Assembly (NCBI GenBank): GCA_963714015.1
Contig: OY970223.1
Location: 1,760,001-1,824,000 of the forward strand
Length of the DNA stretch: 64,000 nucleotides
Direction of reading: 5' to 3'
Source: Vulcanimicrobiota bacterium
GTDB lineage: Bacteria; Vulcanimicrobiota; Vulcanimicrobiia; Vulcanimicrobiales; Vulcanimicrobiaceae
Shown: positions 1 through 64,000 of the stretch, piece by piece
Layout of the letters: each line of letters starts with the position of its first letter
Position numbering within the stretch: position 1 is the first letter of the stretch
Notes under the pieces: model-generated
Seen by the model: the letters and a program-made list of their open reading frames with translations, nothing else
Told to the model about the DNA's origin: nothing
Database searches by the model: none
Program-made: the position numbers and the translations under genes

Positions 1-585
1 GTGCGGGAGTTTCCTTATGCCACCGGACCGGCGTATTCGGAACTGCTGGATGTGGCGCAGCCGGGATGGCGTCGAAACGTTACGCCGTCCACCGACGTCG
101 CGATGCTGGCGGCTCGCGCCTACGGCTTGAATCTAAATTCCCCAACCCGAAGCGAAGCGCAAAGCATTATCGCCCGCTACGGCGGTGCCGCGATAGAATC
201 CGAAGAGGCGGGTCGCGCGGTTCGAAAGGCTGCAGAGGACAAGAAGTACGCGACTGAGTTCTTGACCGGATCGACGCTCACGCTTCCGATGATGAAATTC
301 AGCATCAAGTTCGATCCGCGCGACATCGAGCAGTTTGAGTCGCACGGATCCGTGTATCACAGTCTTGTCGTGAATTCGCCGTGGGGAACGATTACCGTAG
401 CCGGCGGCGATGCGCTGATCACGCCGGATTTCCAGCGGCTGGTGGTTCCCGCGCCGTTGTCCCCAGGCGGATCGAACCTGCGCGGAGATGGATGGAATCT
501 CCGGTTATCGCGCGGCTACAAGATCGGGCCGGACAACCAAAAGCCCGGGTCCTACACAATAGAACCTCAGCGTTCCCCGCGCTAG
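1..585 (+). CDS. Hypothetical protein, C-terminal part (probably truncated by window edge)
   Basis: Long open frame from base 1 with protein-like composition; no recognisable motif. Confidence 0.6.
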   Translation: MREFPYATGPAYSELLDVAQPGWRRNVTPSTDVAMLAARAYGLNLNSPTRSEAQSIIARYGGAAIESEEAGRAVRKAAEDKKYATEFLTGSTLTLPMMKFSIKFDPRDIEQFESHGSVYHSLVVNSPWGTITVAGGDALITPDFQRLVVPAPLSPGGSNLRGDGWNLRLSRGYKIGPDNQKPGSYTIEPQRSPR

Positions 586-615
586 GATTTCTCGAGCCGT
601 CGACGGCAAAGCCGG

Positions 616-3180
616 CTATTCATACCGAAGGGCAACAGCCGGATCGACGCGAGCGGCGCGTAGTGCCGGAACCAACGCCGCAACGACCGCGCAGGCGGTT
701 ATTAGCAAGAGTGCCGCTCCATAGGTGGGAAGGTCCGTGGCCGACGTTCGAAAGAGCAGCGTAGCAATGACGCGTGCAGAGAGCGCGGTCAACACGAGGC
801 CGATGGCGGCCCCAATAACTGTCGCCACGAGCGCCTGGCGGAGCACGCCGCGCACGATGTCGACGTTTTGCGCGCCGAGCGCCCTGCGTATGCCGAACTC
901 TTGCATGCGCTGCTCGGTTGCGTACGCGCTGACTGCGTAGGTGCCGGCCAACGCGAGGACGAGCGCGACGATCGCCAATAGCCCGAAAATTTGCACGTAC
1001 GCCTCAGCCGATAAAGCATCTTCATGAAAAAGCGCGCTGTAAGGCGTAACGATCGGCGATGCCAACTGCGGATCGACCCTCGCAAAGATACGGTCTATTT
1101 GCTGAGCGAGATCGATCCTCGAGCCGTTGGTTCGCACGATGAAATGCCCAAAGTTTTCATTCTGAGCCAGCGGAAAGTAGGTGTCGGCGGTATAGTCCGC
1201 CGTGAAACTGCTGCGCGAGTCCGCGACGACGCCGACCACGGTCAAGTCCGGAAATCCGCCTCGATGCACACCGCACCACATTCCGCAATTTCCGGGCTGA
1301 ATGAGCCTACCGACGATATTTGCGGTTCCGAAGAACTGCCGCGCGAAATGCCGGTCGACGATCGCGACGGGGCGGCCGCGCAAATTGTCTGCGCCGGAGA
1401 AATCCCGTCCGTAGAGTAACGGCATCCGCATCGTTGAGAAGTACCCGGGACTGACTACGTTAATATTTGTAGATGCATGGGGATCGGGCCTACCGGGCAG
1501 ATGCAAACCGGTCCAGTTCTCTCCCGCATCGTCGAATGGAAGCGTCCACGCCACAGCAGAGCCGGTAACGCCGGTTATTTCGGCAATGCTCTGCAAGATC
1601 CGATCGCCGAATTGCATGGGTTTCGCCGGGTCACTGTAGTAGGATGCGGGCAAACCGTTGAAGTTTACGTCGTAAAGATTCGTGCCGTCGAAGCCGACGC
1701 TTCGGTGAGTCATTCCCGTGAAGCTGCGCAATAGCAAACCCCCTGTCACGACCAGGGCCAGCGCGAGCGCGATTTCCCCAATCAGCAAGCCCCAGCGCAG
1801 GCCGGACCCAAAACCGCTGTGTCTGCCCTGTACGGTACGGAGCGCGGCTGCCGTGTCGCGCCGTTGAACGAACGCCGGCAGCACGGCCGATACGACCGTT
1901 GTGAACAGGGCGATGCCCAGCGCGTAGCACGCGATATTCCAATCGACCGAGACATTGTCCCAACGCGGCAGCGTTTGGGCTCCCCATCGCGCAAACCAGT
2001 ACAGCGTCGCGGTTCCCAAGGCCAGTCCGAGAAGCGCCGAAACGAGTGCGATCAGCAGCGTTTCGAAACTGAGTTCGATCGCAATGCGCCGAGCCGATCC
2101 GCCTATCGCCGAGCGCACGTATAACTCGCTCGAACGCGCGGACGAACGCATTACGTTGAGATTCGTCACGTTTGCGCACGCGATTAGCAAAACGACGGCA
2201 ACGCCGGCATAGAGTATCCACAATAGCGTCCCGGTTCTCGAGAAGAGCGCTGCGGCAATCGGCTCGACGTTTGCGCCCGAAAACCGGCCGTGATTCACGG
2301 GGTACGACTGTGTTTGACGTCTGACGATGCGGGAGAGGTCTGCGCGTGCCTGCGCATATGCAATGCCCGGCCTTAGACGAGCCACAGCCGCGTAGATGTA
2401 ATCACCGCGCCCATTCATGTTGGTGTTGTGCGGATCGAGCGGTATCCAAACGTCCGTCGCACTCATTGACGGATCGCGAAATTCAGGTTGTACGATCCCT
2501 ATGATCGTGTAATTCGTTCCGTCCAGCCGCAAGGTTCGCCCCAGCGGGAAGGCCCTTTTGCCGAAAACGCGGTCTGAAAAGGCAGGGGAGATCACCGCAA
2601 CGTGTTTTGCCAAATCCGATTTGAAGATGAGCCGGCCTAAGATGGCTTGCGCACCGAGCACGGAGAAATAGTCGCCGTTGATTGTCCGGACGTTGATTCC
2701 GGCCGGTCGTCCGAGCCCGGTCAGCGTTGACGTATTGTCGTTTGCCAGGGCTATGCCGGCCAATGTTTTACTTTGCGCCAAGATATCGACTGCTTCCGGA
2801 TACGACAGGCTCGTATCGGAAGGCGTCTCGCCGACCGAAACGAGGCGCGAAGCATTCGGAAACGGCAGCGGATCGAGCAGCACGCCTTTGAGCACACTTC
2901 CCACAGCGACGTTTGCACCGATGGCCAGCGTCAACGCAACCATGACCGTCAGCGCATAGATCGGCGAACGCGCGAGCGAACGAAGCGCCCGTCGAATGTT
3001 GCGGAAGAGATCTTCGACCCGCATGCCCAATCCGGCGAAAAGCGCATCCGCCGCGGCGTGCACGGGATCGTTTTTCGCATCTTCGTAAATCTCGCGCGCG
3101 TAATGCCGGCGAAATTCAGCGGGTGAGAGCAGCAGCGCCAAACGAACGAGCGGGTGCGGTTTGCCCGAAATTCCGTTCAT
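616..3180 (-). CDS. ADOP-type duplicated ABC permease (MacB-periplasmic/FtsX repeats)
   Basis: 854 aa; LLIACANVTNL and EFGIRRALGA motifs; ends RVDPAVALRYE; coupled to a PadR gene. Confidence 0.9.
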   Translation of the reverse strand: MNGISGKPHPLVRLALLLSPAEFRRHYAREIYEDAKNDPVHAAADALFAGLGMRVEDLFRNIRRALRSLARSPIYALTVMVALTLAIGANVAVGSVLKGVLLDPLPFPNASRLVSVGETPSDTSLSYPEAVDILAQSKTLAGIALANDNTSTLTGLGRPAGINVRTINGDYFSVLGAQAILGRLIFKSDLAKHVAVISPAFSDRVFGKRAFPLGRTLRLDGTNYTIIGIVQPEFRDPSMSATDVWIPLDPHNTNMNGRGDYIYAAVARLRPGIAYAQARADLSRIVRRQTQSYPVNHGRFSGANVEPIAAALFSRTGTLLWILYAGVAVVLLIACANVTNLNVMRSSARSSELYVRSAIGGSARRIAIELSFETLLIALVSALLGLALGTATLYWFARWGAQTLPRWDNVSVDWNIACYALGIALFTTVVSAVLPAFVQRRDTAAALRTVQGRHSGFGSGLRWGLLIGEIALALALVVTGGLLLRSFTGMTHRSVGFDGTNLYDVNFNGLPASYYSDPAKPMQFGDRILQSIAEITGVTGSAVAWTLPFDDAGENWTGLHLPGRPDPHASTNINVVSPGYFSTMRMPLLYGRDFSGADNLRGRPVAIVDRHFARQFFGTANIVGRLIQPGNCGMWCGVHRGGFPDLTVVGVVADSRSSFTADYTADTYFPLAQNENFGHFIVRTNGSRIDLAQQIDRIFARVDPQLASPIVTPYSALFHEDALSAEAYVQIFGLLAIVALVLALAGTYAVSAYATEQRMQEFGIRRALGAQNVDIVRGVLRQALVATVIGAAIGLVLTALSARVIATLLFRTSATDLPTYGAALLLITACAVVAALVPALRAARVDPAVALRYE

Positions 3181-3533
3181 AACGTCACGCTCGCGGGGAG
3201 CAGTTTACGCGCCTTGGCTAGGCGCAGGGACTGCGCCAAACGTAAGGCTTCAGCTTGGGCAATGCGGCGTCCCCATGGCGTAAGCCGATACGCGCGCCGG
3301 CGCGGATCGTCCGGATCCACGCCGGCGGTTTCTTCGATCCATCCGTCGGCGTCCATCTGACGCAAATATCGATAGAGGCTTGTCGGGCCAAGACGCACGA
3401 GGCCGCCGGTGCTCTGTTCGACCTCTTTACTGATACTGTAGCCGTGCCGTTCGCCCTCGGCCAGCGATAGCAAAATGTGAAAGACACCGCTGCTCAACGG
3501 AAGCGACGCAGCGGGATCGCGGCGGCTTTGCAT
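3177..3533 (-). CDS. PadR-family transcriptional regulator
   Basis: HILLSLAEGERHGYSI and RRRAYRLTPWGR winged-helix signatures; stop overlaps permease start. Confidence 0.9.
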   Translation of the reverse strand: MQSRRDPAASLPLSSGVFHILLSLAEGERHGYSISKEVEQSTGGLVRLGPTSLYRYLRQMDADGWIEETAGVDPDDPRRRAYRLTPWGRRIAQAEALRLAQSLRLAKARKLLPASVTL

Positions 3534-3669
3534 CCCGAAACCCTCTTTTCGAATCGACTATAGCCAAGTTGGTACTATTCGTCAAGATGTCTCGCCGCCT
3601 CTTGGCGTGCGCGTTCTGCCGTGAAAGCCGGCGGGAGGAAAGATCGCTATCAGTCCGTTAGAAAGCCGT

Positions 3670-3856
3670 ATGGCGCACCTCGAGGGAGCCTACGAACAAG
3701 TCAACCACCGCCTTGCGGTTCGACTCGATGAATCGCAAAATCGATGACGTGTACCGCGCGGTGGACGGCAAAATCGATCAGCGTTTCGTCTGGACCGCCG
3801 GGCTAATGGTCAGTACTTGGCTTACGACGATTCTGGCGATATTTTTCTGCCATTAG
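3670..3856 (+). pseudogene. Frameshifted small coiled-coil protein with C-terminal membrane anchor
   Basis: MAHLEGAYEQVNHRL continues in another frame near 3716 as RFDSMNRKIDDVYRAVDGKIDQRFVWTAGLMVSTWLTTILAIFFCH*. Confidence 0.5.
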
Positions 3857-5381
3857 CAGAATTGCCGGGGGTGTCCTGAAGGCGCAGCGCGGTCACGCCG
3901 GCGGCGGCGCAGAGCAGCGCACCTAAGAGCATCGCAGCCCGAAAGCCCCGATCGAACGACTCGTCCACAAGCGCCTGAAGTTTTGCCCGGTCCGCCTTCG
4001 GCGCGTCGGGCGGTATGCGGCCGGCTACCAGAACCGCGCGCTGATGCGCAGCCATCTTTTGCGTTCCGGGCGCGAGCTGTGAAGCGTTTTGGTTGAAGTG
4101 CGTGTTGAATGCCCAAGCCAGGACGATCCCGAACAGCGCTATCGCGACCAGACCGGCGGTGCGCGAGACGGCGTTGTTGATGCCGGACGCGACGCCCGCA
4201 TGGTCGGTCGGGACGGCGTTCATCACAGTCGTGGTCAAAGGTGCAACGAACGTGACGACCCCGAGTCCCAGAATCACGACGGCGGGGAAAACCGTGCTCC
4301 AGTACGATCCGCCCGTGCCGATGCGGGCATACGCCAGGAATGCGATCGCCGTAACGAATGCGCCGGCCACGAGCGGAGGGCGCGGCCCGGTTCGTGCGAC
4401 CAGACCGCCCATGAAACGAGAAAGCGAGAAGCTGATCAGCACCATCGGCAGAAGTGCGGCTCCCGCCTCGAGCGGCGTGTAATGATGCACGTTGATCAGG
4501 AAGAACGGCACGAAGTATAGACTTCCGCCGAGCGCGGCGTAAAGCAGCAGCGTGTAGACGTTCGCGACCGTGAACTTCCGCGAGCGGAAAACACGCAGGG
4601 GCATGATCGGTTCCGCTGCGCGTTTTTCGGCAAATACGAACCAAACGAGGATCGCCGCGCCGGCAACTGCGCAGATTGACGGAACGATCGAAATGCGGCT
4701 CTGCATCTCGATGAATCCGTACACGATTCCGCCCAGTCCGGCGACTGCGAGCAGCGAACCGGTGAGATCGAGCGGACCGGTCGCCTCGGGGTCGCGCGTT
4801 TCCTGAATCTTCAGCCAAGCGACGGCAAAGACGAATGCCGCAAGCGGAACGTTGATGAAGAACACGTAACGCCACGACAGCGCCTGGGCAAACCATCCTC
4901 CGAGCAGCGGCCCTATTGCGGTGGTAATGAACGAAAATGCCGACCACGTGCCGATGGCTCGGCCGCGCGCTTCCCCTTTGTACGCAGCGCTGATCAACGC
5001 TAAACTTCCCGGCACGAGAAATGCGGCGCCCAGACCCTGCACGCAGCGAAACACGATGAGCAGCGCAATGCTCGGAGCGAATCCGCACGCGACTGAGGCC
5101 GCGGTGAACAGCACCACACCGCCGATGAACACCGAACGCCGTCCGATCTTATCGCCGAGCGCGCCGCCAAGCAGAATGAACGCCGACAGAAAAAGCGCGT
5201 AGCCTTCGACGATCCATTGCATTTGGGCCGAAGTGGCATTCAAGGTTCGTTGAATGATCGGAAGCGCGACGTTGACTGCCGTTCCATCGATCATCGCCAT
5301 GCTCGACGCAGCAATCGCCGCGACGAGCGTCCATACGGGCTTTTCAGCAGGGGTTGCCCGCTGCACGGTTGCAGACGCCAC
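3822..5381 (-). CDS. DHA2-family MFS efflux transporter
   Basis: IDGTAVNVALP and GGALGDKIGRR motifs, many TM helices; GTG at 5381 preferred over ORF-track start 5480. Confidence 0.9.
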   Translation of the reverse strand: MASATVQRATPAEKPVWTLVAAIAASSMAMIDGTAVNVALPIIQRTLNATSAQMQWIVEGYALFLSAFILLGGALGDKIGRRSVFIGGVVLFTAASVACGFAPSIALLIVFRCVQGLGAAFLVPGSLALISAAYKGEARGRAIGTWSAFSFITTAIGPLLGGWFAQALSWRYVFFINVPLAAFVFAVAWLKIQETRDPEATGPLDLTGSLLAVAGLGGIVYGFIEMQSRISIVPSICAVAGAAILVWFVFAEKRAAEPIMPLRVFRSRKFTVANVYTLLLYAALGGSLYFVPFFLINVHHYTPLEAGAALLPMVLISFSLSRFMGGLVARTGPRPPLVAGAFVTAIAFLAYARIGTGGSYWSTVFPAVVILGLGVVTFVAPLTTTVMNAVPTDHAGVASGINNAVSRTAGLVAIALFGIVLAWAFNTHFNQNASQLAPGTQKMAAHQRAVLVAGRIPPDAPKADRAKLQALVDESFDRGFRAAMLLGALLCAAAGVTALRLQDTPGNSANGRKISPESS

Positions 5382-5470
5382 GGGACGTTCATAATGCCAC
5401 ACACGGCCGGTTCGGGCAAGGGTAACGCCGGTGCAGGTTTTGGCCGCTTCCCCGGCGCTCTTATAGCGCC

Positions 5471-6961
5471 ATGGAAGCAAAGCGGCCGCGACTTCTCAAT
5501 GACTACGTCATCTGCGGGGGGTTGACTGCAGCCTCGTTCGTTCTGCTCTTCATCAATTATTGGTTCCCGCCGGGCAAGATTTTCGACGAGGTCTATTTTC
5601 CGCGCGCGGCCGAGGAATATCTCACGCGTCAATATATCTACGAGAACACGCATCCGCCGGTCACGAAACTCCTGATCACGCTCTCCGTGATGCTGTTCGG
5701 CGGAATGCACGGCGGGGACACGTCATGGGGCTGGCGATTCCTGGACGTCGTATTCGGCGCCCTCGCCGTGGGTTTGCTCTACGTTCTCGCGCGCGCGATT
5801 ACCGGATCGCGGCTGTTCGGCGCGTACGCCGCCGGACTCTTCGCGCTCGACGGCATGCACTTCGTTCAGTCGCGGATCTCCACGCCGGAAAGCTTCGTCG
5901 TCTGCTTTTCACTGGCCACCGTTTACGCGCTTTACCGGCTGTGGATGGCGGCGCTGGAAGAACCGGCACCCCCGTCCATTAGTATCGCAAAACGAAGTAC
6001 AGCGGCGGCCGCGTGTGCAGCCGTCGCCGCTGCGGCGGTGTTCCTTCGTTTTCCACATGAAATAATCGCCGCGCAAGCAGTCGCCGGCATCACGATTCTG
6101 GCCGGTCTTTACGCCGCGTACCGAATCTACGCGGAGCCCGCAATTCTGCGAACGGCTTCGTTCCGCTGGCTGATCGCCTGGTCCGTAGCGATTGCTCTTC
6201 TCGTGAGCAGCAAATGGTACGGCGTGATGGCGTTCGGCGTGGCGCTTGTCGTAATCGGGTGGGAACGGCGCCGTTTTCGGGTCGATTTGGTCGCAAGCAC
6301 GGTCGTGTTCATAACGGCGGTAATCTATCTGGCCTCGTATACGCCGCAGTTCATCGGTTTGAGGGACCTTCCGAACGAGGCGCCGCGCGCTTATACCCTT
6401 AGCGACGTCGTCACGATGCAATACAACGCGTACGAATATCACAGCCACTTGACTGCAACGCATCCGTACGCCTCGAAGTGGTGGCAGTGGCCGCTGGATC
6501 TGCGGCCGATTCTGTACTATGCGGACTACGGAACCAGCGGAAAGACCTCGACGGCGGCGCTGATCTACACGCTGCCCAATCCAATCATTTTGTGGTTCGG
6601 TCTGCTGACGGTGCCGCTAGCCGCCTATTGGGGCGTTCGCGAAAAGAACAAGCCGTATCTGCTGATCGCGATCACCTATTTGGCGCAGTGGCTGCCGTGG
6701 ATGGGATCGCCTCGGATCGCGTTTGCGTATCATTTTTACGTCGATATTCCGCTGATCTGCTTGTGTACCGCGATATGCTTTCAACGCGCGATAGCGTGGA
6801 CGCGCGCTAAGCCGCAGTACGAACGGCTTGCCGAAGGCGTATCGGCGGCGTACTTTGCGGCTACTGCGCTGGCCTTTGCGTACTTCTATCCGATTCTTGC
6901 GGGCGTCACGATCTCGACCGCTGCATGGATGCAGCGAATGTGGCTCAAATCCTGGATATAA
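5471..6961 (+). CDS. GT39/PMT-like dolichyl-phosphate-mannose protein mannosyltransferase family
   Basis: FDEVYF, THPPVTKL, SSKWYG and HPYASKWWQWP motifs; multiple TM helices. Confidence 0.85.
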   Translation: MEAKRPRLLNDYVICGGLTAASFVLLFINYWFPPGKIFDEVYFPRAAEEYLTRQYIYENTHPPVTKLLITLSVMLFGGMHGGDTSWGWRFLDVVFGALAVGLLYVLARAITGSRLFGAYAAGLFALDGMHFVQSRISTPESFVVCFSLATVYALYRLWMAALEEPAPPSISIAKRSTAAAACAAVAAAAVFLRFPHEIIAAQAVAGITILAGLYAAYRIYAEPAILRTASFRWLIAWSVAIALLVSSKWYGVMAFGVALVVIGWERRRFRVDLVASTVVFITAVIYLASYTPQFIGLRDLPNEAPRAYTLSDVVTMQYNAYEYHSHLTATHPYASKWWQWPLDLRPILYYADYGTSGKTSTAALIYTLPNPIILWFGLLTVPLAAYWGVREKNKPYLLIAITYLAQWLPWMGSPRIAFAYHFYVDIPLICLCTAICFQRAIAWTRAKPQYERLAEGVSAAYFAATALAFAYFYPILAGVTISTAAWMQRMWLKSWI

Positions 6962-6970
6962 GGAACCCTC

Positions 6971-7552
6971 ATGGCCAAGTTGTACTTTCGTTATTCTGCA
7001 ATGAACGCCGGAAAATCGACGGCGTTGCTGCAAGTCGCGCACAACTACGAAGAACATGGGCGGAAGGTCCGCATATTCACCGCGGCAATCGATCACCGGC
7101 ATGGCGTCGGCTTCATCACTTCCCGGTTGGGCCCTCGCCGCAGCGTCGAAACCTTCGATGCGCAGACCGATTTCGTGGCGGTTTTGGGACGCGACCGTTC
7201 GACGTCCTGCGTCCTACTCGATGAAGCGCAGTTTCTTTTACCCGAGCAGGTGCGCGGATTGCATCAGGTCGCGCACGTTCTGGACATTCCGGTCATCTGC
7301 TATGGAATCCGCAGCGATTTTCGGGGCGAACCGTTTCCAGGTTCGGCCTATTTATTGACGCTCGCCGACAGCCTGGAAGAAATCAAGAACATCTGCGCGT
7401 GCGGACGCAAAGCGACGATGAACCCACGAATCGACGAACGCGGTAATGTCGTATTGAGCGGCGAGCAGATCGCCATCGAAGGAGAAGTGCGTTACCAGCC
7501 GATGTGCGCGAAGTGCTTTTACGCGGCGCGCTCGATAGCGCCCGGTCCGTAG
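6971..7552 (+). CDS. tdk: Thymidine kinase
   Basis: YSAMNAGKST P-loop, LDEAQF, and CxCG..CxxC zinc motif. Confidence 0.95.
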   Translation: MAKLYFRYSAMNAGKSTALLQVAHNYEEHGRKVRIFTAAIDHRHGVGFITSRLGPRRSVETFDAQTDFVAVLGRDRSTSCVLLDEAQFLLPEQVRGLHQVAHVLDIPVICYGIRSDFRGEPFPGSAYLLTLADSLEEIKNICACGRKATMNPRIDERGNVVLSGEQIAIEGEVRYQPMCAKCFYAARSIAPGP

Positions 7553-8729
7553 ATCGTTCCGGGCACGCGTCCGGCACCGGTGATGTGCAGCACGACCTGC
7601 GCGCACCGTGAAATCGCTTCCGAATCAAGTGCCGACATCAGGCCCGCGAGAGCAACTGCGGACGCGGGTTCCAGCGAGATGCCTTCGAGCGACCGAAAAA
7701 GATCGCCGGCGCGTCCCGCTTCTTTATTGTCGGCGACGCGCACGTCGCCGCCCGATTCATAGAGCGCATCGTACAGTCCGCCGGTTATCGCATAGGGCGG
7801 CGCCTGCGTGCTGAGCACCGGGGCCGATAGCGAACGAATGCGCATGGCCCGTTCGTCCTCGGCATACGCAATCAGTTCCCGGCTGCCCCGCGACCACGAT
7901 TCATAAACGGGGGCAGATGGTGCGTTCTGCACCAAAACCAGTTTGGGCAGTTCCGAGCCGAAGCGCCCGTCCGCTCGCACTCGCAGCGCCGCCTCGTGAG
8001 CGGCGATTGCGCCGCCGCCGCTGCCGATCGCCTGAACGAAATATTGGGGAATGGCGCCCAATCGTTCAACCGCGGCAAGCATCGTAGTGCCGATTCCGTC
8101 GCGGCGCGCGACGTTCGTGGCGCCTCCCTCGTAGACGTACCGATCGTCCGAAGCGGCGAGTGCCTTGGCGTATGCGATTGCATCGTCGTACGAAGCTTCC
8201 CCGGCACGGCGATGATTCGCACGCAAGTCGAAAGCGGCGCCCGAAAGCGCAGTTTCGCCAAAGCCTTCTCCGGAATGACGACGATAGCCGGAACGTTATA
8301 TGCGCTTGCTCCCGCGGCTAGGGCCGCGGCGGTATTGCCGGCTGAAGCGCTGACGAGCACTCGCCCCGGCGAACGAAAGCGCGCGAGAACGGAAGCAGTC
8401 TCCAGATCTTTGAACGTCCCGGTCGGCATGAGCGCTCCGCGCGCCGGCCAGAAGCCGTTAAACGCCAGCCAGAGATCGGGTGTCCCGAGCGCTTCGTTCA
8501 AAGCGCTGCTTTGAAATATGGCCGTTGCAGGGCACGCATTAGTCAGCGGGGAGCGCAGAGGAAGCCAGCGATGGTACCGCATCATGCCCGGTTGCGCGTG
8601 GTCCGGCGAGAACTGCCGCACGGGATAGACCGTGCGGAGCAAGGCGGGAGGGTGTTCGACCTCGCAGCGCACCATCAGGCCGTCGTCTGCGTATTGCGCG
8701 CCGCAGCCCAGACATTGAAGGCGGTACAT
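7519..8729 (-). CDS. Cysteate synthase-like PLP enzyme (threonine synthase family), frameshifted near 8200
   Basis: N-part: CxxC, WLAFNGFWPARGA, TGTFKDLE, SASAGNTA. C-part in second frame: EGGATNVARRDG, YFVQAIGSGGGAIA, LHITG. Confidence 0.7.
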
Positions 8730-8860
8730 CTCTATTTGCGTTCGGCCGGAATGCGGGTCGAGTTAACCAGGAACCGGGAATGTAAAAGTCCGGCAAAACG
8801 GACCGGCCCTGGTTAGCCGATGCCTGTTTCACGGTATGGGGTAAGCGAGGTGGTCGGGAA

Positions 8861-9331
8861 ATGGGCAATTCCATTCAGCAAGTGCGCGCCTACGTCGCGC
8901 AGGCTCTGCAGACGACGCGCACCATGCTCGTTCCGCTGGTTGCGCATCTGCGGGTCTCGGGCGCCGACCATGGATCGCAGGCGCGATGGGTCTTGGAACG
9001 TCTGCTCCGGACCCTCAACGCCCATGTCGACGAAATGACGGAACACCTGCGCCGACTGGGCGAGTCCGAGTCAGCCTCGCTTCGGCCGCAGCCCAATTCT
9101 CGGCGCGAGCCGGCATCGACGATCACCGTGCTGCGCGAGGCGTATGCCGAGCTTAGTTTGGCGCACGCCGAATCGCTGATGCTCGAGACCAACGCGCGCG
9201 CATTAGGGTTTTCCTCCACGGCCGCGCTCGCGGGAAGGCATCGCGAAGAGCTCTCGACGATGCTGGCGCGAGTTCGCGAAGTGCTGCCCAGCGCCGTGAA
9301 GGGCGAGATCGAAAAAGAACCGATCTCTTGA
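8861..9331 (+). CDS. Hypothetical helical protein, possibly ferritin-like fold
   Basis: 156 aa helical ORF with a GAGG RBS; overlaps the DUF72 start. Confidence 0.55.
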   Translation: MGNSIQQVRAYVAQALQTTRTMLVPLVAHLRVSGADHGSQARWVLERLLRTLNAHVDEMTEHLRRLGESESASLRPQPNSRREPASTITVLREAYAELSLAHAESLMLETNARALGFSSTAALAGRHREELSTMLARVREVLPSAVKGEIEKEPIS

Positions 9332-10068
9332 TCCGGATCGGCACGAGCGGCTGGGTGTACGCGGGGTGGCGGGGCCGCTTTTATCCCAAAGGTCTCCCAC
9401 AGCGAAAATGGCTGGAATACTACGCCGGGATCTTTGACACCGTCGAGCTCAACGCGACGACCTACCGCCTTCCAAAAGAATCGCAAGTGAGAACGTGGTG
9501 TGAAACGGTGCCGCCGCAATTCGTCTATACCGTCAAACTCAGCCGCCTCATCACTCACCGGAAAGCGCTCGCGCCGCGCGTCGACGAGTTTATCGAGAAT
9601 TACATGCAGCGGGCCGCCTGTTTCGAAGCGGATAAGGTCGCGCAGATCCTCGTGCAATTTCCACCGTACTTGCAGCGCGACGACGATCATTTGCGCGCCT
9701 TCTTGCACAAGCTCCCGCAACGTCACCGGTATGTGGTCGAATTCCGTCATCCTTCGTGGTTCGTTCCGGCGGTCGAAGCGCTGCTGCGCGAGCGCGGAAT
9801 GGCGTTTTGCATTCACGACTATCCCGGAATCCGCACGCGTGACGTCGTAACCACTCCGGATCTTGCGTACTTGCGTCTCCACGGCTACGAGGGGCTGTAT
9901 GTGGGATCGTATCCTCCGCGCTCGCTGCAGCATTGGGCCCGACGCATTCGCTCGCTAGCAGAGCAGGCGAGGGACGTCTTCGTTTATTTCAACAACGATA
10001 CCGCGGCTGCGGCGCCTCATGACGCGCGGTATTTGAGAAATGTCATGCAAGAAGTGTTTCGGCAGTGA
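9328..10068 (+). CDS. DUF72 domain protein
   Basis: IRIGTSGW, TVELNATTYR, EFRHPSW, YLRLHG and YFNND motifs. Confidence 0.92.
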   Translation: MIRIGTSGWVYAGWRGRFYPKGLPQRKWLEYYAGIFDTVELNATTYRLPKESQVRTWCETVPPQFVYTVKLSRLITHRKALAPRVDEFIENYMQRAACFEADKVAQILVQFPPYLQRDDDHLRAFLHKLPQRHRYVVEFRHPSWFVPAVEALLRERGMAFCIHDYPGIRTRDVVTTPDLAYLRLHGYEGLYVGSYPPRSLQHWARRIRSLAEQARDVFVYFNNDTAAAAPHDARYLRNVMQEVFRQ

Positions 10069-10110
10069 CAATACTGATTAGTATTTATATCCTCGGGAAC
10101 CTGAGTCCCA

Positions 10111-10524
10111 ATGGCCCTGGCAAGACACCCCTGGTATTTCGAGACCGACACAGCACGGGATGCGCTTGCCGGGCGACCGCTGCTGGAACGCTATCTTTCG
10201 GACCACTGTGAAAAGGGCGGCGATTTCTTTGCCGCATCGATCGTCTACGGCGAGCTGATCTCAAACGTCGTCAAGCATGCGCCATCGGGCGGCGTTCGCA
10301 TTTGGCTCGAACGCGTCGGCGGCCGCTATGCGCTCTGTATGAACGATCCCGGCAAAGGATTCAACGAACGCGATCTGCATCGCGAGCTCGACGTACGGGC
10401 GGAGTCGGGCCGGGGCCTGTTCATCGTCAAGCAGGTTTGCGAACGGCTCACGTTCCGAAGATCGGGCAGCAAGGGCTTTACCGTGCGCGCAGTGCTCCCG
10501 CTGTGGTGCCGCGGAAATCCATAG
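10111..10524 (+). CDS. HATPase_c anti-sigma-factor-like ATP-binding protein
   Basis: ELISNVVKHA (N box), DPGKGF (G1), ESGRGLFIV (G2). Confidence 0.85.
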   Translation: MALARHPWYFETDTARDALAGRPLLERYLSDHCEKGGDFFAASIVYGELISNVVKHAPSGGVRIWLERVGGRYALCMNDPGKGFNERDLHRELDVRAESGRGLFIVKQVCERLTFRRSGSKGFTVRAVLPLWCRGNP

Positions 10525-10530
10525 CAGCTT

Positions 10531-11076
10531 TTGGACAGAGACGAGCCGTACCCCGACCACCTGCGCGAGGCGACCCAAACGATTGAAGAGCTCCGGCGCC
10601 AACGGCGTGAGGAGCTCCCGCGATCGGAAGTGTTCGTCGCGCGTTTTATGCGCGCGGTGGGAAGGCCAAGGACGATCGTGGCCTTCTCGGCGCTTATCCT
10701 TTGCTGGGTGGCTTCGAATCTGGTTCTCGCCCAGACTCACCATAATTTGGACGATCGTTCGTTCAGCCTGCTCAACCTCTTCGCACAGCTCTGCAGCCTC
10801 ATGTTTGCAATCAGCATCTTGAGCTCCCAAAACACGCTGGGACGGATGGATGAAGAACGCACGCGGCTGACTCTCCAGCTCATGCTGATCCTCGATCGCA
10901 AGGTCACAAAACTGCTTAACGACATCGAAGACCTCCGGCGCGTGCAGCCCGAGATCCAAACCAGCGACGAGCCTCACGAGCTGCTCGAGACGACCGACTT
11001 GCACAAAGCGGCGCAGGCGCTCCGCGAAGCCGATGAGAGAGCGCCGCAGCCGGCCGATCGCGAAAGGGCGGACTAA
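10531..11076 (+). CDS. DUF1003-type membrane protein
   Basis: Two TM helices followed by FSLLNL..ILSSQN; start uncertain. Confidence 0.7.
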   Translation: MDRDEPYPDHLREATQTIEELRRQRREELPRSEVFVARFMRAVGRPRTIVAFSALILCWVASNLVLAQTHHNLDDRSFSLLNLFAQLCSLMFAISILSSQNTLGRMDEERTRLTLQLMLILDRKVTKLLNDIEDLRRVQPEIQTSDEPHELLETTDLHKAAQALREADERAPQPADRERAD

Positions 11077-11104
11077 TCCCCGTCAGCACCGAAGCATCGG
11101 GTCC

Positions 11105-11626
11105 GTGAGATTATCGCGGGCCCTTTCTTTAATTGTACTGTTGGCCGCAATCGCCGCGGTTTGGTGGTATTTCACCGCGCATCGAAACAGCCCGGTCGGC
11201 GATCACATCACTGTCTATTACACAAAGGCCGACGGCAGCACCGAGGTCCCGTGGAGCGTTTCGATGCGCCCGGAGCAGCCGGGGGAAAGCGCGGCCGAAC
11301 ATCTGCAAAATGCGGTTCTCTATGCGGCTACGCAAGCCGTTGCGGGCCCGCCGAGCAATGTCGCTGCGATCCGGTTTCCGGCCGGAACGCATGTGCTGTC
11401 CGCCGGCGTTAAGTCTTCGACGGCTACGGTCGATTTATCGAGGAGCGTCGTCAGTCCGCAGGCCGGCGTACTGGGCGAAAGCGGGGAGTTCAAAGCGCTC
11501 GTTTGGACGCTCACAGCGCTTCCCGGAATCGATCGCGTCGCCGTGACCATTCAGGGTCAGAACCTGCAAACTTTGCCGGGGGGGCATCTTGAGTCTGATG
11601 AACCGTTACGCCGCTCTGATTGGTAG
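11105..11626 (+). CDS. GerMN domain protein
   Basis: N-terminal TM helix; ATVDLS and LVWTLTALPGIDRVAVTIQG; upstream of amidase and murI. Confidence 0.85.
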   Translation: MRLSRALSLIVLLAAIAAVWWYFTAHRNSPVGDHITVYYTKADGSTEVPWSVSMRPEQPGESAAEHLQNAVLYAATQAVAGPPSNVAAIRFPAGTHVLSAGVKSSTATVDLSRSVVSPQAGVLGESGEFKALVWTLTALPGIDRVAVTIQGQNLQTLPGGHLESDEPLRRSDW

Positions 11627-13493
11627 CACATGTGCATTGGCGCTGACAGCCCTCGCCGCTCCGGTTTTTGCGGCCGATCGAGAAGTCTTCGTCTTTCAAG
11701 GTAAGCACGTCGCGCTAACGCAGATCGTCGAGCGTTCGGGAGACCAGGCAGTCTGGATCGGCGATCCTGGTTTGCAGACGCTCTTCAACGACGTGGGAGC
11801 GACGGTGACATATCAGCAGGGCGGGCGCTACGTGCTGATCACCACCGGGGAGCCCCTCGTAATCAGCTTCGCGATCGGCGATACGCGTTATGACGTAGGT
11901 CCGGTTACGGAAAACGCCGCCTTCGCGCCGTTCACGTCCGGCGGCCGCGCGTACGTTCCGCTGAGTGAATTGCTTCAGGGTCTCGATCTCGCCGTAAAAG
12001 CTTCAAGCGAGGGCGACGTTCTTCAACCGCAGCTGACCTCTTTGGATCTGCAGAGTGACGCCGGCGGCACGAAACTCGTTGCGCACGGCGGCATTCCCCT
12101 CGACGCGCGTATCGTTTCGCAGTCCGCCGATCGAATGGTCGTTGCGTTCGACGGCGTCGGCAGCACGCTGCCGCCTTCGCGCGCGCTGGACGGGGGCGCC
12201 GTGAGGCGTATCGACGTGCGGACTCAAGGCACCCCCGAGAACCCGCAGACAATCGTTACGCTCGCGCTTGCGCCCGGAACGCCGCGTTCTTCGCTCGGAA
12301 CGGACGATCAGCGCGACGTGACGATCGGCTTCGACGGTTCCGAGCCGTCACAGGCGATCGCCCAAAACAACCCCGCACCCAATGCCGAGCCGACCGACAA
12401 CGGCCAGGCGACGCAAGCGCAAACGCCGGCGCCGCCGGAGCAGCTCCCGCCCTCGCCTGCGCAACTCGCGCAAGTTACGGGCCTGCAGACGCAGCAGCAA
12501 AACGGTAACGTGGTCGTTCGCGTCGCGGTCGACGGTGCGGCCGGTTATGACTGGCATCGCTTGCGTCCGCCGGACAACCGTTGGTGGATCGACATCCACG
12601 GCGCCCGTCTGACGGCGCCGAGCGATGCGCCCGTAAATGGTGCCGTCACCGACGTTCGATCGCATCAAGAGAACGCGGACACTGTGCGGGTTGCGCTCTC
12701 ACTGGCCGATTATGACGTCGTGACGGTGGCACCGGACAATTCCGGCGTCACGATCACCGTGAGCAATCGAGCGGCCGACGTCGCATCCGAACCACGATCC
12801 GGATCGGGAAGCATCGGAGAAAACGCGGTCGCGCAAGTGCAACCCGTCGCTTCGTCAGGCTGGAAGTTCGCACCACGTGGTCCGCAGTCAACGTACGTCG
12901 CGCCAAACCCGCGGCTCATCGTCATCGATCCGGGTCACGGCGGCAGCGACTTCGGCGCGATCCGCGGAGACATGAACGAGAAGACGCTCAATCTGGACAT
13001 GTCCAAACGCCTGCGGGATATTCTGGTAGCGCGCGGTTGGCAGGTCGTCATGACGCGTGACGACGACCGGGACGTCTATGCCGCGAACGATACCGCCCAA
13101 CAGGAACTTCAAGCCCGCGACGACATCGCGAATGCTCAAGGAGCTCGTCTGCTGGTGAGTCTGCATTCGAACAGCTTCATCAACGATGGTCCCCACGGCA
13201 CGACCGTCTATTACTATAAGGGGGACGACTACACTCTGGCTCAAGATCTGGATCGCCGGATCGCTTCCGAACTGGGCATCTACAACGACGGCGTGATCAA
13301 GGACAAATTCTACATCATCAATCACGCGAACATGCCGGCCGCTCTAGTCGAGTCCGCATTCCTTTCGAACCCGGACGATCGTGCACTGCTCGCATCGCCC
13401 GCTTGGCGCCAGAAGATCGCGCAAGCAATTGCGGACGGCATTGAAGATTATGCCGGACCGGCCCCGCCCGCGTCCTCCGTCAGCGATAGATAG
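11598..13493 (+). CDS. N-acetylmuramoyl-L-alanine amidase (Amidase_3) with N-terminal AMIN-like domains
   Basis: Signal peptide; IVIDPGHGG, EKTLNL, VSLHSN and LVESAFLSN motifs. Confidence 0.92.
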   Translation: MNRYAALIGSTCALALTALAAPVFAADREVFVFQGKHVALTQIVERSGDQAVWIGDPGLQTLFNDVGATVTYQQGGRYVLITTGEPLVISFAIGDTRYDVGPVTENAAFAPFTSGGRAYVPLSELLQGLDLAVKASSEGDVLQPQLTSLDLQSDAGGTKLVAHGGIPLDARIVSQSADRMVVAFDGVGSTLPPSRALDGGAVRRIDVRTQGTPENPQTIVTLALAPGTPRSSLGTDDQRDVTIGFDGSEPSQAIAQNNPAPNAEPTDNGQATQAQTPAPPEQLPPSPAQLAQVTGLQTQQQNGNVVVRVAVDGAAGYDWHRLRPPDNRWWIDIHGARLTAPSDAPVNGAVTDVRSHQENADTVRVALSLADYDVVTVAPDNSGVTITVSNRAADVASEPRSGSGSIGENAVAQVQPVASSGWKFAPRGPQSTYVAPNPRLIVIDPGHGGSDFGAIRGDMNEKTLNLDMSKRLRDILVARGWQVVMTRDDDRDVYAANDTAQQELQARDDIANAQGARLLVSLHSNSFINDGPHGTTVYYYKGDDYTLAQDLDRRIASELGIYNDGVIKDKFYIINHANMPAALVESAFLSNPDDRALLASPAWRQKIAQAIADGIEDYAGPAPPASSVSDR

Positions 13494-13506
13494 TGACGTC
13501 GCGCTA

Positions 13507-14319
13507 GTGCTGGGCCTGTTCGACTCCGGACTGGGCGGACTCACCGTTCTGCGCAATCTGCGCGCGCGTCTGCCGCGCGCCGATCTGTTTTTTTTCGCCG
13601 ATCAGGCGCACGCGCCTTACGGCGATCGCCGGCCCGACGACCTCGTGCGATTGATGCACGGCAATCTGACTTGGCTGGACGAACTCGGCGTCGACGGGAT
13701 CGTGATGGCCTGCAATACGTCGTGCGCAATGGGCGAGAGTTATGGGTGGCCGCCGCTCAGCGTACCGGTGATCGACTTAATCGAATCCGCGGCTCTCGCC
13801 GTCGAATCCGCCGGTGTGGGGCGCGTTGGGATCGTCGCAACCACGGCAACCGTCCGCAGCAGCGCCTATCCGCGACGAATCAACGCGCGCGTTCCAACCG
13901 CGCATATCGTTCAAATCGCGGCACCAAAACTCGTGCCGCTCGTGGAGGCTGGGATGCTTCACGGCGAAGAGCCGCGCAGCGCGGTTCAAGAGGTCTGTGC
14001 CCAGCTTCCCAATGACGTCGAAGCCATCGTCCTGGCCTGCACGCACTATCCGCTTTTGGACGAGCATTTTGAAGCCGCGCTGGGGCCGCGGATCCTTCGG
14101 CTCGATCCGGCCACGCTTCAGGCGGAGCGCGCTGCCGAGTTGTTGGGCGATTGCGCCGGCGGAAACGGCGCGGCGGAGTGCGTTACGAACGGCGATCTCG
14201 CCGTGTTCCGGTCGCGCCTTGCGGAGCTGGTGCCGGAGATTCCGGCCCAGGCCCGGCACGTGGACGAAGTACGCTACTTAGCCCGAATTTCGAACGCCTC
14301 CGCGGCGCCCGAAATCTGA
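13507..14319 (+). CDS. murI: Glutamate racemase
   Basis: FDSGLGGLTV, PYG, ACNTS and LACTHYP motifs. Confidence 0.95.
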   Translation: MLGLFDSGLGGLTVLRNLRARLPRADLFFFADQAHAPYGDRRPDDLVRLMHGNLTWLDELGVDGIVMACNTSCAMGESYGWPPLSVPVIDLIESAALAVESAGVGRVGIVATTATVRSSAYPRRINARVPTAHIVQIAAPKLVPLVEAGMLHGEEPRSAVQEVCAQLPNDVEAIVLACTHYPLLDEHFEAALGPRILRLDPATLQAERAAELLGDCAGGNGAAECVTNGDLAVFRSRLAELVPEIPAQARHVDEVRYLARISNASAAPEI

Positions 14320-14567
14320 AGCACCTTGGCGATTATCGGCGGCACGTTCAACAGGCGCATCTGCGCCTGGGGATGACGGCGAGCCAGGCGGTGACGCGTC
14401 GTCAGAAGCAAACCGACAGCGCCGGCGTCCATGAACGTCGTCTTGCGAAAATCGATGTCGACGTCGCCGTCCAGCGGCAGCCGGTCCAACTCCGTACGAA
14501 GTTCTTCCCTGCGGAAAACGTCGTATTCGCCGCCGTTAAGAACGGCAACCCGAACGTTCACGGGCAT
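14274..14567 (-). CDS. STAS-domain (anti-anti-sigma-like) protein
   Basis: GEYD..IDFRKTTFMDAGAVGLL; AAGGA RBS; upstream TTGCAC-N18-TATGCT. Confidence 0.8.
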   Translation of the reverse strand: MPVNVRVAVLNGGEYDVFRREELRTELDRLPLDGDVDIDFRKTTFMDAGAVGLLLTTRHRLARRHPQAQMRLLNVPPIIAKVLQISGAAEAFEIRAK

Positions 14568-14649
14568 TACATCCTTCTCCCCAGCTCAGCATACCGCCGC
14601 CAAGCGAGCGAGTGCAACGACTTTTTGTAGAAAGTTTCGGGATTCGGTC

Positions 14650-15303
14650 TTAATACCAGACCGACGTGCGGATGTGGAAAAGGTAGAAGAAGAGCATCAC
14701 GCTGACCGCACCGAGGGCCGCCCCGGCAACGACTTGGCCTAGCGTGTGAGCCTTCAAGTAGACCCGCGCCCAGCAAACGGAAGGGATCAGCACCAGAAAC
14801 GGCAGCGGCTGACGTCCGTAGAGAATCGTTAGCGCAACCAGCGGCGCCGTAATGCCCAACGCGTGCGTACTAATCTTCCAGTATCTCGTGATGTATTGCA
14901 CGACGATCGTCGCGAGCGTGTAACCGGCGAGCGTTGCAATCAGCAGTTTGGGCGAATGCGTTAGCCACAAAACGATCGTGCCGATGAGATAAAAAACGAC
15001 GAAGACGCCGAAGACCTTCTCTCGCTCCTCGCGGATCGACATATCCAGATCGGAGATCCGGTCCGTGGCGTATAGCCAAAAAATAAAGAGCATCGGGCCG
15101 ATAGAGGTGAAGAACGTGGAGAGGAAGAGCAACCACCAAAAGTCGTCGGTGGATCCGGCGATCGCGTGCGAAAGAATCGTGAACAGCGCTATCGCCGTGA
15201 GAAACGGATTGAAGATCGTGGAAAGAATTCGCGCCAAGTCGCGCCAGACGCGCCGGTTTTTGATGGGTACGGACGCGAGCGGACGCCGTTCGAGCACAAA
15301 CAT
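14650..15303 (-). CDS. PAP2-like membrane phosphoesterase
   Basis: WKISTH and WARVYLKAHTLGQVVAG motifs; hydrophobic. Confidence 0.75.
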   Translation of the reverse strand: MFVLERRPLASVPIKNRRVWRDLARILSTIFNPFLTAIALFTILSHAIAGSTDDFWWLLFLSTFFTSIGPMLFIFWLYATDRISDLDMSIREEREKVFGVFVVFYLIGTIVLWLTHSPKLLIATLAGYTLATIVVQYITRYWKISTHALGITAPLVALTILYGRQPLPFLVLIPSVCWARVYLKAHTLGQVVAGAALGAVSVMLFFYLFHIRTSVWY

Positions 15304-15392
15304 CTACTAAACCGCGGCAGGAGGGGTTCCTGCTTGCCTGCTAGGCCCAAGGGGACAAATGTTAAGGGTGTGTCGAATGGCCCCCCACTAGT

Positions 15393-17285
15393 ATGCTTCT
15401 GGAACGAATCGATTCGCCCGCCGATCTTAAGAAACTCACCCGTACCGAAATAGACAAGCTGGCTCAGGAGATTCGCGAAAGTCTCATTGCGGTCTGCGCC
15501 GTGAACGGCGGACACTTGGCGCCCAATCTGGGCGTGGTCGAGCTTACGCTGGCGCTTCATCGGGTTCTCGATCCGCCCGCCGATCGGGTTGTCTGGGACG
15601 TCAGCCATCAGGCCTACGTTCACAAAATCCTTACCGGACGGCGCGGCCGCTTCCCTACGATTCGCAAGGGCGGCGGTCTTTCGGGATTCGCAATGCGTTC
15701 CGAGTCCGAGTACGACTGTTTCGGCGCAGGCCACGCGAGTACGAGCGTGTCGGCGGCGCTCGGCATGGCCAAGGCGCGCGACCTTGCCAAGCGCACCGAG
15801 ACGATCGTCGCAGTGCTCGGCGACGGAGCGCTCACCGGCGGACTTGCGTACGAGGCGCTCAATAACGCCGGCCAGATGCGAGCGAATTTCATCGTGATCC
15901 TGAACGACAACGAGATGTCGATCGCACCGAACGTCGGATCGATCGCATCGTATCTCTCCGTGCTGCGCAGCAAGCCAATCGCCAACCTTGCGAGGCGCAC
16001 CGGAAAACAGGTGCTCGATGCGATTCCGCTCGGCGGTATGGCGAAGAAGGCAATCGAATCCGCCGAACTCGGAGCGATGCGGTTTATCGCGCCGGCCGAA
16101 AAGGCCGCAGTGATCTTCGAAGAGCTCGGCTTCCGCTACATCGGACCGGTGGACGGACACAATTTCGACGCGCTGGTGGATGCGCTTCAGACGGCACAGG
16201 CCATTCCTCGCGCGGTGCTGCTCCACGTGCGCACCGTCAAGGGCAAGGGATATGAGCCGGCGGAACGCGATTCGAGGACTTTCCACGGGCTGGGCGCGTT
16301 CGACAAAGCGAACGGGCAAGTGATCAAAAAGCCGGATGCGCCGCTGACGTTCTCGCAAGCATTCGGCGAAGCGATGGTTCAGGTCGCGCAGCGCGATTCC
16401 AAAGTGATCGGCATCACCGCGGCAATGCCGGACGGGACGGGACTGGCGAAGTTCGGCAAAGCGTTCCCGGATCGTTATTTCGACGTCGGCATCGCCGAAG
16501 CGCACGCCGTCTGCTTTGCAGCCGGCGCGGCGACGAGCGGCCTCAAGCCGGTGTGCGCGATATACTCCACGTTTCTGCAGCGCGCGTACGATCAGATCGT
16601 ACACGACGTGTGCATCCAAAATCTTCCCGTCGTCTTTTGCATGGATCGCGCGGGCTTCGTCGGGGACGACGGTCCGACGCACATGGGGCTGTACGACATC
16701 GCGTATCTGCGCACGCTGCCCAATATCACGGTCATGGCGCCGCGCCACGAAAGCGAGCTGCTGCCCATGCTCGAGCATGCGCTTGCGCTCGGAGCGCCCG
16801 CTGCCATCAGGTATCCGCGCGGATCCACGTCGGGGAAATACGCTCAGCCGCCCACGCCCATCGTCCAAGGCCGGGCCGAGGTACTGCGCGAGGGCTCCGG
16901 CGTGGCGATTCTGGCCTATGGCAACACTGTCGACGTAGCGCTCGAATCTTACGACTTGGCCAAAGACCGGGGCGAGGTATTGCCGACGGTCGTCAACATG
17001 CGCTTCGTCAAGCCCCTCGACGAGGCGCTTTTGATGGAGCTGGACCAGCGGCACTCGCACGTTCTTACCTTAGAAGAACACTCGCTCGCAGGCGGCTTCG
17101 GCTCGGCGGTGGTAGAGTTCATCTCCGATCACGGATTGAATCTCTGCGTCGAACGGATCGGCGTTCCGAACAACGCGCTCGTTCAGCACGAGGCCCAGCC
17201 CAAGCAGCGGTCACTCTTCGGTCTCACGGGCGAACATGTGGCCGCGCGCGCCGCGAGCGTTCTTGTGGCTCGGGTCCGTCCGTGA
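15393..17285 (+). CDS. dxs: 1-deoxy-D-xylulose-5-phosphate synthase
   Basis: GGHLAPNLGVVEL, GDGALTGG..NDN ThDP motif, YSTFLQRAYDQ, DGPTH. Confidence 0.97.
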   Translation: MLLERIDSPADLKKLTRTEIDKLAQEIRESLIAVCAVNGGHLAPNLGVVELTLALHRVLDPPADRVVWDVSHQAYVHKILTGRRGRFPTIRKGGGLSGFAMRSESEYDCFGAGHASTSVSAALGMAKARDLAKRTETIVAVLGDGALTGGLAYEALNNAGQMRANFIVILNDNEMSIAPNVGSIASYLSVLRSKPIANLARRTGKQVLDAIPLGGMAKKAIESAELGAMRFIAPAEKAAVIFEELGFRYIGPVDGHNFDALVDALQTAQAIPRAVLLHVRTVKGKGYEPAERDSRTFHGLGAFDKANGQVIKKPDAPLTFSQAFGEAMVQVAQRDSKVIGITAAMPDGTGLAKFGKAFPDRYFDVGIAEAHAVCFAAGAATSGLKPVCAIYSTFLQRAYDQIVHDVCIQNLPVVFCMDRAGFVGDDGPTHMGLYDIAYLRTLPNITVMAPRHESELLPMLEHALALGAPAAIRYPRGSTSGKYAQPPTPIVQGRAEVLREGSGVAILAYGNTVDVALESYDLAKDRGEVLPTVVNMRFVKPLDEALLMELDQRHSHVLTLEEHSLAGGFGSAVVEFISDHGLNLCVERIGVPNNALVQHEAQPKQRSLFGLTGEHVAARAASVLVARVRP

Positions 17286-17325
17286 TAAAATCGTCCAGTT
17301 TTTCAGTCCGCGTAGGAGAACCCGT

Positions 17326-17679
17326 TTGATTTCAGCCCTGCTTGCTGCCGCAGCCCCTGTAAAGGCCGCGGCTACCGCCATACCGCAGGCCGCAGTGCCG
17401 CCCGCAGCGGCCGCCGTCCCTCACCTGACCGTCTTTCAGCTGCACTACGGCTGGCTGACGCACATCCTCGCCGCCCTGTTCATTATCACGGCGTTGCTGC
17501 TCATCGTCCTTCTGGCGGCCCAGACGACCAAGCAAGAGGGCCTCTCGGGGTCCATCGGCGGCGCCGTTCAGTCCGCGTACGGCCGCCCGGGAGCCGAAGA
17601 ACAGCTCAAGCGCTTCACCGGCATGATGGCCGTCGGCTTCGTCGTTCTCGGAACGATCCTCTCACTCACCGGAATCTGA
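17326..17679 (+). CDS. secG: Preprotein translocase subunit SecG
   Basis: TM-QTTKQEGLSGSIGG-TM pattern; AGGAG RBS before TTG at 17326. Confidence 0.8.
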   Translation: MISALLAAAAPVKAAATAIPQAAVPPAAAAVPHLTVFQLHYGWLTHILAALFIITALLLIVLLAAQTTKQEGLSGSIGGAVQSAYGRPGAEEQLKRFTGMMAVGFVVLGTILSLTGI

Positions 17680-17692
17680 GCGCCGCCCGCGC

Positions 17693-18702
<1,010 letters not shown>

Positions 18703-18706
<4 letters not shown>

Positions 18707-19779
18707 ACGGCAAGCCGCTCGTCGAAGTAAAGAACCTCTATAAGTATTTTCCGATTCACGCCGGCTTGCTCTCCCGTCACGTAGCGGACGTCAAAGCCGT
18801 AGACGGCGTCGACTTCGCGATTTCGGCCGGCGAAACGCTTGGTTTGGTCGGCGAATCCGGATCCGGAAAGACGACCGTCGGCCGCGTCATCTTGCGGCTG
18901 TTGACCGCCGGCAGCGGCGAGGTTTGGTTCGACGGACGCAACATCCTCAATTGCACTCGCTCGGAATTGCGCCGCCTGCGCAAAGAGATACAAATCATCT
19001 TTCAGGATCCGTTCGCATCGCTCAATCCGCGCATGACGGTTTCCGATATCGTCGGGGAGCCGCTGCGCATTCACCACCTGGCTTCAGGCAAGGCCGTGCA
19101 GGATCGCGTTCAGGAGTTGCTGCGGGTCGTGGGATTGCAGCCGTATCATGCCAACCGTTACCCTCACGAATTCTCAGGCGGACAGCGTCAGCGCATCGGC
19201 ATCGCGCGCGCGTTGGCCGTAGATCCGAAGTTTATCGTTTGCGACGAGCCGGTTTCCGCACTCGATGTTTCCATTCAAGCGCAGGTGATCAATCTTCTGG
19301 AAGATCTGCAGCAGCAGCTTGGGCTGACGTACTTGTTCATCGCGCACGACTTGTCGGTCGTGCGCCACATCTCGACGCGCGTTGCCGTGATGTACGTCGG
19401 CAAGATCATGGAGCTGGCCGATCGCGACGAGCTCTACGAAAATCCGCTGCACCCGTACACGCAATCGCTGCTCAGCGCGATACCCATTCCGGATCCGCAC
19501 GTCGAGCAGCGCCGCAAGCGCATCGTCCTCACCGGCGACATTCCTTCGCCGGTGAATCCGCCGTCGGGCTGCCGCTTTCACACCCGTTGCCCCATAGCGT
19601 TCGATCGCTGCAAGGCCGAGATTCCCGGGTTCAACGAATACCGGCCCGGGCATTTCGCTGCATGCCACTGGGTGGAAGAACACGGCGGTCAAGCTCCGCA
19701 GATCGCGCAGAAAGTTCCGGTCGCGGCCACCGGTGTCGTCGTCGAGCCCGGTTCGCTCTCCGGCGAAGTCTCAACGTAA
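18703..19779 (+). CDS. oppF: Oligopeptide/dipeptide ABC ATPase (OppF/DppF type)
   Basis: [28 protein letters not shown] start overlaps oppD stop. Confidence 0.92.
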
Positions 19780-19800
19780 CCGAACCCGTCGAAATGCAGT

Positions 19801-19832
19801 GGAACGCAGCGTCCGTGCGGCCGCTGCGTTCC
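19801..19832. terminator. Inverted repeat after oppF (hairpin, no U-tract)
   Basis: GGAACGCAGCG-N10-CGCTGCGTTCC, 11-bp perfect stem. Confidence 0.45.
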
Positions 19833-19990
19833 GGGTCTCTGAGGGGTTGATCCGTTCAAACTAGGGTCTGCTTGTGCTAGGTAGTAAGTGGTAACTGTGA
19901 CACAATGTACCCTGTAGCGCCGACTTTAGTCGTCCTGTGCCTGCCGCGTCGAGGGGCAACCGGGCCCTAACGAAGGTCCGGCGCGTCTCC

Positions 19991-20018
19991 TACGGTCTTC
20001 GAAAGTTTCGGACGATAC
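19991..20018 (+). promoter_or_regulatory. Sigma28-like promoter before PilZ gene
   Basis: TACG-N16-GACGATAC; same pattern before the GGDEF gene and clpC. Confidence 0.45.
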
Positions 20019-20027
20019 TTAGACCAG

Positions 20028-20702
20028 ATGCTCGAGTTGCTTACTTGGTTTGCCGGTAAACCGGAGAACCGCAGGCGCTATCCGCGCCGGGCCGGCGGCT
20101 TTCGGGTTTGGATTGCCTCGGACTCGGGGTGGAACAGCGCCGGCGGGGTGGACATCTCAGCAAGCGGCATGGGGCTTATCGCGCCCTCTAAGTTCGCCAA
20201 AGACGAGGTGAACCTGCGAATCGTCATCGAGAACAAAGCGATCGTCGTGCGCGCGAAACAGGTGTGGTGCATACCGGGAACGCTGCAAGGCAAGCCGGTG
20301 TTCCGGTACGGCGTTCAATACACCGGCATCGGCGCCGACGATTGGGACGCGCTCGTGAGGTTTTGCAACAGCGAGTCCGTGAACGTCGAGAACAAGGCGC
20401 AAAAAGAACTCGAGATGGTGCGCATGCAGGCCGACGACGTCGCGCGGCTGATCCCGACTCGCCTGCAGGAGCGGCTGCTGAACATGCTCGTGCAGTCCCG
20501 TCGCCTCTCGCCGCTCGAAAAAGACAAAATTCCGCTGGTTCAATACGCTTACGGGGGCGTCACCAAGCGCGGGAGCAAGCAGCTTCACCGCTTACAGATC
20601 CACTCCCGCGTCGTGGAAGAGGTCACGGGCGAAACCGTCTCGTTCGACACCCGGTTTCTTTTCGATGAATCGGGTACGGACGTCGAAATGGATAAGAGGT
20701 AA
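20028..20702 (+). CDS. PilZ-domain protein
   Basis: NRRRYPR (RxxxR) and DISASG (DxSxxG) c-di-GMP-binding motifs. Confidence 0.85.
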   Translation: MLELLTWFAGKPENRRRYPRRAGGFRVWIASDSGWNSAGGVDISASGMGLIAPSKFAKDEVNLRIVIENKAIVVRAKQVWCIPGTLQGKPVFRYGVQYTGIGADDWDALVRFCNSESVNVENKAQKELEMVRMQADDVARLIPTRLQERLLNMLVQSRRLSPLEKDKIPLVQYAYGGVTKRGSKQLHRLQIHSRVVEEVTGETVSFDTRFLFDESGTDVEMDKR

Positions 20703-20703
20703 G

Positions 20704-20734
20704 CTCTGAAGGAGCCTCGCGGGCTTTTTCAGAG
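20704..20734 (+). terminator. Hairpin/terminator after PilZ gene
   Basis: CTCTGAAGGAGCC-TCGCG-GGCTTTTTCAGAG. Confidence 0.5.
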
Positions 20735-20743
20735 GTTACGTTA

Positions 20744-21514
20744 GTGACTCAGAACAAGGTCATCGCGGCCGGCCGCCGGATCGAGGCGGCACACGTCCCC
20801 GGAAATTCCAAACTCCCGGTCCTCGTGCTGCTGCACGAAGGCCTTGGATCGGTCGAGCTTTGGAAAGATTTCCCGAACGAACTGGCCGATCGCACGGGTT
20901 GCGCAGTGCTGACGTACTCTCGCTATGGCAACGGCCGTTCGGAAGTATTGAACGAGGCGCGCACCGCGTTGTACATGCACGAAGAAGCGTGCGGAGCGCT
21001 TCCCCAGCTTCTGGACGCCTTCGGCGTGCGCGATCCGGTGCTCGTAGGGCACAGCGACGGTGCTTCGATCGCGCTGATCTATGCGGGGTTGCAAGTCGGC
21101 AGCGTACGGGCAGTGGTCGCCGAAGCTCCGCACGTTTTCGTCGAGGATATCTCCGTGCGCAGTATTGCGCAAGCGCGCGAGGCATACGTAAAGGGCGATC
21201 TGCGGGACCGTTTGGCGCGGTATCATCGCGACGTCGATCGAACCTTTTTCGGCTGGAACGACATCTGGCTCGATCCGGGATTCCGCGCCTGGGATATCCG
21301 GAAAGTCCTTGGGTCAATAGCAGTGCCGATGCTGCTCGTTCAAGGATTGCAGGACGAGTACGGAACGCTTGCGCAGATCGATGCGATCCGCACCGAAGCG
21401 AAATCAGCGCCGGTTGACGCGCTCGTGCTGGCAAATTGCGGTCACGCTCCGCATCGCGACCGGCGGGCGATCGTCTTGGACGCCATTGCCGGTTTTCTCA
21501 GCGGCGTCGTTTGA
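20744..21514 (+). CDS. Alpha/beta hydrolase
   Basis: LHEGLGS, GHSDG nucleophile elbow, QGLQDEYG, GHAPH. Confidence 0.9.
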   Translation: MTQNKVIAAGRRIEAAHVPGNSKLPVLVLLHEGLGSVELWKDFPNELADRTGCAVLTYSRYGNGRSEVLNEARTALYMHEEACGALPQLLDAFGVRDPVLVGHSDGASIALIYAGLQVGSVRAVVAEAPHVFVEDISVRSIAQAREAYVKGDLRDRLARYHRDVDRTFFGWNDIWLDPGFRAWDIRKVLGSIAVPMLLVQGLQDEYGTLAQIDAIRTEAKSAPVDALVLANCGHAPHRDRRAIVLDAIAGFLSGVV

Positions 21515-21530
21515 GGATCGAACTCGGGCA

Positions 21531-23859
21531 TTAGTTGCGGAACGTGAGAATTGCGCGTAAACCGAAGGGTTCCATGTAGAGAGCATCGGTAGGAATCGGT
21601 CCGGAGAGCCCCGCGTAAGGAACCCCGGCGCCGAAGCGGGTAAATTTACCGGCTGCGGCGTTGAACAGGTTCGTGCCCGCCAGTGAAAGGTCCATGTGCG
21701 GGCCGATTTGCTTTCCGACCAACGCGTTCACGATGGTGAAAGGTCCTTGATTCAGCTCGTTGTTGTTTCCGCGGAAGATCGCCGCACCGGCAGCATGCCA
21801 GGTCGCGCCGGCCCAATCGAGCTCGAGCGATCCTTGCTGCTGCGGGATGTTGGGAAATTGCCGATTGTCGACGAGATTCGCCGCAGACGTGGGGTTCGAG
21901 AAAAACGCGTTGAGATCGTCGGGGTACGCAACGTTGAGCCCGTACATCGCAGTCAAGAACAAGTGCTGTGGAGCAAACCGCTGGAGGTAGCGTATCTCGG
22001 CGCCTTGATAAACGGCGTTGCCGACGTTGCTGTTGTAGGAGACGCAGCCGGGGATTGGATTGCTCGCGGAGTTATTCGTGCATCCGCCGGATTGCGCCAG
22101 AGCAATGGGATAGTAGATCTCGATCGGATTGCGCAAGTTGGTGCGATAAAGCGAAACGTCGAGCGTTGCAGATTGGAACTCGTGAGACGCGCCCAACTCG
22201 TATTCGGTGGCGTGCTCGGGGTGCTCGCCGGGATTTCCTTGGCCGACGAAGACGCCCAGAGCATCCTGCGCCAATTGCGGCAACGGAAACTGATACCGCT
22301 CGACGAGCAGGGGCGCTCGAAATCCCGTGCCGAGCGAAAACCGTAGGGTCGTTTTGGGATCGGCCGCATAGAGTGCAGCGAAACGACCGTCCAGATTCGA
22401 ACCGAAGCTGGTGTACTGCGAATCGAACAGTCCGCTTTCCAAGCGCAGCTTGCGCGCGGGCTGGAAACCGCCGCGCGCGTACAGGACGTTTATCGTTTGG
22501 CCCAGATTCGGCGTTGCCTGCGCGGCAGTGACGGGGCTAATTCCGGGGGGCGCCGCAAAGACGAGCTGCTCGTAGCGCGTGTAGCCGCCTAAAGAAAATT
22601 GCGAGGTCGCAAAGTCGCGCTCCCAGTTCAGCGCGCCGTTGTAACGGCGGTCGGTATGGGTGACGTCGTATGCCGGATCCGAAACGTTGCCGGAAATCGT
22701 CACGCCGTTGTCGCTCTCGGACGCATCCGTCGTGAGCTCACCCGAACCCAAGGGAAGGCGATCGGTAATCTGATAGGCGCGGATAACCTGGGCGAACGTC
22801 TGCGGGCCCGGACCGATAAATTGTCCGTAACTCGGCGTGCCCCGGTCGGCTGCAAGTTGGTCGATGCCGTTGATGGAAGCGCTTTGATCGCGCACGTCGC
22901 CTAAAAGAAAGACGCGCGCGGTCACGTCGGCGTCCTGCGAGAAGGACCAGGTCATGTTGGCCAATCCGGCATGCGATGCGATCGATGAGCCGAGCGTTGT
23001 GGGGGTCGTGCCGTTGAGCAGTACCGTTTGATTCACGTAGCCGGCTTCGTTTTGATCGTCGGCCGCAAACGCGTAGCCGAGTTTACCATGGGATCCCGTG
23101 CTGTTGAACCATCCTTCGCTCTGTCCGAAGGAGCCGCCGGAGAGCGACAAGGCGTAATGCGGATCGCGCGTCGGCTGCAGCGATACAAGATTGATTGCAC
23201 CGCCGAACGTGTTGCTGCCGTTACTGTCTTCGGGACCCAAGCCCTCGCTGACGCTTACGGCGGAGAACGCCGATGCCGGCAATCGCGAAAGGTCCAGATC
23301 GCCGGTGTTGCCGTCATTGAGCAGCTGACGATCGAGCGCGATCAGCGACTCGGACGGATCGGGCCCGCGCAGCGCTACGACGGTTATCGAGTCTGTCGTT
23401 GCCGCCGTCGGGATGTGCGAAAGTCGCACCGGGAAGTGATTGCAGACCTTCGACGATGCGGTCGTCGCCCAAGCGGTCCAAATCGGCGCGTGAGACGGTA
23501 ATCGTCGGTATCGCTCCGAGGATTGGCGTCAACCGTCCATCCACGCTGACGGTAGCTATCGTTCGCAGCGTGGGCGCATCGATGGGTTCCAGCGCGATGT
23601 CGACGGTGCTGTCGCGATCCAGCGTTATGAGCACCGAGGCGGATCGGTAGCCGCTGCTGGAGGCATCGAGTTCGTACTCACCCGGCGCCGATTGCAGAGT
23701 GAAGGTTCCCGACGAATCCGACGTCGTCGAAACGGACGCTTCCTTTGCGTGCAATACGAGACGCGCACCCGCTAAAGGCGCGCCTGCGGGAGAATGAACG
23801 TGACCCGTGAGCAGACAGCAAGAGGCGGCCAAGCCGCCGAGGATTCCCGTGATGGACAT
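21531..23859 (-). CDS. TonB-dependent receptor with N-terminal carboxypeptidase-regulatory-like domain, frameshifted near 23410
   Basis: N-part 23859-23410; plug motifs (LRG, FGGAINL) and barrel motifs (GTGFRAP, NLFN) in a second frame. Confidence 0.8.
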
Positions 23860-23870
23860 GTGGTGTTAGA

Positions 23871-24380
23871 CTACTCTCCGCTCTTGTAAAACAACCGGTA
23901 GCGCGATTCGTTGATCTCGCGGCTCTCGACGCGCGCAGCAACTGCATCCGCCAGCACATCGATCATGTTGTCCAGAGTTTTCTCAGCCATTCCGCGCGCG
24001 ATGGTCTTGTCCAATATCGCCCCTAGCCCCCTCAGGGGCACTTCATACGTTCCCGTCATCCACAAGATCGATGCGGATGGACCGTTACTGTCTATACCGC
24101 AGCCGCCCTCGAACTCCGGAAACGCTTCCGGGCTGCGTTTTGATCGCATCCTGAAGCGGATCTCGTGCCGGGGCTCCAGGCGCTCCTCCAGACCGGATAT
24201 CTCCACCGGGACTGCAATGTAGCCGACATCGGGCAGCCCAAGTGAGCCCAGCGTCGCGACGAGCGCAAAGTCGCCCCACTTGTCGTTGCCGCGCTCGATG
24301 TCGTGAAGAATCCCCGAGAGTGCCGAGCGTCCCGGAATCACCGGTACGCGCAGCGCGCGCTGAAGATTAATCTCGGCCAT
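23871..24380 (-). CDS. Hypothetical protein (SRPBCC-like fold possible)
   Basis: 169 aa; TATAAT lies 6 nt before ATG (leaderless). Confidence 0.65.
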   Translation of the reverse strand: MAEINLQRALRVPVIPGRSALSGILHDIERGNDKWGDFALVATLGSLGLPDVGYIAVPVEISGLEERLEPRHEIRFRMRSKRSPEAFPEFEGGCGIDSNGPSASILWMTGTYEVPLRGLGAILDKTIARGMAEKTLDNMIDVLADAVAARVESREINESRYRLFYKSGE

Positions 24381-24406
24381 GCCGCCATTATAGCGTAACG
24401 GCCAAG

Positions 24407-25866
24407 TCAGAGCGGCGTGAGGTAGAGATGAGCGTGCGGGTAATCCAGCACGATTCGGAACTTTGACAGAAATTCGGCACCCAAATGGCCGTCCGCGGTA
24501 CCTTGCAGCGTGCGCGTCGTTCCGATCGGCTGATCCTGTGCGGTGATGCCGCCGAGGCGGATCACGGGTAAGGCGCCGAGCTCTTCCACGCTGGTTCCTC
24601 CGACGCCGCCTACTTGTGCGCTCGAGGTAATCGCGAAGAGGTTGGAATGTTGCTCGTAATAGCTGTACGCGAGGTTGATGTTGGATTCGTCCCCGGTGTC
24701 TATCGCGAGTTTGGCGGAGTCATTGCCGAGCATCACGTTGACGACGGGAATAAATCCCGAGAACGTCATCGACAGGGAATTCGCGTCCGTTACCGGATCG
24801 TCGACTCCGAAGACCAGCACATGGTTGCCGTAATCTATCGTGACGGGCACCGTGGCCAGCACGTCGGCGCCGACGACGACGTCGTAGCCGTAACGCTCTA
24901 CGTCGTTCAGAACGATATAGTCGGCGTTGCCGAAATTCACGTTACCCATCTCCAGGGGACCGGTGCGCACCACTTCGACCTCGTCGGAGAATTTTCCGAG
25001 GCCCGCGACGGGCAGCATGCCAATCGGCTTGAGGTTCAACTTCTGAGCAAGTTGCGCGCTAATCGAAAGGGTGGAATTGCCGGTGTCGACCAGGCAGCGA
25101 GCACTGACGCCGGCAATTTTGCAGGTTCCGATCGGCGAGACTGCGTTAGGGTCCAGCGGCATGCGCCCGAGCGATCCGGATTCGAGTGCGGCGAAAGACC
25201 CTGCGGCGCCTCCAACGGCCCCGCAACGATTGTCCGGGTGATGTACCGTTCGGCCGGCGTGCCGTCGACGTCTACGTCGAACGGTAACGAAAACGCATCG
25301 ACGCGACGGTAATCACTGAGCCGGATCGTCGCGCCGGTCGAGCTGACACGCGCACCCGCAACCAGTCCGGTCTTCGGATCCACGTAGACCGCGATAGGCG
25401 TTGCTTGCGGCGCGGCAACGATCAGGCGGCGGCACTGTACGCCGTCAAAGGATTCTTGACCGGTGTCTTGGACGTTGCCTCCGGCTGCCGTAAAGTGCGG
25501 ATCCAGAAATTCGAGAACGCCGAGTAGGCGAAGCGCGCGCAGATCGGGATCGGTTTTGTCGTCCATGGGCACGGTTGTGCCGTTTAAGTTGAACCGAAAT
25601 AACCGGCTGCCGTCGAAATAGCTTCCGACGCAGATCGTTCCGTTGCATTCGCGCAGCGTATACCTCAAACCGAGCGCCTCGGTTTGAGCAACCGCGGGGA
25701 TTCCGTCAACGACATGTTGCGATATGCTCACGAGGTGCATGTCGTACAGGCCGCCGTTCACCGTGCGCATTTTCACCAAAAGCGCCGCAAGCGGGGACGG
25801 TGGGGCCGCGCCGAGCGAAGCAAGCGCGACTGCGCAAAGCAAAACGAGCCGGGCGGCGAAGCGCAT
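24407..25866 (-). CDS. Secreted protein with tandem retropepsin-like aspartyl protease domains, frameshifted near 25175
   Basis: Signal peptide; LVDTGN and AIDTGD motifs with VVGADVL and HLGAEFL. Confidence 0.8.
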
Positions 25867-25870
25867 CGCT

Positions 25871-26170
25871 ATGAATTTCGAGCTCCTAGACCGCTACCTT
25901 CTCGAAGAAAAGCCGCCGAAGGCAGCCCTCATCAAGGAGCTGCTCAAGAAACGTTACGATATCCCAGGGGCGGCCGCGTTTTATCAAGGCATGGAGATGC
26001 TCGGAGTTAAGACCCCCGATCTGAGCCTCATCGCGCTGCGGTTGCTGTTGGCCGGCAAGAAAGCCGACGACTCGAACGTCGTCCGCATACGGACGCTGAT
26101 CGAACGTGCCCGGGCAAAAGGGGTAGACGCGCAGGCGAGTATCGACGCGTATCACCGGGAGTTCGAGTGA
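25871..26170 (+). CDS. Hypothetical protein
   Basis: 99 aa starting MNFELLDRYLLEE; coding-like composition. Confidence 0.65.
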   Translation: MNFELLDRYLLEEKPPKAALIKELLKKRYDIPGAAAFYQGMEMLGVKTPDLSLIALRLLLAGKKADDSNVVRIRTLIERARAKGVDAQASIDAYHREFE

Positions 26171-26242
26171 TCGCCCCTCCGGGGAGGGTTGCCGAGCGGA
26201 CGGAACCCGGCCCCCGCGTGACGGGGAAAGGCTCCGGCGGAT

Positions 26243-26269
26243 GGAACAAGCCGATTGGTAATCGCGTTG
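26243..26269 (+). promoter_or_regulatory. ECF-sigma-type promoter
   Basis: GGAAC-N17-CGTTG ending 11 nt before ATG 26281. Confidence 0.5.
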
Positions 26270-26280
26270 ACTAAGCGGAT

Positions 26281-26655
26281 ATGGCTGTATTTCGGTATTC
26301 GGCGTTACTGGCGATGGCAGCGACCCTTGCGGTCGGCTGCGGTGCGCTTGCTGTTGCCGATCCGGGTCATCATCATGGTCATAAAACGCCGGCAACCGCT
26401 CCCCCGGGTTCGTATGGCGTTCCGCGTTCGCACGCCCTGGTTACAGGGGTCATCGTGGGCGTCGACTATGGGTCCGCCAATATTCTGGTCGGCACACCGC
26501 ACGGTCTCGTTCCGGTAGCCGTCACGCCGACGACGAGCATCATCCGTGGATCATCAGTCGCCTCACTCCCCGATCTTGCACGCGGTACGCGAGTCAGCGT
26601 TGACGTCACCGACATGGGCGGACGCCTCATCGCCCAAATCATTCGCATCCGTTAA
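26281..26655 (+). CDS. Secreted hypothetical protein (His-rich linker, OB-fold/DUF5666-like)
   Basis: Signal peptide, GHHHGH, VTGVIVGVD..LARGTRVSV. Confidence 0.65.
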   Translation: MAVFRYSALLAMAATLAVGCGALAVADPGHHHGHKTPATAPPGSYGVPRSHALVTGVIVGVDYGSANILVGTPHGLVPVAVTPTTSIIRGSSVASLPDLARGTRVSVDVTDMGGRLIAQIIRIR

Positions 26656-27605
26656 CCTTTCGAAGGCGCGGCGCGTCCGCGCCGCTGATTTCACCGTAAC
26701 GGACGGCGAGACGCTGGTTATATTGGGACCGAGCGGCGCCGGAAAGACTTCGCTGCTGCGGCTGCTGGCCGGACTCGAGCGCCCCGATTCCGGCTCCGTA
26801 GTGGTTGACGGCTCGGATGTGACAAACGTCCCTGCGCGCCGGAGGCGTATTGCGCTGGTCACGCAAGAAGACTCACTTTTTCCGCACATGACGGTATACG
26901 ACAATCTGGCCTTCGGCATCCGCGTGCAACGAGGCCGCGGCGCGCAAGCACGCGACCGGATCGGCCACTGGGCGAGGGCGCTGGAAATCGAAGAGTCTGC
27001 TTCATTCACGCCCGGCGAGGATTTCCGGTGGTCAGCGCCAGCGCGTCGCGCTCGCCCGGGCGCTGCTGAGCGATCCGCGTGTCTTGCTCTTGGACGAACC
27101 CTTCGCGCATTTGGATCCGCAATTGCGTTCGCGCGTACGCCGAACGTTTGCGGACGCGCGCAGGCGCTTTACCGGAGCGGCCGTTCACGTGACGCACGAT
27201 CATGCGGAAGCGCTCGCGATCGCCGATCGTCTGGCAATCATGATCGCAGGCGAGATCGTTCAGTACGGAACGCCCCGGTACGTCTACGATTTTCCAGCTT
27301 CGGTCGCCGTCGCCGAATTCTTGGGCTCGCCGCCGATGAATCTCATCTCGAGTGACGGTGTGGTTCTGGGCATCCGTCCGGAACACGTTCGGCTGCATCC
27401 GGAGGGTCAGTTGGAAGGCGAGGTCGTGCGCTGTGAAACGATGGGCGCCGACAGTTATATCGAGGTTCGGACCCCGCAAGGTTCGGTCACCGCGCGAATC
27501 GGTGCTTCCGGCGACACCCCCGAGACGGGCGAGAGCGTTCGGCTCTTGCTTCCCGAAGCTTTCCTGCGCCGTTTCGATGGCCGGACCGGTAAGAGTATCG
27601 ATTGA
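26650..27605 (+). CDS. MalK-like ABC ATPase, frameshifted near 27000; start uncertain
   Basis: GPSGAGKT and [10 protein letters not shown], then [13 protein letters not shown] and LLDEPF in the shifted frame. Confidence 0.8.
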
Positions 27606-28576
27606 AATCCGTCACGGCGCTCGCGAGCGGTGTGATCTGCGCCGGTTTTACCGGCTCCCGGATCGACGCAGCACTCGCCAAGCGGCTGGATCGATTGCAA
27701 ATCGGCGGCGTCGTGCTGTTTTCGCGCAACACCCCCTCGCTGGGCGCGACCAGTCAGCTGACGAGGCAGCTCCGGAATATTCTCGATCGCCCAATCATTG
27801 CCGTCGATCAAGAAGGCGGCCGCGTCATGCGGATCACGCAGGGAGCGGCAAAGATTCCACCGATGCGCGAGGTCGGCGACTCGGGCGATACGGGCGCGGC
27901 GGAACGCTACGGTTATGCGGCAGGCTGCGATCTTCGCGCGGCGGGGTGTAACGTCGACTTCGCGCCCGTGCTGGATTTGGGAATACACTCCGGCAGCGTC
28001 ATCGGAGACCGTTCGTTCGGAGCCGATCCGCACATCGTCACGCAAATGGGGGGCGCTTTTGCGCGCGGCCTGCGCAATTCGGGGATCGTTCCCACGTATA
28101 AGCATTTTCCCGGACACGGCTCGACGGCAGTAGATTCGCACCTCGAACTGCCGCAGGTTACGATCGGTGAACAGGAGTTCCGATCGCACGATCTGATTCC
28201 ATTCGCGCAGCTTCTGCCGAACGCGGAAGCGCTGATGACCGCGCACGTCGTCGTGCGCGCTTTGGATCCGCAGCGTCCCGCGACGATCTCGCCGGCGATC
28301 TTGACGGATCTGCTGCGCACCGAACTTCGTTTCCCGGGAGTGTGCTTCACCGACTGCTTGGAGATGGATGCGATCGCCAAAACAACCGGGAGCATTGAAG
28401 GCGCCGTGCAGGCGCTGCAGGCGGGGGCAGATTGCCTGCTTTTCAGTCATCGGCTCGACTTGGCCGAGGGGTCGATCGAAGCGATCGTTCGCGCGGTAGA
28501 AAGCGAAATGCTGCCTTACGATCGGCTTGCCGAAGCCCACGCACGCGTAGAGCGCCTGAAAGAGCGCTTGTGCTGA
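27602..28576 (+). CDS. nagZ: Beta-N-acetylhexosaminidase (GH3)
   Basis: [35 protein letters not shown]. Confidence 0.92.
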
Positions 28577-29611
28577 CCGCGCGAAGCTCCTTCGAACGGG
28601 TACACGCCGTACTCGGGAAGGCGTGCGGCAGCATCTTCACTGGGGCGGTCGCGCGGATCGAACACGGCGGCGCCCCAGTCTTCGAACGAGCCTATGGAAC
28701 GACACGAGGAGATGAACTTCAACGCCCCGTCTATGCCGACACGCTTTTCGATTTGGCGTCGCTTACGAAGCTCTTTGCCGGCACGCTCGCGCTGTGCGCG
28801 GTTGGAGACGGGACGCTTCCGTTGGACGGGCCGCTTATCCGTTGGATTCCGCAATGGAAAGGCTTGCCGCAAGAGCGCATCTCCCTGCGCATGCTGCTGG
28901 CGCACACATCCGGGATGAATTCGGGCGCCGATTACCGCAATCTGCTCGACTGGAACGTCGTGCGCTACACGCTCGAGCGCCCGCTGACGGCGCAGCCGGG
29001 TGGGGACGTGATCTACAGCGATCTCGGTTTTATTACGATCGGCGAAGTGCTGGAGCGCGCGCGCGGAAGATCTTTGGGATCGTCGCTGCGCCGTCTGCGC
29101 CGCTCGCCGGTGTTCCGGCCGCCCGCAAATGCCGCGCTCGACATTCCTGCGACCGAACGTGACGCGTGGCGCGGTAGAGTGCAAGGCTACGTTCACGACG
29201 AGAAGGCGTATTTGATGGGCGGAATGGCGGGGCATGCGGGGTTGTTCGGCACGGCGGCGGATGCGGCATGGATCGCCGAGCAATACTTAGCGCCGTTGTG
29301 CGGCCGGGGCAGCGGCGTCTTGAGTTCCGATCTGGCGCGCGAAGCTGACGATCGAGCAGGCGCCGGATCCGGTGCTGCGCCGCGGCCTGGGCTGGGCGCT
29401 CAAGACGAGCGACGAAAACTCGTGCGGCCGCTGGTTCTCTGCGCAGACATTCGGCCACACCGGATTCGTCGGCACGTGCGTGTGGGCCGATCCGCTCCGC
29501 GACTGCAGCGGCGTTCTGTTGACCAACAGCGTCTATTTCGGCCGCAATGACACGCGCGATCTTCGTGCGGCGTTTTACGAAGCGCTCGTCGACGATCTGG
29601 ACCTGCGATGA
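28570..29611 (+). CDS. Beta-lactamase-family serine hydrolase (AmiE-like candidate), frameshifted near 29345
   Basis: ASLTK (SxxK), YSD, GHAGLF; FGHTGF in second frame. Confidence 0.8.
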
Positions 29612-30759
29612 TCGCGGTCGGGTTGATGAGCGGTACGTCGCTCGACGGGATCGACGCGGCACTCGTGCGGATTCGCCCGTACGAAAATTCCTACAAAGTC
29701 GATCTGCTGAACTTCCAGACGGTTGAGTTCGAAGACGAACTGGCGGCGCTTTTGGACGAGCTCTTACCGCCGTCTTCAGGCAGCGTAGCAGGCGTCGCGC
29801 GGGCACATCACGCATTGGGCGAAGCCTTCGCTCGTGCGGTCGAACTCGTCGAGAGCGATATGCCGATCGATTACGTCGCATCTCACGGACAGACGGTTTG
29901 GCACGAAGGCGCAGCGGGGGTGACCTTGCAGATCGGCGATCCGTTCTTGATCCGCGACCGCGCGAACGCGAGCGTCTGCTATGATTTTCGAAGCGGCGAC
30001 TGCGCTGCCGGGGGACAAGGCGCGCCGCTCGTTCCGTACGTCGACGCGCTGCTGCTGCAGGAAGCCGGCGAAGATCGGGTTGCAATCAATATCGGCGGCA
30101 TCGCTAACCTTACCGTGCTTCCTCGCGGAACCGCGGCGTCGAACGTGTCGGCATTCGACAGCGGCCCGGGAAACATGCTCATCGACGCCTACGTGCGATT
30201 GAAAACGGACGGAGAACGGGCTTACGATCGCGGCGGCGAGTTGGCGTTGCGCGGGACAGTCGACGCGGAATTGCTTTCCGCGCTTCTGACGGACGCGTAT
30301 TTCGCCCAAGCGCCGCCTAAAACGACGGGGCGCGAATACTTCGGTTGCCAGTTTTTGGAACGTCATGCCCGCGCGCTGCAAGAGTTATCGTTGGAGGATG
30401 GAGCGGCGACTTTGACGGCGCTCACCGCGGAGTCCATTGCGCGCGCGGTGCGCTCGGTCGCACCGGCCGGAGCACGGGTCATCCTAAGCGGGGGCGGCGT
30501 GCGCAATGCGGCCCTTGCCGGCGGACTGCAAGCACGGCTGGCGGGGTTTCGCGTCGAACGCTCGGACGCCATGGGCATCAATTCCGACGCCAAAGAGGCC
30601 ATCGCGTTCGCCGTGCTCGGATACGAGACGCTGCGGGGCCGGGCTGCGAACGTTCCTGCTGCAACCGGCGCATCGCGTCCGGCGCTGCTGGGTGCGATAG
30701 CACCCTTCGATCTTCCGCAATTGCTGGCAAAGGTACGGTCCGAATGCCGCACCTCGTAG
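29608..30759 (+). CDS. anmK: Anhydro-N-acetylmuramic acid kinase
   Basis: GLMSGTSLDGID, SHGQT, GGQGAPL, FDSGPGN, KEAIAFA. Confidence 0.95.
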   Translation: MIAVGLMSGTSLDGIDAALVRIRPYENSYKVDLLNFQTVEFEDELAALLDELLPPSSGSVAGVARAHHALGEAFARAVELVESDMPIDYVASHGQTVWHEGAAGVTLQIGDPFLIRDRANASVCYDFRSGDCAAGGQGAPLVPYVDALLLQEAGEDRVAINIGGIANLTVLPRGTAASNVSAFDSGPGNMLIDAYVRLKTDGERAYDRGGELALRGTVDAELLSALLTDAYFAQAPPKTTGREYFGCQFLERHARALQELSLEDGAATLTALTAESIARAVRSVAPAGARVILSGGGVRNAALAGGLQARLAGFRVERSDAMGINSDAKEAIAFAVLGYETLRGRAANVPAATGASRPALLGAIAPFDLPQLLAKVRSECRTS

Positions 30760-31640
30760 TCGGCGTCGATGCGGGCGGCTCGAGCACGGTTGTTGCGCTC
30801 GAGCAAGACGGCAATCTGCTGCGCACGCATGAGGGACCGGGAGCCAATGCCAGCAGCCGCGGGGAAGAAGCGGCCGGTGATTCGATCGCCGCAACGATCC
30901 TCTCGGCGCTCGACGGCGCGCTCCCGCATGCGATCTTCGTCGGCGCAGCCGGCGCCGGCCGTCCCGACGTCGCGCAAACGCTTTGCAGTGTACTCGAATC
31001 GCGTTTCCCGGGATCGCGCATCGGCGTACGCGACGACGCATACATTGCCTTACGCGCGTGCGTTCCCGAAGGCGACGGCGCCGTGGTGATAGCCGGAACG
31101 GGTTCGATTGCTTATGCGCAGCGAGGAAACGCCGAGTTCCGCAGCGGCGGGTACGGCTATTTGCTCGGTGACGAAGGATCGGGCTTTTCCATCGGGGCCG
31201 CGGCGCTGAAACTCGTGCTGCGCGCGTTCGACGAACGAGCGCCGCGCGAACCCTTTGTCGAGATTCTGGCAGCGCGTCTTGGAGTCGAGGACGGCAATGC
31301 GATCCTGCGTACCATCTACGGAAACCGCAATCCGATCGCAGCAATCGCCGCGGTCGCGCCGATCGTTCTGGAACATGCCGATCTGGGGGATCGAAGCGCC
31401 AACAAGATCGTCCAGGCGGCCGCGCTCGAACTCTCCGAGATGGCGAAATCGATCGTCAAACGTGCCGATCTCGCGCATAGCGGCGCACCGCTGGTTCTGG
31501 CGGGATCGCTGCTAAGAAACAATAGCCTGCTGACATTCTTGCTGGAGTCGAGGCTGAAGAACGATTTGCCTGAAATGCCGGTGTTCAAGGCGCAAGCGCA
31601 GCCGTTTTCGGGAGCGCTAGCTGCGGCTCGTCGCCTGTAA
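30744..31640 (+). CDS. BadF/BcrA-family N-acetylglucosamine/N-acetylmuramic acid kinase
   Basis: GVDAGGSST, IAGTGS, GGYGYLLGDEGSG. Confidence 0.88.
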   Translation: MPHLVVGVDAGGSSTVVALEQDGNLLRTHEGPGANASSRGEEAAGDSIAATILSALDGALPHAIFVGAAGAGRPDVAQTLCSVLESRFPGSRIGVRDDAYIALRACVPEGDGAVVIAGTGSIAYAQRGNAEFRSGGYGYLLGDEGSGFSIGAAALKLVLRAFDERAPREPFVEILAARLGVEDGNAILRTIYGNRNPIAAIAAVAPIVLEHADLGDRSANKIVQAAALELSEMAKSIVKRADLAHSGAPLVLAGSLLRNNSLLTFLLESRLKNDLPEMPVFKAQAQPFSGALAAARRL

Positions 31641-32537
31641 ATGGAACGCGTTCCTCAAACCGAACACGCCAATCCACGCACCGGCGATTTGGATGTACTT
31701 TCCACTGTCGATCTGGTTCGCACCTTAGCGGAAGAGCATCGCACGGCAGCCGATGCGGTACTTGACGCCGGCGACCAATTGGCGGCGGCCGTTGACGAAA
31801 TTGTGCGCCGGCTGAGCGGCGGCGGAAGACTTCATTACGTCGGCGCGGGGACCAGCGGCCGGCTTGGCATTCTCGATGCTTCCGAGATGCCGCCGACGTT
31901 CGGAACCGATCCGTCCCTGGTGTGCGCGCACATTGCCGGCGGCGAGGCGGCGGTGACGGGCGCGGTCGAAGGAGCGGAAGACGATGCGGCCGCGGGGCAG
32001 CGTGAAATGCGCGATCACGTGAAAGAGGGTGACGCGGTGGTCGCGCTAAGTGCCAGCGGAGGCGCAGCTTACGTTGCGGCAGCCCTGGCCGCGGCGCGCG
32101 AATGCGGGGCGTACACCTTAAGCGTAACGAACGTTCCGGGATCGCCGCTTGAATCGGCGGCGCACTGCGCAATCGTGCTGATGACGGGTCCCGAAGCGCT
32201 CGCCGGATCGACGCGGCTCAAAGCCGGAACCGCGCAAAAGATTCTGCTCAACACGCTCTCCACGGCGGTCATGGTGCGTCTGGAGAAAGCCTACGGAAAC
32301 CTCATGGTCGACGTAGCGGCGACCAACAAGAAGCTGCGCGATCGCGCGACGCGCCTGGTATCGCATATCGCCCGGATTAGCGAAGAACAAGCGGCGGATC
32401 TGCTCCAAGCGGTGAACTGGAACGTCAAAGTCGCCGTGATCGTGGCGCGCACCTCGCTCGATGCGGTCAGCGCGGCTGCTTTGCTCGCGCAAAACAAGGG
32501 CTCGCTTCGTCGCAGCCTGTCGCACTTGCCTGGGTAA
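31641..32537 (+). CDS. murQ: N-acetylmuramic acid 6-phosphate etherase
   Basis: GAGTSGRLGILDASE, GSTRLKAGTAQK, YGNLMVDV. Confidence 0.95.
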   Translation: MERVPQTEHANPRTGDLDVLSTVDLVRTLAEEHRTAADAVLDAGDQLAAAVDEIVRRLSGGGRLHYVGAGTSGRLGILDASEMPPTFGTDPSLVCAHIAGGEAAVTGAVEGAEDDAAAGQREMRDHVKEGDAVVALSASGGAAYVAAALAAARECGAYTLSVTNVPGSPLESAAHCAIVLMTGPEALAGSTRLKAGTAQKILLNTLSTAVMVRLEKAYGNLMVDVAATNKKLRDRATRLVSHIARISEEQAADLLQAVNWNVKVAVIVARTSLDAVSAAALLAQNKGSLRRSLSHLPG

Positions 32538-32581
32538 GATGCTGATCGAGCATCCTATCACTAGCGCAAAGGAGGAACGAC

Positions 32582-32749
32582 ATGGCTGCACTAGCCGGAA
32601 TCTTGTGGACTATCATCGTTATCCTGTTCGCAGTCTGGATCGCGGGGCTTATCCTGCACTTCCTGGCCGGCTGGATCTGGTTGTTGTTCGTGGTCGCCGT
32701 TGTGTTGCTGTTCATCAACCTGCTCAGCGGACGAGGCGCGACGGTCTAA
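32582..32749 (+). CDS. 55-aa two-TM membrane protein (lmo0937/DUF5670-like)
   Basis: AGGAGG RBS; MAALAGILWTIIVILFAVWIAGLILHFLAGWIWLLFVVAVVLLFINLLSGRGATV; below ORF-track size cutoff. Confidence 0.8.
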   Translation: MAALAGILWTIIVILFAVWIAGLILHFLAGWIWLLFVVAVVLLFINLLSGRGATV

Positions 32750-32772
32750 CGACTCGAAAAGCGCCGTGACGA

Positions 32773-34296
32773 ATGATAGTCGCGGCGCTTTTTGCATTGT
32801 GGTCGATCGCGTTCGTCCCGCTCGACGATCGACCGGTGACGCGGCAGCTTCCCCAGATGCTCGGCCGAATTGCCGGCGCGGACGTAATGGAACCGCCGCG
32901 CGGGCTGCTCGGCAACTACCTCGATTTCGGTCAACCGGACGCGGTCGTGGCTTGGCTCAACGGTGCTCAAGCCCGCAGCGCGCAGAGCTTCGTCATTTCG
33001 ACGGACATGCTCGCCTACGGCGGTCTGGTCGCCTCTCGCGTACCGGGGCCGAGTTATCAGGATGCTTATTTTCGGCTGCGCGAGCTGGCGCATTTGCGCG
33101 CCGAGCACCCGCACGCGTGGATCGGCGCGTTCGGCACCGTAATGCGCTTGGCGCCGACCGGCGTCCCTGCGGTTGGCCCTGCGCAGAACTTTTTCGCTGC
33201 GTATCCGCAATGGACGTATCTGCAGCAGTACGCCAATCTGCACGATCCGCCGCTGCCGGCGCAAGCCGCAACGGCCGCGCACTTGCAAGCGATGATGGCT
33301 CCCGGGCTGCTGCAGGCGTATTTGAACGCGCGCGAGCGCGATTATGGCGTCGACGTGCTCGCATTGAAATCCGCAAGCGAGGGCGACGTAGACCGGCTGG
33401 TGCTTGGACAGGACGATGCCGGACCCGTCGGGCTGCACGTCAAAGAGGTGCACGCACTCCAGAATTATGTGCTGCAATACGGCTTGAGCGATAAAGTCTC
33501 GATCGAGCCGGGAGCGGACGAACTCGGAATGGCGCTTGTCGCGCATGCGCTTGCTCAGCATGCGGGATGGCAGCCCCGCATCGGCGTGCGCTATTCTCGC
33601 CCCGACGGCGCCGCCTATCACGATCCGCTCGAATACGCTCCGATCGACACGGCGATAACGTCGCTGATTGCACTTTGCGGCGGCGTTCGAAACGACGCTT
33701 CACCCGAAATCGTGCTGTACGTTCGAGTGTCCGGCGATACGGCGCAACAGGACGACGATCTCGAGCAAGCGATGCGAACCGACGAAGCCGCCGGCAGATC
33801 GGTGGCGTTTGCCGACGAGACATTTCTTGCCGGAACGTACGAACCGCAAGCGAGCTTCGCGGAACGTCTCTTGCGCGACGGGGTCGCTCGATTTCTCGAC
33901 GCCTATTCGTCATGGAACACCAACGCCAATACGGCCGGCACGGCTTTAGCCGAGGCCGTCGCCGCCGGAGCAGGCCGCCGCGCGGGAACGTATGACGCAC
34001 TCGCGCATCGCGAATTCACGTTCGATCGCATCCTGGACGATTATGCGTTTCACGACTACGTCCGGGGGGAGTTAAACGCGATGCTGACCACCGAGGGCGT
34101 GCAAGATCACACCTATTTGCTGCCGAGCGTCGCAGCGCCGGTTGCCGCGTTCAACAATGCCGCGTTATGGAACCGTGCCGGACCGATTCTCGCCCGGCTC
34201 GCTCCAGGCTACCACATTGCCGCGATGCACATTACGCTGCCCTGGAACCGCACGTTCGAGACGGAGATCGACACTTCTCTGGCGCCGGATCTTTAG
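32773..34296 (+). CDS. DUF4127 family protein
   Basis: VPLDDRP, DMLAYGGLVASR, GQDD, PGADE, WNTNANTAG. Confidence 0.8.
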   Translation: MIVAALFALWSIAFVPLDDRPVTRQLPQMLGRIAGADVMEPPRGLLGNYLDFGQPDAVVAWLNGAQARSAQSFVISTDMLAYGGLVASRVPGPSYQDAYFRLRELAHLRAEHPHAWIGAFGTVMRLAPTGVPAVGPAQNFFAAYPQWTYLQQYANLHDPPLPAQAATAAHLQAMMAPGLLQAYLNARERDYGVDVLALKSASEGDVDRLVLGQDDAGPVGLHVKEVHALQNYVLQYGLSDKVSIEPGADELGMALVAHALAQHAGWQPRIGVRYSRPDGAAYHDPLEYAPIDTAITSLIALCGGVRNDASPEIVLYVRVSGDTAQQDDDLEQAMRTDEAAGRSVAFADETFLAGTYEPQASFAERLLRDGVARFLDAYSSWNTNANTAGTALAEAVAAGAGRRAGTYDALAHREFTFDRILDDYAFHDYVRGELNAMLTTEGVQDHTYLLPSVAAPVAAFNNAALWNRAGPILARLAPGYHIAAMHITLPWNRTFETEIDTSLAPDL

Positions 34297-34335
34297 CGTA
34301 AAACGTCCGCGCGCTGCCGGTGTCGTCACGGGAAC

Positions 34336-35256
34336 CTATTGAACGAGATCTTGGGCCAGCACGAACTGCACGCCTTCTTGTTCGATTTTCGGATACATCA
34401 AACGCAAAGCGTCCAGGGTAGTGGGCTTGGGGTGGCCGATGGCGATTGCGCTCCCCTTCTGCTGCGCGATCGCGGCGGCGTGCTGGAGCATTGTTTCGGT
34501 GGCGATGAGATCGGCCCGGTTGTCGAGGAAAACGTCGCGCGATGCGGTTGGAACGCCGTCCAATTGCGCTTCGCGCGCGGCGACGGTCAATGCGCTGGTG
34601 CGGGAATCGATGAAGAAGAGGCCATGCGATTTTGCGACGGCGATGACGTCCTTCATTATGCGGGCATTTGCGCTTGCGGAGCTTCCTTCGTGATTGTTCA
34701 TCCCTTTGGCGAGCGGCACTTGCGCAACGTCGTCCTCCGTTTGCGCAGTCACCTGGGCGTCGGACATGCCGGTCGTGATCTCGCCGGCGCCGGCTTTGAT
34801 TCCGGAGATTGCTTCCATCGGAAGGTGCAGCATGATGCCCTTGCCGGCGGCGGCAGCCGTCTGCGCGATCTGCGCGGTGTAGCGTACGTGCGGCATGATT
34901 GCCAGAGTCAGCGGGATCGGCAATTCCGTATAACCGCGTTCGATTTCCGGCCACTGCCCGCAATCGTCGATGATAATCGCCAGCTTCGGCGCGTTAGCGG
35001 GCGGCGAGACGAGCGGCGCGGCTGACGCGGGAGAAGCAGTTGCGAGGGGTGCCTGCGGGGACGTTGCCGGTGCTGCGGCGTTCGTCGTAGTCACTGCCGG
35101 CGTCGGCGCGGTCGCTGAAACCAGCCGGCGATGGTGCGGCTGGCGCCGGGAGTGTGGAAGCAGCGCCCATATGACGAAAGCAGCAAGCGCGGCGGCGAGC
35201 AGAATCGGCAACGGATTTAAGCGTCGCGCTTTTTTGCGTTTTCGCGGCATCCGCAT
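34336..35256 (-). CDS. Divergent polysaccharide deacetylase (YibQ family)
   Basis: AIIIDDCG, LHLPME, NNHEGS, FIDSRT, RDVFLD, AIGHP. Confidence 0.92.
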   Translation of the reverse strand: MRMPRKRKKARRLNPLPILLAAALAAFVIWALLPHSRRQPHHRRLVSATAPTPAVTTTNAAAPATSPQAPLATASPASAAPLVSPPANAPKLAIIIDDCGQWPEIERGYTELPIPLTLAIMPHVRYTAQIAQTAAAAGKGIMLHLPMEAISGIKAGAGEITTGMSDAQVTAQTEDDVAQVPLAKGMNNHEGSSASANARIMKDVIAVAKSHGLFFIDSRTSALTVAAREAQLDGVPTASRDVFLDNRADLIATETMLQHAAAIAQQKGSAIAIGHPKPTTLDALRLMYPKIEQEGVQFVLAQDLVQ

Positions 35257-35288
35257 AACTCTTGTGCGGCGCGGGTACGCTTGCCTTC

Positions 35289-36206
35289 ATGCCCGAGATC
35301 TATGACGCCGCCATTGTGGGCGGTGGCGCGGCCGGATTGAGCGCGGCGCTGGTGCTCGGCCGTTCGTGCCGCAGCGTACTTGTATTGGACGATGGTCGTC
35401 CGCGAAATGCCGTCGTGGACCGCATGCACGGCTTCTTGAGTCGCGACGGTACGCCCCCCGGAGAACTGCTTACGCTGGCGAGAGGGCAGCTCGAACGCTA
35501 TCGCAACGTCGAATCCGTAGCAGCCCATGTCGACGCAATCGAAGGCGCTAACGAGGCCTTTTTCGTCCAGACGAGCAGACAGGAGCGTTTCACCGCACGC
35601 CGGTTGCTGCTTGCAACGGGCGTCTACGACGAGCTTCCGGCGATCGAAGGCATCGATGGGTACTGGGGCCGCTTCGTGTTTTCATGTCCGTACTGCGACG
35701 GCTGGGAGATGCGCGGCAAACGGCTCGCCGTCGCCGGCAAAGGAAATAAGGCCGTCGATCTTGCGCAAGAACTGCGTCAATGGACGGACGATCTTATTGT
35801 CTGCACGCAGGGTGAGGAATTGAGCAGCGATAGTGCGCGGTGGCTGCGCGCCGCCGGAGCAAAATTGTACCTCTCTCCCATCGCTCGCCTGGCAAAGGAT
35901 GGACGCTTGCGAATCGAGTTTTCCGACAGTTCCGCAGATGCGTGTGACGGGTTGTTCGTGACCGCGCCGCTGCGCCAGCGTTACCCGCTCGTGGAGATGC
36001 TGCGCTGCCGCGTGAGGCCCAACGGCGAGATCGATACCGACGAGCAGGGACGAACGTCGGTGAAAGGGGTCTACGCGGCCGGCGATGCCGTCACTTCGGT
36101 GCACCAAGTGATGCTTGCGTGCGCGAGCGGAATCTGCGCCGCCATGGCGATTAATGAAGATCTCCTCGAGGAAGAGGTTCGGGCAGTGCTGCGCACAGCC
36201 GATTAG
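35289..36206 (+). CDS. Thioredoxin-reductase-like NAD(P)/FAD oxidoreductase
   Basis: GGGAAG, LLATG, CPYCDG, VYAAGD. Confidence 0.88.
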   Translation: MPEIYDAAIVGGGAAGLSAALVLGRSCRSVLVLDDGRPRNAVVDRMHGFLSRDGTPPGELLTLARGQLERYRNVESVAAHVDAIEGANEAFFVQTSRQERFTARRLLLATGVYDELPAIEGIDGYWGRFVFSCPYCDGWEMRGKRLAVAGKGNKAVDLAQELRQWTDDLIVCTQGEELSSDSARWLRAAGAKLYLSPIARLAKDGRLRIEFSDSSADACDGLFVTAPLRQRYPLVEMLRCRVRPNGEIDTDEQGRTSVKGVYAAGDAVTSVHQVMLACASGICAAMAINEDLLEEEVRAVLRTAD

Positions 36207-36241
36207 CGCGGCCGCGCATAGCCTCATGGTGAGGGCTGCGG

Positions 36242-36640
36242 CTAGTTATCAGCCTGGCACAGTTCGATCAGTACGCCGCCGGTGCTCTTAGGATGCAGAA
36301 ACGCGATGCGGTTGCCGTGCGCGCCTTTCCGGGGCGCCTCGTCGATGAGCCGAACGCCGGCGGCTTTCAGCCGCGCGAGTTCCGCTTCGAGGTTTTGCAC
36401 GCGGTAAGCCGTGTGGTGCAGCTTTGATTCGGCCTCCCCTCGATAGCGCGCGATCGTGCTTCGTTCGTCCAGCGGGCGAAGCAACTCGATGACCGAGTCG
36501 CCGGCTCTCAGTCCCACCGCCTCAATGCCCTGATCGGCGACGGTTTCGCGATACACCTGCTCGAAGCCCAGCACTTTGGTGTAAAGCTCGAGCGTCGCAT
36601 CGAGGTCCTTGACGACGATCGCAACATGATCGATACGCAT
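36242..36640 (-). CDS. mce: Methylmalonyl-CoA epimerase
   Basis: IDHVAIVV, LHHTAY, FLHPKSTGGVLIELCQ; adjacent to mutase. Confidence 0.9.
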   Translation of the reverse strand: MRIDHVAIVVKDLDATLELYTKVLGFEQVYRETVADQGIEAVGLRAGDSVIELLRPLDERSTIARYRGEAESKLHHTAYRVQNLEAELARLKAAGVRLIDEAPRKGAHGNRIAFLHPKSTGGVLIELCQADN

Positions 36641-38220
36641 CACGCAACCGCCTCCGGCGCGCGATAAACGCCGAAGACGTCGCGCAGCACGTTGCAAATC
36701 TCACCGAGCGTTGCACCGCCATCGACTGCGTCGACGAAACACGGCATTAAATTGGTTTTTGCGGCGGCCGCCTCGCGCACTGCCTGCAGCCGTTCCCGAA
36801 CGATTTCGGCGTTGCGCCGTTCTCGAAACGCCTGGATTCGGCGGCATTGCTCGCCTTCTACGGCATCGTCCACGCGCTGCAGCGGGATAGTGACCGCCTC
36901 GCTGCCGGGCTCTGCGAAACGGTTCACGCCCACGACCACCTGTTCGCCGCTCTCGATCGCTTGTTGCGCCAGATAGGCGGAATCGGCGACGCGCGACTGC
37001 ATCCAACCGCTTTCGATCGCGGCGATGCTTCCGCCCAGCGCATCGACCTCCGCGATGAGCGCCGCAGCGCGGTCGATCAACTCGTTCGTCAGCGACTCGA
37101 CGTAATACGATCCGCCCATCGGATCGACGACGTCCGCCACGCCGCTCTCATAGCCGATGATCTGCTGCGTCCGCAACGCAACCTTTGCAGCTTCGGCGGT
37201 TGGAAGCGCCAGCGCTTCGTCTTTGCCGTTGGTGTGCAGCGATTGGGTTCCGCCCAGCACGGCTGCGAGCGCCTGCAGCGTCACGCGCACCACGTTGTTG
37301 TCTGGTTCCTGCGCCGTCAGCGTCGATCCGGCAGTCTGACTGTGGAACCGCAACATCTGCGAGCGGGGATCTTTGCATCCGAACTCCTCGCGCGTGATGT
37401 GGGCCCACAAATAGCGGGCCGCGCGGAATTTGGCGATCTCTTCGAAGAAATCGTTGTGCGCGTTCCAAAAGAACGATAGGCGTGGAGCGATCGCATCGAG
37501 ATCGATTCCTGCATCCCGCGCGGCGCGCAGATACGCCTTGCCGTTGGAAAGCGTGAACGCGATCTCTTCGAGCGCCGTCGATCCCGCTTCACGGATGTGG
37601 TAGCCGGAAATCGAGATCGTGTTCCACTGCGGAACTTCCCTCGCGCAGTACGACATGACGTCCGTGACCAGGCGCATCGACGGCGCGGGCGGATAGATGT
37701 ACGTCCCGCGCGCAACGTACTCTTTGAGAACGTCGTTTTGCACCGTGCCGCCCAAGCGATCGAAAGGAATGCCGCGCCGCCGCGCCACGGCGAGCAGCAT
37801 GGACAATATAATCGAAGCCGGCGCGTTGATCGTCATCGAAACGGTGACTTGGTCGAGCGGTATTCCTTCGAAGAGCATCTCGACGTCTTCGACCGAGTCG
37901 ATCGCTACGCCGACTTTGCCCACCTCGCCGCGGGCCTGTGGCGCATCGGAATCGTAACCCAGCTGCGTCGGAAGATCGAACGCCACGGAGAGTCCGGTCG
38001 TGCCGCGTTCGAGCAGATACCGGTACCGGGCATTCGACTCTGCCGCTGTTGCAAATCCGGCGTATTGGCGCATCGTCCACAGCCGGCCGCGGTACATGTC
38101 GGCGCGCACGCCGCGCATGAACGGGAAAGCGCCGGGCTCGCCGGCTTTGTGCGTGCTGCCCTCGGCGCGATCGTACGCAGCTTTCAGCGGGATGCCGCTG
38201 GCATTTTCGGTTCTAGCCAC
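36640..38220 (-). CDS. Methylmalonyl-CoA-mutase-like large (substrate-binding) subunit
   Basis: [31 protein letters not shown]; no DxHxxG B12-binding domain. Confidence 0.92.
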
Positions 38221-38268
38221 GGGCGGCCATATTCGTCGCTCGCGCCGGTTTTGCTACCGGCGGCCGGT

Positions 38269-38604
38269 TTAGGGACGGTCGGAAAGGGCGGAAAGGCGAC
38301 TTGCCTGCGCGATGAGCCGCTCGCCGGCGTAGAAGGCGCCGTCGTATTCCTGAGGCCACAGCAGCCGGAACAGCAAAGCGTTCTTTTTCATTACGGAAGC
38401 ATTGCGCGCGGCGGAATGGATCTGCGCTTCAACGTATTGGACGTTTGGATAGACGCGCGCGGCGGCAATCGCAACCTCGGCCTCGAGCAACGCCTGAGTG
38501 CGCACTTCATACAGGCGGCGCAAATGAAGCATCTGCGCGCGTAGGACGAACGCACAAGCGGCAAAGGCGAGGATGCAGAGCGCGGCGGCGCTATCGAGGA
38601 TCAT
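38269..38604 (-). CDS. Hypothetical membrane-anchored protein
   Basis: 111 aa with N-terminal hydrophobic helix; fills gap in a same-strand cluster. Confidence 0.5.
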   Translation of the reverse strand: MILDSAAALCILAFAACAFVLRAQMLHLRRLYEVRTQALLEAEVAIAAARVYPNVQYVEAQIHSAARNASVMKKNALLFRLLWPQEYDGAFYAGERLIAQASRLSALSDRP

Positions 38605-38636
38605 GCATTCAATGTCGGGCGGCGGCGGGGGAAATC

Positions 38637-40385
38637 TTAAGTAATAGTTATGAGGGGGGATTGCGCTTCGACCGTCTCGCCCTTTTCGACGTGAACGGCC
38701 GTGACGGCTCCCGCCTTGTGGGCCCGGATTTCATTCATCATCTTCATTGCCTCGACCACCACGACAACCTGCCCCTGGGCGACCTCGTCGCCTTCTCGAA
38801 CGGAGACCTCGACCACGACGCCGTGCAGCGGCGAAGGGACGTCGTTGCCGGTAGACGTTACGGCGCGCCTTTTGTGCGCAATGCGTGGTGCGGCTTTCCC
38901 CCGGCCGGAGGTGACGGCAGCGCGCGGCTGATCCAGCAGCTTGACGCGATAGAGCTTGTCATTGATCTCCACGCGCACCGTTATCGCGGCCGACTCCTGA
39001 GCCGCCGGCGGCGAGGGCGCTTCAACCGGCCCGTTCGGGGCGTAGTGCTCGGCGGCGAACGTTTCCAGCGTTGCCGTTCCGTAGCTTGCGTCGAGGACGG
39101 GCGGATGATCGCACAGCGCGCGCAGCACCGGCAGCGTCGTCGGAACGCCGGCAATTTCGTATTCGTCGATTGCGCGCCGAAGGCGCGCGATCGCTTGCGG
39201 CCGCGTCGGAGCCCAGACGATGAGCTTGGCGATCATCGAATCGTAATCAGGGGCGATCGTGAAGCCTTCGTACGCCGCCGAGTCGATCCGAACGCCCGGA
39301 CCGGCCGGTTCGCGATATGAGGTGACGACGCCCGGGGCCGGACGGAAGTTTTGCCTAACGTCTTCGGCGTTGACGCGCCCTTCGATTGCGTGGCCCCGAA
39401 ATTCGATCGCGTCCTGACCGTAGCCGAGCTTTTCGCCTGCGGCGACCCGAATCTGCTCGCGGACGAGGTCCAAGCCGCTGACCATTTCGCTGACTGTGTG
39501 CTCGACTTGAATGCGCGTGTTCATCTCGAGAAAGTAGAAGCGATCTCCGCTTACGAGACACTCTATCGTGCCGACGCTGTCGTAGCCGATCGCTTGCGCG
39601 GCTCGAATGCCTGCATCGCGCAAGCCTGATCGCACGCTCTCGGAGATCGACGCCGGCGTCTCTTCCCAAAGTTTTTGATGGCGCCGCTGCAGCGAGCAGT
39701 CCCGCTCGCCGACGTGCAGCACCGTCCCGTGCTTGTCCGCAAGAATTTGGAGTTCGACGTGCTTGGGATTCTCGAGATAGCGCTCCGCGTAGATCGTTCC
39801 GTTCTTGAAATACGCCTCGGCTTCGCGCTGAGCGGTAGCAAGCGCGGAGGAAACTTCCTCGATCGTGTGCGCGACTTTGAGCCCTTTACCGCCGCCGCCG
39901 CCCGAAGCTTTGAGCGCCAGCGGCAAACCGTAACGCTGCGCCGCGGCAATTGCGGCGTTCACATCAGCGATCGGCTCCGTTCCGCCCGGCACGACCGGGA
40001 CACCGGCTTTGACCATCGCTTGACGCGCGCGGACCTTGTCTCCCATGGCGTCAATTGCATCCGGATGCGGTCCGATCCAGACCAGACCCGCGGCGATAAT
40101 CTCGCGCGCGAATTGCGCGTTTTCGGCCAGAAAACCATATCCTGGATGTATCGCCTGCGCGCCGCATTGCTCCGCCGCTTCGAGCAGCCGGCGCACGTTC
40201 AAATAACTTTGGCCCGGCGAGGCCGGACCAAGAAGATAGGCTTCGTCGGCCATGCGCACGTGCAGCCCGTCGCGATCGATCTCGGAATACACGGCAACCG
40301 TTGCGAGGCCCATTTCCTTGGCGGTGCGGATAACTCGGACGGCGATCTCTCCGCGGTTTGCGATTAGAATCTTGGAGAACGTCAT
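38637..40385 (-). CDS. Acyl-CoA carboxylase alpha subunit (biotin carboxylase plus biotin carrier)
   Basis: ANRGEIA, HPGYGFLAEN, RDCSLQRRHQK, EMNTRIQVEH, EAMKM. Confidence 0.95.
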   Translation of the reverse strand: MTFSKILIANRGEIAVRVIRTAKEMGLATVAVYSEIDRDGLHVRMADEAYLLGPASPGQSYLNVRRLLEAAEQCGAQAIHPGYGFLAENAQFAREIIAAGLVWIGPHPDAIDAMGDKVRARQAMVKAGVPVVPGGTEPIADVNAAIAAAQRYGLPLALKASGGGGGKGLKVAHTIEEVSSALATAQREAEAYFKNGTIYAERYLENPKHVELQILADKHGTVLHVGERDCSLQRRHQKLWEETPASISESVRSGLRDAGIRAAQAIGYDSVGTIECLVSGDRFYFLEMNTRIQVEHTVSEMVSGLDLVREQIRVAAGEKLGYGQDAIEFRGHAIEGRVNAEDVRQNFRPAPGVVTSYREPAGPGVRIDSAAYEGFTIAPDYDSMIAKLIVWAPTRPQAIARLRRAIDEYEIAGVPTTLPVLRALCDHPPVLDASYGTATLETFAAEHYAPNGPVEAPSPPAAQESAAITVRVEINDKLYRVKLLDQPRAAVTSGRGKAAPRIAHKRRAVTSTGNDVPSPLHGVVVEVSVREGDEVAQGQVVVVVEAMKMMNEIRAHKAGAVTAVHVEKGETVEAQSPLITIT

Positions 40386-40510
40386 TCGCTGCCCACGGAT
40401 TCACGGCGCATTGCGCGGCGCCAGGCAGGCATCACTTCGGGCGCGGGTTCTTCGCTTTGCTCCGCTGCGGTGAGCGCCGCTACGAGTGCGGCGAGCTCCT
40501 CATCCGTCAC
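40382..40510 (-). CDS. 42-aa acyl-CoA carboxylase epsilon-like subunit
   Basis: MTDEELAALVAALTAAEQSEEPAPEVMPAWRRAMRRESVGSE; overlaps fabI stop (GTGA) and alpha-subunit start (ATGA). Confidence 0.65.
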   Translation of the reverse strand: MTDEELAALVAALTAAEQSEEPAPEVMPAWRRAMRRESVGSE

Positions 40511-41298
40511 TTGGTTTGAAATTCGGACGGATACATGCCGACCGCGTGGTAGCCGGCATCGACGAAATGCACGTCGGCGGTGATGGCTGCGGAGAGATCC
40601 GAGGCCAGATAAACTGCAGTGTTCCCCACATCGTCGGCGGTTATATTTCGGCGCAGCGGTGCGACTTGCGGAACGACGTCCAGCATCTTCGTCGCGCCGG
40701 CGACCTGCCGCATGCTCGCCGTTTTGATCGGTCCCGCGGAGATCGCGTTCACGCGGATTCCGCGTCCGCCCAAATCGTAAGCCAGGTAACGCACGGACGA
40801 CTCCAGCGCCGCTTTAGCGATTCCCATCAGGTTGTAGTTGGGCACGATCGCGGTCGATCCAAGATACGTCAACGCCATGACCGACGCATTGTCGTTGAAC
40901 GAGTCCCGCAGCGTGGAAACGAGCGCGATCAGCGAGAATGCCGAGACGTCCAGAGAGAGCGCGAAGCCGGCTCGCGACGTGTCGAACACCGTGCCGCGCA
41001 GATCGTTTTTATCCGCAAAGGCAATCGAGTGGACCAGTGCGTCGATTTTACCGAAACGGCTGCCCAGTTCCGAGCACATTCGCCGCAGCGATTCGTCCGA
41101 GGCCACATCGCACTCCAGGACGGGGCCCCCTCCGAATTCCTCGGCGATTTTTTCGACTTGGTCCTTGACGCGCTCGCCCTGGTAGGTGAATGCCAGGTCG
41201 GCTCCGTGCGCGCGAAACTGCCGCGCTATGCCGGTGGCTATAGACCATTGGTTGGCCACGCCGGTGACGAGCGCTCTTTTTCCCTCCAGTAATTTCAC
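40507..41298 (-). CDS. fabI: Enoyl-ACP reductase
   Basis: GVANQWSIA, VHSIAFA, YNLMGIAKAALE, ISAGPIKT. Confidence 0.95.
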   Translation of the reverse strand: MKLLEGKRALVTGVANQWSIATGIARQFRAHGADLAFTYQGERVKDQVEKIAEEFGGGPVLECDVASDESLRRMCSELGSRFGKIDALVHSIAFADKNDLRGTVFDTSRAGFALSLDVSAFSLIALVSTLRDSFNDNASVMALTYLGSTAIVPNYNLMGIAKAALESSVRYLAYDLGGRGIRVNAISAGPIKTASMRQVAGATKMLDVVPQVAPLRRNITADDVGNTAVYLASDLSAAITADVHFVDAGYHAVGMYPSEFQTK

Positions 41299-41436
41299 GT
41301 CAGGTACATACCAAAGCCGACTGCGGCGTCCTTTCGAGTCTATGCGTCAACGGCGCCGAGTCGAGCGAAAATCCGGTTTCCCGACGCGATTTGACGCCGG
41401 CCCCCAAGGATGCGCGGTCGAACCATGGCCGAGCGA

Positions 41437-42124
41437 TCAGGATGACGCGATGTACGTGAAGTGCGCCTCCTGGCAGGCGTTGATCGCCATGACCCCTGCC
41501 GGAACGACGAGGGCTCCGGGAACGATGCCGTTCATGATCGCGGTATAGACGCGAGCGTACGGCTTCTTGAGCGAATGACTGATCGCGCCCGTCAAGCCGG
41601 CAATGGCGTTGTGACACACGAAAAATGAGCAGCCGCGTCCGACCATGGCTTCGATGGAACTATCGTCCTCGGGATCGCTTTTTTCCGCATGCAAATATAG
41701 ATTGCCCTTTCCTAGCGTCTCGTCTTTCAACTGATCGCGAATAGATTGCGGACCGGACTTGGCGAGCGATGCGATGTAATCGTTCCAAATCGAGTCGTTC
41801 ATCGCAAGGGCAATGGACGACCCGTGATAGAGTACCGCCGCGGCATGCATTGAGCCCGGCTTGTCGTGCAGGTAGTCTTCGTACGCGCGGATAGAGTTGA
41901 GCATGGCGTCGAGCACGTCACCGCCGGCAATGTTCGTCGCGCCGAAACACTGCCGATGCACTGCCGGTTTGGCCAAAATTGCGTTAAACTGCCCGCGTCA
42001 AAATCGAACGGCGGAGGCGTATGTTTGGGTAATGCAGCCGGCTTGGGACTAGTTGCGGCCATCCGCATGCCGGAGCGCCGGCAAATAGTGCCGCGGCGCC
42101 CAGGAAATCTTTGCGATTCGGCAT
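41437..42124 (-). CDS. Tat-exported DsrE-like protein, two apparent frameshifts (~42065, ~41990)
   Basis: MPNRKDFLGAAALF Tat-like leader; FFVCHNA and VVPAGVMAINACQE in final frame. Confidence 0.6.
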
Positions 42125-42219
42125 TTTTACATTATCCTTTTCTTATGAATTTGTTATCGGAATATAGTCATAAGACCACTCAAGACTTATCGACGACGTC
42201 GAAGAAGATGCTTGCCCGT

Positions 42220-43803
42220 CTAGAGTGGGATGTTGCCGTGTTTGCGTTTGGGGCGATCGACACGTTTGTCGGCAAGCATCTCCAGCGATTTGGCGATCAC
42301 GCGGCGGGTCATGCGCGCCTCGATGACGTCGTCCACGTATCCGCGCTGCGCTGCGATGAACGGGTTGGCGAAGCGCTCCGTGTACGACTCGATAAGCTCG
42401 CGGGTTTTCGCGTCGGGGTCGGGAGCGGCGGCGATTTCACGGCGGAAGATCGTCTTGACCGCGCCCTCGGCGCCCATGACGGCAATCTCGGCAGTGGGCC
42501 ATGCGACGTTGACGTCCGCGCGGATATGCTTGCTGGCCATGACGTCGTAGGCTCCGCCGTACGCCTTGCGCGTGATGATCGTGATCTTCGGGACGGTTGC
42601 TTCGGCAAAAGCGTACAGCAGCTTTGCGCCGTGCGCGATGATTCCGCCGTACTCCTGATCGGTTCCCGGCAGAAATCCGGGAACGTCGACGAACGTCACG
42701 ATCGGGATGTTGAACGCGTCGCAAAAGCGCACGAACCGCGCCGCTTTGATCGAACTTTTGATGTCGAGCACGCCGGCCAGAACGTTCGGCTGATTGGCGA
42801 CGACCGCAATGGACCGGCCGTTCACGCGCCCGAATCCGGTGATGATGTTCTGGGCGTAGAGCGGCTGAATTTCGAAGAAGTCGTCCTCGTCCATCACCGG
42901 AACGATCACGTCATGCATGTCGTAAGGTTTGTTCGGTGAGTCCGGGACCACATGATCGAGCTCCGTTACCAAGCGCGCCGGGTCGTCGCTGCACGCGAAA
43001 CTGGGCGGATCTTCCAGATTGTTCTGCGGAATGTACGAGAGGAGCGTCTTCGTCATTTCCGTCATTTCGTCTTCGTCCACTGCGGTAAGATGCGCGACGC
43101 CGCTCTTGGTGGCGTGCGTGATTGCGCCGCCAAGCTCTTCGAACGAGACGTCCTCGCCCGTGACCGTTTTGATGATCTCCGGTCCGGTGATGAACATCTG
43201 CGCGATCTTTTCGGTCATGATGACGAAGTCGGTGATCGCCGGCGAGTACACCGCGCCGCCGGCGCAAGGCCCGGCGATAAGACTGATCTGCGGCACGACG
43301 CCGCTGGCTTGAACGTTGCGCCAAAAGATTTCGGCGTAACCGCCCAGGCTGACCACTCCTTCCTGAATGCGTGCCCCGCCGGAGTCGTTGATGCCGATGA
43401 GGGGCGATCCCGTGCGAACCGCGAGATCCATCACCTTGCAGATTTTCTCTGCAAAGACTTCGCCCAGCGAGCCGCCGAGCACGGTGAAGTCCTGAGAAAA
43501 AAGAAACACCTGACGTCCGTCAACGGTGGCTCGGCCGCTGACGACGCCGTCGCCGAGAAACTCGCGCTCCCCTAGTCCGAACGCAGTCGTGCGGTGAACT
43601 GCGAACTGATCGAGTTCGATAAACGAATCAGGGTCGACGAGGGCATCGATGCGCTCGCGAGCCGTGCGCTTTCCCCGGGCATGCTGCCGTTCGATGGACT
43701 CTTCGCCCGCAGGCGCCTGTGCGGACTGCCGCTTTTGCAGGAGCTCGGCATACTTCTCTTCGTGCGTCTTCACCCCGCGCTTATTTACGGAACCTGCGAC
43801 CAA
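42220..43803 (-). CDS. pccB: Acyl-CoA (propionyl-CoA) carboxylase beta subunit
   Basis: [36 protein letters not shown]. Confidence 0.9.
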
Positions 43804-43819
43804 GTCCCCGAGGCGCCCC

Positions 43820-43847
43820 TATGATCCGCGCACGGTCGCGCCGATAC
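43820..43847 (+). promoter_or_regulatory. Sigma28-like promoter before GGDEF gene
   Basis: TATG-N16-GCCGATAC. Confidence 0.5.
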
Positions 43848-43864
43848 CGTAAGGGAGCACCTCC

Positions 43865-45055
43865 GTGATAGAACTCAACAGCGGGCAACTGCTCCAACTG
43901 ACGCTGACGGTAGAATGCGCCGCGATGACTCTAGTCGCCGGCGTCTTCTTCTTAGTGCTGCGCGCCACGCACCGGACCCGCGGACGCGGATGGCTCTGCG
44001 GCTTTGCCTTATTCGCGGCGGCTCTTGCGTGCGAAGCCTCCGGGCGCGCCTTCCCCTCGACGGCGATACTCGTGGGCTATTCAGCCAGCCTGTTCGCAAT
44101 CGTCGGCGCCGTCGTCACGGTAAAGTCGTCCTTCGCCTTCGTGCAGGTAGAACGCATTCCGCAGTGGGCGCTCGGAGTATTGGCCGGAGCGGCCGCCGCT
44201 TCGCTTGCCATTGCGGCCAGGGGCTATTTGGACCCCTCACTGCTCGCGTCCGAAGCGGCACTTGCCTCGGGAACCGGCATTAGCGCAATCGTGCTCTTCC
44301 CCGCGGCGCGGCAATCACGGCGGCCGGGCGTTCTCACCGCTTGCTTCACATCTGGGCTCCTGAGCCTGATGATGCTGCGGACGCTGTTGTGCGCCGCAGT
44401 CCTGGGCGTTCAACACGAACAACTCAACGATCTGTATTGGGTATTCGAGACCATCGGCGGCGTAATTCTGGCGTTCGTCTTGGCAATGGGCGAACTCGTC
44501 GCAATTCTGGACGAAGTGCGCTCCGATCTGGAAGACTCGAACGCGGCGCTTGCCGGCGCGCTAGAAAATCTAGAGATCGCCGCGCGCATGGACCCTCTGA
44601 CCGGTCTTTACAACCGCTACGCTTTCTACGCCGTCGTCGCGGAATTGCGGCGTAACCGTACCCTCGACGGCTCGATCGTCGCGATCGATCTGAACGGACT
44701 CAAACGCATCAACGACACTTTCGGGCACTATGCCGGCGATCGCGCGCTTCGCAATGTGGCGCTGCGGCTGCAAGAGATGGTGCGCTCGACCGACTACGTC
44801 TTCCGCTGGGGCGGGGACGAATTCGTCATGCTGCTCTTCGACGTCGAGCCCGACGTAGCGCGCGATAGGCTCGCGCGTATGCGGCCGCCCGACCAGCTGC
44901 AACTGCGCGATCGTCTGCCGGTCGATTTGAGCGTCTCCTGGGGCGTGGCTCCGCTCGCCTATGACGTCGAAGCCGCGCTGCGTCAGGCGGACGAGCAACT
45001 GTACAGCCAGCGCCGGCTGATCCGCAACGCGGCGCAGCCCGTTCCCCGCGCATGA
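43865..45055 (+). CDS. Membrane-bound diguanylate cyclase
   Basis: About 7 TM helices, DPLTGLYNR, INDTFGH, RWGGDEF. Confidence 0.93.
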   Translation: MIELNSGQLLQLTLTVECAAMTLVAGVFFLVLRATHRTRGRGWLCGFALFAAALACEASGRAFPSTAILVGYSASLFAIVGAVVTVKSSFAFVQVERIPQWALGVLAGAAAASLAIAARGYLDPSLLASEAALASGTGISAIVLFPAARQSRRPGVLTACFTSGLLSLMMLRTLLCAAVLGVQHEQLNDLYWVFETIGGVILAFVLAMGELVAILDEVRSDLEDSNAALAGALENLEIAARMDPLTGLYNRYAFYAVVAELRRNRTLDGSIVAIDLNGLKRINDTFGHYAGDRALRNVALRLQEMVRSTDYVFRWGGDEFVMLLFDVEPDVARDRLARMRPPDQLQLRDRLPVDLSVSWGVAPLAYDVEAALRQADEQLYSQRRLIRNAAQPVPRA

Positions 45056-45357
45056 TCGCTCCGGTTTTATGCCTGCTCGTGCCTGCGCTTCCGGGGTGCA
45101 CGAGCGTCGTCGACTATATGGCGACTCCGCAGCGCATTGCGGCGGCACGATCCTACTACGACGGAAAGAACGTCTACGTTACGGGAATCGTCCGTAGGAA
45201 AAACGCGAAGTACTTCGTTTGCGCTGAGCGCGGCTGCATCCGCGTGGTGGTTCCGGCGCAAGAACCGCTGCGCGCCGGGCAAATGGCCTCGGTGAGGGGG
45301 CCGTACCTCCGGCGCAGCGATGCGATCCGCGCAACGGAGGTCCTCGCGCGAGGGTAG
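45052..45357 (+). CDS. Putative lipoprotein (OB-fold-like)
   Basis: LPGC lipobox-like motif; start overlaps GGDEF stop. Confidence 0.6.
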   Translation: MIAPVLCLLVPALPGCTSVVDYMATPQRIAAARSYYDGKNVYVTGIVRRKNAKYFVCAERGCIRVVVPAQEPLRAGQMASVRGPYLRRSDAIRATEVLARG

Positions 45358-45368
45358 AAGGCTGCCGC

Positions 45369-46790
45369 ATGCGACGGGTACTTTGGTCGCTTGCGTTACT
45401 TTGCGTTCTGCCGTTTTCGGTCGTGGCCGCCGCTCCTGCGGCGCCCGTCGTCATCACTGCGCAGCAGATAGCGCTTTACAGTGACCGCGGCGTCATGATC
45501 TGCGACGGCGGCGTGGATCTGCGCATGCCGGGGCTGAAGATCGACGCAACTCGCGCGGCCTACGATTTGCGCGCCAACCGGCTCACGGCCGCGGGCGACG
45601 TCCACGTTACGACGGTAAACGGAACGCAGAGCGGCACGGCTTACGTCTACGATTTCGCAACCGCGCGCGGCTCCTTCAGTCAAACCGCCGCCGTTCCGGA
45701 ATTCTCGACCAACGACGCCGTCGTCATTGCTCAGCAGGCGGAACTTCATCCCGCGCAGTCCATCGGCTTTACCAACGGTCAAGTGCGCACCGGGACCGTG
45801 CTTACGCCCGTCGCTTCGTACACATACGGCATTCCAAGTCCCACCGCCAAGGACTTCGGCTATTCGCCGGTACCGTCCGCAGCGTTGGAGTGGCCGTTTC
45901 TGCTCTCCGACTCGCGCAACCAATACACGTTTGCGAAGGTGCGATTCGACCGGTACAACGGCGGCCCCGGAACGGGAATGGAAGAACACTATGCTCGCAC
46001 CGATCGGGGGTACGTCGCGCTCGGCCAAACAATCGACGTGGACGGCGGCCGTATGGACCTGGCCGCCTACGAACGGATCAACGACACGCTCTCGCAGTCG
46101 CTCACCGGTTCGACGCTCTTCGGCGTGCGTTCGTTCCGGTACGCGCTCACGTCGAGCGGCAAGGACGGATACATGTCGTTGTCGTCCTCGCAGTACAACG
46201 ATCAGCGCAGCGACGATCTGCTGGTTCAAGGAAATCAACGGCCCATTGGGCGGATTGCTTCATTCCGTTTTCAGGCCGACCTCGGCCACGACGTTCATCC
46301 GGGCGATTGGAACGTCGCGCAGGATCTGCGTCTGACGCCCGGCATGCATATCGACACGTCATCGCTGCGGGCGGGGCTCGGAACGATCTCCGGTTCTTTC
46401 GATCTCGGCGAAAGTTTTTATGATTACGGCCGGGCGACGCTTGCAAGCACGGCGGCATTCTGGGCCAACGAGCCGGTGAATCAGCATCTGCTTTGGAACG
46501 CGGGACTGACGTTCTCGCACGACGCGCCGCCGTATCCGTCGACATATCGCACGTACGTGCTCGGCTCGACCTGGAAGGCGAGTGACGCGTTCAACCTCGT
46601 CTCGTCGCTGCAGTACACGCACGACTACGGTCAGTACTTCGGTTACGGCCGTCCGGAATTTAGCGCCGCGTTCGACGTGCGCATCAAGCGCAAGAACGGC
46701 GGCGGTTATGAAGTCGGAACGATCGTTCCCTTCGGCGGCGTGGGCGATCTCTCGCGTCAAACCGTCTTGAACGTGCGTTTTTTCCGCTAG
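45369..46790 (+). CDS. Secreted/outer-membrane protein, LptD/OstA-like N-terminus possible
   Basis: Signal peptide, beta-strand-rich, aromatic C-terminus (VRFFR). Confidence 0.6.
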   Translation: MRRVLWSLALLCVLPFSVVAAAPAAPVVITAQQIALYSDRGVMICDGGVDLRMPGLKIDATRAAYDLRANRLTAAGDVHVTTVNGTQSGTAYVYDFATARGSFSQTAAVPEFSTNDAVVIAQQAELHPAQSIGFTNGQVRTGTVLTPVASYTYGIPSPTAKDFGYSPVPSAALEWPFLLSDSRNQYTFAKVRFDRYNGGPGTGMEEHYARTDRGYVALGQTIDVDGGRMDLAAYERINDTLSQSLTGSTLFGVRSFRYALTSSGKDGYMSLSSSQYNDQRSDDLLVQGNQRPIGRIASFRFQADLGHDVHPGDWNVAQDLRLTPGMHIDTSSLRAGLGTISGSFDLGESFYDYGRATLASTAAFWANEPVNQHLLWNAGLTFSHDAPPYPSTYRTYVLGSTWKASDAFNLVSSLQYTHDYGQYFGYGRPEFSAAFDVRIKRKNGGGYEVGTIVPFGGVGDLSRQTVLNVRFFR

Positions 46791-46798
46791 CCGCTCGG

Positions 46799-48334
46799 CT
46801 ATTCCAGCGCGGGTGCGGCTTGCTGCGGCGCGGCGCTCTTGGGTGAGGTCAAAAAGATCACAAACGGCGTCAGCAAGATCGTGACGAGCGCGAGGAACGA
46901 GAACGCGTCGGCGAAGGCTAAGGTCGTCGCCTGCTGCACCACCAAATTATAAATGGAAGCGATGGGCGCGTGATGCGCGAGGGCATCGTTCAACGCCGGA
47001 TTGCGCAAGGTCATCCGCGCGGCGATATCCGACTGATGCAGCGCGCTGCGGCGATCCAAGAGGGTGACCAGGCACGCCGTCGAGATGGAGCCGCCCAGCT
47101 GCTGGCACAAGCTGATGAGTGAGGTCGCCTTTTGCGTGTCGGCCCCTCGCACGCTGCTGAGTACGGCGATCGAAAGCGGGAGGAAGAGCATGCCGAATCC
47201 GGCGCCGCCGACGACCAGTGCCCACCCGAAGGTCCAAAACGTCGAGTCGGTCGTCGTCACATTGGCCTGCATCAGATTGGCGATCGCTACGATGATGAAG
47301 CCGAGCGCGAGCATGACTCGAGGCTGCACGTGAAAGCGGCTGAGGAGGATCAGCGTGATGGGCGTGAATACCGCGATTGCGAGGGCGCGCAGCAGAATCG
47401 ACTCGCCGCTGAGGGTAGCGGTGAAGCTCAAGAGCTCCTGCTGAAACTGCGGCGAAAGTATGACGCCGCCGAAAAGCGTGAACCCGATGGTCATCGCGAG
47501 CAGCGTACCGCCCGCGACGGTCCGGTTCTTGAGAATCCGCAGATCGACGATCGGATTCTTCGTTCCGTAGATTTCCCAAAAGGCGAAGAGCGTTAATCCG
47601 ACTATTGCGACGATGCCCAGGATCAGTATACGGTGGTCCGCCAGCCAGTCATTACGTTCGCCTTCGTCCAGAACGTACTGTAGGGACCCCAGCCCCGCCG
47701 CGAGCAGCGCCAGACCGATCCCATCGAACGTTCCGCTCCGCCGGTGATAATTCGGATTGCGAAGCGTCGTCGCAATCAGGATCGCCGCTACGATGCCGGG
47801 CACGATGTTGATGTAGAAGATCCAGTTCCACGAGAGCGCGTCGGTGAGGATTCCTCCGAGCGTAGGGCCGATGCTGGGGCCCACGATGGCTCCGAGCGAA
47901 ACCAGTGCTTGACTTTTGCCGAGTTCTCGCGCCGGGAACGTGTCGCGTAAAATCGCTTGGCCGGTCGCGATGAGACCGCCGCCGCACAGCCCTTGCAGAA
48001 TACGGAAGAAGACCAGTTCAGTGAGCGAGGTCGACAGGCCGCAAAGCGCCGACGTCAGCGTAAAACCAACGATAGCGGCGACGTAATACTGTTTTCTGCC
48101 GAACGTCTGTTGCAGCCATGGGGTGAGCGGAATGACGATGACGGCGGCGATGATGTAGCCGGTGACGACCCATGCGGCCTCGTCGAAGTTCGCGCCGAGG
48201 TTCCCTTGGATCGTCGGCAGCGCGACGTTGACGATCGTTGCGTCGAGCACTTGCAAAAGCGTTGCGGACATTACGCCGATGACGACGATCCAGCGTCTCG
48301 TGCCGTATTCGACCAGCGATTCGTCGTGTATCAT
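46799..48334 (-). CDS. EmrB/QacA (DHA2) efflux MFS transporter
   Basis: LDATIVNVALP, FRILQG, WIFYINI. Confidence 0.92.
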   Translation of the reverse strand: MIHDESLVEYGTRRWIVVIGVMSATLLQVLDATIVNVALPTIQGNLGANFDEAAWVVTGYIIAAVIVIPLTPWLQQTFGRKQYYVAAIVGFTLTSALCGLSTSLTELVFFRILQGLCGGGLIATGQAILRDTFPARELGKSQALVSLGAIVGPSIGPTLGGILTDALSWNWIFYINIVPGIVAAILIATTLRNPNYHRRSGTFDGIGLALLAAGLGSLQYVLDEGERNDWLADHRILILGIVAIVGLTLFAFWEIYGTKNPIVDLRILKNRTVAGGTLLAMTIGFTLFGGVILSPQFQQELLSFTATLSGESILLRALAIAVFTPITLILLSRFHVQPRVMLALGFIIVAIANLMQANVTTTDSTFWTFGWALVVGGAGFGMLFLPLSIAVLSSVRGADTQKATSLISLCQQLGGSISTACLVTLLDRRSALHQSDIAARMTLRNPALNDALAHHAPIASIYNLVVQQATTLAFADAFSFLALVTILLTPFVIFLTSPKSAAPQQAAPALE

Positions 48335-48340
48335 AGCCGC

Positions 48341-48844
48341 ATGCCAACCTTAAACGTCGACTACGCCGATCCCGGGCCAATCCGCCGCAGCTGGACGCAA
48401 TTGAGCGGACGCGAATTTCTTGAACTTATCGGCGAAGGCCGGATCGCACTGCCGCCCATTCTTGCAGTGCTGGACATCACGGCCGGCGCGGTAGGCGACG
48501 GCGTCATCGAATTCGCGATGCGTCCGCACGACTACATGATGAACTTGGCGGGAACGATTCACGGCGGCGTGCTCGCAACGCTGGTCGACTCGGCGCTCAC
48601 GTGCGCGCTGGTCACGAAGCTGCCCCAAGGCATGGGTTGCGTCTCGATCGATTTGCAGATGCGGTTCTTCCGGCCGGCGCGGATGTCGTCGGAGCTGCTT
48701 ACCGCTCGCGCGGAAGTGCTGAACGCGGGCAAGACGCTTGGCGCGACGCAGGGTGAAATTCGGGACGCTAACGGACGTTTGATCGTGCACGCGACCTCGT
48801 CGCTCGCCATTGCCGCCACCGATTCGCTCATAACCGAAAGATAA
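48341..48844 (+). CDS. PaaI-family thioesterase
   Basis: NLAGTIHGGVLATLVD hotdog-fold motif. Confidence 0.9.
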   Translation: MPTLNVDYADPGPIRRSWTQLSGREFLELIGEGRIALPPILAVLDITAGAVGDGVIEFAMRPHDYMMNLAGTIHGGVLATLVDSALTCALVTKLPQGMGCVSIDLQMRFFRPARMSSELLTARAEVLNAGKTLGATQGEIRDANGRLIVHATSSLAIAATDSLITER

Positions 48845-48847
48845 GAA

Positions 48848-49159
48848 CTACCAGATCCCCAGCATGACTTTGACGTCTTCCGTTGCCATTTCGCGCGGAT
48901 CCCACGGCGGCGAAAACGTGATGTCCACGGTCACGCTTTTCACGCCCTCGATCGCTTTGATGTTGTCTTCGACGGATTGTTTGAAGAGCGGACCCACCGG
49001 ACACATCGGTGAGGTGAGCGTCATAATCACGGTAACGTGCTCGCCGCTGACCCCCTCCGCAACGATGTCGTAAACCAAACCCAGATCGAGGATCGGGATG
49101 TTCAGTTCCGGATCGTTGACGTTCTTCAGTGACTCGCGAACTTGTTCGATTGTCGGCAT
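48848..49159 (-). CDS. DUF59/SufT-like Fe-S cluster assembly factor
   Basis: DPELNIPILDLGLVY, MTLTSPMCP, PPW. Confidence 0.92.
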   Translation of the reverse strand: MPTIEQVRESLKNVNDPELNIPILDLGLVYDIVAEGVSGEHVTVIMTLTSPMCPVGPLFKQSVEDNIKAIEGVKSVTVDITFSPPWDPREMATEDVKVMLGIW

Positions 49160-49215
49160 ATGTTTTGTATTAGTGCGTAGAGGCGCATGCGCCCCGCTTG
49201 CGAACCCTGGCGGTC

Positions 49216-49668
49216 ATGCGTTTCTTTCGCACGTCTCTCCTTGCAACACTCGTCGGGCTTGCCGCGTTGCCGGCGCCGGCTCTGGCGGGCATTTCGGTAG
49301 CCGGCGGGGGCTACTTTCAGAGCAAGCCGTCGGTTACCGGTGCGGCCGGTATCCTGAGTACCGGCACGTCGGTCCCAAACCTGCCGCTGGCGCTGCAAGG
49401 CTCGCTGCTCGTCCCCTTAACCGGGAGCGGTGGCTACGCGGCAACCTTTGAAATCCGCGGTTTGACCGGCGGCGGATACGGCGGCGCATACGTGGGAGCC
49501 GGCGCCGGGGTGGGGGATCTGAGCGCCAACCGAAGCGCGGGGACCGTTTTCACGTTTTTCGCCGGAAAGTCGATTGCCCCGATGACGTCAATCGAGCTGC
49601 GGCTTTATACCCAGACCCAGGACCAGGGCGCGGCCGCCGGTTTTGTCGGCCTACGGTTTAGTTTTTGA
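49216..49668 (+). CDS. Small outer-membrane beta-barrel-like protein
   Basis: Signal peptide, alternating beta pattern, C-terminal GLRFSF. Confidence 0.65.
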   Translation: MRFFRTSLLATLVGLAALPAPALAGISVAGGGYFQSKPSVTGAAGILSTGTSVPNLPLALQGSLLVPLTGSGGYAATFEIRGLTGGGYGGAYVGAGAGVGDLSANRSAGTVFTFFAGKSIAPMTSIELRLYTQTQDQGAAAGFVGLRFSF

Positions 49669-49704
49669 GCAAGGCAGGCGCAACGCTAATTATCGAGACC
49701 GGGT

Positions 49705-49732
49705 TAGACGTTCTTACCGATAGAGACGATAC
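49705..49732 (+). promoter_or_regulatory. Sigma28-like promoter before clpC
   Basis: TAGA-N16-GACGATAC; shares the 11-mer GACGATACTTA with the PilZ upstream site. Confidence 0.4.
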
Positions 49733-49805
49733 TTAAGTAGCAAGCTTCAAGCGGGTATAGTCAGGGCGCCGGGTGTGGATTGGAACGAAGGAGTTAGAGC
49801 AGACC

Positions 49806-52304
49806 ATGTCAATGTGGGAACCGTTCACCGAGCGAGCGCGCCGGAGCATCGTTCTGGCGCAAGAAGAGGCGCAGCGTCTCGGTAACAACTACATCGGGAC
49901 CGAGCACATTCTGCTCGGAATCATCTCCGAAGGCGAAAGCCTTGCGGCCAAAGTCCTCGAGACGCTGGGCGTGAATCTCGCGAAGGTTCGCCAAGAGGTC
50001 GAGGCCATCGTCGGACGCGGCGGACAAACGGTTCAGCAAGAGATGGTATTCACTCCCCGCGCAAAACGCGTCATCGAACTGGCTTTCGAAGAAGCACGCC
50101 AGCTGAATCACAACTACATCGGTACGGAACATCTGCTCCTCGGACTAATTCGTGAAGGGGAAGGCGTCGCGGCGCGCGTTCTGACCAATCTGGGCGTCGA
50201 CCCGGCGAAGGTGCGCGTTCAAACCACGTCGCTCTTAGGCGCCGAAGGTCAGCCGCCGGCTCCCAAAGGCAAGAGCAAGACGCCGACCCTTGACGCGTAT
50301 GGCCGCGATCTCACGCAGCTCGCGCGGGAGGCCAAACTCGACCCCGTCATCGGCCGCAGCAGCGAAATAGAGCGCGTCATTCAAATTCTCTCGCGGCGCA
50401 CCAAGAACAATCCGGCGCTCATCGGCGAACCGGGCGTGGGAAAGACGGCGATAGCCGAAGGTTTGGCGCAGCGCGTCATCAAGGGCGACATCCCCGAGCC
50501 GCTGCGCGACAAGCGGGTCATCACGCTCGACTTGGCCGGACTTGTCGCGGGCACCAAGTATCGCGGCGAGTTTGAGGAGCGCATGAAGCGCGTCATGGAC
50601 GAGATCCGCGGCGCTGCCGGCGAGATTATTCTGTTCATCGACGAATTGCACACACTCGTGGGAGCCGGTGCCGCCGAAGGCGCGATCGACGCCAGCAACA
50701 TCATCAAACCGGCGCTCGCACGCGGCGAACTGCAATGCATCGGCGCGACGACGCTCAACGAGTTCCGCAAGCATATCGAAAAAGACTCGGCGCTCGAGCG
50801 GCGCTTCCAGCCAGTCATGGTGGGAGAGCCCAGCGTCGAGGAGACGATCGAGATCCTCAAGGGTCTGCGCGACCGCTACGAAGCGCACCACAAAGTGCAG
50901 ATAACCGATGCCGCGCTGGCGGCAGCCGCCAAACTCGGCGACCGGTATATCACGGATCGCTTCCTGCCCGACAAGGCCGTCGATCTGATCGACGAAGCAG
51001 CTTCGCGCGTTCGTCTGCAAGCAACACTGCCGCCTCCGGAGATTCGGGAGATCGACTCGCAACTGCGGAAGATCATCGCAGAAAAAGAAGCCGTCGTGAA
51101 GGCTCAGGAGTTCGATAAGGCCGCTTCGCTGCGCGACCGCGAGGAGAAGATTCGCCTGGAGAAGGCCCGCCTGGAAAACGAGTGGCAAGAGAAGCGCGCG
51201 CAGAGCGACAAGATCGTCAAAGTCACCGAAGAGGACGTTGCGTACATCGTTTCTTCCTGGACGAAGATTCCGGTCAGCCGGCTTGCCCAAGCGGAGACGG
51301 AGAAGCTGCTCAACATGGCCGACTCGCTGCACAAGCGCGTGGTTGGGCAGGAGGAAGCGGTCAACGTCATCGTCCGCGCCATCCGGCGCTCCCGCGCCGG
51401 TCTGAAAAATCCGAGCCGTCCCATCGGTTCGTTCATGTTCCTCGGGCCGACCGGCGTCGGAAAGACCGAAGTCGCGCGCAGCGTTGCAGAGTTCCTGTTC
51501 GATGATTCGGATTCGATGATTCGCATCGACATGTCGGAGTACATGGAAAAGTACGCCGTTTCACGTTTGGTCGGCGCGCCTCCGGGATACGTCGGTTACG
51601 AGGAAGGCGGTCAGCTCACCGAGGCGGTGCGGCGCCGTCCGTATTCGGTCGTGCTGCTGGACGAAGTCGAGAAAGCGCATCCGGACGTCTTCAACCTGCT
51701 GCTCCAGGTGCTCGACGATGGGCGATTGACCGATTCCCAAGGGCGCCAGGTCGACTTCAAAAACACCGTGATCGTCATGACGTCGAACGTCGGCGCCACC
51801 GGTATGACGACGACTACGGACATCGGTTTCCGCACGAGCAAGACCGAAAACGAAGACGAGTCGCGCCAGTACGAGCGCATGAAGAACAAAGTGCTGGAGG
51901 AAGTCAAGCACACGTTCCGGCCGGAGTTCGTCAACCGCTTGGACGAGATTGTGGTCTTCCATCAGCTGACGCGTCCGCAGATCGAGCAGATCGTCGGACT
52001 GGAACTCGAGAAAGTCATGCGCGAAGTGAAAGCGCAGGAGATGAGCCTCGAGGTAACTGACGAGGCCAAGGCGCTTCTGGCGAAAAAGGGCTGGGATCCG
52101 CAGTACGGCGCGCGTCCGCTGCGCCGCGCTATACAGCGCGAAGTCGAAGACGAGCTGGCCGAGGAGATGCTTCGCGGTACGTTCGGTGCCGGCGATCGCA
52201 TCTTGGGCGAAATCGACCCGGACAATCCGGAGAAACTGCGCTACAGCAAGGTTCCCAACGTGGAACCGCCGCCGCAGCGGGAAGCCGAACACGCCACTTC
52301 GTAG
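49806..52304 (+). CDS. clpC: ATP-dependent Clp protease ATPase ClpC
   Basis: Two Clp-N repeats, [11 protein letters not shown] coiled coil, [11 protein letters not shown] loop; AAGGAG RBS. Confidence 0.96.
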
Positions 52305-52324
52305 TTCATGCAGTAGTCACGACC

Positions 52325-52355
52325 AAACAGCACGCCGTTCCGGCGTGCTGTTTTC
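52325..52355 (+). terminator. Intrinsic terminator (likely bidirectional) after clpC
   Basis: AAACAGCACGCCG-TTC-CGGCGTGCTGTTTT. Confidence 0.85.
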
Positions 52356-52416
52356 ATACTCGCGTGGATGTCACCGGTTTCCAGAGTTGGACAGCGCCAT
52401 TGCGCGATGCGTTCGC

Positions 52417-52668
52417 TCAGGTCGATACGAGTCTGAATCCCCGGACGATGGGGTGGCTCGCGAAAGCGAACTCCTGATCGCCGGCGTTTTCGGCCGAGTA
52501 TGCCGCGGCCCACGGTTCGAAGCCGTTACGCACGCGCCGATCGAAATCGAATCCGTTCCTCTTAGCGGTCTGTTCGGCCGCCTTTTGTTCGCCTTCGATG
52601 ACGCGCGCTTCGCCGATCAGGTCCGGACGGGTGTGAACGTAGTCGCCCCAAACGTGCCACATGCTCAT
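52417..52668 (-). CDS. Hypothetical protein
   Basis: 83 aa starting MSMWHVWGDY, directly after the SnoaL-like gene. Confidence 0.5.
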   Translation of the reverse strand: MSMWHVWGDYVHTRPDLIGEARVIEGEQKAAEQTAKRNGFDFDRRVRNGFEPWAAAYSAENAGDQEFAFASHPIVRGFRLVST

Positions 52669-52673
52669 GTCTT

Positions 52674-53060
52674 TTAAGTCTTCCCAAAACAACGTGAAGC
52701 CGGGCCGCCGAACGCCACCGTAAGATACGATATTTTGCCGTTCCGAAGGTCGATTACGAAGCAGCCGCCCGTTGCCTCGGGAATGTCGTGCCACCGAAAT
52801 TCCGCCATGATCCGATCGCCGGCGATCTTGGACCGCACGACGGTGATCTGGTCGTCGGGCGGGTCGTCGCGGTAGCGCTCGGCAATCGCGGCTTTTCCGT
52901 AGAGAGCCGGATCCGGAACGCCGTCGAATTCCAAAACCGCATCCTGGGCAAAAGACGCCAAATACTCGGAGAAATCATGGTGACGGACGCCCGCGTTGAA
53001 TAGCCCGACGAAACGGTCTAGGAATGCCTCCGTAGCTTGCGCGATAGGCGATTCGGTCAT
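52674..53060 (-). CDS. SnoaL-like / NTF2 family protein
   Basis: FAQDAVLEF..GKAAIAERY..LRNGKI; TAGACT lies 7 nt before ATG. Confidence 0.75.
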   Translation of the reverse strand: MTESPIAQATEAFLDRFVGLFNAGVRHHDFSEYLASFAQDAVLEFDGVPDPALYGKAAIAERYRDDPPDDQITVVRSKIAGDRIMAEFRWHDIPEATGGCFVIDLRNGKISYLTVAFGGPASRCFGKT

Positions 53061-53122
53061 CACTTTAAGTCTATCAGCTGCTCGCAGGCCCGCAAGGTCC
53101 CGTCTGCGTACGAAGTGCTGCG

Positions 53123-54856
53123 ATGTTTGCCGCTCTTGCACTTGCCGCGATGCTTCAGGTAACGCCGGCGCCCTCGCCCACCGCACCGCCGCCGCCGCCC
53201 ACGCCGGCTGCCTCGCCGCTCGTTTCGCCTGGGCCAACCCCGGCCGCAAGCCCGAGCGTTTCACCCCCTCCGCCGGCTGCCATTGCGGCGCAACCTGCGG
53301 CCGTCGCGCTCCATCCCTCGCAGGCCGTGACAGTGCAAATATCCGGCGGCACCGGTGCGATCAGTGCGGCTCTCGATCAACCGCTGGCAACGGCCGCAGT
53401 CGATGAAACCTCGCGTACGGTAACGGTAACAGCCGGCGCGCAAACCGGCCGGGGAACGTTGACGGTAAACGATTCCGCAGGCGGAAGCGTGCAGATTCCG
53501 GTGCGGGTTGCCTACGATGCGGGCGTCGTGCCTGCGCAGGTCAACGTGCAAGTCACCGGCGATGCGCTCGATCCGCAGTGGCTGCAATCGCAGATCCAAA
53601 AAGCGATCTTGAAAGCGGTTCAGACCCAGCCGGGCATCGCCGCGCAGATCGGCGCTTTCGCGCTGCCGGCGCTGCTTTCGCCCGGCGCCGGCTCCGACAT
53701 CCCGGTGCAGATTCAGATTCCCGGCGGAACGCAGTACTTCGACGTGAACGCACAGACGACGGTCGCGTTGCAAAACGTCGATGCCGGGCCGTTCGCTTCC
53801 GAGCTGCTCTTCTACGATGACGATCCCGAGAAAGTCGTCGCCGACGGAACGCTTTATCAGAACGAAGTGCAGCCCAACGCACCGGCGCGGCTCTATTACT
53901 ACCATCAGAACGCGAACGATCCCCGGCGGATCCTCGTCGTCATCAGCAACGCCGTTCCGAACGATCCGAGCACCGTGCAGCTGATCGACGCGTCCGCCGG
54001 GCCGAACATCGACGTCATGAGCGTTGGACACGCGGTTTCGCGCGATTTTTTGACTTGGAAATCGCACAATCAGGGAATCGTCGCACAAATAGGCCCGAGC
54101 GCGCCGTTTATTGCCGACGAGTTCACCATGCAGCCGCAAGACGGCGCGGCAGGAAGCATCGGCGTGCATGTGTTGAGCGGCGGAGCCGTACAGCTCACGG
54201 TTCTAGCAGTTCCGCCGACCGTCACCGACGCGCAGATCGCGCAGTATTTGAATCAACCGCGGCTGCCGGGAGACGGGCATCACCGCACCGGCGCATTCAC
54301 AGTAAATGATTACGGCACACAGACGCTCTCATACACCGTCGGCGGCGACGATGCAGTGACGCAATACGGCGCCACGACCCCGCCATCCCTCGACGGGAAC
54401 GGTCGCGACTACGGCGATTACGGCGTCCTGCGAACGATGACGTTTGCGGTTCAAAATACCGGCACGCAGCCGGCTACTGTATACTTGTTCGAGCAGCCGA
54501 TGGGCGGAGTTGTGCGCAGCAGCTTCCTGGTAGACGGAACGCTCTATCAAGTCGGATGTGCGCGCGTCTCACAGCGTTACCAAATCGGAAACGCGATTAC
54601 GGTAAACCCAGGGATCTCCAATGTGGTCGTCCAGACGATGACCGACGGAGGCTCGAACTATCCGCTGGAAGTCGGTATGACTGTCACGCCGCCGCTTCCG
54701 GCCACGCCGCCGATCTCGGCGCCCGATGGCTGCTTCCCAAAACCGCAACAGGCCGCTCCGCCGGTTCCTGCTCCATCACCCTCGGCAACGCCGGGCGCAA
54801 CACCGCCCGCGACACCCGCGGAATCACCCTCGCCGCAGCCGGAGCCAACCGGCTAA
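53123..54856 (+). CDS. Secreted protein with Pro-rich termini, function unknown
   Basis: Signal peptide, Pro/Ser/Thr linkers, DDDPE and GDYGV motifs. Confidence 0.75.
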   Translation: MFAALALAAMLQVTPAPSPTAPPPPPTPAASPLVSPGPTPAASPSVSPPPPAAIAAQPAAVALHPSQAVTVQISGGTGAISAALDQPLATAAVDETSRTVTVTAGAQTGRGTLTVNDSAGGSVQIPVRVAYDAGVVPAQVNVQVTGDALDPQWLQSQIQKAILKAVQTQPGIAAQIGAFALPALLSPGAGSDIPVQIQIPGGTQYFDVNAQTTVALQNVDAGPFASELLFYDDDPEKVVADGTLYQNEVQPNAPARLYYYHQNANDPRRILVVISNAVPNDPSTVQLIDASAGPNIDVMSVGHAVSRDFLTWKSHNQGIVAQIGPSAPFIADEFTMQPQDGAAGSIGVHVLSGGAVQLTVLAVPPTVTDAQIAQYLNQPRLPGDGHHRTGAFTVNDYGTQTLSYTVGGDDAVTQYGATTPPSLDGNGRDYGDYGVLRTMTFAVQNTGTQPATVYLFEQPMGGVVRSSFLVDGTLYQVGCARVSQRYQIGNAITVNPGISNVVVQTMTDGGSNYPLEVGMTVTPPLPATPPISAPDGCFPKPQQAAPPVPAPSPSATPGATPPATPAESPSPQPEPTG

Positions 54857-54857
54857 T

Positions 54858-55202
54858 TCACCGGCGCTGGAGCGTGAAGATGGAAGTGCCGGCAGCGGTC
54901 TCGATGAGAACCTCGACGCGGTCGGAATCGGCAAAGTCAGCCGTGTAGTCGGCACGTCCGATCTTCGCAGCCTGAATCGGGCCGCCCGAGGCCGGTTTGA
55001 CTTCGACCGACATTGCGTGGAGCGGCGCGCCGGTCCGGGCGTTCACCAGATGGAGCGAGAGCCGCCGGCGATCGGGCGAGAGGAGGTTCTGACTAACGGA
55101 GCCCTGGACGCGTACGTTGCCCGCGACCTCTGAAAAATTTTGAGCGCAGCCGGCCAGCAAGGGGAGGGCCAGAGCCGCCGCTATTGCTCTTGATTTGCGC
55201 AC
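54858..55202 (-). CDS. Putative lipoprotein
   Basis: MRKSRAIAAALALPLLAGC lipobox. Confidence 0.65.
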   Translation of the reverse strand: MRKSRAIAAALALPLLAGCAQNFSEVAGNVRVQGSVSQNLLSPDRRRLSLHLVNARTGAPLHAMSVEVKPASGGPIQAAKIGRADYTADFADSDRVEVLIETAAGTSIFTLQRR

Positions 55203-55311
55203 CCGTCCAGCATAAGCGGCTCTGCTGAGCGGCAACTTAGAACAAAATTAGACTTCGCGGCACTATTTGAGGCCATTTTGATGGCAGCCAAGTCACCCGA
55301 GTGGCACAATA

Positions 55312-56313
55312 TTGGTAATGGAACGCACGAATGAACCCAAAATCGTCCTGCTCGTACGGCTTCTGAACGCCATCGACGAGGGGCGCTTCTCTTTCGAGCA
55401 ACTCAAGGATCGCATCTCCGAAGGCGAGCATCGGCCGAGCACGCGAAGCCTCCGGCGGTATTTGGCGGTCCTCGCCGATGCCGGCTTCCCGTGGTACTTC
55501 GATCGGGCGACGAACACGTACCGGTTCTCCGGCGGGTACAGCCTCAAGAGGCTGGAGTCGAGCAACAGCGAGCTGTTCGGGCTTGTGGCGCTGCGCGCCA
55601 TCAGCGCGAGCCTCGGCGGCGCCATCGGTACCTACGTCGATGAGGTAACGGATAAGATGGTCGGCTCGGCCGGCCGCGGCGTAAAGGAGCGCTTGAACAC
55701 CGCTCCATCGGTAGCATTCCGCCTGAGCGAGATTCGTCTGGACGAACAAGGCGAGCGCGTTTTCAGCCAACTGTCGGCAGCCGAGCGCAGTTCCCGGAGC
55801 GTAGCCTTCAGCTATGAGGACAAGGAAGGTCACCGCAGCAAGCGAGTCGCCGATCCGTACGGGTTCATCCTGAGCGGCGGGCGCGTGTACTGCGTTGCAT
55901 TCGACCACGACCGGCGCGACAAACGCACGTTTGCCGTCGACAGCATGAGCGACCTCAACGTGCTCGCGCAGACGTTCACGAAACCAAGCAGTTTCAGCAT
56001 CGAGGACTTTGCCTCCAGTTCGATCAGCGGCGTGCTGCACAGCGAGAAGATGCAAGAGGTTCGGGTGCGGTTTTTGCCTCGCGTCGCCAAAGCCGCTGCC
56101 GCCGCAAATGTCGTCGCCGATCGCAGCGTGCAACGATTGCAGGACGGCTCGGTCGAGATTACCTATCACGTTGCGGACCTCGACGAACTTTGCCGCTGGA
56201 TCCTGAGTTGGGGTCCGCAAGCGGAGATCGTCTCCCCTGCGGCCGCGCGCGATCGCGTGCACATGCTGATCGCCCAAATCGCCGCGAAGTACGAGTTGCC
56301 CGTCTCGAAGTAG
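55312..56313 (+). CDS. HTH-WYL-WCX transcriptional regulator (PafB/C, DriD-like)
   Basis: STRSLRRYLAVL HTH; RVADPYG..YCVAFD..RTFAVDSM WYL domain; WILSWGPQAEIVSP WCX domain. Confidence 0.92.
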   Translation: MVMERTNEPKIVLLVRLLNAIDEGRFSFEQLKDRISEGEHRPSTRSLRRYLAVLADAGFPWYFDRATNTYRFSGGYSLKRLESSNSELFGLVALRAISASLGGAIGTYVDEVTDKMVGSAGRGVKERLNTAPSVAFRLSEIRLDEQGERVFSQLSAAERSSRSVAFSYEDKEGHRSKRVADPYGFILSGGRVYCVAFDHDRRDKRTFAVDSMSDLNVLAQTFTKPSSFSIEDFASSSISGVLHSEKMQEVRVRFLPRVAKAAAAANVVADRSVQRLQDGSVEITYHVADLDELCRWILSWGPQAEIVSPAAARDRVHMLIAQIAAKYELPVSK

Positions 56314-56348
56314 CGTCGGCCCGCGCTTCATGGTTTGATCGGGCGCCC

Positions 56349-56389
56349 GAAAACGAAAACCCCGGGGAGTATTTCGTCCCCGGGGTTTC
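56349..56389 (-). terminator. Intrinsic terminator of ncRNA copy 1 (may also stop the convergent WYL mRNA)
   Basis: 12-bp stem AAACCCCGGGGA/TCCCCGGGGTTT followed on minus strand by U-rich UUUUCGUUUUC. Confidence 0.85.
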
Positions 56390-56557
56390 GACGTTTGCTC
56401 GGCAGTTTTGGTTCGTGCCTGTTTGGCTCCGGGTGAGAAGCCCTACTGACACGACTGCCGGTTAAGATCTCGCACTCCGGAAACCGACTCTCATCTGCTC
56501 CATCTGCGTGCTCGATCGCGGCTCCACGTCGCCGCGCTTCAACTTTTGCTTGAAGTG
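56349..56557 (-). ncRNA. Putative structured ncRNA, copy 1 (~205 nt, family not recognised)
   Basis: Bounded by its own promoter and terminator; shares motifs and stems with copy 2. Confidence 0.7.
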
Positions 56558-56562
56558 TTTGC

Positions 56563-56591
56563 ATGGTAGCAAATGCAGATTGCCATCGCAA
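56563..56591 (-). promoter_or_regulatory. Sigma70 promoter of ncRNA copy 1
   Basis: TTGCGA-N17-TACCAT with extended -10 TG. Confidence 0.75.
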
Positions 56592-56604
56592 GACCATAAG
56601 CGGC

Positions 56605-56689
56605 TCATTCACAAGCTATTCGCAAGAAACCGGACTTATTCACGTTTTATTCGAAGTTCGCGTAATGTGAATGCGGGGCGTGTGGAAAA
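56605..56689. promoter_or_regulatory. DnaA-box-like 9-mer cluster upstream of copy 1 promoter
   Basis: TCATTCACA 56605, CTATTCGCA 56616, TTATTCACG 56636, TTATTCGAA 56647; reverse TTTTCCACA at 56681. Confidence 0.5.
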
Positions 56690-56720
56690 CGAAAATCCCG
56701 GACGAAGTCCGGGATTCTCG
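56685..56720 (-). terminator. Intrinsic terminator of ncRNA copy 2
   Basis: AATCCCGGAC/GTCCGGGATT stem, then UUUUCGUUUUC on minus strand. Confidence 0.85.
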
Positions 56721-56884
56721 ACGTATTCACTCATCTTGTTTCGCCTGTTTGGCTTCCGTGAAGAAGCCCTACTGACGCTACGGACGGTTCGACCGTTCCA
56801 CTCGGATCGCCGACGTGCGACTGCATCGTCAACATGGTCCGGTCACGACGATACGCTCATCGCACTTCGCTGTTATACGAAGTG
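56685..56884 (-). ncRNA. Putative structured ncRNA, copy 2 (~200 nt, family not recognised)
   Basis: Same layout as copy 1: 5' hairpin CACUUCG/CGAAGUG, conserved core, terminator. Confidence 0.7.
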
Positions 56885-56889
56885 TTTGC

Positions 56890-56918
56890 ATGGTATCACC
56901 GGGCAAAAGTCGTAGCAA
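56890..56918 (-). promoter_or_regulatory. Sigma70 promoter of ncRNA copy 2
   Basis: TTGCTA-N17-TACCAT with extended -10 TG. Confidence 0.75.
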
Positions 56919-56931
56919 GGGGAGGCCGCGT

Positions 56932-57001
56932 GTATGCACAGCGTTTCCACAAGAATCTGCGGTTATACACAGTGGTCCAATCGTTATGCTCATTTTCCAC
57001 C
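56932..57001. promoter_or_regulatory. DnaA-box-like 9-mer cluster upstream of copy 2 promoter
   Basis: GTATGCACA 56932, GTTTCCACA 56943, TTATACACA 56963 (perfect TTWTNCACA), TTATGCTCA 56984, TTTTCCACC 56993. Confidence 0.55.
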
Positions 57002-57003
57002 GA

Positions 57004-57492
57004 ATGAACGGGGTGAATGTGAACCTACTTTTTGCCGCCGTGCTGCTCGCGCAAAGCATGTTTTCCGGCTTGCCGATCGACGGAATCCGCTGCGATGCCT
57101 CGGAAGGAGTGGCCGAGCATGTCCACACGCATTTACAGCTTTTCAATCGGGGTCATGCCGTCACCGTGCCGGCCGACATCGGCATTCCGCTCGGCGCCGG
57201 CTGCCTGTATTGGCTCCATACGCACGCGACCGACGGGCTGATCCACATCGAAGCGCCGGTCAGCAAACCGTTCACACTCGGTCAGTTCTTCGACGTGTGG
57301 GGCGATACGCTCAGCCGTACTCAGGCCAGCAGCGTGCGCGCTTCAAAAGGGCGCACTCTGCGCGTCACCGTCAACGGCAAAATATGGAGCGGCAACCCCC
57401 GCTCCATTCCGCTGCGCGATCGGGAAGAGATCGTAATTCAAAACGGTCCGCCGTATTCTTTGGGCCACGCAGCGGACTGGTCCAAGATGTAA
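57004..57492 (+). CDS. Secreted His-rich hypothetical protein (possible metal binding); start uncertain
   Basis: Signal peptide; HVHTHL and CLYWLHTHATDGLIHIEAP. Confidence 0.7.
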   Translation: MNGVNVNLLFAAVLLAQSMFSGLPIDGIRCDASEGVAEHVHTHLQLFNRGHAVTVPADIGIPLGAGCLYWLHTHATDGLIHIEAPVSKPFTLGQFFDVWGDTLSRTQASSVRASKGRTLRVTVNGKIWSGNPRSIPLRDREEIVIQNGPPYSLGHAADWSKM

Positions 57493-57540
57493 CTCGCGCC
57501 GAAGGCGCCGCGGCGGCGCCCGTTAAACCCCAAGTAGGTT

Positions 57541-59106
57541 ATGACTATCGCCGCCCTGCCTACAATCGATCTCGACGGAAGACGCCTGTCCTTGGAAGCC
57601 ATCCGCGACATCGCCGAAGAGGGGGCGCCGGTACGGATCACGAGCGATGCCCGGGCTCGGGTCGCCTCGGCGCGCCGGCTCGTCGACGAGAAATTCGGGA
57701 TCGGCGATGCCATCTACGGTGTAACGACCGGATTCGGCCGCCTTGCGAATGTGCAGATAGACCCAAAAGACGCGGCTCAGCTGCAACTGAACCTCGTGCG
57801 CAGTCATGCCGCCGGCACCGGCGAGCCGTTGCCCAGAGATTTCGTTCGCGCCGCCGGCGTGCTGCGAGCCAGTTCGCTTGCTGCCGGACATTCCGGAATC
57901 AAGGAGTCGACGCTCGACCTGCTCGTCGAGCTGCTCAATCGCGGCGTCACTCCGGTCGTTCCGCGGCAAGGATCGGTCGGCGCCAGCGGTGACCTTGCTC
58001 CGCTCGCCCACATGACGCTCACGCTCATCGGTGAAGGCGAAGCGACGTTCCGCGGCGAGCGGATGCCGAGCGCTCGCGCGCTGCATCTGGCGGGACTGCA
58101 GCCGATCGAACTGGGCGCGAAGGAAGGTTTGGCGCTCGTCAACGGCACCGAAGTCATGACCGGAATCGCCGCGCTCTGCGTCCTTCGTGCGGAGCGGTTG
58201 ATGGCCGCCGCGGACGTCATCGGGGCAATGGCACTCGAAGCGTTCTTGGGAACCGATCGCGTCTTCGATCGGCGCATCAACGCGCTCCGTCCGCACCCGG
58301 GGCAAGCTCGAGTTGCCGACAATTTGCGCGTGCTGCTCGAAGGTTCCGAGATCATGGAATCTCATCGCGAGTGCGGCCGCGTTCAAGATCCGTATTCGTA
58401 CCGGTGCATCCCGGTGGTACACGGCACCGTGCGTGACGCGGCGCAGCATTCGCGCAAAGTCGTCGAAATCGAAGCCGTCTCCGTGACCGACAACCCGCTG
58501 GTCTTTCCCGAGGACGGCGAATTCCTGACGGGCGGAAACTTTCACGGACAACCGGTCGCGCTCGCAAGCGATCTGTTGAAGATCGCGATGGCGGAACTTG
58601 CGGCGATAAGCGAGCGCCGTTTGTATCTGCTGCTCAACGCCGAAGAGCGCGGGCTGCCGCTTTTTTTGACAGGGCGTTCCGGGTTGCAGTCGGGATTGAT
58701 GATCGTGCAGTACACGTCGGCTGCGATGGTGTCGGAGAATAAAGGTTTAGCGTGGCCGAACAGCGTCGATTCGATTCCGACGTCGGCCGGACAAGAGGAC
58801 CACGTCAGCATGGGAATGACGGCGGCGATCAATTTGGATCGCGTGCTGCAGAATGTCGAAGGATCGCTCGCCTGCGAACTGCTCGGCGCCTTGACCGCAA
58901 CGGACATTCGCCGGCCGCTGAAGTCCGGCCGCGGGACGCAGGCCGCTCACGCCGTTGCGCGCCGGCGCATCGCGCCGTGGACCGAAGACCGGGTTCCGGC
59001 TCCCGACATCGAGGCTGCGCGAGAACTGATACGCAGCGGGGAGCTCGGTGCGCGCGGCGGAAGATGCGATAGGAATTTCATTGATTGGGAGTGCTGCCTA
59101 AGATGA
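57541..59106 (+). CDS. hutH: Histidine ammonia-lyase (extreme C-terminus probably frameshifted near 59047)
   Basis: [20 protein letters not shown] (MIO-forming ASG), [20 protein letters not shown]. Confidence 0.95.
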
Positions 59107-60770
59107 GTTCGAGTACGGTTGCAAGCGGTCCGCGCCTCGTTCGCGCGCCTAGAGGAACGCAGCTGAGCTGTCAAGGCTGGCCGCAAGAAGCGGCGCTGCG
59201 TATGCTGATGAACAACTTGGATCCTGCCGTTGCGGAAAAGCCGGACGATCTGGTCGTTTACGGCGGCAACGGCCGCGCGGCGCGTTCGTGGGAAGCCTTC
59301 GATGCTATTGTTCGAACGCTCCGGCGGTTGAAAAACAACGAGACGCTGATCGTGCAGAGCGGCAAGCCCGTAGCCGTATGGAAGACGCACGAGCGCGCAC
59401 CGCGCGTGCTGATCGCGAATTCCAACTTGGTGCCGAAGTGGGGGGATTGGAAAATCTTCCGCGCTTTGGAAGCGCAAGGGCTGACGATGTACGGGCAGAT
59501 GACGGCCGGATCGTGGATATACATCGGCACGCAAGGCATCGTTCAAGGCACGTACGAGACGTTTGCCGAGCTTGCGCGCCGGCACTTCGGCGGGACGCTG
59601 AAAGGCCGCGTCTGCCTGACGGCAGGCATCGGCGGCATGGGCGGCGCGCAGCCGCTGGCCATCACGATGAACGAGGGAATCGCGATCGTCGTCGACGTCG
59701 ATCGCGCGCGCTTGGAACGGCGTAAGGAACTGCGCTATTTGGACGTGGTTGCCGATTCGCGCGACGACGCATTGGCATTGGCCGAGGAATCTCGCCGCGC
59801 CGGAAAAGCGCTCTCGGTCGGCTATGAAGGCAACGCCGCGCAGGAGTTTCCGGCACTGTACGACATCGGATTTCGGCCGGATGCCGTGACCGATCAGACG
59901 TCGGCGCACGATATGATCGACGGGTACGTGCCGCTGGGTCTTACGCTCGAAGAAGCGGAGTTGCTGCGCCGCACCGATCCCGAGGATTACGAGAAGCGCG
60001 GTCTTGCGAGCGTGGCCAAGCACGTGCAAGCGATGCTCGACTTTCAGCGCGCCGGCGCAGTGGTTTTTGATTACGGCAATAACATCCGCGCGCAAGCGCA
60101 GCGCGCCGGAGTGAACGACGCATTCGACTTTCCCGGATTCGTACCGGCCTTCATCCGGCCGCTGTTCTGCAAAGGCAGCGGACCATTCCGGTTTGCCGCG
60201 CTCTCGGGTGAGGAAGCCGATATCGCGCGATGCGACGACGAGCTGCTCGCCCTCTTCCCTCATGACGAACATCTGCGCCGCTGGATCACGCTCGCGAGGG
60301 AACGGGTGGCATTTCAAGGTTTGCCTGCGCGCATATGCTGGCTCGGATTCGGCGATCGCGCAAAAGCGGGGCTGCGTTTCAACGAACTCGTGCGCAGAGG
60401 AGAGCTGCGCGCGCCCATCGTCATCGGGCGCGATCACTTGGATACGGGGAGCGTTGCTTCGCCATACCGTGAAACCGAAGCAATGAAAGACGGCAGCGAC
60501 GCTATCGCCGATTGGCCGATCTTGAATGCGCTGCTGAACACGGCCGCCGGCGCACACTGGGTCTCGGTTCACCACGGAGGAGGCGTCGGCATCGGCTACA
60601 GTATCCATGCCGGCATGGTGGTAGTCGCCGACGGCAGCCAGGACGCACGGGAGCGGCTCGAGTGCGTCCTTACGACGGATTGCGGAATGGGCGTCGTTCG
60701 CCACGCCGATGCGGGATACGAGCTCGCAGCCGAAACGGCGGACGAAAAAGGCATCGATTGGCGTCTCTAA
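59103..60770 (+). CDS. hutU: Urocanate hydratase
   Basis: [38 protein letters not shown]. Confidence 0.97.
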
Positions 60771-61978
60771 TCCGGGCGAAGACGCTCGTTACCAATACCG
60801 GAAGCCTAAAGCAAAACGGCCTGACGTTCGCCGATCTCGGAACGTTCGAAGACGGGGCACTGCTCGTGGACGGCGGCAAAGTCGTACGGGCGGGGACTCG
60901 TCACGGGGTTGAAGCGGGCCTGAGAGCGACGGGCGATCCGGATATTCTGGATTTCCAGGATTGCGTCGTCGTTCCGGGATTCGTCGATGCGCACTCGCAC
61001 CCACTGTTTGCCGGAGATCGCGAGCCCGATTTCGCCGCGCGTCAGCGCGGCGAGCCGCCGCCGCTCGGCATGCTCTACACCGTGGAGCAGACGCGCAAAG
61101 CACTCGAGCACGAAAACCGTTTTTGGGACAAAGTACGCGCGCGGCTGATGCTTATCGCGGCGCACGGCACTACGACGCTCGAAACCAAAACCGGGTACGC
61201 GCTGCACGGTCCCGGCGAGGCGCAGTTGCTGCGCATGATCGACGCGAACAAGGACGCTCCGCAGTTGCCGCGTCTGGTTGCGACGTTCTTGGGCGCGCAC
61301 GCGCTTCCGCCGGAATTTCGCAACGAAGTCGACTACGTCGACTACTTGATCGACCAATGCCTGCCGGTCGCTAAAGCCGACGGTGCGGTGTATGCCGACG
61401 CGTTTTGCGAGCCCGGCTTCTTTTCGCCGGAACAGACGAAACGCTATCTCGAAGCAGCGCGCGCGGCTGGACTGCGCCTTCGCGTGCATTGTGATGAGAT
61501 GGCCTTCGGTGGGGCGGCCGAGATGGCGGCAGCCGTTGGAGTCGATGCTGCCGACCATTGCAATTGCATCCGCCCCCAGGACGTTGCCGCAATCGTCGCG
61601 CGCGGAATCGTTACGGTCGCATGTCCGGCGACCATCGCATACTTGGATCTGCAGCGGCGGGCGCCGGTTCGCGCGCTGCTGGAGTCAGGCGGCGACGTTG
61701 CGCTCGCGAGCGATTACAATCCCGGAACATCGCCCTGCTTCAACCTTCAAACGGTAGCGTACTTTGGAAGGCGCTTGTTCGGGCTTTCTGCCGCTGAGGC
61801 GCTTTACGGCGTGACCGTTGCAGCGGCAAGGTCGCTCCGCGTCGATGCAGGATCGCTTCGAGTCGGGGCGAGCGCGGACTTTGCCGTTCTGGAGATCGAG
61901 TCTCCGGACGAGTTCGGCTGGCAATTCGGCGGCAATTTGGCGCGCGCGGTTTTTCGTAAAGGCGTGCGCGCTGCGTGA
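60758..61978 (+). CDS. hutI: Imidazolonepropionase
   Basis: [34 protein letters not shown]. Confidence 0.9.
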
Positions 61979-63261
61979 AGGTTATCGTCGAGTGCGCTCG
62001 AGCACTGGTCCAAGGAGAAGAACGGCGCGATTTCGCCTTCGCGATCGACGGCGATCGCATCGCGGCAATCGATTCGCCTGAGGCGCTCAAAAAGCGGTAT
62101 ACCGATGCTGAGTTGCGCGCGTACGGCGAGCGCGTCGCCGTCCTCCCCGGATTCGTCAACGGCCATAGCCATGCGTACCAAATTCTGATGCGGGGATGGG
62201 CCGACGATCTTGCGTTCGACCGGTGGCGCAGCGATGCGCTGTACAAAGTCGTCCCGCAACTCACGCCCGAGCAGATCTATTGGACCTTCCGGCTCGCTTT
62301 CGACGAAATGCTGGCGGCCGGCATTACGACCGTTGCCGAGTTTTTCTATTTGAACGGAGCCGGAAATGCGCACGCGCGCGAAGCGATACGGGCGGCCGGC
62401 GACAGCGGCATTCGCCTGGTTTTTGCGCGCGCATGGATGGATGCCGGCTATGCCCCGGCGGCATTCCGCGAAACGATCGACCAAGCGCGCGAGCGCACGG
62501 AAGAGCTGATCGCGGAATTTCCGGGCGTGCATGTGTGCGTCGCGCCGCACTCGCTGCATGCCGCGTCGCCTGAAATGATCCGTGAAGCGTCCGCGTTTGC
62601 AGCGGCGCACGATTGCATGATGCACGTTCACGTTGCGGAGGCGGCGTACGAAGGCGAGGAGACCGTGCGGCGGTTCGGCCTGAGCCCTATCCGGCTGCTG
62701 CAAGATCTGGATGCGCTGAACGAGCGCACGATCGCGATCCACGCGATCTACGTCGACGGCGATGAGAAGCAGTTGCTTGCGCAATCCGGCGCTCGCGTCA
62801 TTCACAATCCGATGACGAATCAGTATTTGGGCGACGGGATCTGCGACGTTATCGCGTTGCGCGCCCTTGGGGTGCCCGTCGGCCTGGGCACCGACGCGGA
62901 TGTTAGTCCGTCCGTGATCGACGAGATGCGCGCCGCATCGCTGCTGCAGAAGATTGCGCGGCTGGACGGCAGCGCGCTCGGTGCGCATGCTGCATTCAAC
63001 CTGGGAACGTCGGATGGGGCTCGCGCCCTGCGCGCCGGCGCCGGAGACTTTTGCGTCGGGGCTTTTGCCGACTACGTCGCAATCGATCTGGTCGCTGCCG
63101 ATCCCTGGGTCCCGCTCTGCAATCAAATCGTATACCGCTCGCAAAGCCGTGACGTGCGCGAAACCTACGTGGGAGGCAAACTCGCGTGGTCCCGCGATTG
63201 CGAGCAACCACCCGAAGCGCTGGAAGCCGTTCGCGCACTCTTACCGCTGCTGACGCTCTGA
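61975..63261 (+). CDS. hutF: Formimidoylglutamate deiminase-like amidohydrolase
   Basis: PGFVNGHSHAYQ, VAEFFY, APHSL, HVHVAE, GLGTD; position in hut operon. Confidence 0.7.
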   Translation: MKVIVECARALVQGEERRDFAFAIDGDRIAAIDSPEALKKRYTDAELRAYGERVAVLPGFVNGHSHAYQILMRGWADDLAFDRWRSDALYKVVPQLTPEQIYWTFRLAFDEMLAAGITTVAEFFYLNGAGNAHAREAIRAAGDSGIRLVFARAWMDAGYAPAAFRETIDQARERTEELIAEFPGVHVCVAPHSLHAASPEMIREASAFAAAHDCMMHVHVAEAAYEGEETVRRFGLSPIRLLQDLDALNERTIAIHAIYVDGDEKQLLAQSGARVIHNPMTNQYLGDGICDVIALRALGVPVGLGTDADVSPSVIDEMRAASLLQKIARLDGSALGAHAAFNLGTSDGARALRAGAGDFCVGAFADYVAIDLVAADPWVPLCNQIVYRSQSRDVRETYVGGKLAWSRDCEQPPEALEAVRALLPLLTL

Positions 63262-63265
63262 ACCG

Positions 63266-63306
63266 GAAAATAAAGAGCGCCGCGCATCCTGCCCGGCACT
63301 CTTTTT
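63266..63306. terminator. Bidirectional intrinsic terminator after hutF
   Basis: AAAGAGCGCCG..CGGCACTCTTTTT flanked by A/T tracts; pairs best on minus strand. Confidence 0.7.
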
Positions 63307-63345
63307 CTGCCCACTGGCGCCAAGTATACCCGGCAATGCGGTCGT

Positions 63346-63600
63346 CTAACGTAAAAATGTTCGCAAGAAAACCATAAATTCGCGGAACTTGGCACTGTTC
63401 GCATCCGATGACGCCGGTCCGGTGTAAGCCACAATAATGTAAGCTTCGCCGTTCCCCCGGTTCGGAGGATACCGCCGTCGTGCGTTACTTCGTCGGTGTC
63501 TCCCGTTTTGTGCGCGAACACGTCGCCCGAAGCAGACGGGGCGAGAGTTTCGTGTTCCATTGCTGTCCCGCCCGGTCGATAACACGAAGGACAGGAGCCA
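63346..63600 (-). pseudogene. Remnant of class A beta-lactamase-family serine hydrolase (C-terminal third)
   Basis: QQWNTKLSP, VFAHKTGDTDEVTHDGGIL and GEAYIIVAYTG in successive shifted frames; no N-terminal SxxK region. Confidence 0.6.
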
Positions 63601-63672
63601 GAGTCCAACTCCTCTGGCGAAGTCGATTACCTCGGCGGCCGAGAGAGCAAGCGTCAAACTCCTGCCGGTTGC

Positions 63673-63736
63673 GCAAGTAAGTACTTGCACTCACCAAACA
63701 AGTATGCTATTCTGTGCGTGCAAGTACGTACTTGCA
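63673..63736 (+). promoter_or_regulatory. Sigma70 promoter flanked by two palindromic operators
   Basis: GCAAGTAagTACTTGC 63673-63688 and TGCAAGTAcgTACTTGCA 63719-63736; TTGCAC-N17-TATTCT 63685-63713. Confidence 0.8.
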
Positions 63737-63747
63737 GAGAAAGCGAC

Positions 63748-64000
63748 ATGGAAACCAAGATTTTCAGCTATATAGATGCAGCCCCCTCGGCAGTCGAAGC
63801 GCTCCGCAGCCGGGTGCTCGCGGCCTTCAGGCGCGGGTACCGCGTCATCCTAGACCTTGACGAGCTGCCCGAGCTGGACAACCCGGCGCTCCGGGGTCTC
63901 ATTTTGGTCGTGCGCGGAGCGCGCGCCGCGGGCGGCAGCCTAGCGCTGTTCGTCACGCGTCCGGAGCATCGGCAGATGCTGCAACTGACCGCACTCGATC
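63748..64000 (+). CDS. STAS-domain protein (runs off window end)
   Basis: METKIF..RVILDLDELPELDNPALRGLILVVRGARAAGGSLAL..QMLQLTALD. Confidence 0.75.
   Translation, partial: METKIFSYIDAAPSAVEALRSRVLAAFRRGYRVILDLDELPELDNPALRGLILVVRGARAAGGSLALFVTRPEHRQMLQLTALD

Follow-up and report, generated by a model that had tools for sequence, protein, structure and literature searches.

Two Homologous Units Lie in Tandem Between Syntenic Genes

The window, i.e., the whole 64,000-nucleotide stretch of DNA that was analyzed, carries two related units of approximately 205 nt on the minus strand, each composed of a promoter, a 5' hairpin, a 34-nt core, and a GC hairpin followed by a U-tail (Table 1). The upstream copy is termed unit A (type A) and the downstream copy unit B (type B). 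Their parts follow an identical order; in pairwise alignment, the middles differ in sequence and are nearly equal in length. The 64-kb window contains exactly two instances of the stretch TACCATGCAAACACTTC (56552-56568 and 56879-56895, minus strand), with none expected from shuffled sequence, and exact pairs of matches were likewise found in the window for the tail TTTTCGTTTTC (56349-56359 and 56685-56695) and the core start GTCAGTAGGGCTTCT (56436-56450 and 56762-56776). A first-pass annotation, made from the sequence, had described a promoter, a 17-nt block, stems, a core, and a tail as common to both units. These correspondences are exact and far beyond chance (none in shuffles), all of its coordinates hold, and our recount of the core by eye returned the same identity that it had claimed, 29 of 34 positions. 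Both units also fold more stably than shuffled sequences, at -87.5 kcal/mol for unit A (z = -5.2) and -92.0 kcal/mol for unit B (z = -5.5), with 0 of 200 shuffles as good in either case. The loop of the 5' hairpin is 54% A, compared to 25% over the whole RNA.

Table 1. Coordinates of the two units, their parts, and the neighboring genes in the window.
Feature	Position	Strand	Details
Convergent neighbor	55312..56313	+	WYL + WCX domain transcription regulator; Pfam WYL E 5e-17, WCX E 1e-15
Unit B RNA gene (type B, downstream copy)	56347..56558	-	R1 139.4 bits, E 2e-44
Unit B ends	predicted start ~56556-56558; U-tail end at 56349	-	
Unit B terminator	56349..56388	-	GC hairpin + U-tail; 35 nt from convergent gene's stop codon
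Unit B pseudoknot, 3' strand	56389..56394	-	ACGUCG (6-bp helix CGACGU/ACGUCG)
Unit B core	56417..56450	-	placed by pairwise alignment, covariation, exact core-start match
Unit B pseudoknot, 5' strand	56526..56531	-	CGACGU
Unit B P1	56537..56555	-	5' hairpin CUUCAA / UUGAAG
Unit B promoter	56563..56591	-	-35 TTGCGA 56591-56586, spacer 17 nt, TG 56571-56570, -10 TACCAT 56568-56563
Unit B repeat array	56605..56644	-	CGTGAATAA 56644-56636, TGCGAATAG 56624-56616, TGTGAATGA 56613-56605
Unit A RNA gene (type A, upstream copy)	56683..56885	-	R1 200.2 bits, E 1e-64, full model
Unit A ends	predicted start ~56883-56885; U-tail end at 56685	-	
Unit A terminator	56685..56718	-	GC stem 13-14 bp, then UUUUCGUUUUC
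Unit A pseudoknot, 3' strand	56721..56726	-	AUACGU, 2 nt ahead of terminator stem
Unit A core	56743..56776	-	GUCAGUAGG, hairpin, then CAAACAGGC; internal-loop bases invariant
Unit A pseudoknot, 5' strand	56851..56856	-	P2 loop GCGUAU
Unit A P1	56863..56884	-	5' hairpin CACUUCG / CGAAGUG, A-rich loop
Unit A promoter	56890..56918	-	-35 TTGCTA 56918-56913, spacer 17 nt, TG 56898-56897, -10 TACCAT 56895-56890
Unit A repeat array	56932..56971	-	box 1 TGTGTATAA 56971-56963, box 2 TGTGGAAAC 56951-56943, box 3 TGTGCATAC 56940-56932
Two further box-like 9-mers	56984..57001	-	GGTGGAAAA, TGAGCATAA; adjoin start of divergent gene
Divergent neighbor	57004..57492	+	162-aa protein, signal-peptide-like N-terminus

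The WYL-regulator gene and the secreted-protein gene that flank the units are both syntenic in relatives, and the conserved position of the RNA between them had gone unremarked in the first-pass annotation. The 162-aa divergent protein has no Pfam or NCBIfam match; its nearest Atlas cluster carries no family name, and the commonest phylum there is Vulcanimicrobiota. Same-family genomes that are negative for our covariance model weaken a functional link between the RNA and the WYL gene: all five tested retain a WYL orthologue (49-53% identity), and in two of these (G051 and G154) the secreted-protein gene follows the WYL gene and leaves no space for the RNA.

Covariation Supports a Four-Armed Fold With a Pseudoknot

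Covariation was assessed over 92 distinct copies. The proposed fold pairs 90.5% of cells in this set, compared to 81.0 ± 0.3% after shuffling, and 0 of 500 shuffles reached 90.5%, a significance that these statistics overstate since the copies are kin. Sliding the partner strand lowers the paired cells to 30.6-46.6%, and double-sided changes are present at 39 of the 50 pairs. Helix 1 (P1), for whose stem a compensatory change between the two units had been claimed at first pass, is paired in 98.7% of cells; the corresponding values are 96.3% for helix 8, the core hairpin (double-sided changes in eight of 12 pairs), and 96.6% for helix 10, the terminator (nine of nine pairs). Covariation among homologues, a check that the same annotation had named, is strong by these measures. 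On the opposite strand, the core's invariant U-G pair would become a C-A mismatch, which fixes the sense of the RNA.

The fold comprises the arms P1, P2, a long irregular P3, and P4, which carries the invariant internal-loop core GUCAGUAGG...CAAACAGGC. The loop of the second hairpin (P2) additionally forms a 6-bp pseudoknot with bases just 5' of the terminator. The mean best helix between these strands is 5.27, compared to 4.21 ± 0.11 in 200 shuffles (largest 4.68), and compensatory swaps are seen as ACGCAU/AUGCGU, GCGUGC/GCAUGU, CGUAG/CUACG, UGUAG/CUACA, CGUAA/UUACG, and GUAUC/GAUAC. This pseudoknot had been missed at first pass.

Each Unit Has Its Own Conserved Promoter and Intrinsic Terminator

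A pattern-free MAFFT alignment of the regions upstream of 90 distinct units yielded the promoter consensus CTTGc-N17-gTGnTACcAT. The TTGCnA-N17-TACCAT promoter with extended -10 that had been proposed for the window is found in both units and conserved over the 90, such that the units carry their own promoter, as expected of an independent small-RNA gene. They likewise carry their own intrinsic terminator, i.e., a covarying GC stem followed by a U-rich tail; that of unit B may act in both directions. A simple promoter and terminator scanner flagged neither promoters nor terminators here, as TACCAT and TTGCnA fall below its hexamer thresholds and one terminator has an 8-nt loop and an interrupted U-run. 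The assignments therefore rest on conservation and covariation.

Assembled contigs, a type of data that gives neither strand nor ends, lie wholly inside 56709-56869 of unit A; they come from three RNA libraries of three studies and are 90-95% alike. Word depth of these relatives' contigs reached 822 and 3570 in one run, bearing in mind that RNA libraries can carry DNA. Three RNA runs, which contained 0.05-0.07 of the sampled words, gave cover only at 56709-56869 and 56413-56452; these are relatives' contigs, so the gaps are uninformative. Transcription of the units is weakly supported by these matches, and copies from relatives appear very abundant in a soil metatranscriptome.

The RNA Occurs Across One Family of Eremiobacterota

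The 3.56-Mb genome contains two copies and relatives contain one to three. Covariance model R1, run with stricter filters, matched 52 of 71 sampled same-family genomes (Baltobacteraceae, Eremiobacterota) and none of 79 genomes from 20 other families of the phylum; blastn gave matches in 13 of 24 genomes of the family and in none of 16 others. Such a covariance-model search of related genomes had been suggested at first pass, as had a check for many dispersed genomic copies. A REP/MITE-like dispersed repeat is ruled out by the presence of two copies here and one to three in the 52 relatives.

Among 185,579 species' genomes, a pattern scan picked up 39 loci. Their titles assign 35 to Eremiobacterota lineages, two to 'uncultured bacterium', and two to contigs of one 'Acidiferrales' MAG, both of which group in the tree beside both copies of one Baltobacteraceae genome. 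All 34 metagenome loci examined have a full-length model match. A phage or plasmid link was rejected, given that neither of two viral-contig pattern hits has a model match.

Type-B units from several genera group together in a single clade (SH-aLRT 99), indicating that the two paralogues were already retained before the divergence of those genera. The core is absent from a 136-nt variant seen in one genome and is therefore not universal; this variant keeps the boxes described below, promoter, P1, P2, pseudoknot, and terminator. We also observed, in other genomes, a third paralogue type that the first-pass annotation had missed, lying at leader distance from a transporter gene. At 10 loci of this type, the RNA is followed on its own strand, at a distance of 38-51 nt, by the start of an OPT oligopeptide-transporter gene, a gap that leaves no space for a separate promoter of the gene. 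The U-tails of these OPT-linked copies are weaker (CUUUGUCC and similar), and such copies may have a cis-acting leader role. At one locus (L059 = L106), a glyoxalase-family gene lies approximately 85 nt downstream of the RNA.

The Units Match No Known RNA Class

Searches of the 64-kb window with Rfam 15 gave no matches at gathering score. At E-values up to 10, the region returned only noise, the best match being 18.9 bits on a terminator hairpin against a 32-bit threshold. Across 15 homologous loci nothing recurred; BjrC68 alone was hit twice, at 3' ends only, and its scores (25.4 and 19.4 bits) stayed below the threshold of 39 bits. The strong Rfam match that would have removed novelty is thus missing from the window, the region, and the homologous loci. 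Judged by listing, the literature on Eremiobacterota non-coding RNA offered nothing beyond a soil co-assembly study and, in these searches, no regulatory RNA described for the phylum, and titles and abstract openings among the matches listed for DnaA boxes and DnaA-regulated small RNAs included no such RNA.

Individual classes were also considered. For 6S RNA, the sole RF00013 match lies elsewhere (G000 780882-781068; 30.1 bits, a weak candidate), and the 5' end of our units forms its own covarying hairpin, in contrast to 6S RNA, a rod whose 5' and 3' ends pair and whose center forms a bubble. Bacterial SRP RNA is accounted for by a full-length RF00169 match at G000 2525463-2525561 (74 bits). 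Both csrA and hfq (95 bits) are present in the genome; however, a CsrA sponge of the CsrB/RsmZ type was rejected because GGA is not enriched (3.59 per unit, compared to 4.75 ± 0.18 in shuffled sequences; 92 units). A small protein gene was rejected as well: the longest ORFs are mostly 20-39 aa, the 72 ORFs starting 5' of the core split 34/21/17 by frame relative to it, and single-base indels fall inside the most conserved stretch. No in-frame ORF is kept among the copies, in line with the earlier statement that the two units share none. A same-strand gene directly downstream, as in riboswitches and leaders, is absent from the window, where the next gene is convergent; it was seen only in other genomes, at copies of the third paralogue type.

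The units very probably represent a real, independent family of structured RNA, which is undescribed and, as far as sampled, confined to Baltobacteraceae (Eremiobacterota). The proposal of the first-pass annotation that these are paralogous structured small RNAs, possibly of an undescribed family, is supported, and no refuting test that was run overturned it.

DnaA-Box-Like Repeats Precede the Promoters

Three same-sense repeats, missed at first pass, lie ahead of each promoter at about -90, -70, and -59. In unit A all three boxes are in the sense of the RNA, and the spacings between box starts (20 nt and 11 nt) are identical in units A and B. With the two further 9-mers, up to five same-sense boxes extend over approximately 115 bp to the start of the divergent gene. 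An element GGTGGAAAnnGAGGATAAC recurs, by eye, in many type-A loci.

Box 1 reads TGTGnATAA, a DnaA-box 9-mer, and matches TTATNCACA, the pattern of DnaA-box-controlled promoters; its pattern-free consensus over 90 units is tGTGnaTAAc. Position 5 is the sole degenerate position by match counts: all eight specified positions of TGTGnATAA are present in 45 of 90 units and seven of eight in a further 34, counts that are inflated by the use of best matches in small windows, a bias from which the pattern-free alignment consensus is free. Boxes 2 and 3 share the same sense across a 2-bp gap, with a start spacing of 11 nt in 83 of 90 units. Such 'double boxes' number 13 in the whole genome, with the best one located in oriC next to dnaA; the pair of unit A is among the other 12. 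One at 1,262,046 was dismissed, as it falls within a coding region and bears no RNA signature. By the relaxed pattern TGTGNAWA[AC], the unit A locus is the genome's only cluster of at least three boxes per 300 bp. The locus (1.8166 Mb) is not itself oriC: the cumulative GC skew has its minimum at ~0.64 Mb and its maximum at ~2.38 Mb, and dnaA with its boxes lies at 0.712 Mb.

Given that box 1 is a DnaA-box 9-mer and that the other two boxes, 2 bp apart, make up a double box, DnaA is the best candidate factor, and from these sequence matches we put its binding here at slightly below an even chance. Against DnaA, the sole cluster in the genome lies at this locus whereas oriC has only one relaxed box, and a dedicated factor could equally be responsible. 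Direct repeats with a period of 11 nt immediately ahead of the -35 also suit response regulators of the OmpR/PhoB type. MraZ was rejected, since the genome's own mraZ is preceded by AGTGGTG x3 with a 10-nt period, in contrast to TGTGnAnA boxes at 20/11 nt. A DriD-type WYL factor was rejected too: the DriD target is given as the palindrome ATACGAC-N7-GTCGTAT (PMC10853764), whereas type-A units have only a half-site-like (A/C)TACGAC over the -35, with the second half-site absent. This 7-mer is not enriched in the 64-kb window (eight found, 5.0 expected), and no DriD-like site precedes the WYL gene itself.

Alternative Explanations and the Preferred Model

The model that we somewhat prefer is a structured RNA that is independent and acts in trans, with the repeat array controlling its transcription. 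Minus-strand transcription of each unit would begin at the unit's own extended -10 promoter of the sigma-70 type and stop at its own intrinsic terminator. The RNA would fold into P1, P2, P3, and P4, with the pseudoknot tying the P2 loop to six bases 5' of the terminator, and would act in trans as a folded platform that binds a protein or small ligand instead of through a linear seed. Its level would be set by a factor on the three-repeat row, possibly DnaA. The folded-platform mode is modestly favored over seed pairing by the conservation pattern, its only basis: the internal loops are invariant, a pseudoknot is present, and a single-stranded seed is not clearly conserved.

Small RNAs of the classical seed-pairing kind, with or without the help of Hfq, would instead control mRNAs in trans by a short accessible stretch, with the fold serving mainly for stability. 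Consistent with this, a U-tailed terminator and an A-rich loop such as that of P1 suit Hfq binding, the genome encodes hfq, tandem 'sibling' small RNAs are common among pairing RNAs, and the core hairpin invariably has a pyrimidine-rich 5' strand (CUUCU, CUCCU, etc.), like anti-Shine-Dalgarno seeds. However, this strand is base-paired with covariation, and conservation is highest in helices, internal loops, and the pseudoknot rather than in an open stretch; we regard seed pairing as possible but unlikely. A cis-acting leader, whether ligand-sensing riboswitch or protein-dependent attenuator, would use the terminator to gate downstream genes, with the window copies orphaned or dual-use. The aptamer-like fold with its invariant internal loops, the proximity of one pseudoknot strand to the terminator stem (2-3 nt), the OPT-linked loci with their weaker U-tails, and the glyoxalase-family locus all speak for such a role. 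Yet the gene that comes next downstream is convergent both in the window and in the common single-copy arrangement, which leaves nothing for the terminator to gate; the genes that follow vary from locus to locus, and units A and B have strong stems, U-rich tails, and their own conserved promoters. A leader function for the family is very unlikely on this evidence.

It is extremely improbable that the locus is a DNA-level feature, in which initiator- or regulator-binding repeats titrate a factor or control the divergent secreted-protein gene and the 'RNA' parts are incidental. Compensatory changes keep RNA pairs, including G-U pairs and the pseudoknot, on one strand only; unit B and dispersed copies bear the same boxes with no divergent gene, and the RNA-library contigs match the body and not the boxes. 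In favor of a DNA-level feature are the genome's only relaxed-box cluster, the run of boxes to the start of the divergent gene, and one model-negative genome that keeps the box array (perfect TTATCCACA) ahead of the divergent gene beside a different ~200-nt body. Quite unlikely, too, is a broader scheme in which the family is a sensor RNA, whose invariant core and pseudoknot would bind a metabolite or protein, serving both as a stand-alone trans RNA and as a terminator-gated OPT leader, with all copies under DnaA-box arrays. If true, this would be the first small-RNA output of the replication initiator and would tie replication status to peptide and amino-acid uptake.

Should DnaA bind the array, the RNA would be a new kind of replication-initiator output; should a dedicated factor bind it, the locus would define a compact, testable regulon. 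The array is sharply defined, and the cluster at unit A is unique in the genome by the relaxed-box criterion. The family is a well-supported new one, with a fold unusually elaborate for a 200-nt bacterial RNA and paralogues retained since before genera split. Eremiobacterota (WPS-2) are abundant in soils and peat and have one cultivated species; to our knowledge, the phylum is mostly uncultured with almost no genetics. Whichever factor binds, the covariance model and the box consensus can already be used to annotate genomes of this group.

Comparison With Known Systems

The tandem arrangement recalls the 'sibling' small RNAs PrrF1/PrrF2, OmrA/OmrB, and Qrr, which are likewise adjacent paralogues, each equipped with a promoter and a terminator and retained in pairs by related taxa. 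Our units differ from these in phylum, in matching no Rfam family, and in being more structured, with four arms, a pseudoknot, and no evident open seed. They resemble the raiA motif RNA as stand-alone RNAs of approximately 200 nt with a covarying multi-helix fold, a pseudoknot, invariant loop bases, and no known function. In contrast to that motif, they reach no Rfam threshold and have a different taxonomic range; moreover, we know of no conserved upstream repeat array described for orphan structured RNAs such as the raiA motif. With transcriptional riboswitches and attenuator leaders, they share a compact conserved fold with a pseudoknot beside an intrinsic terminator and, for one paralogue type, leader distance to a gene. 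However, in the window and in the commonest arrangement the units have no same-strand downstream gene, and no ligand, antiterminator, or known aptamer class applies to them.

The array itself most resembles DnaA-controlled promoters. Double DnaA boxes are reported at purH, polA, nrdA, mioC, and DARS2 of E. coli (PMC11317965), and, as in the promoters described there, 9-mers matching the consensus and two same-sense boxes 2 bp apart lie ahead of the promoter. The differences are that the E. coli cases contrast with a host from an uncultured-phylum lineage, that box 1 stands another 20 nt upstream, that DnaA binding here is predicted, and that the product is a small RNA rather than a protein.

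Anatomy of the paired units

Units A and B are two separate, conserved promoter-to-terminator units, with their parts in identical order on the minus strand of 56200-57100. The first-pass annotation had read them as tandem paralogous RNA genes on the strength of short shared segments, and these segments were recovered: the identical 17-nt block TACCATGCAAACACTTC, the identical tail TTTTCGTTTTC and the start of the shared core, GTCAGTAGGGCTTCT, each occur in the window only at their two sites, with two matches in no shuffle. Pairwise alignment also bore out the view that ends and core are conserved and that the middle is divergent at similar length. Compared with their own shuffles, units A and B gave fold-energy z-scores of -5.2 and -5.5. 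A protein-coding reading of the units was rejected. Since a generic promoter/terminator scanner flagged neither element in the units, both assignments rest on comparative evidence. The convergent WYL gene has its stop codon 35 nt before the terminator hairpin of unit B. On the plus strand UUUCGACGUUUGC follows this hairpin, which may therefore terminate both transcripts.

Coordinates of the RNA genes, their parts and associated features
Feature	Location	Strand	Remark
Unit A	56683-56885	-	RNA gene
Unit B	56347-56558	-	RNA gene
17-nt block	56552-56568; 56879-56895	-	units B; A
Tail	56349-56359; 56685-56695	-	units B; A
Core start	56436-56450; 56762-56776	-	units B; A
Pseudoknot strands, unit A	56856-56851; 56726-56721	-	
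Pseudoknot strands, unit B	56531-56526; 56394-56389	-	CGACGU with ACGUCG
Terminator hairpin, unit B	56349-56388	-	
Double box, unit A	56951		
Clp-family AAA+ chaperone gene	49773-52304		two Clp_N repeats, UVR motif, ClpB D2-small domain
WYL+WCX regulator gene	55312-56313	+	convergent, flanks units
162-aa protein gene	57004-57492	+	divergent; signal-peptide-like N-terminus, no known family
Histidine-utilization cluster	57541-63261	+	just past divergent gene
hutH	57541-59106	+	aromatic amino-acid (histidine) ammonia-lyase
hutU	59085-60770	+	urocanase
Two amidohydrolase genes	within 57541-63261	+	one with imidazolonepropionase composite domain
dnaA (G000, this genome)	711,928-712,413	-	outside window
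dnaA-rpmH interval	G000:C1:712400-713200		likely oriC
mraZ	G000:C1 563356-563733	-	outside window
6S candidate	G000:C1:780882-781068		outside window
Variant gap in G165	L107 2475-2856		
Reduced variant in G016	L110 1331-1476		
OPT-linked type C loci	L097 (2850-3420), L099, L103, L084, L089, L024, L028, L119, L137, L120		

A covarying fold with a pseudoknot

The RNA folds into four arms supported by covariation, with an invariant core and a pseudoknot. We aligned 98 matches (92 distinct) to the covariance model R1 (alignment A4) and derived a consensus fold from these aligned sequences. Standard pairs fill 90.5% of 4473 cells, versus 81.0 ± 0.3% in 500 shuffles, none of which reached this value; these percentages lean towards structure because the copies are related to one another and had been aligned to a model that already contained 32 of the pairs. 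When the 3' partner was slid by 1-3 columns, 30.6-46.6% of cells were paired. Changes on both sides were seen in 39 of 50 pairs among the distinct copies. We argue that the consensus fold is real, given the controls with a slid partner and the variety of pair types.

Support varies along the molecule. Hairpins P1 and P2 are well supported (98.7 and 97.5% paired), and covariation was found in 4 of 4 pairs of the closing helix of the long irregular arm P3 (94.2%), 8 of 12 in the core arm P4 (96.3%), and 9 of 9 in the terminator (96.6%); the P4 base and inner P3 (68-86%) are less well aligned. Bases that do not vary cluster in P1 (CUUCG/CGAAG), the closing pairs of P2, and the internal loops of P4 (GUCAGUnGG opposite CAAACAGGC). 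The transcribed strand is fixed by a U-G pair of the core that is likewise invariant.

The pseudoknot is a new element, beyond the parts listed in the first-pass annotation. The loop of P2 (typically ACGUAU) has its complement, AUACGU, 2-3 nt 5' of the terminator stem. The longest loop-to-tail helix averages 5.27 bp across the 92 distinct copies, versus 4.21 ± 0.11 bp with the tail shuffled (200 shuffles, largest 4.68). In register-anchored counts over 89 copies, which by design score the two anchor pairs as paired, the four flanking positions pair in 83, 63, 69, and 62 copies, with swaps from AU to UA, GC, or CG. Compensatory cases include ACGCAU/AUGCGU, GCGUGC/GCAUGU, CGUAG/CUACG, UGUAG/CUACA, CGUAA/UUACG, and GUAUC/GAUAC.

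Distribution and copy number

Copy number is low, as expected of genes rather than dispersed repeats: G000, a single contig of 3.56 Mb with 61% G+C in which the window spans C1:1760001-1824000, has two copies only, and carriers among its relatives have one to three. By blastn, the element was found in 13 of 24 genomes of the same family and in none of 16 from other families. Scanning 185,579 species, each represented by one genome, with a pattern gave 39 loci, of which 35 are titled Eremiobacterota/Vulcanimicrobiota (Baltobacteraceae, Cybelea, Rubrimentiphilum) and two "uncultured bacterium." The remaining two (L042 and L048) are contigs of one MAG titled Candidatus Acidiferrales; they group in the tree beside both copies of one Baltobacteraceae genome (G111), and hence are probably mis-binned. 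With R1, built from 20 units (alignment A2), the RNA was detected in 52 of the 71 family genomes sampled and in none of 79 from 20 other families of the phylum, in a scan whose stricter Infernal filters can let weak variants escape. Full-length R1 matches were obtained for all 34 metagenome loci found with the same pattern and for neither of two viral-contig matches. One row (L012, genome G021) derives from an unpublished genome, and no claim depends on it alone. At a contig end in G160 (L104), two RNA copies, both scoring 39 bits, and two WYL-like genes (45% identity) are arranged in inverted orientation with a separation of about 1.6 kb. Either a genuine inverted duplication or an error of assembly may account for this.

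Genomic neighborhood and paralogue history

In most loci, tblastn showed the RNA accompanied by both flanking genes. Sorted by what lies within 260 nt, the 92 distinct units comprise 28 with both genes, 25 with the secreted-protein gene only, 16 with the WYL gene only, and 23 with neither. A WYL orthologue (49-53% identity) was present in all five model-negative genomes of the family tested; in two (G051 and G154) the secreted-protein gene follows it with a gap into which the RNA gene would not fit, and in G006 the secreted-protein gene is not nearby. That the flanking genes are neighbors even without the RNA weakens a functional link to it. R1 also undercounts reduced relatives of the RNA. 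G016 encodes, in the same convergent position beside the WYL gene, a variant of 136 nt (34 bits) in which boxes, promoter, P1, P2, pseudoknot, and terminator are retained and P3 and the core are missing. In G165, the 380-bp gap between the WYL and secreted-protein genes contains an array of same-sense boxes, among them a perfect TTATCCACA; a promoter-like TTGCGT-N17-TACGAT site; and a different body of about 200 nt, ending in a GC hairpin, that the model does not recognize.

A quick maximum-likelihood tree of 92 units placed the type B (downstream, WYL-proximal) units of several genera, including that of the window, in one clade (SH-aLRT 99, 16 rows) nested among type A units. The A/B duplication is thus older than the split of those genera, with both copies kept. 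Dispersed type C copies form a separate clade (support 100, 20 rows). Eight of ten second-copy loci examined had neither flanking gene. In ten loci, an OPT oligopeptide-transporter gene starts on the same strand 38-51 nt after a type C RNA; the weaker U-tails of these copies indicate that transcription from the RNA promoter probably reads through into the transporter gene. Elsewhere, copies are oriented divergently to a proline dehydrogenase gene or precede a gene of the glyoxalase family.

A conserved repeat array at the promoter

Three same-sense boxes precede each promoter in a conserved array. Pattern-free MAFFT alignment of 90 distinct upstream regions gave the consensus tGTGnaTAAc-N10-TTGTGGAnA-N2-tTGTGa...CTTGc-N17-gTGnTACcAT-N6-cACTTCG. 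Box 2 begins 20 nt after the start of box 1 in 75 of 90 units, and box 3 begins 11 nt after the start of box 2, leaving a 2-bp gap, in 83. Box 1 (T63 G89 T87 G88 N A73 T83 A88 A87) matches TGTGnATAA at all eight specified positions in 45 units and at seven in 34, counts that are flattered by choosing boxes as best matches within small windows. Its sole free position is 5, likewise free in the textbook DnaA box TTATNCACA.

Between dnaA and rpmH lie TTATCCACT, TTATCCACA, ATTTCCACA-GGG-TTGTCCACA, TGTGGAGAG, and TGTGGACGA, with a GC-skew minimum nearby; this interval, whose DnaA boxes also include TTATCCACTTATCCACA, is likely oriC. Double boxes (each at least 6/9, sum at least 14/18, gap 2-3 bp) number 13 genome-wide; the best is in oriC and the unit A pair is another. 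We infer that a repeat-binding factor would govern transcription of the RNAs, with DnaA the best candidate. The RNA locus is, however, the only cluster of at least three relaxed boxes (TGTGNAWA[AC]) per 300 bp among 129 sites genome-wide, and oriC has one such site, a pattern that a dedicated factor other than DnaA would explain equally well. An OmpR/PhoB-type response regulator also fits: the 11-nt direct-repeat period adjoins the -35 element, an arrangement that suits such regulators. MraZ was excluded, its repeats in G000 being different (three AGTGGTG, 10-nt period), and a DriD-like site is absent. The mraZ repeats themselves, AAGTGGTGC, lie just before the gene as a textbook-like MraZ operator.

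Expression and proposed function

Three RNA libraries from three studies contained 0.05-0.07 of sampled words. Their contigs (140-167 nt) are 90-95% alike at a likeness cut-off of at least 80%, and thus come from relatives; they cover 56709-56869 inside unit A and the core of unit B, and several are flanked by adapter sequence. In one soil metatranscriptome, word depth was 822 and 3570. These contigs, which give neither strand nor ends and could include DNA carry-over, are consistent with an abundant small RNA.

In the model we favor, each unit would yield a discrete minus-strand transcript of about 200 nt that acts in trans as a folded binding platform. Conservation in helices, internal loops, and pseudoknot, not in an open seed, points this way, as does the lack of a downstream gene in the common arrangement. 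An Hfq-type pairing RNA is a possible alternative, in line with the hfq gene in the genome and the A-rich P1 loop, as is a cis-acting role for the type C copies. A CsrA sponge was rejected, with 3.59 GGA motifs per unit versus 4.75 in shuffles.

Relation to known RNA families

The suggestion of an undescribed family withstood comparison with Rfam 15, which gave no match at gathering score across the whole window, only noise in the region at E up to 10, and no recurrent family over 15 homologous loci. The SRP RNA of G000 lies elsewhere in the genome (74 bits). A full-length 6S candidate outside the window (30.1 bits against a 46.4-bit threshold, E 3.7e-4) is probably the divergent 6S RNA of this genome. 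Such an RNA family was not found described in the portions of the literature covered by our search. The RNA represents a new family within a kind already known, the structured bacterial small RNAs, and is unusual among them in its DnaA-box-like promoter array and in its dual placement as stand-alone gene and leader.
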